Positions 1 through 32,000 of a stretch of 32,000 nucleotides of DNA are shown one piece after another. The first letter of the stretch is position 1; every line of letters begins with the position of its first letter. The DNA comes from Candidatus Heimdallarchaeota archaeon B3_Heim (GTDB taxonomy: Archaea > Asgardarchaeota > Heimdallarchaeia > Hodarchaeales > Hodarchaeaceae), in contig NJBF01000026.1 of assembly GCA_003144275.1 (NCBI GenBank), positions 35,363 to 67,362 on the forward strand, in the 5' to 3' direction. Both the position numbers and the translations under genes were made by a program. The notes beneath the pieces were generated by a model, which saw nothing but the letters and a program-made list of their open reading frames with translations, ran no database searches and was not told the origin of the DNA.

Positions 1-9
1 TTAATTTTA

Positions 10-3000
10 TTGAGGGAAGATATCTTGTTTAAGATAACCAAAGAAGGTAAAAACAAAACCATTTTAATACTAGTTTTATTTATTATTGCGGGAAATTCCA
101 CGTTTAACAAAGTTACCATCATTCATGAAAGTACCTATAGTACTGCTTCATTAGTAAATAGAATTTGTGAAAAAGATACGTTTAACCGAAATCTTACAAA
201 ACCTCAATATATACTTACTGAACACGTACAATCAAAATTTGAAATATACAACCAGCCTATTTACAACAGAATCAAACGTGAAACTAGTTCAGATTCCTTT
301 TTCCGAGCCGAAGAGTATAGAAAAAGACATCTTCTTCCCATATCCGATTACAATGGAATATCAACATTTTCGGATCAATCCAGCGCAGTTTATTCTGTGG
401 CATACGGTCCAAATGGAACTATTGCAAGTTCAAGTGATGGATTAATTCTAATATGGAATGCTACAACAGGAAGTATCCTAAATTCACTAAGTTACGGTTC
501 TGCAGTACGATCCATATCTTTCCATCACAATGGAAGTGTTTTAGCCTTTGGAACTGATGATTTCAAAGTGAATCTATGGAATCTTAATACAGATAATGTT
601 AAAACACTAAGTAACCATGCAGGAGCAATTCATTCTGTTTCATTTAGCCCAAATGGCAGCCTTTTAGCTTCAGGATCCGAAGATTGGACGATAAATCTAT
701 GGTATGTTGATGGGACTACAACGCCAATCAAAACTTTAATTGGACATTTTGACACTGTATATGCCGTAGATTTTAGTCATAACGATACTGTTTTAATTTC
801 TGGTTCTGCAGATAATGACATTAGAATCTGGGATGTTAATACTCCAGTGTCAAGCTCAAAAAAATTATTAACTGGCTTTCATAACGATTCTGTAAGATCG
901 GTCTCTTATAGTCCAACGGGGGAATATTTTGCCTCAGGAGCAGGATCAGTTGATAAAACTATTAAAATATGGGATGGATTAACAGCTGCATTAGTTGATA
1001 ATCTAACAGATCATACTGATGTTATAAGATCAGTTACATTTGATCCTAAGAATGATGAACTGTTAGCATCAGGAAGTCAAGATGGTAAGGTGAATCTTTG
1101 GAATATTACAACAGCATCAAAAATCAAAGAGATGACGGATCATTCAGGTTTTGTATATTCTGTTTCTTTTGACCCAAGCGGAAACCACTTGATTTCTGGG
1201 GGAACTGACACAACAGTTAAACTCTGGAACCTCAATCTTGGAAATTTAATAGGAAAAATTGATGGACACACAAATTATATTAATTCCATTGCTTTCAGCC
1301 CTAATGGTAGTTTACTCGCCTCAGGATCTGAGGACACAACCGCAAGAATATGGAACACGACAACTGGAGGTCATTTACTAACTTTACCAGATCATATTTC
1401 CCCAATTGATACTCTTGCATTTAGTCCAAATAGTAGTACATTAGCAACTGGTTCACCGGATAATAATGTTATACTTTGGGATTTAAATGATAACGGAAAT
1501 ATTGTACATATTCTAAACCATCCTACTGATGTAACATCAGTTGTTTTTCATCCAAATGGTTCCATTTTAGCCTCAAGTTTGATTAACAGTAATATATCTC
1601 TTTGGAACATTAATACAGGAGAATTAATTTGCAATTTACCAGGGAATACTGATGAAATCCATTCTTTAACCTTTAATCAAGATGGAAACCACTTAGTTGC
1701 TGGATTACGCGATGGTTCAATAAATATATGGGACGTTGAAACACGATCAATATTAACAAGCTTAACCAATCATAGTGATTCAGTTGTTTCTCTTGCTTTT
1801 AGTTCTAATGCGCAATATTTTGCTTCTGGTTCTAAAGATTCAAGTATTTTAGTTTGGAATGCTTCTACGTTTGAAATAATTTACAATTTAACTGGCCATT
1901 CTGCTGAAATAAAATCTGTGATATTTAGTCCTGATGGAAGTGCATTAGCTTCGTGTGCCGATGATCAAACTATTCAAGTATGGGATATGGTAGATGGTAG
2001 TCGAATTAGGACAATGAATGATCCAAATAATGCAACTTCAGTTGCTTTTAATCTAAATGGGAATATATTAGCCTCTGGAAATCGTCTATCAACAGCAATC
2101 AAATTATGGAATTCAAGCATTTCTCTTCTTAGTTTTGACAATTTTTCTTCATCATTAGTCAAATATAATTCAGATTTAAATTTTAAAAAAGAACCACAGT
2201 GTGAACTGTCTGCAGGATGGAATACAACTTCTCTTACAATCGTACATAATTCTAGCTCATTTAGAACACCATCATCCTTTGACCCATATAGATTGTTTAT
2301 CAAAACAAAATTCTTAGGAAGAGAAATCGCAAGAGATTATAATTTATTCATAATATCAACTTTTACTGATTATGATGGAGATGGTTTGCCCAATTCATGG
2401 GAAAAAATACATTCTACAGATCTCTTAGTGAATGACGCCAGTGATGACATAGACAACGACTATCTTTCAAATTTAGGAGAGTTTCAAGCTCAAACTGATC
2501 CAAACAATAGAGATTCGGACAACGATGGGTGGTTTGATGGATCAGAAGTTTCAAATTCATCAAATCCGCTAGTAAATAACTCTGCTCCTTTTATTACATG
2601 GCCTGAATCTCTAAAGACATTAAATAATTCAGCTACAAACATTTCTAATCAAAGTTGGCAAGTTAACACAACTAATGCAAAATCAATTGATATTTGGGTA
2701 AATGATAATTATACAGAGACAGTTATTTATCCTTTCATCTGGAATGTAACATTAATCGAAGAATTGAATAATTTAACATATATAGCTTATTATGATGTTC
2801 CTGTGAATTATAATAAGACTGTATTCTTAATTACATTAGATTCTACTGCACCAACGATTAATCTTGTTAATCCATTGACTGAAGATGCAGTACTTAATAG
2901 TAAAAGCACAATTACTATAAATGTACAAGGATATAATGAACTATTTTCATATTGGGACAACGGGAGCTTTAGTAAAACAGAAATTCAGACAAAAGTAAAC

Positions 3001-4167
3001 TTTATCTCAAATCATACCTCTCTTAAGCTTTTAAACACAAAAACTGATTCAAATATTAATTTTGAACTACCTGGATCAGATGGAGTTCATACACTCTATT
3101 TAATGGCAGTTGATGAGGTTGGAAATATTCGATTGGCTGATTTTTCATTCATTACAGATGATACTCCTCCAACTGCCATAATCCAAGGAATATCTGAATT
3201 TCTATTTATGTCTGGGACGAAAGTCATTAGAGTTATTCCTAGTGATAATAATTCTATTGATCGAGTTGAATTCGAATTATCGGGAGACCTTATTACCACT
3301 GATAATAATTCACCATATCGGTGGGAATGGAATACAGCTGAAACAGAAGATGGAATTTATTTGATTCGTATTACAGTCTACGATGCCGCAGGAAATGCCT
3401 ACACAAAGACATTTTACGGGATTTTTGTGGTGAATGATCCCATTGAATTTCTCTGTTTCCTTTTCTTAGAGTATTTCCCAGTGTTTTTATTGATTATCCT
3501 TGCAATACTTATCTTAATAATAATATGTAGTATGAGAAAGAAGATTCATATTTTATACACATATGCTAATCCACCAATTAACCCACTAGAAATTAAACCA
3601 GAGATTGTGTTTAATAAAATAGAGGAAGAACTTAAAGAAACAAAGTATGGAAACAGAATAAAACTCATTCAAAAGGGAGAAATAACTAAAGATGATCTTT
3701 CACCATGGCTAGCTGATCCTAATTTTAAACTCAGTGTTTTTCAATTTTCAGGACATGGAAAAAAGGGATATCTTCAATTTATAAACCCAGAGGACACTAA
3801 TCTTGGGGAAGCAATTCCTGCAGATCATATCACTGAAGCTTTTCGTTTACATAAAAATAAAATCAAAATCGTAGTTTTACGAGCATGCTCTTCTTTAAAG
3901 ATTGCTGAGAGTCTAATGGAACATATTGATATTATAATTGGAATGTCCAAAGAAGTTCAAGATGCTGCTGCAGCAAAATTCACAATTGGATTCTATAAGT
4001 TCTTAGCAGCTGGCAAGAACGTGCAAGAAGCATACGAAAAAGGATTATCAGATATGGAAATTTCAAAAGGGCACGGTCGTGATATTGTTAAGTTAGTACA
4101 TCGTGAAGAAGTAAAACCTGGGAAAGTAAAACTCTTTCGATGGCGGTTTTTACTATGTTTTTTATAA
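10..4167 (+). CDS. Single-pass membrane protein: 14x WD40 + TSP3-like Ca-binding repeats + Ig-like domains + TM helix + C-terminal CHAT (caspase-like) protease domain
   Basis: N-terminal basic+hydrophobic segment (KNKTILILVLFIIAG). 14 GH...S(G/A)S.D..I..W(D/N) repeats (nt ~358-2115). Three DxDxD(G) repeats (DYDGDGLPNSWE, DIDNDYLSNLGE, DSDNDGWFDGSE; ~2368-2550). Ig-like segments ending in AVDEVGN and VYDAAGN. Hydrophobic helix at ~3448-3528. CHAT motifs FSGHG (His1249, nt 3754) and VVLRACSS (Cys1293, nt 3886), then IIIGM and FTIGFY. The frame is open back to base 1, so the true start may lie upstream of the window. Confidence 0.9.
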   Translation: MREDILFKITKEGKNKTILILVLFIIAGNSTFNKVTIIHESTYSTASLVNRICEKDTFNRNLTKPQYILTEHVQSKFEIYNQPIYNRIKRETSSDSFFRAEEYRKRHLLPISDYNGISTFSDQSSAVYSVAYGPNGTIASSSDGLILIWNATTGSILNSLSYGSAVRSISFHHNGSVLAFGTDDFKVNLWNLNTDNVKTLSNHAGAIHSVSFSPNGSLLASGSEDWTINLWYVDGTTTPIKTLIGHFDTVYAVDFSHNDTVLISGSADNDIRIWDVNTPVSSSKKLLTGFHNDSVRSVSYSPTGEYFASGAGSVDKTIKIWDGLTAALVDNLTDHTDVIRSVTFDPKNDELLASGSQDGKVNLWNITTASKIKEMTDHSGFVYSVSFDPSGNHLISGGTDTTVKLWNLNLGNLIGKIDGHTNYINSIAFSPNGSLLASGSEDTTARIWNTTTGGHLLTLPDHISPIDTLAFSPNSSTLATGSPDNNVILWDLNDNGNIVHILNHPTDVTSVVFHPNGSILASSLINSNISLWNINTGELICNLPGNTDEIHSLTFNQDGNHLVAGLRDGSINIWDVETRSILTSLTNHSDSVVSLAFSSNAQYFASGSKDSSILVWNASTFEIIYNLTGHSAEIKSVIFSPDGSALASCADDQTIQVWDMVDGSRIRTMNDPNNATSVAFNLNGNILASGNRLSTAIKLWNSSISLLSFDNFSSSLVKYNSDLNFKKEPQCELSAGWNTTSLTIVHNSSSFRTPSSFDPYRLFIKTKFLGREIARDYNLFIISTFTDYDGDGLPNSWEKIHSTDLLVNDASDDIDNDYLSNLGEFQAQTDPNNRDSDNDGWFDGSEVSNSSNPLVNNSAPFITWPESLKTLNNSATNISNQSWQVNTTNAKSIDIWVNDNYTETVIYPFIWNVTLIEELNNLTYIAYYDVPVNYNKTVFLITLDSTAPTINLVNPLTEDAVLNSKSTITINVQGYNELFSYWDNGSFSKTEIQTKVNFISNHTSLKLLNTKTDSNINFELPGSDGVHTLYLMAVDEVGNIRLADFSFITDDTPPTAIIQGISEFLFMSGTKVIRVIPSDNNSIDRVEFELSGDLITTDNNSPYRWEWNTAETEDGIYLIRITVYDAAGNAYTKTFYGIFVVNDPIEFLCFLFLEYFPVFLLIILAILILIIICSMRKKIHILYTYANPPINPLEIKPEIVFNKIEEELKETKYGNRIKLIQKGEITKDDLSPWLADPNFKLSVFQFSGHGKKGYLQFINPEDTNLGEAIPADHITEAFRLHKNKIKIVVLRACSSLKIAESLMEHIDIIIGMSKEVQDAAAAKFTIGFYKFLAAGKNVQEAYEKGLSDMEISKGHGRDIVKLVHREEVKPGKVKLFRWRFLLCFL

Positions 4168-4214
4168 GAAGACTATTTTACTTAAAATGAAGAAAAAGAA
4201 AGGTGAAGAAATAA

Positions 4215-4613
4215 ATGGAAGTTGAAATGAATATAATTTTTGAAGAAAAAATTGAAACAAGTAAATTAAATACTTTTATTAAGGAATTAAACAATGAAAC
4301 CATGAAAATAGATGAAGATCTAGGAGAAATGAGAACATTCAAAGAAACAAGTCAAGCAATGCCTCTTGATCCCATAATAAAACAATTACTTATCGCTGTT
4401 TTAGCACCTATTTTTACCGACTACATTCGAGAAAAGAGTCCTGTTGCAAAAAAATATGCCAAAAAAATGTTTAAGAAAGTCTTTGAAAAGATGAAAAAAT
4501 TAACAAACAAATCAAAGATTGTCATCAAAAAGGCAGGAGAAGAGATAATGACTCTACTCGAAGGCACTGATGAAGAATTTGATAAAGCAGTGAGAATACT
4601 CTCACTAGAATAA
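4215..4613 (+). CDS. Small hypothetical protein, EACC1-like putative partner/substrate of the CHAT protease
   Basis: AGGTGA Shine-Dalgarno before the ATG, 47 nt after the CHAT gene stop, T-tract after its own stop. Strand-helix-strand, QAMP loop, hydrophobic/amphipathic helix (LDPIIKQLLIAVLAPIF), then KIVIKKAGEEI and a terminal helix. The family assignment is from recalled pattern only. Confidence 0.6.
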   Translation: MEVEMNIIFEEKIETSKLNTFIKELNNETMKIDEDLGEMRTFKETSQAMPLDPIIKQLLIAVLAPIFTDYIREKSPVAKKYAKKMFKKVFEKMKKLTNKSKIVIKKAGEEIMTLLEGTDEEFDKAVRILSLE

Positions 4614-5000
4614 AATATTCCTTTTTTATTTCTGAGAATTAATTAATAAAGATATTGAAGACCTTAAAAAAATTAGAGATGGATCAATCTAAAATAATGT
4701 CGTAAAATAATATTTTTACGACAATCACTTTCCAAGTGCTTGTCTCATCTATAATCGTGAAAAAGAGGGAGGTGTGAGATCTTCCGCGGTAGATTATCAA
4801 AATACGGTAACACTTCAGCAAATACCCATTCAGCTTTGATGATGGAGTCACAAAAAATAATCCTCCTTTAACGAAGAGCTCCTCTCCGATACAAATTTGG
4901 GTGTTTATTAATCATTGTGTATGTTTTTTCTTATGATGCCACCTAGAACTGAACCGACTAATAAATAAGTCCTCAACTATTCATAAATGAGATTCAAGCC

Positions 5001-7139
5001 TTGCAGACTAGTTCCACATCATTTCATTTCGATTTTATTCCTGATAAGATAGATCAATCAAGTATTAAGCTTCTTAGAAATGTATCTGATTCTTTTACTC
5101 TAGAATACGCGATTTTTGAACCCAAAACGGTTCATATTTGCATGCATGTTAAACCTAGAAGACGTTTTTTCAGACGTTCCTCACATTCTGCAACTGCTAC
5201 ACTCCAGCAATTCATTATTTCTCTCGGACTTCATGCCGACTTTCTCAAACCAAGTGAAGATCCGATCCCTAGACTTCTTAGTATGATCGAGCCCCAGTTT
5301 TTTCTAGACCCAGAAGAACCCTGTCTTCATAGCGGTGGGTTGCTGGGTCTAGAAATTGACTCTTTACCTTCTTTATCAACGAAAGATGGATTCATTAATG
5401 GGTTACTTGAAATAATCACTGATGATCCAACTTTCACCCTTTTACAGATTCCATTCAAATCACAGAAAATTCCGAAAGAATTTCAATCCTTAGAAACTGC
5501 TGATTATAGAAACCAAATTAGATTTAATATCCAACAAGGAAAGGTTGAACGTCGTTCACATCCTTTCAGTATGAATCTTATGGAAGAAGCTGGTTGTTTT
5601 GCTTTTTCAGTTCATCTTTTGATGGTTGAGCGTTCAGAAGAACAGCTACTAGCCAAATTAGAACGAGTCTCTGTATTTCTAAAAGCCCATGGAATTAAGA
5701 CTCGGAAATATCCTTCCTTTTTACGTCCGTTTAAACGTTTTAAATCACATTTCAAGAGCCGATCTATCCATCCAGCCTTGGTTACTGATGGATTCACGTT
5801 AATGAATTATCTATCGTTACCAACCAATCAATATTCACTACATGGGTATCAAATAGTCCCTCACAAGGAGAATTATAATATGTCTTCCACTTTATCACAT
5901 CTTGATACAGAAAATACCCTTAGAATTGGAACCCCAATTCTGAGTGGGAAAACAACTGATTCTCCTATGCTTCTTTCAGGTAAAGATCTGTCTCGTCATA
6001 TGGCGGTATTTGGGATGACAGGAGAAGGGAAAAGTCGGTTTGTCTTTAACCTAATTCAAGAATTTCACAAAAATAAAGTGAATTTCTTAATTATAGACCC
6101 CAAAGGTGAATATATCCATCCAGTACAAACATTTTGTCAAGATTTTTTTTATATTAAACCAGGTTCTGATTCCTTTCCTTGGGGGATTAACCTTTTTGAA
6201 GTTCCTTTGGATCCACAAGGTCAGCCTCTGATCTCTCCAGAAGATCATATTCAATTCGTTGTTTCATTGCTCGAAAATGTGGTTGATGAAGCTAATTCTT
6301 TATCTCCCCAGATGAGACGCTTAATCCAATTAGCTACCATTCAAACCATTAAAGAGAAAGGCGATTTCAAATTATTCTTACAATGCTTAAATAAGCCTAA
6401 TGCCCTTGGACTCAAAGGAGCCTATTTAGAAAATACATCGGCCGGTACCGTTAACCGTATCATGAAGCTGTTATTTGGGAATACTGGAAGATGTTTTACT
6501 GTGAGCTCAACCACGTTTGATATTTCGCAATTTCTCTCTCACAATATTATTTTGGATTTATCGACATTTGAAGCAATGGAAGACATAAATGGCCGACAAT
6601 TACTTCTGGAGGTTATATTCCAGTATCTCTATTACTATATCCGGAAATTTCGTCCCCCCTTCAAAGAAGAAAAACTTCCCCAGAATGTCATAATCCTTGA
6701 TGAAATCAACAAACTCCTACCTGCACCCACCTATAGACAATCAACACCAAAGTCAATAATTGGCCGCGGGCCTTGGACCTTGCGTGCATATGATGTATCA
6801 ATGGTGTTTATAGGAACCGACCCAATAATAGATCTTCCTATGTTGACGAATGCGGGTGTATTTGCAATGTTTTATTCGAAGTTCGATTCATATAAAATCG
6901 CAGATTTTTTGGGTATTTCTAAGGGCACGTATGATCAATTGAAACCCCTACTTAAGGCCAAACCTGATGAAAGAAGATGTTTACTTTCGGTTAATAAAAA
7001 TGTGACCTTGTTGAAAACAGATCAATTTGAGCTAAGTTCTTCGAACTCCTCTATCTTTGAATTGTTGAAAGAAAATCCTATTCAGATGCATCTCAGAGAA
7101 AGTTATACCCAGAACTATTTTCAGCCAATCTTTGAGTAA
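5001..7139 (+). CDS. HerA/VirB4-like (DUF87-type) P-loop ATPase with a long N-terminal domain
   Basis: DLSRHMAVFGMTGEGKS (Walker A), IIDPKGEY, IILDEIN (Walker B), LRAY (Arg-finger region). TTG start is uncertain. Confidence 0.85.
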   Translation: MQTSSTSFHFDFIPDKIDQSSIKLLRNVSDSFTLEYAIFEPKTVHICMHVKPRRRFFRRSSHSATATLQQFIISLGLHADFLKPSEDPIPRLLSMIEPQFFLDPEEPCLHSGGLLGLEIDSLPSLSTKDGFINGLLEIITDDPTFTLLQIPFKSQKIPKEFQSLETADYRNQIRFNIQQGKVERRSHPFSMNLMEEAGCFAFSVHLLMVERSEEQLLAKLERVSVFLKAHGIKTRKYPSFLRPFKRFKSHFKSRSIHPALVTDGFTLMNYLSLPTNQYSLHGYQIVPHKENYNMSSTLSHLDTENTLRIGTPILSGKTTDSPMLLSGKDLSRHMAVFGMTGEGKSRFVFNLIQEFHKNKVNFLIIDPKGEYIHPVQTFCQDFFYIKPGSDSFPWGINLFEVPLDPQGQPLISPEDHIQFVVSLLENVVDEANSLSPQMRRLIQLATIQTIKEKGDFKLFLQCLNKPNALGLKGAYLENTSAGTVNRIMKLLFGNTGRCFTVSSTTFDISQFLSHNIILDLSTFEAMEDINGRQLLLEVIFQYLYYYIRKFRPPFKEEKLPQNVIILDEINKLLPAPTYRQSTPKSIIGRGPWTLRAYDVSMVFIGTDPIIDLPMLTNAGVFAMFYSKFDSYKIADFLGISKGTYDQLKPLLKAKPDERRCLLSVNKNVTLLKTDQFELSSSNSSIFELLKENPIQMHLRESYTQNYFQPIFE

Positions 7140-7159
7140 TTGTACGAGTTTTTAGGATT

Positions 7160-8284
7160 TCATACCATGACGGCAGCAATTGTTGGAGGGTCATCAGATG
7201 AAATTGTTATCAGCCCTTTCGTTACTAGATCTCCAAGCATTTGTTTTAATTTTAATGGATGAGCCCCTACAGACATAGCCAATGTTGAAAGGTCTAATAC
7301 TCCTCCTAAATTTAATAGTATAAGTATTGACGCATATAATGGATGAGTAGAAAGGAGTCTTTGAGTATAATCAAGGAGAACATTTTTCTCAAGACGTTCC
7401 GTAATTGCTTTTGACAATTCAGCTTGTGTCTCTAGTAGTTCTTCTTCAGCGATCTTTGTAGCTTCTTCTAATCGATCTACTGTAATTTTGTGTTGTCGTG
7501 TCGCATCCTCTAGTCGTGTGTTTTGTGTTTCTAGTTTCTTTTTCATTTCCTCAAGATCTATTTCCATCTCTCGACGAATTTCTTTGGTACGACTTTGAAT
7601 TCCGTCTTCGAGCATACGCTGGTAGTAGTTCTCTTGAATCTGATAAGTTTCTGCAACAGAGGCTAATGCTTCTTGAATATCCTTTTCGTGAATTAGTTCT
7701 TTTTCTTTTAATTTTTCTATTAACGCCTGATTCATTTCTAACTCATTGATCAATTCCTTAGACTGAGTTTGGTGGACTTCAAGCTCTTTCTGTTGATTTT
7801 CAAGCTGTGATTGTACACGCTTCATGTCAGCCTCTAATGCGGTGATCTGATCAGTTTTTTCAGCCAGTTGAGTGAAACTGTCAGCCTTTTCACTTTCAAG
7901 TTGCTTTAGCTCTGTATTTTTTTCTTTTATCTGAGTTTTAAATTCCAGATTACTTTCTCGTAATTGTACCAGTTCATTCTCCTGTTCTAAGGAAGCTTCA
8001 TCTTGAATGATGATCGCGCTTTCAGATAATACTTCTCTTATCCGTCCTAGTGATTTGATCGTAATGCGGGTTAATTCGCTATCTACAACACGAGCAGTAT
8101 CTTTGCGTACGGTTTTAATCAAAGTGTCAATATCTTGATAACTGAAGTGTGGTAATCCTTGGGCAATAAGTGTACTCTTCGTACCTGATACCACTACGCC
8201 AATCTCTTGCTGAGCAACTTTTCGGTCTTTAGCCATCTCGTTTATAAATTCTAAACCAAATTCTTTCAGCGATTTTTGTGTCAT
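7160..8284 (-). CDS. Coiled-coil protein with C-terminal winged helix-turn-helix
   Basis: About 200 aa of E/K/Q/L heptad-rich sequence. The C-terminus LDLSTLAMSVGAHPLKLKQMLGDLVTKGLITI fits a wHTH. TTTATATA box upstream (+ strand ~8351-8359). Confidence 0.7.
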   Translation of the reverse strand: MTQKSLKEFGLEFINEMAKDRKVAQQEIGVVVSGTKSTLIAQGLPHFSYQDIDTLIKTVRKDTARVVDSELTRITIKSLGRIREVLSESAIIIQDEASLEQENELVQLRESNLEFKTQIKEKNTELKQLESEKADSFTQLAEKTDQITALEADMKRVQSQLENQQKELEVHQTQSKELINELEMNQALIEKLKEKELIHEKDIQEALASVAETYQIQENYYQRMLEDGIQSRTKEIRREMEIDLEEMKKKLETQNTRLEDATRQHKITVDRLEEATKIAEEELLETQAELSKAITERLEKNVLLDYTQRLLSTHPLYASILILLNLGGVLDLSTLAMSVGAHPLKLKQMLGDLVTKGLITISSDDPPTIAAVMV

Positions 8285-8422
8285 TTATTGTTCCCTCAAA
8301 TGACCTTTTACTTTTCGGTGGATAATCAAATGAGTATTATATTTGTGCCAATATATAAAGATGTAGGAGGAGCTTTCTTTCGATTTTTCCTCTCGGTAAA
8401 ATATAACAATCCAAATTTTTTC

Positions 8423-8839
8423 TTAAGATCCCCAGAGATTTTGCAATTCTGGTAAAATGGTTACTGTAAGCAGTGTTATTATTCCTTGAATCAGGATCGC
8501 CGTAGCTAATGCAAAGAAGATACTCAACAACGTACCCAGCAAATAATATTCTGCAAAATGGCGTTCTTTAAGTTGTTCAAATCGGGCCATTGATTTGGCA
8601 ACGAATACAAAGGAAATCGCCCCGAATTCTCCCATTAATGCCAAAGTCAGGATTATTGCTCTTTCTACCTGTCCAATCTTTTTACCTGCTCCCGAAAGAC
8701 CCATTGGTTTCTCGGTTGATTTGGGATCCTTATAGGGAGATAAGAAATGGCCAACGAAAAAGGCTCCCCCAAAAATCGTCCATAGATACGCGCATAGATA
8801 AAGCAAAGCAAGTATTATAAATAATTCCAGTTGAAACAA
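8423..8839 (-). CDS. DUF3307-like small membrane protein (SatD-associated)
   Basis: Motifs IGQVERAII...AKSMARF...FAEYYLLGTLLS are typical of the membrane proteins encoded after satD. Three hydrophobic segments. A GGAGGA SD 6 nt before the TTG at 8839 supports this start over the track's GTG at 8863. Confidence 0.75.
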   Translation of the reverse strand: MFQLELFIILALLYLCAYLWTIFGGAFFVGHFLSPYKDPKSTEKPMGLSGAGKKIGQVERAIILTLALMGEFGAISFVFVAKSMARFEQLKERHFAEYYLLGTLLSIFFALATAILIQGIITLLTVTILPELQNLWGS

Positions 8840-8856
8840 ATGGTATCCTCCTTGGA

Positions 8857-9492
8857 TCAGCACTTTGGGTATGATAATTTATTTAATGTTTCGATTGCTA
8901 AAGAGATTTCCTCCCAATGAGCACTTTTGAGAATGTTTGAAACTGCCTGTTTTGTAATGTTTTCTTCTTTTTCTGTTATAATTTTTTTTCCGATCTTTTC
9001 ATAGGTTAAACCCTGTTTCCGAAGGTGAATAACCTCTTTTTGTCTATTTGTCCATTGCAACTTTAAGGTGGTTAAGAGAGTTAGTAAAGAATTTGTCAAT
9101 TGATCAAATGAATCATTTTCTGACTGTATCCAAGCTGTTCGACGATTATCACTTGCAATCTTCAAAGCTGCTCGTGATCTATGAAAAGCAAGACCATCCA
9201 TTTCCAGAGACTTTCTAGAAAATTTGGTACTAATCGTCCCGATTCCTAAACCACATCGAAATTTAAATGAGAGATCTTCTTCTAATCGTTCAAAAATTGA
9301 ATAAAAATCTGTTAATTCCTTTAAAACTCCTTGAAATGAATCCCCCCAGACAATAATGAAGGGAGACATTATTTTTTTTGAATAATCAATATTTATTTGT
9401 TTAATTACCGTTTTCAACTCTTCTTGAACTTCAAGTCTATTGGTGACTTCTTTTGAATGTACAATATCGCAAGTCATAACGAAATACATCAT
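8857..9492 (-). CDS. satD: SatD family protein (nucleotide-cyclase-like fold + C-terminal HTH)
   Basis: TCDIVHS, WGDSFQG, FRCGLGIG, DGLAFHRSR, then WTNRQKEVI...LTYEKIG...TKQAVSNILK. GGTGA SD upstream. Confidence 0.85.
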   Translation of the reverse strand: MMYFVMTCDIVHSKEVTNRLEVQEELKTVIKQINIDYSKKIMSPFIIVWGDSFQGVLKELTDFYSIFERLEEDLSFKFRCGLGIGTISTKFSRKSLEMDGLAFHRSRAALKIASDNRRTAWIQSENDSFDQLTNSLLTLLTTLKLQWTNRQKEVIHLRKQGLTYEKIGKKIITEKEENITKQAVSNILKSAHWEEISLAIETLNKLSYPKC

Positions 9493-9549
9493 TGTTGTTT
9501 CACCACTTTACATCTTTTTGATACTGGTGAATTTAATCCCATTTATCAA

Positions 9550-9660
9550 GTCAACTGTTTTCAATTGACAAATAGTTAGTCAACTCTTTAGTATTGAGTC
9601 AACTTAAAAAGCTTGTCATTCGTCCTGTCAATAGTTTTCGATTGACAAGGTTTTTGTCAA
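9550..9660. promoter_or_regulatory. Array of palindromic GTCAA-N10-TTGAC operator-like sites upstream of satD
   Basis: Perfect sites at 9550-9569 and 9627-9646. One-mismatch sites at 9579-9598 (TTGAG) and 9598-9617 (TTGTC). Extra GTCAA half-site at 9656. GTCAA starts are spaced 29, 19, 29 and 29 nt. Confidence 0.75.
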
Positions 9661-9666
9661 TACGGA

Positions 9667-10749
9667 TTAGCGAGTATTGAGCGGGGTATGACAAACCTCA
9701 CAGGCAGCTTCTTCCCCCTCGAGGATTTGATTTGTATTATTACAATTGTGACAGTGCACAAACACTTTTTTTTCCGTGAAAAAACCAAAAGTACCTTTAC
9801 CAGCCAATATAGTCTTATCTGCTTGTTCTTTCATCTTTTTGAACAAGGGATTCGATAAATCCTCCAGACTGGTGATAACACTTTGTCGATCGGAATGTTG
9901 TTGTTTGAAAGCAGTTTTTTCTTGAAAGTATGCTTTACGTTCCTCAGGTGTCATCTTTTCAAGTTGTTGAAGCTCTTTCAATCGAAGAGTAAACTTGTTT
10001 CGTTGTTCTAGCAACATAGAATTGAGCGTTTGCGTGGAAAATTCTGATAATTCCTCTAAAGTCAGCTCGGAAAAGTTAACATGAGAAATATTTGATAAGG
10101 GGGTACGAATGTTTGTAGGAGAACTTATTGTTCCTGGAGGTGGTGGTGGGGGAGGATTGACCGTATTTGACCTTAAAGGGGAGGATGTGGGAAAACTTCT
10201 ACTTGCTATTTGCTTGAGATTCGATGTAATGCTATCTTGGACTGTTCCACTGATCTCCTCGATTACAGTCGATAAGTACTCCTTCGAGGTAAATTCTTGT
10301 TGTTTATTTTCTAGAGATTTCAATTGTGCTTCTAATTCGCCGAGACGAGACATTAATTCAAGTAATTGCTGATCATTTTTGGATTCTTTGAGCTCTTTCT
10401 CAACATTACTCAATTCTTCCTGGTTATGACAAATATTACAGATACCGTTTATTAATTCGTCTTTTAAGGTTCTTCTACCACAGTTTTGGCAAATTGTGAA
10501 CATTATTCTAAGTTCAATAAGAGCAGTCTGAATTCGTTTATCATTCGAATTCAATTTGGCTTTGTTCTGATCCGACTCTTTTGCAATTACAGGTTTATGA
10601 ATGAATATGGAGTCTCTTATTGACCAGTCTTTGTCATAAATCGTTCCTAGTTGTTGGAGAGCTTTTTCTATGTTGTTGAAAGGGTTCTTCTTCCCCCTCA
10701 GAGAGGAATGGGATTCAAGAGCAGTAGGTATTTTAGTTCCTTTGGACAT
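9667..10749 (-). CDS. Hypothetical protein: Zn-ribbon, coiled coil, polyproline tract, helical region, C-terminal Zn-ribbon
   Basis: CQNC...CNIC, a heptad-rich segment, seven consecutive prolines, and CHNC...CEVC. Confidence 0.75.
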   Translation of the reverse strand: MSKGTKIPTALESHSSLRGKKNPFNNIEKALQQLGTIYDKDWSIRDSIFIHKPVIAKESDQNKAKLNSNDKRIQTALIELRIMFTICQNCGRRTLKDELINGICNICHNQEELSNVEKELKESKNDQQLLELMSRLGELEAQLKSLENKQQEFTSKEYLSTVIEEISGTVQDSITSNLKQIASRSFPTSSPLRSNTVNPPPPPPPGTISSPTNIRTPLSNISHVNFSELTLEELSEFSTQTLNSMLLEQRNKFTLRLKELQQLEKMTPEERKAYFQEKTAFKQQHSDRQSVITSLEDLSNPLFKKMKEQADKTILAGKGTFGFFTEKKVFVHCHNCNNTNQILEGEEAACEVCHTPLNTR

Positions 10750-10765
10750 GATTTAATTCCTAATC

Positions 10766-11422
10766 CTAGTCAAGAGAACTAGCCTGTTCAAGAAATAATT
10801 GCGCTACAGCTCGTTCGTTCGTGTCTACGTCTGAATTGCTTTCCTTGATTACAACTAGCGCAATTCTTGCCAGTAAATCAAAATTTGGGTCTAAAATTTG
10901 CTGTAATCCAGTTTTAAGAAATTGAGCAGAAGTCATTTCACGTTCGAATGCAGTATTTGTAATTCGATCCAACTCCGTGTAAATCACATCGGCTATTTGT
11001 GGATCAATCTTTGTTGATAATTCTCTCCCGTCTGGAGCATTCTGCTCGAAATAAACCTCAGAGTCAATTAAGAATCGCTGAATCATACCCATGGTATCGT
11101 AAATTAAAATTGACTCTTGTTTGACTATATAATGGTCATAGAATGCTTTCCAGTAGGGTTTATGTGGGATACCTATGTAGCGTTGACGTTGGCCTTTAGG
11201 TATAGAGATATTTACAACCGCAATTGCTTGTTTCTCTACTAATCGTGCAATTGCCCCATCAATTTTCCCCCTACTCCAATTTAAACAAAGTACCAAGTCA
11301 TTTACTGTTACGGGACGATCGAATTTGGAGAGTTTGCGGAGCATTTCTTGATCTGTTTCTTCAGCATTTCCTCGAGGCACGATTTTATAACACCCTTTTA
11401 CGTTAGAACAGACTTTTTCCAA
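10766..11422 (-). CDS. Putative DNA-binding protein, N-terminal winged HTH
   Basis: VTVNDLVLCLNWSRGKIDGAIARLVEKQAIAVV fits a wHTH. The C-terminal part may be ribbon-helix-helix-like. TTG start is uncertain. Confidence 0.65.
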   Translation of the reverse strand: MEKVCSNVKGCYKIVPRGNAEETDQEMLRKLSKFDRPVTVNDLVLCLNWSRGKIDGAIARLVEKQAIAVVNISIPKGQRQRYIGIPHKPYWKAFYDHYIVKQESILIYDTMGMIQRFLIDSEVYFEQNAPDGRELSTKIDPQIADVIYTELDRITNTAFEREMTSAQFLKTGLQQILDPNFDLLARIALVVIKESNSDVDTNERAVAQLFLEQASSLD

Positions 11423-11892
11423 ATTGAAGGATATTTCGTTCGATCATTCCTGATATTAGCATTCAGACAAGTCTAAATTTATATGGTTTTAACATCCCAA
11501 TTTTCATCTTTGGAGATGCAGATTTTCAGGTAAATTTGATATCTACTTGACTATATAACTTTATTGCTAGATTGAGGATTTAAGTCGGACATTTTGTTAA
11601 AAAAAGAGATGTTAAGCGCGCCTATTACTATATAGATGATATTCAAATCACCTCTTTCGGCCTTTTCTATCCCTTAATTTAGTTAATGAAATAATAGTCG
11701 TGTCTATAATATTTTTAATTCATTTATAAGTATAAAAGTTCCTGTATCCTTTAAAGAAGGAAGCTAATTTTATTAGGCCTGACGATTAGCATTTGCATTT
11801 AATGAATAGAAATATTTAGAATCACTAGTACCCTTGTCTCTTCAGTATATTATGTACTAGAAAGAGCTAGTTAACAATTGGAAGGAAAATAA

Positions 11893-13749
11893 ATGGAAAC
11901 CACCCTAGATGGTTGCAAGATTGTCCTTTTGGACTTTTTTCAGAAGAATAAATCTAAACTCCTTAAAGCACTCAAATCTGACGAAGTTCAGACCTTTCTC
12001 GAGCCATTAAGCGATATGACCATAATATTTTCAGATATACAAAAGATCACTGAGTTAAAAAAATATCTTAAAACTCTAGAAATACCAGAAGACGATTTAA
12101 AAGACATTTTACAATTCTTTGATCGTCCTTTTCAATCCTCATTCTCTTGGGGATTCCAGGATAAAGAATTCGTGTTCATACGCCTGGAAGAAACAACTAA
12201 ATTGTTTCTTAAGAAAAATCGTAAGGGTTTAACAGGATTGATTATTCATGAAGTGTTACATGGTGTACAACGCCAGCGAGGCTTAGAAATTCGTTTACAC
12301 GACTCATTAGACTTCAGCTTGGATTTCTTTACACAACTGGCTGAGATAATTCCTCCAGAAAAATACAATCGCACACAAATAATGTCATTTCTGAAACAAA
12401 TATCCCAACTTGCTTTATTTGCGTTAAAAGACATATTTGTTAATGTTGAATTAATTAAGCGAGGAATGGCTGAGTGGTTAATAATTTTCTATCGTGATGA
12501 GCTGGGATTTGGTGAAGATCTTGAAATTAAGCCTCCCCAGTACGAAACTGAATTCGAAAAAGGCGTCGTTAAGGTAAAGGATTTGGATTCATTTGCTACA
12601 GCGTTTACATATACGTTATCACTTATCCCAATTTGGTTACCTTTCATGGTTTTGGAAACTGACTCAAAGGACTATAAACCGTCCCGTGAGTTGAAACATT
12701 TAATTTTTGATAAGTATTACGTTAATCCTTCATTCATTACACGGGAGATGTGGCATATAGAGAACATATTTCTGGCCAGCTTCTCCTTTTCCAAGAGTTT
12801 TCATCGTAAGTGGTATGGTGCAATCTTTAACTTAGCTCTTGAACATCTGCTTGGCGAAGATTTTCTGTTTTATCATCTCTTCAAGGCTACTGAGCTCTTA
12901 GAAGAGCTTTATACAACCCAAGAATCTGAAGAAAGAAAATCTATGGCCATGGTTCCAATTTTGAAAGCTGCGTATGTCTATAGACGAGAACAACTCGTAG
13001 GTATCCAAAAAAGGAACATTGAAGAATTAAACTCTAAGATGCAACAATATGAAATAGGGGAGGAGGAAATTATAGAGCTTGAAGAAAGTATTGATGATTC
13101 TTCTGAACATACTACTTCTCCAGAGCATATGTTTGAAAACCTCATGAAACTTTCAATTATGATTGTAACTCGAGATTTACGAGTAAATGTGTTTTCTGGT
13201 GAAAATTTTAAATTTAAGATCTTTAGTCGCACGATACTCTCTCTTCTCCAAGCGATTAATTATTTAGAAGATGAATGTGACGATCAATATTATCATACAG
13301 TTCGCTTAGGTGTGAAACGACTTCTCCGAACAGATAATCTGTTTAAGCGTAAAAGATGGGCATTATTACTCGAGAATTTTGCTCAAAATACGATTTTTCA
13401 GGGAGAAACTGAACCCTCACAACTAGAAATTGATGAATTAATTTATAATTATGACTTTTTTGAAATTCCATTGACTAATCTCTTCATCAACCTTGGAGTA
13501 TCTTTTATTCAGAATATAAAAACAGTCATGAAAACAGTCCCTGTAAATGATGATGAATTTCCTTTTTTAACGGCTCAACTTATCAATATTCAAATTGGAG
13601 GGATTGAACTTCCAATAGAAGATGAAGAACATCTGAACTTGATGTATGTAAGCAGTCTTATTGCTACTAAAGGGATTCCATATCGAATGATTCAAATCAT
13701 GCTTACAGCTTTTCTACAAACTAGAGTCCCAAAGGAAGAAACAGATTAG
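11893..13749 (+). CDS. Hypothetical protein with zincin-like HExxH metal-binding motif
   Basis: GLIIHEVLHGVQR followed by a downstream LKDIFVN (possible third ligand). GGAAGG SD-like sequence upstream. Otherwise all-helical and soluble. Confidence 0.6.
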   Translation: METTLDGCKIVLLDFFQKNKSKLLKALKSDEVQTFLEPLSDMTIIFSDIQKITELKKYLKTLEIPEDDLKDILQFFDRPFQSSFSWGFQDKEFVFIRLEETTKLFLKKNRKGLTGLIIHEVLHGVQRQRGLEIRLHDSLDFSLDFFTQLAEIIPPEKYNRTQIMSFLKQISQLALFALKDIFVNVELIKRGMAEWLIIFYRDELGFGEDLEIKPPQYETEFEKGVVKVKDLDSFATAFTYTLSLIPIWLPFMVLETDSKDYKPSRELKHLIFDKYYVNPSFITREMWHIENIFLASFSFSKSFHRKWYGAIFNLALEHLLGEDFLFYHLFKATELLEELYTTQESEERKSMAMVPILKAAYVYRREQLVGIQKRNIEELNSKMQQYEIGEEEIIELEESIDDSSEHTTSPEHMFENLMKLSIMIVTRDLRVNVFSGENFKFKIFSRTILSLLQAINYLEDECDDQYYHTVRLGVKRLLRTDNLFKRKRWALLLENFAQNTIFQGETEPSQLEIDELIYNYDFFEIPLTNLFINLGVSFIQNIKTVMKTVPVNDDEFPFLTAQLINIQIGGIELPIEDEEHLNLMYVSSLIATKGIPYRMIQIMLTAFLQTRVPKEETD

Positions 13750-13862
13750 TTCGAAGACCCATAAATCATCAGATTGATTTCAATTTGTAAGGGATCCTCT
13801 TGAAAAGATAATAGTATTTTATTGAAATTCATTCCAAAAGTATGCAAAAGAAAGGGAGAAAG

Positions 13863-14029
13863 CGGCACCAGCAGGAGTTTCAGTCAAAAACTAAATGTTC
13901 TTAACCTTTGAACCTGCGACCACTCGGTGTCTGTGTCTCTTTCTCAATGAAAGATGTCAATTAACAGCCGAACGCTCTACCTCTTCAGAGATAAAGACTG
14001 AATCTCTATCCTAACTGAGCTATGATGCC
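13863..14029 (-). tRNA. tRNA-Asn(GTT) with three BHB-type introns (D-loop 16/17, anticodon 37/38, T-loop 59/60)
   Basis: Removing introns 13983-14012 (30 nt), 13929-13961 (33 nt) and 13877-13906 (30 nt) gives a 74-nt cloverleaf: acceptor GGCATCA/TGGTGCC, D-loop AGTTAGGTA, loop CTGTTAA, T-loop TTCAAAT, discriminator G. Confidence 0.92.
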
Positions 14030-14045
14030 TACTCTACTAAGAATG

Positions 14046-14151
14046 TGGGCCTGGGGGGATTTGAACCCACGAACCATCCGGTTATGAGCCGGACGCTCTA
14101 ACCATTTCAGAGGGTTATGAGGTTATATGCCCTAAACTGAGCTACAGGCCC
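14046..14151 (-). tRNA. tRNA with CAT anticodon, probably tRNA-Ile2 (elongator Met not excluded), with a 30-nt D-loop intron
   Basis: Acceptor GGGCCTG/CAGGCCC, anticodon arm TCCGG-CTCATAA-CCGGA, T-loop TTCAAAT. Intron 14105-14134 sits in a BHB (TCAG/CTGA helix). G1-C72 excludes the archaeal initiator. There is one T-stem mismatch. Confidence 0.85.
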
Positions 14152-14210
14152 AATAGATGTTATACGGTAGTGTTACTTCGTTATTTAAGTGACTTCAGAT
14201 AATCTGAAAT

Positions 14211-14762
14211 TTATGTGTTTATGACGTAAAGTCCATCCTGGAAGACAGTTGGATCTTTACTTCGTCGTCCTCGTAATCGTGAAGATTCAGCTAAGCGTGC
14301 TGCAACTTGTGAAACCTTTTCTTTATCGATTCCAGTTAGAGTTACGATATCCGCTTTGACTTTGATATCAACAGAAGGATCATACGGAACCTTAATAGGA
14401 TCTCTTCTTCCATAGAGATTCTTTATGAGGATTACAGATTTTTGGACTTCTACAGTAGCAGGAAAATGAGAAGTAATGACTTGAACCTGATACGTGTACA
14501 ATTCATTTACGCCTTTGATCATATTATTTAAATGGCCCGCGATGGTTCCTACCAAAGCTGCCTCTCTTTTCTTACCAAAGTGACTGCTAATAACAAATTT
14601 ATTATCATCGTAAGAAATTTTGACACTTATTCTAGTAAAAGATTTCTCTATATTTCCTTTGGGTCCTTCTATTTTAACTGTGAATCCCCCACGAATTTGT
14701 TTCATATCAACCTTGATATTTTTAGGGACTTCAACGGTTTTTTCAATAACAAAGTGTGTCAT
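14211..14762 (-). CDS. rpl6: 50S ribosomal protein uL6
   Basis: VEVPKNIKV...VKIEGPKGNIEKSF...GTIAGHLNNMIKGV...KDPTVFQDGLYV. Confidence 0.97.
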   Translation of the reverse strand: MTHFVIEKTVEVPKNIKVDMKQIRGGFTVKIEGPKGNIEKSFTRISVKISYDDNKFVISSHFGKKREAALVGTIAGHLNNMIKGVNELYTYQVQVITSHFPATVEVQKSVILIKNLYGRRDPIKVPYDPSVDIKVKADIVTLTGIDKEKVSQVAARLAESSRLRGRRSKDPTVFQDGLYVINT

Positions 14763-14781
14763 CGGTATTTTCTCTCCTTAA

Positions 14782-15168
14782 TTAAAATACGTAAGCTAAT
14801 AATCGTCCACCAAGATTTTTCTCTCCAGCTTCGTGATGGGACATGACTCCTTCGGAAGTAGAAACTACAAGAATTCCCATATCTCGTGCAGGAAGGAATC
14901 TTTTCTCCCATTCTACATAGTCTTGCACTTTAACTGGATATCTTGGTTTTATAACACCAATTTTGGTAATTCGGCCTAAGAGCTGAACAGAGATAATCCA
15001 TAAATCTTCCATAACTTCGAATTCGCCAATGGTTCCATATTTTTGGATCACACGCAGAACATTTGCAATGATTCTGCTCGCAGGTCTAATTGTAACTTCT
15101 TTACGACCAAGAATTTCTGCGTTTGCTATTGTGGACATCGCATTAGCTAAGGGGTCATGCATAACCAT
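14782..15168 (-). CDS. rps8: 30S ribosomal protein uS8
   Basis: [14 protein letters not shown]...IKPRYPVK...[24 protein letters not shown]...GGRLLAYVF. Confidence 0.98.
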
Positions 15169-15385
15169 AATTTTCTTCTCTTTTGTGGTTTATTCAAATG
15201 AAAATGGCTAGTAAAGCCGAATTAAATGAGTAGAAAGGCCGACATTGCCTTACCATCCATCTATACCGTCCATGAACCCACTTGTTAAAGGTTATCGTGG
15301 AGTAAGCAGTTTTCATTTTGTAGTGGTGCATTGCCTGAGCTTTTTTCTTCGACACAGGGGAATTTTAATCAATAGAAAATGAGGA

Positions 15386-15901
15386 TTACTTTTGTTTTCT
15401 TTTAATTTTGGCAATTGAACCAATTGTTGTAGCTCGGGGTATTATATCATCCACGCTGGAGCTTTCTTCAGATATATCGGTTTTAAGCTCTATGTCGAGT
15501 TCTCGCTCAATCTTGGAAACTACTCTATCAGTAGGTATCACTTTTTCCGCTTCAATTCGGGCTAATAATGTCTCTTTTTCCTTAATTAATCCTGCAAATT
15601 GAGCGCGCCCATAACCATGCTCTTTACGAGCTTCTTGGATCAAGTGACCATAGCCATCAACAAGAATTTTATCATGTAGGAAGTCCTTCTTCGGAGGTAT
15701 TCTTGTCACAGGTTTTGTTTTAGCCTTGGATTGAACTTGATGTTTCTTGTACCTTGGTCGTTGGTCAGGTTTTGGACGTTTTACTACAGGTTTTCCAAAT
15801 TTCGCGCATTTTGAGCATGCATAAAGCTCTACATGATCGATTTCAACAAGTGTAATAAAACCTTCAGACCCACACATTTCACACTGCTGTATTTTACTCA
15901 A
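15386..15901 (-). CDS. mbf1: Archaeal multiprotein bridging factor 1 (Zn-ribbon + HTH)
   Basis: CEMCG...ACSKCAKFG Zn-ribbon, the HTH segment IQEARKEHGYGRAQFAGLIKEKETLLARIEAEK, and a TTIG tail. Adjacent to pan. Confidence 0.92.
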   Translation of the reverse strand: MSKIQQCEMCGSEGFITLVEIDHVELYACSKCAKFGKPVVKRPKPDQRPRYKKHQVQSKAKTKPVTRIPPKKDFLHDKILVDGYGHLIQEARKEHGYGRAQFAGLIKEKETLLARIEAEKVIPTDRVVSKIERELDIELKTDISEESSSVDDIIPRATTIGSIAKIKRKQK

Positions 15902-16326
15902 AAATAATACTTCCTCAACATATAAAACTAATTCCAGTATTCATTATAACATCTTAGATAAAAATATTAAAATCCAACGAAGTGGGTATTTCTTAATTTA
16001 TCAGTAAATCGGCATTCATTTCCGATTGTGTTATCATTCCGCCTTGAGACTGATTTCCTCCTAGTTCTGAATCATTTAGCGAGCTGAGAGAATATTTTTT
16101 TTTATAAATATATGTAATAACCCCTTTCATCAAAAACTACAATTAAACATCAAGAAAAGTAATCACCTTATGCAACCAGTATGAAAAGAAAAATAAAGGA
16201 TGATTAAGTCTGTAGCTATCAGTGGAAAAAACCTCTTTCAATCCTTTGGGTCGAGCAATTATATGCTTTATAACTTTAGGAAGGATTTGAAGGAGTTTGC
16301 TTTCAATCACTAAAGTAGGTATTATT

Positions 16327-17520
16327 ATGCCAGAAAGTGTGGATGACAAAAAAGCCACGTTCGATGAGTTCACTGATTCTTATACTCGTACAATGGAACG
16401 TCGGATACGTACACTGGAAACGGAGAAACAATTACTAGAAGTTCAACGAAATAAGTTAGAAGAGGATCGGGATAACTTAAGACTCGAACTACAAAAACTG
16501 AAACAACCTCCTCTGTTTACAGGCACATTGTTAGAAGTTCTAGAGAATGGAAAAGCTATCGTGAAGAGTTCTACTGGGCCTTCATTCGTTGTTGTTATTG
16601 ATTCGACCATTCCGAAGGACATACTTGTTCCTAATAGTCGAGTTGCTCTTCACCAGAGAAACTTTGCTATACTGGAAATTCTTCCCCAGAGCACAGATCC
16701 CCTTGTACGTAGCATGGAGATTGATATAAAACCATCTGAAACCTATGAGGATATTGGTGGGTTACGAGATCAATTGTTAGACCTTCGCGAAACGGTCGAG
16801 CTTCCTCTTTTACAACCCGAACTTTTTGAAAAGGTAGGAATTGAACCACCTAAAGGTGTTTTGCTGCATGGCCCTCCAGGTTCAGGAAAAACTCTCATGG
16901 TGAAAGCCGTTGCTCATGAAACACAAGCCACTTTCATTCGAGTCATTGGTTCCGAGCTGGTCCAGAAATACATCGGTGAAGGCGCACGATTAGTCCGTGA
17001 AGTGTTTGCTTATGCCCGTGATAATTCCCCAAGTATCCTATTCATTGATGAATTAGATGCTATCGGAAGTAAGCGGCTTGATATTGCCACAAGCGGTGAT
17101 CGTGAAGTTCAAAGGACATTAATGCAATTATTAAGTGAGTTAGATGGTTTTTCCCCACGTGGAGATGTGAAGATCATTGGAGCGACTAATCGTGTGGATA
17201 TACTTGATCCAGCATTGATGCGACCTGGACGATTTGATAGACATATTGAGGTTCCCTTACCAAATCTCGAAGAGAGATTCGAGATTCTCAAAATTCATTC
17301 AAGAAGTATGAATATTGAGAAAAATGTTGATTTGAATTTAGTTGCCACTCAAATGGTTGAAGCGTCTGGTGCAGATATTCGTGCCATAACTCAAGAAGCA
17401 GGCATGTTTGCTATACGAGAAAGAGTGACAATTGTAAAGTCAAAACACTTCCTTTCTGCAATCGATAAAGTGATATCCAAGAAGAAGGAAACTCTGTCTG
17501 GCAAGAATGAATATACTTGA
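16327..17520 (+). CDS. pan: Proteasome-activating nucleotidase (AAA+)
   Basis: N-terminal coiled coil and OB domain, [46 protein letters not shown]. The ATG at 16327 with a GTAGGT SD is preferred over the track's TTG at 16297. Confidence 0.97.
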
Positions 17521-17529
17521 ATTTCGCCA

Positions 17530-18021
17530 TTAATTTGGAGAGGGAGAACTATCCATTTTTCGAGGCTGTACTATTTTGTCCCAAGCAGAATAACACATAT
17601 CTAATATGGATTTAAAAGCAATAATTGCCGTTTCTTCCTCCTCTCGCGGATGATGTAGTTTATCGGGGTTTAAGCTCTCCATCAAACAAGCTACATAGGT
17701 ATCAATCGAGATTAAATTTTGTATCCAAAAAAATAGTACGAGAGCTTCGACTAGATCGGCGACTTGGCCTTTCTTTCCTTTTAACTTTAAGTAATCAGTT
17801 TTTATCCAGAGAGATGACCGATAGGCATGTGATAAAATTAAATCAGAAACTTTAGTGCCTGTAGTAGAATTCGTTACTCCGCTCTTTGCCAAAGAATAAA
17901 TGAAATTTACGAATGAATCGCCTAATTTTGCATTCCCCTTCGCAAAAATGAAATCTCGGATAATTTTTTGAGGATCCCCCCCCTCTAAAGAAGTTTTTAA
18001 TCGTTCCTGAATGAAAGACAC
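17530..18021 (-). CDS. Archaeal stand-alone RNase III-family protein
   Basis: NAKLGDSFVNFIYSLAKS and ADLVEAL match the two RNase III signature helices of the small archaeal family. No dsRBD. GTG start. Confidence 0.75.
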   Translation of the reverse strand: MSFIQERLKTSLEGGDPQKIIRDFIFAKGNAKLGDSFVNFIYSLAKSGVTNSTTGTKVSDLILSHAYRSSLWIKTDYLKLKGKKGQVADLVEALVLFFWIQNLISIDTYVACLMESLNPDKLHHPREEEETAIIAFKSILDMCYSAWDKIVQPRKMDSSPSPN

Positions 18022-18058
18022 ACTTAAACCCGAATCCCGATGGATTCATAACAATTTT

Positions 18059-18334
18059 CTAAGTAATGCTAGATGTAACAAGATCAGTCAGGTCTTCACA
18101 ATGTTTGTTAATTGTGTCAGCCGCGATCTTTAGGGCATCAATGGGGTTAATGCCCTCTGTACGGAGATAGAAAATCGGGTTCTCAAGAAGGGGGTGGGGA
18201 AATCTATACGCTGCGAAAAGAACTCCCTCTTGATCCTTTAATGATTCTCTAAGTAGGTTTAAAAATGTATGATTTTCACCTGCTATCTCAACTTCCAGTA
18301 AAGATTCTTCTTTTCGTACAATTTTTGCTTGCAA
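18059..18334 (-). CDS. rpoL: DNA-directed RNA polymerase subunit L (Rpo11)
   Basis: EIAGENHTFLNLLRESL...FAAYRFPHPL. TTG at 18334 with a GGAGAG SD gives the typical N-terminus (the track starts at 18370). Confidence 0.95.
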   Translation of the reverse strand: MQAKIVRKEESLLEVEIAGENHTFLNLLRESLKDQEGVLFAAYRFPHPLLENPIFYLRTEGINPIDALKIAADTINKHCEDLTDLVTSSIT

Positions 18335-18671
18335 CTGAATATTTCTCTCCAAACGTAAGTGATTTATCAATGAATGCTTTCTAACATTAGTTCAAATACT
18401 TTCTTTTCCACTAAGGAGTTATTGAAGTTAATTGATTCACTCTCCCTTGACTTAAAAATGGAGGAACACTCTCTCCAACTTAATTATACTGCCAGTTAGT
18501 GGGACCAAAAAACTGAAATGAATCAGGATAAGACATTAATCGGCCAGGTCCTTATTCGTGACTTGTTTTGCGTTCTCAATCAAGAGGTACTTTGGATTGA
18601 GATTACTAATCCCTTCCCATGAAAGATACGAAAGTTAATTAGAAAGGGATAAGAAAGAATATACGACCTGA

Positions 18672-18788
18672 GTCGGGATATCCAAGCCTGGTAATCAGCC
18701 ATGAGGGCCATACTGGACTAGAATGGAGCCAGCCTGCTAAGTTGGTGTTCTTTTGAACTCGGGGGTTCAAATCCCCCTCCCGACGCCA
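18672..18788 (+). tRNA. tRNA-Ser(GCT) with a 30-nt D-arm intron and encoded CCA
   Basis: Acceptor GTCGGGA/TCCCGAC, anticodon arm CCAGC-CTGCTAA-GTTGG, long variable arm GTTC-TTTT-GAAC, discriminator G then CCA. Intron 18694-18723 lies in a BHB (CTGG/CTAG helix). Confidence 0.92.
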
Positions 18789-19083
18789 TTTATTCTTTTA
18801 AATTCTTGAATACATTCGGTTATAATTGTTTTCTAACTGTAGTACGTGAAGATTTTCTCTCCATATTCAACTTTAAAGATGAACTATTGATTTCCTTGCA
18901 ATAACATTGAAGATCAGAATTCTCCACAAATCGTGAAATTTGGGAAAAATAACAATCATTTAGTGTGGCTATTAACACCACAGAAAAAGTTTCAAAAATT
19001 CTTAACTTTAGAAAAATATAAGCAACATGGGGAATAAATAGAAATTTCCACCAATTTGGTGAATTAATAGCTAGAAGAGGGAG

Positions 19084-19194
19084 GGCCGGTGCGGGGAATC
19101 GAACCCCGACATGGTGGGCCACAACCACCGATTATAGTGATCTAGATACCAGAATAGGGATCTCTATCAAGACTACCATTATCCTACACCGGCC
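19084..19194 (-). tRNA. tRNA-His(GTG) with encoded G-1 and a 39-nt intron at 24/25
   Basis: G-1:C73, acceptor GCCGGTG/CACCGGC, anticodon arm GGTGG-TTGTGGC-CCACC. Intron 19132-19170 lies in a clean BHB (GTAG/CTAT helix, TGAT/ATCA intron stem). The mature length is 72 nt. Confidence 0.9.
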
Positions 19195-19316
19195 TGTGCG
19201 TTGGATTTAATTGTTGGTCGTATTTGTGCTCTATTTTCGCTTTTTTCTTTATAAAGAATTCTTCATTGATAATCCATTTATGATTTATCCTCAATAATTC
19301 TGAGTCTTGGGAATTT

Positions 19317-20674
19317 CAGTCTTAACGTAACTTATAAAGCTTCAGATTTGCTAGTAAGAGCAGCCAAAAGCCTTATATAGTGATGATTCTGAATATAGAG
19401 ATATCTGAGGTCTCTATATGAAATTTCCCAGAATCACCAAACAATTTGTTCAGAAAGAGCTTTATAAGCTTTGTGATGGTTATGATACTTCACAATTAAT
19501 TCACAAATATTCGTTGAAAAGTACCTGGTATCCTCAAGACATCATCAAAAGGCTAATTCAGGTGTGTTTAGAGCGTACATCCCTAGAGGACATTTGCTCA
19601 TCGAGTGAAGGTCCTTCCGCTGATACTGTCCATAGACGATGTTCGGAACTTCAATTCGACCAAACGGAACAATTAGTCAATGGATGGCTCATTGAAGTGG
19701 CTTCACGTTTACGTTTCCATCCAAACACAAAAATTACCCTTGCTTTTGATATGTACTACCAACCTTATTATGAGAATCCTACTGCAGAGTGGGTTAGTGG
19801 TTATAAGAGGAATAAGGGTACAAATTATGCCATTTGCATGCTAGTGGCATCCATTGCTACTCAAAAGATTCGTTGTCCTGTAGCAGTACGTTTTATGACG
19901 AAAATCCGTCATAAAGAAAAAGCTGGACTTGTAAGTAGCATTTTGGATGATCTTTTTGATTGGTTACCTGTTAAACGAGTTCTTTTCGATCGAGGTTTCT
20001 GTCAAGAAGATATTATCCAGTTAGCAGAAGATAGAGGATTAGAATATATTATTGCAGCCGTTCGACATAGTACAATAAAACGAGCAGCCCAGACGATTCA
20101 AGAAACCGTACAGGCCCACGCTAGACTAGCTGGTGTCAATGTGGACGATCCTTTCGTTTTGGGTCAGTGGGCTTGCCAGCAAGGAATAGATACTTTTCGG
20201 GTTGAATACGTGGCTACAGGGAGGAAAAGAACCCAAGTTCCCTTAGTTGCCGCTTTTGTACGTAAGCGGACGTATCTTCAAAAACACCTTAAAAGGCGAA
20301 CTTACGGACTCTATCTCTATTTAACCAATACAAATGTTACCCCCAGACGAGTAGTCAAGTTATATAGTAAGAGGTGGATTGTTGAGACCGACATTCGATG
20401 TACCAATGAATTCAAAGCAGTAACGAATAGTACGAACCCTCAGCTACGATTACTCCTCTATGGGTTAGCAATGGTATTTAACGCTCTTTGGATAGTTTTT
20501 TCCACATTATTTCACCGTCTATCTGGTTTATCCTCTGAAATACTATCTGAAGAAGCTACGATTTCTATTAAACAGGCAGATAAACTAATCTGTATCGCAA
20601 GACGGTTTAAACGTTTCTTACGTCAAGAAATACTACCACAAATTCATTTTTTGGGAGGTGATACGTGAAAACTG
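19317..20674 (+). mobile_element. Complete insertion sequence, ISH3-like (IS4 superfamily-type DDE), 1358 bp
   Basis: Imperfect 15-bp TIRs CAGTCTTAACGTAAC (19317-19331) vs CAGTTTTCACGTATC (reverse complement of 20660-20674), 12/15 identical. Direct repeat GAATTT at 19311-19316 and 20675-20680. One intact transposase ORF. Confidence 0.9.
19418..20668 (+). CDS. DDE transposase, ISH3-like
   Basis: LAFDMYYQPYY (D1), VLFDRGF (D2), YSKRWIVETDIR (E, YREK-like). The stop codon lies inside the right TIR. Confidence 0.92.
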   Translation: MKFPRITKQFVQKELYKLCDGYDTSQLIHKYSLKSTWYPQDIIKRLIQVCLERTSLEDICSSSEGPSADTVHRRCSELQFDQTEQLVNGWLIEVASRLRFHPNTKITLAFDMYYQPYYENPTAEWVSGYKRNKGTNYAICMLVASIATQKIRCPVAVRFMTKIRHKEKAGLVSSILDDLFDWLPVKRVLFDRGFCQEDIIQLAEDRGLEYIIAAVRHSTIKRAAQTIQETVQAHARLAGVNVDDPFVLGQWACQQGIDTFRVEYVATGRKRTQVPLVAAFVRKRTYLQKHLKRRTYGLYLYLTNTNVTPRRVVKLYSKRWIVETDIRCTNEFKAVTNSTNPQLRLLLYGLAMVFNALWIVFSTLFHRLSGLSSEILSEEATISIKQADKLICIARRFKRFLRQEILPQIHFLGGDT

Positions 20675-20737
20675 GAATTTAGGTGCTTATAAATTACTTT
20701 TTGTTTGTTCTATATAATAAGAGAAGCCTGGATATTC

Positions 20738-21577
20738 ATGAAAATACAGGAGGAGGTTTATTCGTGGCCTATGAAGCTGATGAGGTCAATATTGAATTAC
20801 AAGAGCGATTTACATTATCCGAGTTATGATAATAATCACTGGATTGCGAATACCTGGAATGATTTTTTAGATAGTGAAGGGATAAGGTTAGAATCTATCT
20901 GGAAATTTTATTCAGAAATTAAAAATAAATTTGATAATGGGTGGGTGCTAATCAGTAAAAAAAATGAAAAAAGGCCTCTATTACGGTGTTATGGCCAATT
21001 CTTTAATCAGATGATGAATTTTTTTCTGGATAAAGGACAATTTCCAACCAATTGCTATGAAGATTGGCTTTATTTTACAGGAAAAATGAATGGAATGAGC
21101 CCTTTCATTCGTCTAAAGATTAATAATTCCTCCAAAGATATGTCAGAAGTTTATCTAGTTTTAAATGCTAATTATAAATGGAATAAAATTGGTTTTGAGC
21201 GATTTAGAAAATATATCAAGCCCAATAATCAAAAATACACATTTTTGAGGATAATTGCAGACGAAATTTCATTAAACAATAAAATTGAGCTTAAAACGTC
21301 ATTAATTACCCAGATGCAGAGGAAGAATTATAGATATCCTGACAATTCAAAGAATAATAATAAGTCTTGGTTTACTAAAGTATTCAAACTTAAATCATGT
21401 GAAGATTTAATAACTGAATTATTAGAACTTTTTTTCCGAATTCATGTAGAAAGATTAGGAGGAGAAGCCAGCTTTAGGAATCATGCAAAAGATTCCCCAC
21501 GAAAAATGAAACTCCTTGAATTTTACAATACCTATGGTTCAGTTTATGGATTATTTAATGAACAAAGTCTCTCTTAA
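20738..21577 (+). CDS. Hypothetical protein (orphan, AT-rich)
   Basis: Long ORF rich in N/K/F/W. A TATATAAT box at 20711-20718, 27 nt before the ATG at 20738, suggests a leaderless start here rather than the TTG at 20705. Confidence 0.65.
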   Translation: MKIQEEVYSWPMKLMRSILNYKSDLHYPSYDNNHWIANTWNDFLDSEGIRLESIWKFYSEIKNKFDNGWVLISKKNEKRPLLRCYGQFFNQMMNFFLDKGQFPTNCYEDWLYFTGKMNGMSPFIRLKINNSSKDMSEVYLVLNANYKWNKIGFERFRKYIKPNNQKYTFLRIIADEISLNNKIELKTSLITQMQRKNYRYPDNSKNNNKSWFTKVFKLKSCEDLITELLELFFRIHVERLGGEASFRNHAKDSPRKMKLLEFYNTYGSVYGLFNEQSLS

Positions 21578-22603
21578 ATGGACTCTCTTGAAACGGATAT
21601 TTTTATTTGTGATAAATCATGGATAATGAAGAATTTATGGTCATGGATTGAAAAAAAATGTGAGAGAGAAAACACTGCTCGTTCTGAAAAGAAATTTGTG
21701 GAATATTCGTCTGATATATTATCTGCTACGTCTATATGCAGGAAAATCCAAGAATTGAAGTATATCCATGCCAAGAGATGCGATATAGTTTATAATCAGG
21801 TCAAAATTAAGTCTACCAAGTTTTATGAGATCAGTAAGAACAGAAAGATCTTCTTAAACGAAAATAAAAGGAATAGTTTCAATAGATTAAATGCAGCGAT
21901 TATCCAAGATAGTGAGGTACGTAATGAAATAACGCGTATTACTAAAGAAATTGATGATTTCACTCAATTAGATTTATCGGTTAAAGTTGAATCAGAGGAT
22001 CGCTGGGCCAGAGTGACCTCTGGGGATAGTCCCTTGATTGATAAACCAGATATTATAACTTACCAATTTGAAGATGCAAAGAAAGGTAAGGCTAGAGAAC
22101 TCATTCAAAATAAACTAATCAGAGAGCTTGGACATCAAAAAGGAAAAATTTCTTCAAGAGATTATTTGTTAGATTTTTGTAAAACAATAGGACATTATTC
22201 AACAAAGGATGGAACAGGGCTTATAAAACTTCAACTAGAGCTTCTTGAGAGGGGAGAGACTCTTGGTGGAAAAATACCTTTTGCTAAAAGAAACCACGCT
22301 GTTATAATCAGTTATTGGGGGGTTAGCTTCCCTATGATGCAAAGATTGGGAGATGTAATTGCGTCAGTTATTCTGCGAAAGTATAGTGACAGTATACAAA
22401 ATGAATCTTGCTTAATAGATGAAGTGTCGAAAAATTTATCCCTTGGGAAGAAAGCTCTAAATGGTAGACAATTAGAATCTATATCGAAAAGCACTATTAA
22501 GTCAATAATAGGTGATACTAAAATGGGAGAGACTACTTATTTGAAGAATCGATTTTTATCATTTTTAGAGCAATATATCAGTGAACTAAGAAACGAAAAT
22601 TAA
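21578..22603 (+). CDS. Hypothetical protein (orphan), possible nuclease-like KPDII motif
   Basis: 341-aa ORF whose ATG abuts the previous stop (TAA-ATG). No family recognised with confidence. Confidence 0.65.
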   Translation: MDSLETDIFICDKSWIMKNLWSWIEKKCERENTARSEKKFVEYSSDILSATSICRKIQELKYIHAKRCDIVYNQVKIKSTKFYEISKNRKIFLNENKRNSFNRLNAAIIQDSEVRNEITRITKEIDDFTQLDLSVKVESEDRWARVTSGDSPLIDKPDIITYQFEDAKKGKARELIQNKLIRELGHQKGKISSRDYLLDFCKTIGHYSTKDGTGLIKLQLELLERGETLGGKIPFAKRNHAVIISYWGVSFPMMQRLGDVIASVILRKYSDSIQNESCLIDEVSKNLSLGKKALNGRQLESISKSTIKSIIGDTKMGETTYLKNRFLSFLEQYISELRNEN

Positions 22604-22769
22604 TCACACATTCAGAATGAAGGAGGATAAAATAATTGTCACCTTAATCCTCTTTTCTCAATTTTTTGAAGATGAATTTATCCTATATCTTTGATAGATT
22701 TGACTTTGAGTAAGGCCTATTTAACTAGAAATCAAAGGTAGAGTAAAGAATTCATTCGGATATTTACCA

Positions 22770-23318
22770 ATGACTCAAGATAAGCAAGCGTCACCCTCAT
22801 TAACACTCGGCTGTATTCATGTTATTACGGGTGATGGGAAAGGAAAAACCACTTCTGCGTTAGGTCTTGCGCTAAGAGCCGCGGGTCACGACCTGAAGAC
22901 CTTAATGATTCAATTTATGAAAAAAGGATGGGATTATGGAGAATTGAGAGCAGTCCAGTCATTCCCAAATATCCAGATTATCCAGTACGGCACTCCTGAT
23001 TTTGTGAACAAAGCTAATCCCCTGCCTATCGATTTTCAGGAAGCTCAAGCAGCTCTGGCGCACTTTAAAAAGGAATTGAGTAATAATTGGGATATTATCA
23101 TATTAGATGAGGTTAACGTGGCACTTGATTATCACTTAATTTCTGAGCAGGAGGTTCTTGATCTTCTCGAGAGAAAACCTAAAAATCTTGAGGTCATATT
23201 AACTGGTAGATATGCCAGTCAAGCCATAATTGACCTAGCTGATTATTATACAACAATACAATCTGTTAAACATCCGTATCAACATAACATTAATGCCCGA
23301 AAAGGTGTAGAATTTTGA
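22770..23318 (+). CDS. cobO: Cob(I)alamin adenosyltransferase, CobA/CobO/BtuR type
   Basis: [48 protein letters not shown]...ARKGVEF. Confidence 0.95.
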
Positions 23319-25030
23319 CTACCTCTCCGAAACGTCCCAATAAAGACCCAAATACAGAAACCCCCCCCGATCGTGCTGAAATCCTTCAGAAGCGAAAAAA
23401 TTGGGAGGAAGAATATGAGCAATTAATGAAAAAAAAGCCTGAGAGACTTTCTAGCTTCATTACAACATCAAGTATGCCAATTAACCGTCTTTATGATCCT
23501 ACCGATCTACCACAAGATTGGAGCTACTTAAAAGACGTGGGTTATCCAGGTGAATTTCCTTATACTCGCGGAGTACAGCAAACTATGTATCGTGGTCGTT
23601 TGTGGACAATGAGACAATTTGCTGGTTTTGGAGGAGCAGAAGAGACTAACCAAAGATTTAAATTTCTTTTAGCTAACGGAATGACAGGTCTGAGTGTGGC
23701 CTTTCATCTACCTACTCTGTATGGACGAGAGTCGACACATCCGATGTCTCTGGGGGAAGTGGGGAAACTTGGAGTAGCCATTGACACATTACGGGATATG
23801 GAAATTCTTTTTGACGGAATTCCGTTAGACAAAGTTACTACCTCGATGACTATTAATGCTCCTGCAGCCATTCTGCTGTCTATGTATATCGCAGTAGCAG
23901 AAAAACAAGGCGTTTCCCCAGATCAAATAGGAGGGACAATACAAAACGACATTCTTAAGGAGTATATGGCGCAAAAATCATATATATTCCCACCTAAGTC
24001 ATCGATGCGGCTTATCGTTGATACAATTAAATATTGTTCTAAATTTGTCCCTAGGTGGAATACGATATCGATTTCTGGTTATCACATCCGTGAAGCAGGA
24101 TCTACTGCGGCTCAAGAGCTCGCATTTACCCTGATCAATGGATTAGAATACGTTAAATGGGCCGTCAAATCAGGGATGGAAATAGATGAATTTGCACCTA
24201 GATTATCATTCTTTTTTAATTCGCATAACGATTTCTTCGAAGAAATTGCTAAATTCCGAGCAGCCCGGCGTATTTGGGCACGGTGGATGAGAAAGTTCTC
24301 TCCAAAGAATGAACGCTCTCTCTGGCTTAGATTTCATACACAGACTGCAGGTTGTTCTTTAACAGCTCAACAGCCGTATAATAACGTTGTACGAACTACT
24401 GTTCAATCTATGGCTGCTGTAATAGGCGGCACACAGTCGTTACATACTAATTCGTTGGATGAAGCCCTTGCTTTACCCAGTGAAGATGCAGTAGAAATAG
24501 CATTACGTACGCAACAAATAATTGCTCATGAAAGTGGACTTACTAATACGATTGATCCATTTGCAGGGAGTTATTTCGTGGAGAGCCTTACAAACTTGAT
24601 GGAAAAAGAAGTTGAAGACTATCTCCAAAAAGTAGACCAACTCGGAGGAGTAATCCCCGCTATTGAGAAGGGATTCTTCCAGCAAGAGATCGCGAATGCA
24701 GCTTACCAATATCAAAAGGAAATCGAAAAAAATGAAAGGACCATCGTAAGTGTTAACGATTTTACCAAAGATGAAGATATTAAAATTCCAATTTTACAAA
24801 TTGGAGATGAGATTGCTGAAAGACAAAAAAAGCGATTAGAACAAGTTAAACAGGAAAGAAATACTGAAAAAGTAACTAACGCCTTATTAAAAATTCAAGA
24901 AGCAGCCAAGGGAAACGAAAATTTGTTTCCACTGATATTAGATGCAGTAAAATTGTATGCCTCCATTGGGGAAATATGCGATGTTCTAAGGGAAGTTTTT
25001 GGAGAATGGAAAGGAGATTTATTGTTTTAA
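23315..25030 (+). CDS. B12-dependent acyl-CoA mutase, large (substrate-binding) subunit; isobutyryl-CoA-mutase-type active site
   Basis: [61 protein letters not shown]. The TTG start overlaps the cobO stop. Confidence 0.95.
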
Positions 25031-25048
25031 TTCAAAGGAAGTCATTCA

Positions 25049-25459
25049 ATGAGCACAAGTCAAAAAATACGCGTATTATTAGCTAAACCAGGGTTAGATG
25101 GTCATGATCGGGGTGTTAAAGTTGTCGCAAGGGCATTGCGTGATGCTGGAATGGAAGTAATATACACAGGATTGCACAAAAGTCCAGAAGCAATTATAGA
25201 GGCCGCGTTACAGGAAGATGTAGATGTCATTGGGCTTTCCAGCTTAAGCGGTTCACACATGGCACTTTTTACACGAATTATGGAGCTCCTTGCAGAAAAA
25301 GAAATGGCAGAGGATACACTTGTTGTAGCTGGGGGAATTATTCCCGACGATGATGTTCCAAAGCTTGAGAAAATCGGAATCAAAGGTATTTTTGGTCCTG
25401 GTGCGGAAACAGATACCATAGCAAATTTTATCAGAGCAAATATTAAACGTACCTTGTAA
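25049..25459 (+). CDS. B12-dependent mutase, small cobalamin-binding subunit
   Basis: [10 protein letters not shown] (DxHxxG), [22 protein letters not shown]. Confidence 0.96.
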
Positions 25460-25502
25460 GAGTGATAACGATTTCGATAATTCTACAATATTGGGTTATA
25501 AC

Positions 25503-25649
25503 ATGACGTCGTATTTATGTCAAAAATGCCATCAGGAAATAGATCCTGCCGAATTGGAAACATTACCCGGGATTAGATGTATTATCTGCGGACATAGGAT
25601 TCTCTTAAAAAAACGTCCCCCAATTATCAAAAGATTAAAAACAGATTAA
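25503..25649 (+). CDS. rpoP: DNA-directed RNA polymerase subunit P (Rpo12), 48 aa; absent from the ORF track
   Basis: Translated by hand: MTSYLCQKCHQEIDPAELETLPGIRCIICGHRILLKKRPPIIKRLKTD, with the YxCxxC...IRCxxCGxRILxKxR signature. Confidence 0.95.
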   Translation: MTSYLCQKCHQEIDPAELETLPGIRCIICGHRILLKKRPPIIKRLKTD

Positions 25650-25778
25650 TCCGTCAAGAAAAATGAATTTCAAACACAGAAAAACTGATTTAGTATTAGT
25701 TTTAGATAAATTTATATTCTCTCATAAAGTAGTGATTGTCAGCTGATTCAACCAGAAATCTGAGGTTAAAATAAAAAA

Positions 25779-26090
25779 ATGGGTGAAATTTGTAAAACCT
25801 GTGGTTTACCGACAGAGTTATGTGCCTGTTCGGATATCGCAAGAGAAGAGCAGACGAGTATTCGTGTCTATATTGAAAGAAGAAAATGGGGAAGAGAGGT
25901 AACCGTGATAGCGGGGTTATCGAAAGATATCGATTTAAAACCTCTAACTAAACGCTTGAAGAAAAAATTAGCAACTGGTGGGACTACAAAGGAAGGGCGT
26001 ATTGAACTTCAAGGTAATTTCATGCGATTAGTTTCCCCTATCTTAGTAAAAGAAGGTTTTCCTGAATCATCAATCGAGCTTCGGTATTAA
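25779..26090 (+). CDS. sui1: Translation initiation factor SUI1/aIF1
   Basis: ICKTCGLPTELCAC, IERRKWGREVTVIAG, LKKKLATGGTTKEGRIELQG. Confidence 0.95.
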   Translation: MGEICKTCGLPTELCACSDIAREEQTSIRVYIERRKWGREVTVIAGLSKDIDLKPLTKRLKKKLATGGTTKEGRIELQGNFMRLVSPILVKEGFPESSIELRY

Positions 26091-26261
26091 TTTCTCGAAT
26101 GATTTTCCTTCAGAAAATTTTAGACAGCATATTCTTCTTTGTCTACACGAATATGTGATCCTCATTCAATTGAGGTGAATTTAAAAAAGATGACCTCCAC
26201 CTTTTCACAAGGTAAGGTTCATTTTGCCTTTATCTTCTTTATAAAAAAATTGCTAGATACT

Positions 26262-26594
26262 TTAATCTTGAGGAGTTTCTATGGCCTCAACTAAATGCTT
26301 GCCAGAGATGACTTGATCTATAGAATGGATCGAACCATGTAAATCATTGATCGCTTTTGATATCAATTCATAATTCATGTTCGAGCCTTCCAGAACTACT
26401 TTTAAATTCTCCGTTTTTGCGTCTATTTCAACAAGAGTACAATTTACAGCATTTACCCCATCAATTTGTTCTAATGCAGTTGCAAAAGATACAAGAGAGG
26501 GGTCATGAAGTTTTAATACATCTAGCACAAGACGGCGAACACCACCGCCCTTTGTAGTACTTTTTCCACCCTTTGCATCAGTTTTGTCAAACAT
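26262..26594 (-). CDS. DUF211 family protein
   Basis: VRRLVLDVLKLHDP...EIDAKTENLKVVLEG...GSIHSIDQVISG. GAGGTG SD upstream. Confidence 0.88.
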   Translation of the reverse strand: MFDKTDAKGGKSTTKGGGVRRLVLDVLKLHDPSLVSFATALEQIDGVNAVNCTLVEIDAKTENLKVVLEGSNMNYELISKAINDLHGSIHSIDQVISGKHLVEAIETPQD

Positions 26595-26706
26595 AACTTC
26601 TGTGACACCTCAATTTATTTCGTATTAGAATAGAATACTGTGAGCACTACTCAACGAAAAAGGTTTTTAAACCTTAGGAGAAGAAATAATAAATTGTGAT
26701 GCACGG

Positions 26707-27048
26707 ATGTCAAATCTAAATCGGTTTTTTTCTCAAGAAATTGGGGGAAAACCAAAATCCGATGAAACTCTCAAGAAAAAAAAACCAATCCTTTTCACCC
26801 GCAATAAATTCCCTCCTACTCTAGGTGATTTATCGAAAAAGGAGTTATTGGAATTATTAGAACAAGTGATCCCTCTCATTCCAGGATTTTTTGCTAATTT
26901 AGCGTGGACTCGACAAAAAATTCTTCCCAAAAATCCCAAAATTACCCCAGAAAACTTGGCCAGTCAATTGAGTATTCCTATGCTAGTAGCATATTATATT
27001 TTAGATCAACTTCAGGAAGGCTACTCCTCAGAAAGACCATCAGATTGA
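26707..27048 (+). CDS. Hypothetical protein, possible C-terminal HTH-like helices
   Basis: Protein-like 113-aa ORF (ITPENLASQLSIPMLVAYYIL). Its 3' end overlaps the convergent gene by 28 nt. Confidence 0.6.
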   Translation: MSNLNRFFSQEIGGKPKSDETLKKKKPILFTRNKFPPTLGDLSKKELLELLEQVIPLIPGFFANLAWTRQKILPKNPKITPENLASQLSIPMLVAYYILDQLQEGYSSERPSD

Positions 27049-28247
27049 AACATAATTTCTGCAATGTTTTGGTAAGAATTAAGTTTATTAATTGCTTCGG
27101 TACATCCGTCAATCAGAGGAATATTGTTTAATTCTTCAGCTTTTGCTTTTGCACTTTCCAGCACTTGTGTAGCTTCAGTAAAATGCGCCATTGCTTCAGG
27201 CATTAGTTGGTCGTATTCGACTACTGCATTACAAAACATGGTCATTGCGTTAAAATAGAGAATTTGAGGTTTAAAGGAATTGGCTAGTTCTTCACCAGGT
27301 AATTTGCTAAGCATTCCATCAAGAATTTTATATGCATAGGTAAAATTAGTAGCTGCGAATTCATGATTATCTTTTGCCATGCTATCTTTCGCTAGGGCTT
27401 CATAATATGAAGACATCTGCATTTGTTCTTGCAGTTCATATTCAATATTACTTTGAATTTTCCTCAAGGATCGATAAAGTTGAGCAGATTTGTTATATTC
27501 TAAGGAGGCCTTATTATAAGCTTCATTTTCTGAGTGAAGAACACCAGTAGTAAAAAATGATTCTGCTTGTTTTTCTAATTTTTCAAGTCCCAACTTTATA
27601 ATCTGAGTTCGTGTTTCATTGAAATCGTCATTACTTGATTCTTGGCCCAAAAATCGGGCTTTTCGAAAAAACCGTAAAGCTTGGTACATCTCATCTGATT
27701 TCAGTGTAGATTTTCCTCGCAAATCATATAAAAGCCCTGTAACATAGTAAATATTTCTCAATGAATCGAAATAATGATAGTAATCTTGCCTTTCCTGTTC
27801 CATTTCCAATTCATTTGAATACCGCTTTATTGCTTCTGTAAATAGGATTTCAGCTTGAGCTAAATCATTTTCTTCAAAAGTAGTGCGTGCACGTAAGTTC
27901 TGGATTCTAGCATCCGTTCTTAATAGAAGACGGTCGATATCATATTGCCATTGTGCGTAAAAATCAGGAAATTTACTTTGGATCTTCGATATTCCTTCTT
28001 GGAGTTTATGATAGTTGTTTAATGCCTTGTTCATCCGGTTACTTAAAAATAAAAACTCACTGTTAAAGAATAAACGTAAATTTTGTAGAAAGTGTAGGTA
28101 AAATTCGAAATCTGGGTTTTCTTGGGAACTTAAGATTTCGTTGAGCTCATCACAAATGTTTACTACTTCAGCTATTTTATCAGCCGAAATTTGATAATCC
28201 TGGGTAAAGATCTCTTTTATTCTCGCTACAGCAGTTACTTCATTCAT
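27021..28247 (-). CDS. All-alpha TPR-like helical repeat protein
   Basis: Repeated helical hairpins with A..F..A / A...Y..A spacing (AEILFTEAIKRY, ALRFFRKA, ASLEYNKSAQLY, AATNFTYAY, AMAHFTEA). Confidence 0.7.
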   Translation of the reverse strand: MNEVTAVARIKEIFTQDYQISADKIAEVVNICDELNEILSSQENPDFEFYLHFLQNLRLFFNSEFLFLSNRMNKALNNYHKLQEGISKIQSKFPDFYAQWQYDIDRLLLRTDARIQNLRARTTFEENDLAQAEILFTEAIKRYSNELEMEQERQDYYHYFDSLRNIYYVTGLLYDLRGKSTLKSDEMYQALRFFRKARFLGQESSNDDFNETRTQIIKLGLEKLEKQAESFFTTGVLHSENEAYNKASLEYNKSAQLYRSLRKIQSNIEYELQEQMQMSSYYEALAKDSMAKDNHEFAATNFTYAYKILDGMLSKLPGEELANSFKPQILYFNAMTMFCNAVVEYDQLMPEAMAHFTEATQVLESAKAKAEELNNIPLIDGCTEAINKLNSYQNIAEIMFQSDGLSEE

Positions 28248-28427
28248 TTAATGGTCCACACTTATTATTTTAAACACACACGGCTTATTTAGGAAGATGA
28301 ATTACCAAAACATATCAAAGTTCTGGTAGGAATATTGAGAATTTTGCGATAAAAAAGATTTTCATATTTTTGGGAATTCCACTCTAATGTAAGATAGCAA
28401 AAGAAAAACAAGCTGTAGGTGTAAGAA

Positions 28428-29456
28428 ATGACCGACTGGACATCAGAAGAGGGTATTACCGAGGAAGAGAAAATTTACTACTATAGGAAGGCAGGGCAAA
28501 TTGGCTACGAAGTGTTACACACAGTAAAAGATATGATAAAACCTGGGGTTCCTATCATTGACATTTGTGAGTCCGCTGAAAAGATGATTTTAGATAAAGG
28601 AGCGGAAGGATTTGGTTTTCCAACCAACGTGTCTATTAACAATATTGCAGCCCATTATACAAGTCCTTTCGGGGATGAAAACGTAATTCCTGATTCTGGA
28701 AGTATTAAGCTAGATATTGGAGTACATGTAAACGGATATATTGCAGATACTGCTGTTACAGTGATTCTTTCTGAAGAGCTGAAAGACCTACAAAAAGCAG
28801 CCGAGGAAGGATTTAATGCCGGTATGGAAATTATTCAGGCTGGAACACTTCCCTCAATGGTAGGTGGAAGGATTGAAGAGACTATCACTGGATTCGGATA
28901 CCGACCAATTAGAGAACTAACGGGCCACAAATTAGGACGATTTACGCTACACGGAGACAAAAGGTTACCTAGTGTAAGTTCTCCATTCGATCCTGCTGAA
29001 GCAGCACTAGAAGTAGGCGAAGCTTATGCTTTGGAAACGTTTGCTACAACTGGATCAGGCAGTATTCATGAAATAAAGGGATCTAGGTATATTTATATGC
29101 TCCTTCCCCGACGAATTGCTATTAGGAATCCCGTTTCCAGAAAAATATATTCAACAATCTATAAGAAATATAAGACACTCCCGTTCGCAGAAAGATGGCT
29201 CAGTTCTTATGATCAATTTAATCGTGCTAGGGTTCGGTTCGCAATACGAGAATTGTTAAGCAATGGGGGCGCCATCGTGTACCCAACACTTGCAGATGAA
29301 AAAGGGAGTTATGTCGCTCAGTATGAACATACTTTTGTAATTACTGAAAATGATGGAGTGATTATCACTACCAAACCTCCTTTTAAGTTTGAGATCCCCG
29401 AATCTCTTTCTGAGAATGGAAGTGAAAAGAAATCTACAACTTCAGATGAGGAGTAA
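28428..29456 (+). CDS. map: Methionine aminopeptidase, type II
   Basis: FPTNVSINNIAAHYT, DIGVHVNGYIADTA, LTGH, ALETF, the type II helical insert, and QYEHT. Confidence 0.97.
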   Translation: MTDWTSEEGITEEEKIYYYRKAGQIGYEVLHTVKDMIKPGVPIIDICESAEKMILDKGAEGFGFPTNVSINNIAAHYTSPFGDENVIPDSGSIKLDIGVHVNGYIADTAVTVILSEELKDLQKAAEEGFNAGMEIIQAGTLPSMVGGRIEETITGFGYRPIRELTGHKLGRFTLHGDKRLPSVSSPFDPAEAALEVGEAYALETFATTGSGSIHEIKGSRYIYMLLPRRIAIRNPVSRKIYSTIYKKYKTLPFAERWLSSYDQFNRARVRFAIRELLSNGGAIVYPTLADEKGSYVAQYEHTFVITENDGVIITTKPPFKFEIPESLSENGSEKKSTTSDEE

Positions 29457-29598
29457 ATACTACTTCAAATGGTATAACCTATCGGTTTCTCCTTTAAGTA
29501 TAATAAAGGTCTGAAATACGGAGATTCCGTTAGTTTATTCCTCTAATAGAATAATAAAAATTCGATAAGCTTTTTCTATTCATCCTCCCTTACTTATC

Positions 29599-31629
29599 TT
29601 GAAACAAAGTAATTGTCATTTTCCGAGGATGTTGTCATACTTGGGTTTGGAGAAGGATTTACGTAAAATTTTGATAAAACTTCGTAAGGATAAGCTGATA
29701 GAAGAGAACTTGCTTTTAACACAGCTCAACCGAATGGAAAAATCGGCTAAAAATCAGGTAGAATATCCTCATACCCCTTTATTAACCATGCTACAAACGG
29801 TTGACCAACATCAATCATTAAAAAAATTGAACTCAAAAATGGATACAATTGAAAGGGATATTGAGGCACTTATTACTTCTTGGGAAAATAAAGATTTAAC
29901 GGATGATGAGGCTCGAGGTAAAATTGCAAAACTTGTCGATTCAAAGCAATCGTATGGGTTACAAAGGGATAATCTGAAGCATTTCCTTATGGACAAGTTA
30001 AATTATCTTACATCTGTAATTACGGCATCAGGTCTTAATTTTCACGATTTTTTCAGTTCTAAATATAGTAGGAGCCAATTCAAGGTGGAAGCAAATATTC
30101 TAGATGCCTTTTTGGAGATATGGATGAATCATCAAACATCAAACGCTGATGAAGAAAAATCCTCTGATGGGTTGAGTGTAACTGAAATCATAGAATCTGA
30201 TATCTTAGAGGCCTTTATTTCTCCAATTTCGGAACAGAATCAAGTAAGGTTTCAGTTGAAAGAAATAATAAAACCCCTTCCTGACATAATCAGTCAAGAA
30301 CCACTATTTAGTTCATCAGAGATTCAAGCAACAGAATTTAACACTTCTTCTGGTGAAGAAAAAGAAGAATCATCACCTCAGATTCAAAAAGATGAAATAA
30401 ATATTTGGAACTTCGTTGGTCTTGTGGCTTATAATCTGAAGGAAAAACCAATAGGATTAATTAGGGCGCCAATTCAGGTAAATAAAATTCATTACTTGCC
30501 TATTGTTTTAGAAGAGTCCCTCTCGTTTACACAGATTAAATCTAAATATCTCTCATCTTTACAAATTTTAGGTATAGACCCCAATACAACATCAACAGAA
30601 GAAATTCAATTGAAAATATCTGAAGTGTTGAAAATCCCTCCCCAGCTCGCTTTTCAACCATCATTCTTTACTGAATGGCTTAGTCGCTTATCTGCAGATT
30701 TCATTCCAGTTAAACCAAAGATTGCAAATGTTTGGTTCCTCAAAGGGAACACTATTCAGAGTACATCTTACGATTCCTTAATTATCGACGAATCGGAATT
30801 AGAGAAAATCACGTTACCCGCTTGGATACCAGTGCCCAGTCCACCCCCTTCTTTTACCGTTTCAATTGGTCACATAATAAAAGGAATAGCAGGAACTCAT
30901 TTTGGTGAAATTGCAGGAATTATGAATCAAACCCCATTTGGTCATTCATTAATAATTGAACGTCCTATTCCTCCATCCACGTTGTTAGATTTATTTTTAC
31001 AGGGTCTGGGAAAACAAAATTTGGCTGAATTGCGGTTTTATTTAGCAAAGAAACTGAAAATTGGAGAAGGAGAGGGATTCTCCCCGAATAGTCTATGGAA
31101 AATTAATTTTCAGGAGAGATTGTTACGATCCCCGCATGAAATAGCCATTGCATATTATTCAATCGTCCCATCATGTGCGTTTCACAAGTTAACAGAATTA
31201 AAAGCAAAGATTGGTATATATTTTCATTCGATCTCTGAATCTTTGAAATTCTTAATTGGGAAATCCCTGTATAAGAACAACATTCATTTCGGAACAATTT
31301 ATGGATTTAAGGTTGAAGATAATCAGCTTTTTGTACTCTACTCTCCTCTTTCTGCTGATCAATTAGTTCAACAGGTAGGAAGGAAACATTCTCATCAACA
31401 TTTAGACCGATTTCGAAAGAGGATATCCTTAGCTTTAGCAGTTCCTGAAAACGAAAGTTTATGGCCAAACAACTTAGCAGTGTACTATCTTAATTTTATA
31501 TTTCCGATGCGAGAAGAATTTAACTTGCTACCCAATACCATGGCAGCAATAGAGGCTAAATTTGCTCTAAAACTAATCTCTTTTTCGGAATTTGACTCGA
31601 TTACTGAAGACGGGTTGTTTTGTGGATGA
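29599..31629 (+). CDS. Hypothetical protein: N-terminal coiled coil + three PRC-barrel-like repeats
   Basis: Three internal repeats start at FVGLVAY..KPIGLI (~30409), SIGHII..HFGEI (~30859) and LIGKSLY..HFGTI (~31249). Each is followed by a helical insert ending I/L-xxx-L-x-I/V-P/G-xxxx-F/L-x-P. TTG start is uncertain. Confidence 0.6.
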   Translation: MKQSNCHFPRMLSYLGLEKDLRKILIKLRKDKLIEENLLLTQLNRMEKSAKNQVEYPHTPLLTMLQTVDQHQSLKKLNSKMDTIERDIEALITSWENKDLTDDEARGKIAKLVDSKQSYGLQRDNLKHFLMDKLNYLTSVITASGLNFHDFFSSKYSRSQFKVEANILDAFLEIWMNHQTSNADEEKSSDGLSVTEIIESDILEAFISPISEQNQVRFQLKEIIKPLPDIISQEPLFSSSEIQATEFNTSSGEEKEESSPQIQKDEINIWNFVGLVAYNLKEKPIGLIRAPIQVNKIHYLPIVLEESLSFTQIKSKYLSSLQILGIDPNTTSTEEIQLKISEVLKIPPQLAFQPSFFTEWLSRLSADFIPVKPKIANVWFLKGNTIQSTSYDSLIIDESELEKITLPAWIPVPSPPPSFTVSIGHIIKGIAGTHFGEIAGIMNQTPFGHSLIIERPIPPSTLLDLFLQGLGKQNLAELRFYLAKKLKIGEGEGFSPNSLWKINFQERLLRSPHEIAIAYYSIVPSCAFHKLTELKAKIGIYFHSISESLKFLIGKSLYKNNIHFGTIYGFKVEDNQLFVLYSPLSADQLVQQVGRKHSHQHLDRFRKRISLALAVPENESLWPNNLAVYYLNFIFPMREEFNLLPNTMAAIEAKFALKLISFSEFDSITEDGLFCG

Positions 31630-31898
31630 AGTTTCTAAAACAGATAGGCAGTGATACTTTAATAACAGTTAAAGTCAAAACCCGTCATTCATTGGATATG
31701 ATTCGCTTGGAAAACGATGAATTGTTTATTTATGTAAAAGATCCACCAATTAAGAATAAAGCGAATAGAACCATTGTAAAATTAATGCGGAAACGCTTCA
31801 AAAATGACGTCAATCTAGAATATGGTCACAATAGTACCACCAAGGTTTTGCGGATTTGTAATATGAGCCCTAGTCAACTTCTAGAATTATTGCGTTAA
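31626..31898 (+). CDS. DUF167 (YggU/UPF0235) family protein
   Basis: ITVKVKT...LFIYVKDPPIKNKAN..IVKL...GHNSTTKVLRI. The ATG at 31626 overlaps the upstream stop. Confidence 0.85.
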   Translation: MKFLKQIGSDTLITVKVKTRHSLDMIRLENDELFIYVKDPPIKNKANRTIVKLMRKRFKNDVNLEYGHNSTTKVLRICNMSPSQLLELLR

Positions 31899-32000
31899 AA
31901 AAATGAAAAAACTAGCTAAAAATTGATGCTCAATTTTTTCGACTAGGAGGGTTTTTTTCGGTAATAAAAGTGCGAGCGACAAGAGTTTTAAATCTATTGA

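Follow-up and report, generated by a model that had tools for sequence, protein, structure and literature searches.

A gene of Candidatus Heimdallarchaeota archaeon B3_Heim (contig NJBF01000026.1; the window, i.e. the whole stretch analysed, spans 32,000 nt) probably encodes a type I glycoprotein with outward WD40, TSP3 and Ig-like modules and a submembrane cytoplasmic CHAT protease, clustered by a ligand and built on a receptor-like chassis of its genus. This Hodarchaeales genus is counted with the archaea most closely related to eukaryotes, and its lineage serves in models of their archaeal ancestor. Prokaryotic caspase-fold proteases are increasingly established as immune and cell-death effectors, and the known switches of these proteases are cytosolic (SAVED, TPR-Cas7-11, STAND and TIR signals). 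A CHAT domain coupled by a single helix to a large ectodomain bearing glycans would form a direct outside-in path to proteolysis.

The reading frame (4158 nt without interruption, on a contig of 67 kb) was closed upstream within the contig, which indicated that the gene is complete (Table 1). A public protein collection likewise lists the 1385-aa product among its called proteins (P0002). An Asgard origin, regarded as probable in the preliminary description, agreed with PAN, which was 94–98% identical to Hodarchaeota/Heimdallarchaeota MAGs. The order of parts proposed there was also recovered: signal-like segment, 14 WD40 repeats, TSP3 repeats, Ig-like region, TM helix and CHAT domain.

Table 1. 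Features of the putative receptor protease gene and the ORF that follows it (positions in the window)
Feature	Position (nt)	Strand	Remarks
Whole gene	10..4167	+	1385 aa; TTG start, TAA stop
Signal-peptide-like hydrophobic segment, residues 17–28	58..93	+	h-region behind a K-rich n-region
14 predicted WD40 blades (two 7-bladed propellers)	340..2130	+	Pfam and blade-end spacing
Three TSP3-type Ca-binding repeats (DxDxDG)	2359..2559	+	By eye and Pfam
Ig-like stalk	2573..3429	+	Big_7/Big_13 at residues ~1070–1134
Single TM helix, residues 1147–1174	3448..3531	+	Acidic outside (NDPIE), basic inside (MRKK)
Predicted compact CHAT (caspase-fold) domain	3541..4134	+	8TL0 match, family profile, fold
Putative catalytic His1249-Gly1250	3754..3759	+	Family-invariant GHG; His codon CAT, nt 3754–3756
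Putative catalytic Cys1293 (AC motif)	3886..3888	+	Codon TGC; at least 90% conserved
Short hydrophobic/aromatic C-terminal extension	4135..4164	+	Missing in relatives; low model confidence
Orphan ORF, 132 aa	4215..4613	+	47 nt downstream of the protease gene

The preliminary description had raised the danger of an assembly chimera, in which an ectodomain gene and a CHAT gene were joined. The uniqueness of the fusion is in keeping with such an artefact, as is the end of homology to the nearest ectodomain relative (G021) near residue 933. Among the sequencing runs, no RNA run was listed as containing the gene; the junction check drew on three DNA runs that contain small shares of it, with nt 2800–3367 and most of nt 3600–4167 outside their cover. 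The gap at nt 2800–3367 is likewise in keeping with a chimera. Contigs from two other metagenome runs bridged the Ig/TM/CHAT junction independently, over nt 3368–3599 with one mismatch and over nt 3380–3530 with none. These contigs and the single unbroken frame argue against a chimera, which we regard, together with the inverted topology treated below, as highly improbable.

The C-terminal domain was 208 aa long, and its first beta-strand began about six residues past the TM helix. Its earlier assignment to CHAT was not carried by the Pfam profile (PF12770), which scored this sequence below the gathering cut-off (17.5 bits vs 24, E 0.003). On the other hand, phmmer aligned it with PDB entry 8TL0, a SAVED-CHAT protein (E 1.4e-8), and the GHG and AC motifs of the two coincided. 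In 8TL0 the matching His and Cys were 47 residues apart, the same spacing as that of the published catalytic residues H375 and C422 (PDB 8TL0). His1249-Gly and Cys1293, which had been picked out before as an intact pair 44 residues apart, were indeed in register with these two. An exhaustive homologue search returned 9336 relatives of the domain. Pfam CHAT matched 86 of the 87 aligned relatives (E <= 0.001), and the family profile scored the domain at E 4.4e-55. G-H-G was invariant and A-C at least 90% conserved among the 87 aligned sequences.

The AF2 model of the domain (pLDDT 93.3, pTM 0.90) displayed the caspase fold expected from the preliminary description. In the model, His72 followed strand 64–71 and Cys116 followed strand 110–115, which would place the putative catalytic His (HG) and Cys at the C-terminal ends of core beta-strands. 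Foldseek gave 8TL0 as the top match (E 2.5e-14, TMq 0.77–0.82), and the next matches were MALT1, CED-3, caspase-4/-11, legumain and gingipain. The model and these matches agree with the caspase-hemoglobinase alpha/beta fold of clan CD. The C-terminal domain is a compact CHAT on three grounds: its match to 8TL0, the profile of its family and its predicted fold.

In the N-terminal part, Pfam WD40 (PF00400) matched in 13 stretches (E 7.5e-113), and 14 blade ends of the form W[D/N/Y] were counted between residues 149 and 701. Their regular spacing of about 42 aa suggested 14 blades, consistent with two seven-bladed propellers. The unit length, the WD-like ends and the multiple of seven are those of WD40 propellers. 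WN replaced WD in 8 of the 14 blades, and the blades were rich in N-X-S/T. Three DxDxDG-type motifs were found by eye at residues 787–850, two of which were scored by Pfam TSP3_bac (E 3e-6). The stalk gave Big_7 (E 6.7e-10) and Big_13 (E 3.6e-8) at residues ~1070–1134, and its relatives are secreted or surface proteins. Within residues 1–1145 Pfam detected WD40, TSP3 and Big domains only and no SAVED, and no NTPase domain was among the Pfam matches of the protein.

Hydrophobicity along the protein was highest at residues 1147–1174 (Kyte-Doolittle 3.27), with MRKK directly after, which bore out the single TM helix and its proposed outside-in orientation. The basic RKK on the CHAT side was as expected from the positive-inside rule. 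All 38 sequons lay at residues 15–1099 and none beyond the helix. Their density in the ectodomain (3.31 per 100 aa vs a mean of 0.64 for the ORFs of the genome) ranked 6th of 2837 ORFs, and their number exceeded that in composition shuffles (37 observed vs 23.6 +/- 4.0). STT3/AglB is encoded in the same genome. Furthermore, the position of the WD40 array is occupied in a paralogue by SBP_bac_5, an extracellular domain. An ectodomain outside and a CHAT domain in the cytoplasm are thus well supported at the level of sequence evidence, namely hydropathy, charge, sequons and paralogues.

Canonical WD40 propellers are mostly intracellular, which counts against the receptor reading. An inverted protein would have the WD40 array in the cytoplasm and the CHAT domain outside. 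The inversion is opposed by the sequons, the RKK inside, the extracellular-type TSP3 and Big_7 domains and the SBP_bac_5 paralogue, and the reducing cytoplasm would suit a thiol protease. With the outward orientation preferred, canonical WD40 propellers would appear to be used here as extracellular, N-glycosylated modules.

The protein belongs to a family of the genus, defined here by the chassis [WD40 x7, WD40 x14 or SBP_bac_5] - TSP3 - TM - [cytoplasmic tail]. The genus yielded 22 WD40 ORFs, and 20 of these had the layout of WD40, TM and a tail of 200–300 aa, except that the tail of one of the 20 was just 18 aa. Most of the 20 carried an N-terminal hydrophobic stretch (10 passed the TM threshold, the others were recognized by eye), and the sequons of the family were almost confined to the part before the TM. 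The tails fell into four unrelated classes (TPR-like, Zn-ribbon, one unassigned though possibly cyclase-like, and CHAT), of which CHAT occurred within the genus family in this protein only. The usual tail of the chassis is replaced by CHAT in this protein. The paralogue with the other sensor, C51 of the same genome, was composed of a signal, SBP_bac_5 (E 1.5e-59), a TSP3-like repeat, a TM and the same TPR-like tail as found in WD40 paralogues.

The nearest ectodomain relative, G021 (42% identity over 856 aa), had a different tail, and its flanks were not syntenic with this locus. The G021 tail had no match in Pfam or PDB and no homologue across 83 genomes of the class, and its single-sequence AF2 model was unusable (pLDDT 37). 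A language model gave a lead to adenylate/guanylate cyclase, and comparison with the SatD motifs was in register at a non-significant E of 0.41. Literature searches on extracellular WD40 in Asgard archaea gave nothing relevant, and the receptor-like family is undescribed in the literature searched.

Of 22 genomes in the genus, one carried the gene. This suggested that the fusion could be recent and perhaps non-functional. The preliminary description had proposed a search of Asgard genomes for the same ectodomain-TM-CHAT architecture; none of the 16 other Asgard CHAT copies had a TM helix. A word-based search with the CHAT region among proteins of 763–2429 aa returned only the protein itself, a related-locus search with the single protein found no relative in genome contigs, and literature searches on Asgard caspase/CHAT gave nothing relevant. 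No donor of the CHAT domain could be named, as it was 30–40% identical to all its relatives. A Ras/Roc-CHAT of the same genus was no closer (33% identity) than metagenomic matches.

TM segments were present in 35 of 256 inspected members of the CHAT family, and CHAT-TM-TPR/PKD/Big_7 forms were common among the relatives. Together with the precedent of HetF, a single-pass membrane CHAT protein in division and differentiation, these forms favour a HetF-like housekeeping protease, held constitutively at the membrane. In such a case the ectodomain would anchor or localize the protein, for example at the S-layer, where cells touch or where they divide, without ligand sensing, and CHAT would process a resident cytoplasmic or membrane protein. 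No defence genes were recognized around the gene, which is also in its favour. However, presence in one genome of the genus is unlike housekeeping, and swappable sensor-type ectodomains with output-type tails fit receptors better than anchors. A housekeeping role is considered unlikely.

In the neighbourhood, no defence-system model of PADLOC fitted the genes; a defence island was rejected, as PADLOC gave only weak HerA-like matches, in ORF 5001–7139. The orphan ORF at 4215–4613 was considered as an EACC1 or a substrate and rejected, having no Pfam, NCBIfam or meaningful PADLOC match. With tblastn it matched nothing in the genome and nothing next to the other Asgard CHAT genes, and every search run left its link to the protease unsupported. 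On the protease itself, NCBIfam caspase_w_EACC1 scored 16.5 bits vs a cut-off of 140.

In the receptor reading that we prefer, the WD40 double propeller would be N-glycosylated and would face outward with the Ca-binding TSP3 repeats and the Ig-like stalk, and the CHAT cysteine protease (clan CD, His-Cys dyad intact) would lie directly beneath the membrane. The ectodomain would bind a surface, viral or cell-cell ligand. Clustering by the ligand would let the membrane-apposed CHAT domains meet and cleave cytoplasmic substrates, which would lead to signalling, dormancy or death. We infer activation by ligand from two analogies, SAVED-CHAT activated in filaments and caspases activated by proximity. 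The linker of about six residues between TM and CHAT may restrict CHAT–CHAT contacts of the kind seen in SAVED-CHAT filaments. Prediction of a CHAT homodimer gave no answer (score 0.00) and counts neither way.

The abutment of CHAT on the membrane would also suit a self-processing surface protein, in which CHAT, close to the membrane, cuts either its own chain or one beside it, frees a fragment and acts as part of a regulated-proteolysis relay, not as an effector. The precedent is DdvA, a single-pass anti-sigma factor for whose CHAT self-cleavage in trans between the two partners of a dimer has been proposed (PMC11506125). However, the DdvA CHAT is periplasmic and releases a cytoplasmic anti-sigma domain. 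Here only CHAT is cytoplasmic, leaving no evident cargo to release, and the shortness of the juxtamembrane linker also speaks against self-processing, which we judge improbable.

The family, with its external WD40 or SBP sensors and swappable tails, offers tractable natural domain swaps for the study of Asgard single-pass receptor signalling. A wider and tentative reading, for which we hold limited confidence, is that the genus evolved its own eukaryote-style single-pass receptors with N-glycosylated WD40 or solute-binding sensors and swappable outputs, one of which, in this genome, is coupled straight to a caspase-fold protease as a one-chain, adaptor-free analogue of the death-receptor-to-caspase route. 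The external ligand may then be, for example, a virus, a neighbouring cell or the surface of a symbiont.

The preliminary description knew of no characterized protein with this architecture. This stood for the exact layout, but overstated its singularity, as membrane-linked CHAT and caspase proteins are known. Among solved structures, the C-terminal domain is most closely related to the SAVED-CHAT protein from Haliangium ochraceum (PDB 8TL0; type III-B CRISPR / CBASS protease cascade), which also has a compact CHAT with the GHG...AC dyad and is activated by sensor-driven oligomerization. Unlike the present protein, it is bacterial, has no membrane helix or ectodomain and fuses CHAT to a cytosolic SAVED sensor that binds cA3; no such fusion was found here.

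Kaur, Iyer, Burroughs and Aravind (2021) list CASPASE+nSTAND1+TM+BetaPropeller, vWA-L+TM+CASPASE and CASPASE+TM+TPR in their supplement (PMC8195603). The first of these shares the caspase fold, TM and beta-propeller in one chain and is predicted to act in conflict systems. It differs in its N-terminal protease and in the STAND NTPase between protease and helix, and is bacterial, uncharacterized and often beside EACC1 (Kaur et al. 2020, 2021); the present protein has neither an NTPase nor an EACC1 neighbour. DdvA of Myxococcus xanthus (ZASD-TM-periplasmic TPR-CHAT) is likewise a single-pass signalling protein with a CHAT module and forms dimers, but its active site is incomplete and its output is sigma factor release.

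HetF of Anabaena PCC 7120 is the founding CHAT protein and a single-pass membrane protease (CHAT-TM-TPR; PMC8406250), shown experimentally to be a protease. It has roles in cell division and in differentiation (PMC8406250; PMC9457339). Both proteins combine a cytoplasmic-type CHAT, a single TM and extracytoplasmic repeats across the helix. The cyanobacterial protein, with its developmental and division role, has the reversed order (CHAT N-terminal), a much larger CHAT region (aa 1–555) and TPR instead of WD40/TSP3/Ig. Two of the 35 inspected family members with TM segments, the metagenomic/bacterial proteins P0279 and P0291, have external PKD/Ig or TSP3, a helix (weak in P0291) and a C-terminal compact CHAT as here, but are much shorter, lack WD40 propellers and are uncharacterized and not archaeal per their records.

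The likeness to the metazoan death receptor and caspase-8 is a functional analogy only, that of external clustering relayed to an internal caspase-fold protease. The metazoan route joins separate chains by death and DED adaptors, whereas the present protein has no death-fold domain and shares homology with that route in the caspase fold only.

Profile searches with the C-terminal domain of the protease (the 1385-aa product of window 10-4167, plus strand) fell below threshold for Pfam CHAT (E 0.003; 17.5 bits, cut-off 24), Pfam Peptidase_C13 (E 0.12) and NCBIfam caspase_w_EACC1 (16.5 bits, cut-off 140). A phmmer search of all PDB sequences gave one significant match, 8TL0, "CHAT domain-containing protein" (E 1.4e-8, query residues 8-185), which is the activated SAVED-CHAT filament. 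The alignment placed FSGHG opposite FIGHG, and LRAC opposite LNAC. The 8TL0 residues aligned to the dyad His and Cys lie 47 apart, the same spacing as the SAVED-CHAT catalytic residues H375 and C422, with a constant 20-residue offset that we infer to be construct numbering.

An exhaustive HMMER search of 1.84 billion representatives recovered 9336 relatives of the CHAT domain at E <= 1e-3, of which 3613 reached E <= 1e-10. In an alignment of 87 sequences, G-H-G was invariant and A-C was at least 90% conserved; 86 of the 87 members matched Pfam CHAT. The AF2 model from this alignment (pLDDT 93.3, pTM 0.90) put the His after strand 64-71 and the Cys after strand 110-115. Foldseek ranked 8TL0 chains first (E 2.5e-14, TMq 0.77-0.82), followed by MALT1, CED-3, caspase-4/-11/-1/-3, Dronc, legumain and gingipain. 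Sequence matches, alignment, model and structural search agreed, and the domain is therefore a divergent CHAT of the compact clade that retains an intact dyad. This upheld the CHAT/caspase fold claimed in the preliminary description.

The anatomy proposed there for the whole chain was also borne out: a signal-like segment, 14 WD40 repeats, three TSP3 repeats, an Ig-like region, one TM helix and the dyad (see table). Pfam scored WD40 at E 7.5e-113 in 13 stretches. Inspection of the sequence found W[D/N/Y] blade ends at regular intervals over residues 149-701, 14 in all, consistent with two 7-bladed propellers. The first CHAT strand (KIHILY..ANP) starts about 6 residues past the TM helix. The chain ends in a short aromatic and hydrophobic extension (..LFRWRFLLCFL, window 4135-4164), absent from relatives and modeled at low confidence, which may be a membrane-binding tail.

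Features of the protease, its surroundings and related loci (G000, source genome, with contigs C19, C43 and C51; G019 and G021, other genomes of the genus; L007 and L079, loci fetched from them)
Feature	Location	Strand	Description
Signal-like N-terminus	protease residues 17-28		Lys-rich stretch, then 12-residue hydrophobic core
TSP3-type DxDxDG repeats	protease residues 787-850		n=3; Pfam scores two, E 3e-6
Ig-like region	protease residues ~1070-1134		Pfam Big_7 (E 6.7e-10) and Big_13
TM helix	protease residues 1147-1174		KD 3.27, far above every other segment in hydrophobicity; NDPIE on N-side, MRKK on C-side
Catalytic dyad	protease His1249-Gly / Cys1293		both present, spacing 44 residues
Downstream ORF	window 4215-4613		132 aa; 47 nt downstream of protease gene
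HerA/FtsK/CedD-like P-loop ATPase	window 5001-7139	+	712 aa; first ~300 residues without any match
SatD-family gene	window 8423-9492	-	E 9.2e-27; overlaps a 146-aa ORF without family match
tRNA match	window 14046-14151	-	106 nt against a 71-position model; beside ribosomal protein L6
DDE_Tnp_1 transposase	window 19418-20668	+	mid-window
WD40 protein	G000:C43:25856-28192	-	778 aa; 7 blades, TSP3, one TM, tail with Zn-ribbon-like Cys pairs
WD40 protein	G000:C19:17415-20789	+	1124 aa; 7 blades, TSP3, one TM, TPR/MIT-like helical tail
SBP_bac_5 protein	G000:C51:4690-7824	+	1044 aa; signal segment, SBP_bac_5 (E 1.5e-59), TSP3-like repeat, TM
Unique tail of G021 protein	L079:3917-4564 (G021:C187)		216 aa; DIS..(about 50 aa)..GD motifs
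Ras/Roc GTPase-...-CHAT protein	L007:3110-5878 (G019:C68)		923 aa; no TM helix; only other CHAT protein of the genus

An artefact is one rival explanation of this architecture. The reading frame, open from base 1 of the window (G000:C50:35363-67362), closes upstream in the contig; its first start codon, at nt 10, is TTG. Public protein collections also hold the identical 1385-aa protein, as a singleton cluster. Contigs of two other metagenome runs (cold seep and subsurface) run from the end of the Ig-like region through the TM helix into the beginning of CHAT; they match nt 3368-3599 (1 mismatch) and nt 3380-3530 (0 mismatches). None of the other-run contigs covered nt 2800-3367, the stretch in which homology to the G021 relative stops. 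A chimera within that stretch is unlikely, because a single open frame runs through the gene on a 67-kb contig. The assignment to a probable Asgard archaeon held, the PAN ATPase in the window being 94-98% identical to "Candidatus Hodarchaeota" and Heimdallarchaeota MAG homologues.

Inverted topology is a further rival, and the distribution of sequons (N-X-S/T) bears on it. All 38 lie in residues 15-1099. The 208-aa tail has none, which is uninformative alone, as composition predicts 0.63. The ectodomain density, 3.31 per 100 aa, ranked 6 of 2837 ORFs (genome ORF mean 0.64, 99th percentile 2.64), and exceeded composition-preserving shuffles (37 observed against 23.6 +/- 4.0). WN replaces WD at 8 of the 14 blade dipeptides, and several such WN create sequons. 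Composition itself changes: the outer part is rich in N/S/T and poor in K/E, the inner part rich in K/E. STT3/AglB is encoded in the genome (E 2.6e-45), and the stalk has its relatives among secreted or surface proteins, S8 peptidases and glycosidases being examples.

The strongest argument for WD40 outside and CHAT inside came from the paralogues. The protein on C51 carries the same TPR-like tail as the WD40 paralogue. Its SBP_bac_5, a canonical extracellular domain, fills the slot of the WD40 array and so fixes the orientation of the chassis. A signal-like N-terminus was clear in the C43 protein only, of the C43 and C19 pair.

These proteins belong to a larger modular family specific to the genus, in which WD40 blades or SBP_bac_5 precede TSP3 repeats, one TM helix and a cytoplasmic tail. 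WD40 matches at E <= 1e-20 occurred in 17 of 22 genomes of the genus, up to 12 per genome. The family loci fetched (L079-L098) come from 11 other genomes of the genus. Among the fetched ORFs, 20/22 had 7 or 14 blades, a TM helix and a tail of 200-300 aa, most with an N-terminal hydrophobic stretch; one member had a tail of 18 aa only. Sequons in the family were almost exclusively N-terminal to the TM helix (e.g. 28/947 against 0/216). Four mutually unrelated kinds of tail were seen: TPR-like (n=16), Zn-ribbon (n=4), the unique G021 tail (n=1) and CHAT (n=1, the window gene). Of 21 genomes of the genus, 15 had the cassette of TM helix and TPR-like tail; of 378 genomes sampled from 84 other Asgard genera, none did.

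The closest ectodomain relative was the G021 protein (42% identity over 856 aa, residues 88-933), the homology ending before the Ig/TM/tail part. Its flanks showed no synteny with the protease locus. Its tail matched nothing in Pfam or the PDB; a language-model (Atlas feature) resemblance to adenylate/guanylate cyclase clusters (0.96) is taken as a lead only. SatD motifs aligned with this tail in register, the match being non-significant.

The CHAT domain has one copy in the source genome; among the other 21 of the genus, one genome carries it. In a 400-genome sample of the phylum, 15 genomes, the source included, had a match at E <= 1e-10, and none of the 16 other Asgard copies had a TM helix. 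Partners in the four copies checked by Pfam were Ras/Roc, TPR, HEAT, and HEAT with Schlafen; besides the Ras/Roc form, Heimdallarchaeia has TPR-CHAT, HEAT-CHAT and HEAT-CHAT-Schlafen. The protease domain was 30-40% identical to every relative, and the same-genus copy was not the nearest.

PADLOC recognized no system in the neighborhood. The 132-aa downstream ORF matched no family, and a homologue was found neither elsewhere in the genome nor next to the other CHAT genes; its candidacy as an EACC1 or a substrate was unsupported. A non-coding gap of about 390 nt parts it from the HerA/FtsK/CedD-like ATPase. On the opposite strand are a coiled-coil protein and the SatD pair. The tRNA is probably an intron-containing archaeal tRNA, because of the length of the match. 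The transposase is flanked by the PAN ATPase (16297-17520) and a methylmalonyl-CoA mutase (23315-25030).

The interpretation of the protease as a receptor stood in part. Its architecture, fold, dyad and family context were shown. As for activation, a ligand of the ectodomain might cluster the ectodomains, and the clustering might activate CHAT domains apposed to the membrane. We hold this tentatively, by analogy: SAVED-CHAT is activated through oligomerization, and caspases through proximity. A self-processing relay is a rival to such ligand-driven clustering.

Compact CHAT domains are fused to a great variety of partners, including kinases, TIR, NB-ARC, LRR-Roc, SIR2, E2 and ankyrin. TM segments lay outside CHAT in 35 of 256 members inspected, including CHAT-TM-PKD/Big_7/TPR, multi-TM-CHAT and RHS-CHAT. 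Two bacterial or metagenomic relatives share the orientation of the protease, P0279 (PKD...TM...CHAT) and P0291 (signal-TSP3-...-weak TM-CHAT). HetF is a membrane protease with the order CHAT-TM-TPR (PMC8406250), and a HetF-like constitutive membrane protease is another rival to ligand-driven activation. DdvA, an anti-sigma factor that crosses the membrane once, has its TPR-CHAT in the periplasm (PMC11506125). Kaur et al. 2021 include in their supplement CASPASE+nSTAND1+TM+BetaPropeller (adjoining EACC1), vWA-L+TM+CASPASE and CASPASE+TM+TPR (PMC8195603).

With these precedents in databases and print, the idea of effector inside, helix and propeller outside is not new; the general plan is already known as a prediction of genome analysis. 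What is new is the direct wiring of WD40 to CHAT with no NTPase between, a type I order that includes a signal segment, the heavy sequon load, and the Asgard host and place within a modular receptor-like family. The significance comes mainly from the Asgard setting and this newly seen family, and not from membrane-linked CHAT being unique.

Follow-up and report, generated by a model that had tools for sequence, protein, structure and literature searches.

Our findings point to a two-gene system in an Asgard archaeon, and we consider the chances somewhat better than even that its small component, P0001, is a cytoplasmic protein dedicated to the CHAT protease encoded just upstream of it, as both its substrate and its effector, from which a proteolytic cut would free a membrane-active fragment. 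The genes lie in a window of 32,000 nucleotides (the whole stretch of DNA analysed here) whose source MAG, of 3.9 Mb, belongs to Hodarchaeota. P0001 occupies positions 4215–4613 of the forward strand, from an ATG at 4215 to a stop codon at 4611–4613, and has 132 amino acids. The arrangement described in the original prediction, a gene on the same strand as its neighbour, 47 nt downstream of it, with its own Shine-Dalgarno sequence and a closing T-tract, was found in all its parts: the stop codon of the CHAT gene (4165–4167) and the ATG of P0001 are separated by 47 nt, a Shine-Dalgarno-like GGTGA (4202–4206, forward strand) stands 8 nt before the ATG, and an oligo-T terminator-like signal, made of a T6 tract (4622–4627) followed by ATTT, closes the two-gene unit at 4622–4631 of the same strand. 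An AGGTGA motif also precedes the homologs of P0001 on L019/L020 and L013. In addition, a TATA-box-like element, TTTTATAA, overlaps the stop codon of the CHAT gene (4160–4167, forward strand) and is possibly an archaeal promoter of P0001's own; since a cassette common to two loci of its relatives begins 59 nt 5′ of the ATG, the region equivalent to TTTTATAA is included in that cassette. Pairwise dN/dS values of 0.10–0.22 against the relatives, with dS saturated, indicate at the level of sequence that the ORF is a real protein-coding gene evolving under purifying selection within a very narrow lineage, and its five relatives and an AlphaFold2 (AF2) model with a pLDDT of 74 are in agreement with this. 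The read runs listed for positions 3600–4900 of the window were two of sediment DNA, each with a small share of words, and none of RNA.

The upstream gene (10–4167, forward strand) encodes a receptor-like protein of 1385 residues, delineated by Pfam matches (WD40, Big_7, Big_13 and TSP3_bac), hydropathy windows and an ortholog on L019. Its order from the N terminus is a membrane anchor, some 13–14 WD40 repeats, a TSP3 repeat, Ig-like domains (Big_7, Big_13), a transmembrane (TM) segment and a C-terminal domain, the one strong TM helix lying at about residues 1144–1175 according to the hydropathy windows. The C-terminal domain (approximately residues 1180–1385; 3547–4164, forward strand), which is predicted to be cytoplasmic, qualifies as a CHAT/caspase-like protease domain by its catalytic dyad together with its similarity to known CHAT domains. 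The dyad is formed by His1249 (codon 3754–3756) and Cys1293 (3886–3888), the latter being the catalytic cysteine under the number it had originally been given, and both residues are invariant in three CHAT homologs. The domain matched PDB 8tl0, a 'CHAT domain-containing protein' (E=1.4e-8), and annotated bacterial CHAT proteins in tblastn searches (1e-10 to 6e-18), while the Pfam CHAT profile gave a sub-threshold match (E=0.002, 18.1 bits against a cut-off of 24 bits) and the sole NCBIfam match, to 'caspase, EACC1-associated type', fell far below its cut-off (E=0.0046). When the CHAT alignment was compared with a canonical EACC1-associated caspase by hhalign, the His and Cys motifs were aligned, at a probability of only 2.3%. 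The bacterial CHAT proteins retrieved by tblastn in a hunt for EACC1 on plasmids belong to other types of system (vWA-MoxR, TIR, SAVED), and no EACC1 adjoined them.

Relatives of P0001 are few. When 1.84 billion representatives were searched exhaustively with phmmer, one true relative emerged, P0003 (50% identity); P0005, P0006 and P0007 (55–56%) and the distant P0008 (22%) came from a profile search that covered 5.8 billion proteins. Six members are thus known, P0001 included, and co-occurrence statistics are consequently thin. Two of 400 Asgard species genomes carry the family, the window genome (G000) and the congeneric G019, both Hodarchaeota. Scans of genome contigs with A1 and with A3 (the CHAT domain) yielded nothing further, and a scan of metagenome contigs returned only a locus already in the set, that of the orphan cassette discussed below. 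A 1107-residue eukaryote-like repeat protein, P0004 (E=1e-5), was rejected as a relative on account of its low-complexity match. Searches of Pfam, NCBIfam and PADLOC with the small protein gave only sub-threshold noise (RGS, ETRAMP and HamA, the last at E=0.0057), as which we also regard a SLATT_fungal match of P0003 (E=0.003), and a sequence search of the PDB returned nothing relevant.

A gene ending in a CHAT domain lies 4–82 nt 5′ of the family member in four of the five distinct genomic contexts, one of these four, L010, being suggestive only. In the window the WD40-Ig-TM-CHAT protein is followed by P0001 after 47 nt, and on L019 an ortholog of the receptor, P0011 (47% identity overall, 58% in the CHAT part), is followed by P0005 after 82 nt. 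L010 is a fragment of 538 bp that holds 36 nt of an upstream frame and then P0003; the tail of that frame resembles the tail of the window's CHAT gene, a likeness suggestive only. A very different neighbour was found in G019 (L013/L023/L024/L037), where a 914-residue protein with a Ras/Roc GTPase and a CHAT domain 33% identical to that of the window precedes P0008 by 4 nt, the Shine-Dalgarno sequence of P0008 overlapping the stop codon of the Ras/Roc-GTPase-CHAT gene. The CHAT-linked loci share nothing beyond the CHAT domain and the small gene, and the combination of a constant small protein, a constant protease domain and a variable sensor part is seen in the window, L019 and L023. From the comparison of these sequences, we regard as the decisive point for linkage that two sensor proteins, unrelated to each other and alike only in CHAT, are each followed by a member of the family. 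CHAT homologs of the class that are further removed (27–32% identity) had no family member beside them.

The fifth context departs from this arrangement. At L020/L021/L022/L056, a locus recovered in independent assemblies of four samples, the small gene has a copy behind a truncated HTH-like ORF, and CHAT genes are absent from the 3 kb before it and the 6 kb after it. DNA comparison revealed that this locus and L019 share only a sharply bounded unit of 519 bp, 99.6% identical, which comprises the small gene with 59 nt on its upstream and 67 nt on its downstream side and has the look of an autonomous cassette copied not long ago. The physical tie to CHAT genes proposed from the window alone is borne out across two unrelated sensor architectures and in four of five contexts (L010 again suggestive only), but not in the lineage of the orphan cassette, which lacks a CHAT neighbour.

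The architecture of P0001 was modelled with AF2 on an alignment of six sequences. The model contains a strand (residues 3–9), a helix (15–36), a linker, a further strand (57–61) and two helices (63–73 and 76–96), followed by strands 100–106 and 109–114 and a terminal helix (119–130). The strand and helix of residues 1–38 (4215–4328, forward strand) form an acidic N-terminal module, proposed as a masking pro-piece: in all six family members the N-terminal half has a pI of 4.05–4.4 and the C-terminal half one of 9.5–9.9. Residues 39–53 (4329–4373, forward strand) form a poorly modelled linker that ends in the invariant Pro53 and is proposed as the region of cleavage. The loop ETSQAMP (residues 44–50), singled out beforehand as exposed, lies within residues 39–51, the only part of the model with pLDDT below 50. 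Its likeness to a GxMG-type loop holds for the relatives, which read GQVMG, GQAMG or GQALG, but not for P0001 itself, which reads SQAMP. In position the linker corresponds to the loop between strands 2 and 3 of genuine EACC1 and lies near the cut at Asp49 of K. racemifer EACC1; a hypothetical cut at residues 47–52 of P0001 would give calculated fragments of 5.6–6.2 and 9.2–9.8 kDa. The alignment holds no P1-capable residue conserved across the whole family, and specific sites after Arg40, Met49 or Asp52 were set aside, as P0008 conserves none of the three.

Beyond the linker the original prediction had placed a hydrophobic-to-basic amphipathic stretch and a small C-terminal beta/helix unit, and the model agrees with both. 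The hydrophobic segment (residues 54–71; 4374–4427, forward strand) was located by the Kyte-Doolittle scale, whose 19-residue maximum is 1.58 for P0001, 2.27 for P0008 and 1.85–1.97 for true EACC1; it includes about ten uninterrupted apolar residues in P0001, too short for a classical TM helix, and reaches TM length in P0008. The Lys-rich helix that follows (residues 76–96; 4440–4502, forward strand), an insertion relative to EACC1, was modelled with a pLDDT of 84–90; it has a net charge of +7 and a hydrophobic moment of 0.65, a value reached by none of 2000 shuffles. The C-terminal unit, a beta-hairpin and helix in the same order as in EACC1 (4512–4604, forward strand), carries a conserved G-T-x-E-E motif, of which G117, T118 and E121 are invariant in the family.

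On these grounds we propose the following mechanism. P0001 at rest would be a small ferredoxin-like alpha+beta protein, whose acidic N-terminal strand-helix unit (pI ~4) may pack on and neutralise a cationic C-terminal part (pI ~9.6) composed of the hydrophobic segment, the Lys-rich amphipathic helix and the beta-hairpin. The sensor part of the large protein, either extracellular WD40 propellers, as in the window, or a Roc GTPase, as in the sister system, would activate the CHAT domain beneath the membrane. Active CHAT could then cut the exposed linker at residues ~39–53, whereupon the acidic mask would dissociate and a basic fragment of ~9.5 kDa, alone or as an oligomer, would attach to the membrane and make it permeable; the outcome might be the death or dormancy of the cell, or a signal. 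We infer the binding and cleavage of P0001, the position of the cut, the membrane activity and the biological role from genomic context and predicted architecture. Prediction of a complex between CHAT (A3) and the small protein (A2) gave scores of 0.32, 0.01 and 0.01 in a single job without controls, a result that we count neither for nor against the pairing.

The closest parallel is offered by EACC1, described in 'System 4' as the constant small partner whose gene lies 5′ of those for multi-domain proteins headed by a caspase (Kaur, Burroughs, Iyer & Aravind 2020, PMC7159879). EACC1 is an autoinhibited monomer which the partner caspase cuts at Asp49, yielding an N-terminal fragment of 5.7 kDa and a toxic, liposome-permeabilising C-terminal fragment of 7.1 kDa (Evans et al. 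2025, bioRxiv 10.1101/2025.11.14.688446). For comparison, a set of true EACC1 sequences was assembled by searching PF19953 across 400 Asgard genomes, which led to a truncated ORF in the congeneric G016 (21.9 bits, cut-off 23.6); used as a query, this ORF returned as a positive control 35 full-length relatives, 34 of them annotated with PF19953, Hodarchaeota proteins included. Matches to PF19953 in G332, G364 and G370 were discarded as spurious, falling on TM anchors of unrelated membrane proteins, and the domain was not found on eight large plasmids of cyanobacteria, actinomycetes and Chloroflexota. As a by-product, canonical EACC1-Peptidase_C14 pairs were encountered in Hodarchaeota MAGs: at loci L054 and L051, EACC1 comes first and a Peptidase_C14 protein with Ig/BACON-like domains second, with a 4-nt overlap.

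By sequence, the family was not recognised as EACC1. PF19953 gave no match at E<=10 with P0001, its halves, P0003, P0005, P0007 or P0008, and none in the whole window genome; hhalign between the six family sequences (A2) and 24 EACC1 sequences (A4) returned a probability of 1.5% over 25 columns, out of register, with no improvement in global and low-mact modes. With the true-EACC1 profile and hmmsearch --max, P0003 scored 7.2 and P0008 4.3 bits in the expected register (local-shuffle p ~0.003–0.005 and 0.03, respectively), and P0001 0.5 bits (p ~0.14). Resemblance appears instead at the level of fold. The AF2 model of the Hodarchaeota EACC1 P0014 (E10–17, H25–42, E45–51, E58–65, H69–85, E89–97, E100–107, H113–127) matches that of P0001 in the order of its elements, strand 2 being absent from the latter. 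When searched against a structure database, the genuine EACC1 model retrieved EACC1 clusters (TM 0.81/0.85) and then generic ferredoxin-like domains. In the ESM Atlas, the top named feature matches of P0008 were all EACC1 (0.89/0.88/0.86) and the first row of its structure search was an EACC1 cluster (TM 0.64/0.58, 111 residues aligned). The top three named feature matches of P0001 were likewise EACC1 (0.86–0.87), values that rank as 'lead only' by the calibration of the tool, and structure searches with P0001 models returned only generic ferredoxin-like plaits. The glycine- or small-residue patch of the hydrophobic helix (Kaur et al. 2020), invariant as A-L-G-S-A-G-A in true EACC1, reads A-P-A-I-G-A-V-V-G in P0008, A-V-V-A-G-V in P0003 and A-V-L-A-P, with no glycine, in P0001. 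Taken together, the fold and embedding evidence for kinship as modelled is positive but soft, the sequence tests are negative or marginal, and P0001 is therefore classed as resembling EACC1 in layout and probably in mechanism, without being assigned to PF19953. The likeness first proposed persists in the order of AF2 elements and in the Atlas feature neighbours of P0001 and P0008, but finds no counterpart in Pfam, in hhalign or in the gene order, which is opposite; structure searches gave a mixed picture, an EACC1 cluster coming first for P0008 and generic plaits alone for P0001.

These data bear on alternative explanations of the gene pair. We hold it improbable that the small gene is merely an autonomous cassette that brings a promoter and a terminator of its own and belongs to an accessory or mobile island, its adjacency to CHAT reflecting shared island history. 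Such a cassette would account for the sharp borders and 99.6% identity of the 519-bp unit in two unrelated contexts, one of which lacks CHAT and cuts into another ORF, and would agree with the TATA-like element and Shine-Dalgarno sequence in the window and with surroundings made up of lineage-specific accessory genes. Hitch-hiking is, however, hard to fit to P0008, which at 22% identity again stands 4 nt behind CHAT, on a protein otherwise unlike the window receptor; moreover, the orphan copy, being nearly identical to a CHAT-linked one, may be a recent duplicate served in trans. Somewhat less remote, yet still unlikely in our estimation, is a CHAT partner that is not a substrate, namely one that inhibits the protease as a 'safety catch', serves as its adaptor or regulates it as a membrane tether. 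Conserved adjacency to CHAT fits any physical partnership, the acidic N-terminal half could dock on a basic protease surface equally well, and the linker has no conserved P1 residue. Against this, a cationic amphipathic helix and a hydrophobic segment masked by an acidic half have the design of a latent membrane effector, the nearest structural and embedding neighbours belong to EACC1, experimentally a cleaved effector, and neither system has another effector gene conserved between loci. The charge split, the amphipathic design and the pairing of Roc-CHAT and P0008 agree less well with either alternative than with the substrate-effector reading.

A further question concerns ancestry and is compatible with the effector mechanism: whether the family shares common descent with EACC1, as a true branch that has diverged extremely and been rearranged behind a C-terminal CHAT domain, or is an analogue that arose by convergence. 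The shared order of AF2 elements, the EACC1 neighbours in Atlas feature and structure searches and the weak in-register hmmsearch alignments, with G-x-x-R, G-x-x-G and I-L-x-A-x-x-A-G correspondences, would favour such descent, and the canonical EACC1-Peptidase_C14 pairs in Hodarchaeota MAGs mean that a source of EACC1 was at hand. Nevertheless, the hhalign probability is 1.5%, the shuffle controls are marginal and not significant for P0001, the partner protease is of the CHAT and not the Peptidase_C14 type, and the ferredoxin-like plait is a very common fold, so that we regard this origin as a plausible option, albeit on balance a doubtful one.

Returning to P0001 as the substrate and effector of CHAT, we advance more tentatively still, as a speculation, that the window encodes an Asgard 'death-receptor-like' pathway, in which a glycosylated WD40 receptor would signal through its TM segment to a caspase-fold protease and on to a cationic permeabilising fragment. 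Such a pathway might be an independent, or unrecognisably diverged, counterpart of the caspase-gasdermin and EACC1 systems, with the same effector serving a cytosolic Roc-GTPase sensor in the sister species. If the proposed mechanism is true, protease-licensed membrane effectors, of which only bacterial and eukaryotic examples have been characterised to date, would occur as well in Asgard archaea, the prokaryotes most closely related to eukaryotes, and their effector logic would there be coupled to a transmembrane receptor whose architecture recalls the death receptors of eukaryotes. Since Pfam, NCBIfam and PADLOC all miss the family, counts of such protease partners made with profile searches are probably too low. 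The pair is also small and well defined, consisting of a 206-residue protease domain and a presumed substrate of 132 residues.

Compared with known systems, the pair resembles the EACC1-caspase system in that a protein of ~115–135 residues is encoded beside the caspase-fold domain of a large sensor with variable domains, and P0001 resembles EACC1 in predicted element order, in its central hydrophobic segment and in a cut site expected near residue 50. It differs in that the small gene lies 3′ of a C-terminal protease domain, and not 5′ of an N-terminal one as in the canonical arrangement, that the protease is of the CHAT type and not Peptidase_C14, and that the host is an Asgard archaeon. P0001 moreover adds to the EACC1 layout a Lys-rich amphipathic helix of ~20 residues and a strong acidic/basic split, largely lacks the glycine patch, and displays neither Pfam nor HMM-HMM similarity. 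CHAT proteases with dedicated substrates are known from defence, where SAVED-CHAT (PDB 8tl0) acts on PCaspase and Craspase TPR-CHAT on Csx30. The shared trait is a sensor-controlled CHAT acting, here presumably, on a specific protein encoded nearby; in contrast, the activator here would be an extracellular WD40 receptor or a Roc GTPase instead of a cyclic-nucleotide or CRISPR sensor, and the presumed substrate a small membrane-active protein instead of a second protease or a sigma-factor regulator. Defensin and cathelicidin precursors keep a cationic amphipathic, membrane-active part neutralised by an acidic pro-region until they undergo proteolysis; the comparison is one of analogy only, as those proteins are eukaryotic, secreted and unrelated in sequence, whereas P0001 is predicted to be cytoplasmic. 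Bacterial gasdermin and Pepco/Trypco proteins paired with proteases are latent permeabilising proteins freed by one cut from a neighbouring protease (Evans et al. 2025, bioRxiv 10.1101/2025.11.14.688446), a logic like the one proposed here, although their folds and sizes are unrelated and P0001 bears neither lipidation nor beta-barrel features. The logic itself is thus known already from EACC1, Pepco and gasdermin; what is new is a family invisible to profile libraries, the reversed gene order beside a C-terminal CHAT domain, the added cationic helix, and an Asgard host whose sensor is a transmembrane WD40 receptor.

The receptor that forms a two-gene unit with the small gene carries N-x-S/T sequons densely in its WD40, Ig and TSP3 part (window 10-3441, + strand) and none in its cytoplasmic CHAT part, a distribution that fits an extracellular, N-glycosylated propeller. 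Such a state is unusual for WD40 domains. Directly 3' of the two-gene unit lies a gene (window 5001-7139, + strand) encoding a 712-residue protein whose core is an ATPase of the HerA/FtsK type (DUF87, E=8e-16) and whose first 300 residues carry no domain assignment. Since adjacency of this gene to the small-gene family is not kept at the locus of the receptor ortholog (L019), at an orphan small-gene locus (L020) or at the congeneric GTPase-CHAT locus (L023), the ATPase probably stands outside the CHAT/small-gene module.

The small gene also appears as the sole gene of a 519-bp unit, flanked within it by 59 nt on the 5' side and 67 nt on the 3' side. The unit is 99.6% identical between two otherwise unrelated loci and has sharp borders, with no flanking repeats seen. 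One copy lies beside the receptor ortholog (L019:3725-4243) and the other at a second locus devoid of a CHAT neighbour (L020:450-968, L021:3175-3693 and L022:2088-2606), where the final 9 codons of a truncated HTH-like ORF (P0009) come from the unit. A 216-residue protein is encoded 0.8 kb 5' of this orphan copy (L022:696-1346 and L021:1783-2433); it had no Pfam match, and its M-T-I-N-F N-terminus and a G-S-D motif around residue 17 vaguely recall Ntn or proteasome-type hydrolases.

In the congeneric genome G019, the CHAT gene preceding the small-gene relative encodes a 914-residue protein (L023:3137-5881) with a Ras/Roc small GTPase at its N-terminus (Pfam Ras, E=4e-42), a CHAT domain at its C-terminus and, between them, about 500 helical residues without domain assignment. 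The protein is an Asgard archaeal ROCO-like GTPase joined to a caspase-fold protease.

Another genome of the window's genus, G016, contains a 93-residue EACC1 ORF (L047:373-654, contig C148) scoring 21.9 bits, slightly below the Pfam cut-off of 23.6. The ORF is truncated at the C-terminus. As no caspase gene follows it at L047, it probably represents what decay has left of a canonical EACC1-caspase pair. Canonical pairs of EACC1 (PF19953) and Peptidase_C14 genes were found at L054:1187-3480, L051:7001-9297 and L053:411-2707, in MAGs that carry the label Candidatus Hodarchaeota (GCA_048887365.1) and on one 111-kb contig from GCA_964550165.1; in all three the EACC1 gene overlaps by 4 nt its downstream partner, which encodes Peptidase_C14 and Ig/BACON-like domains.
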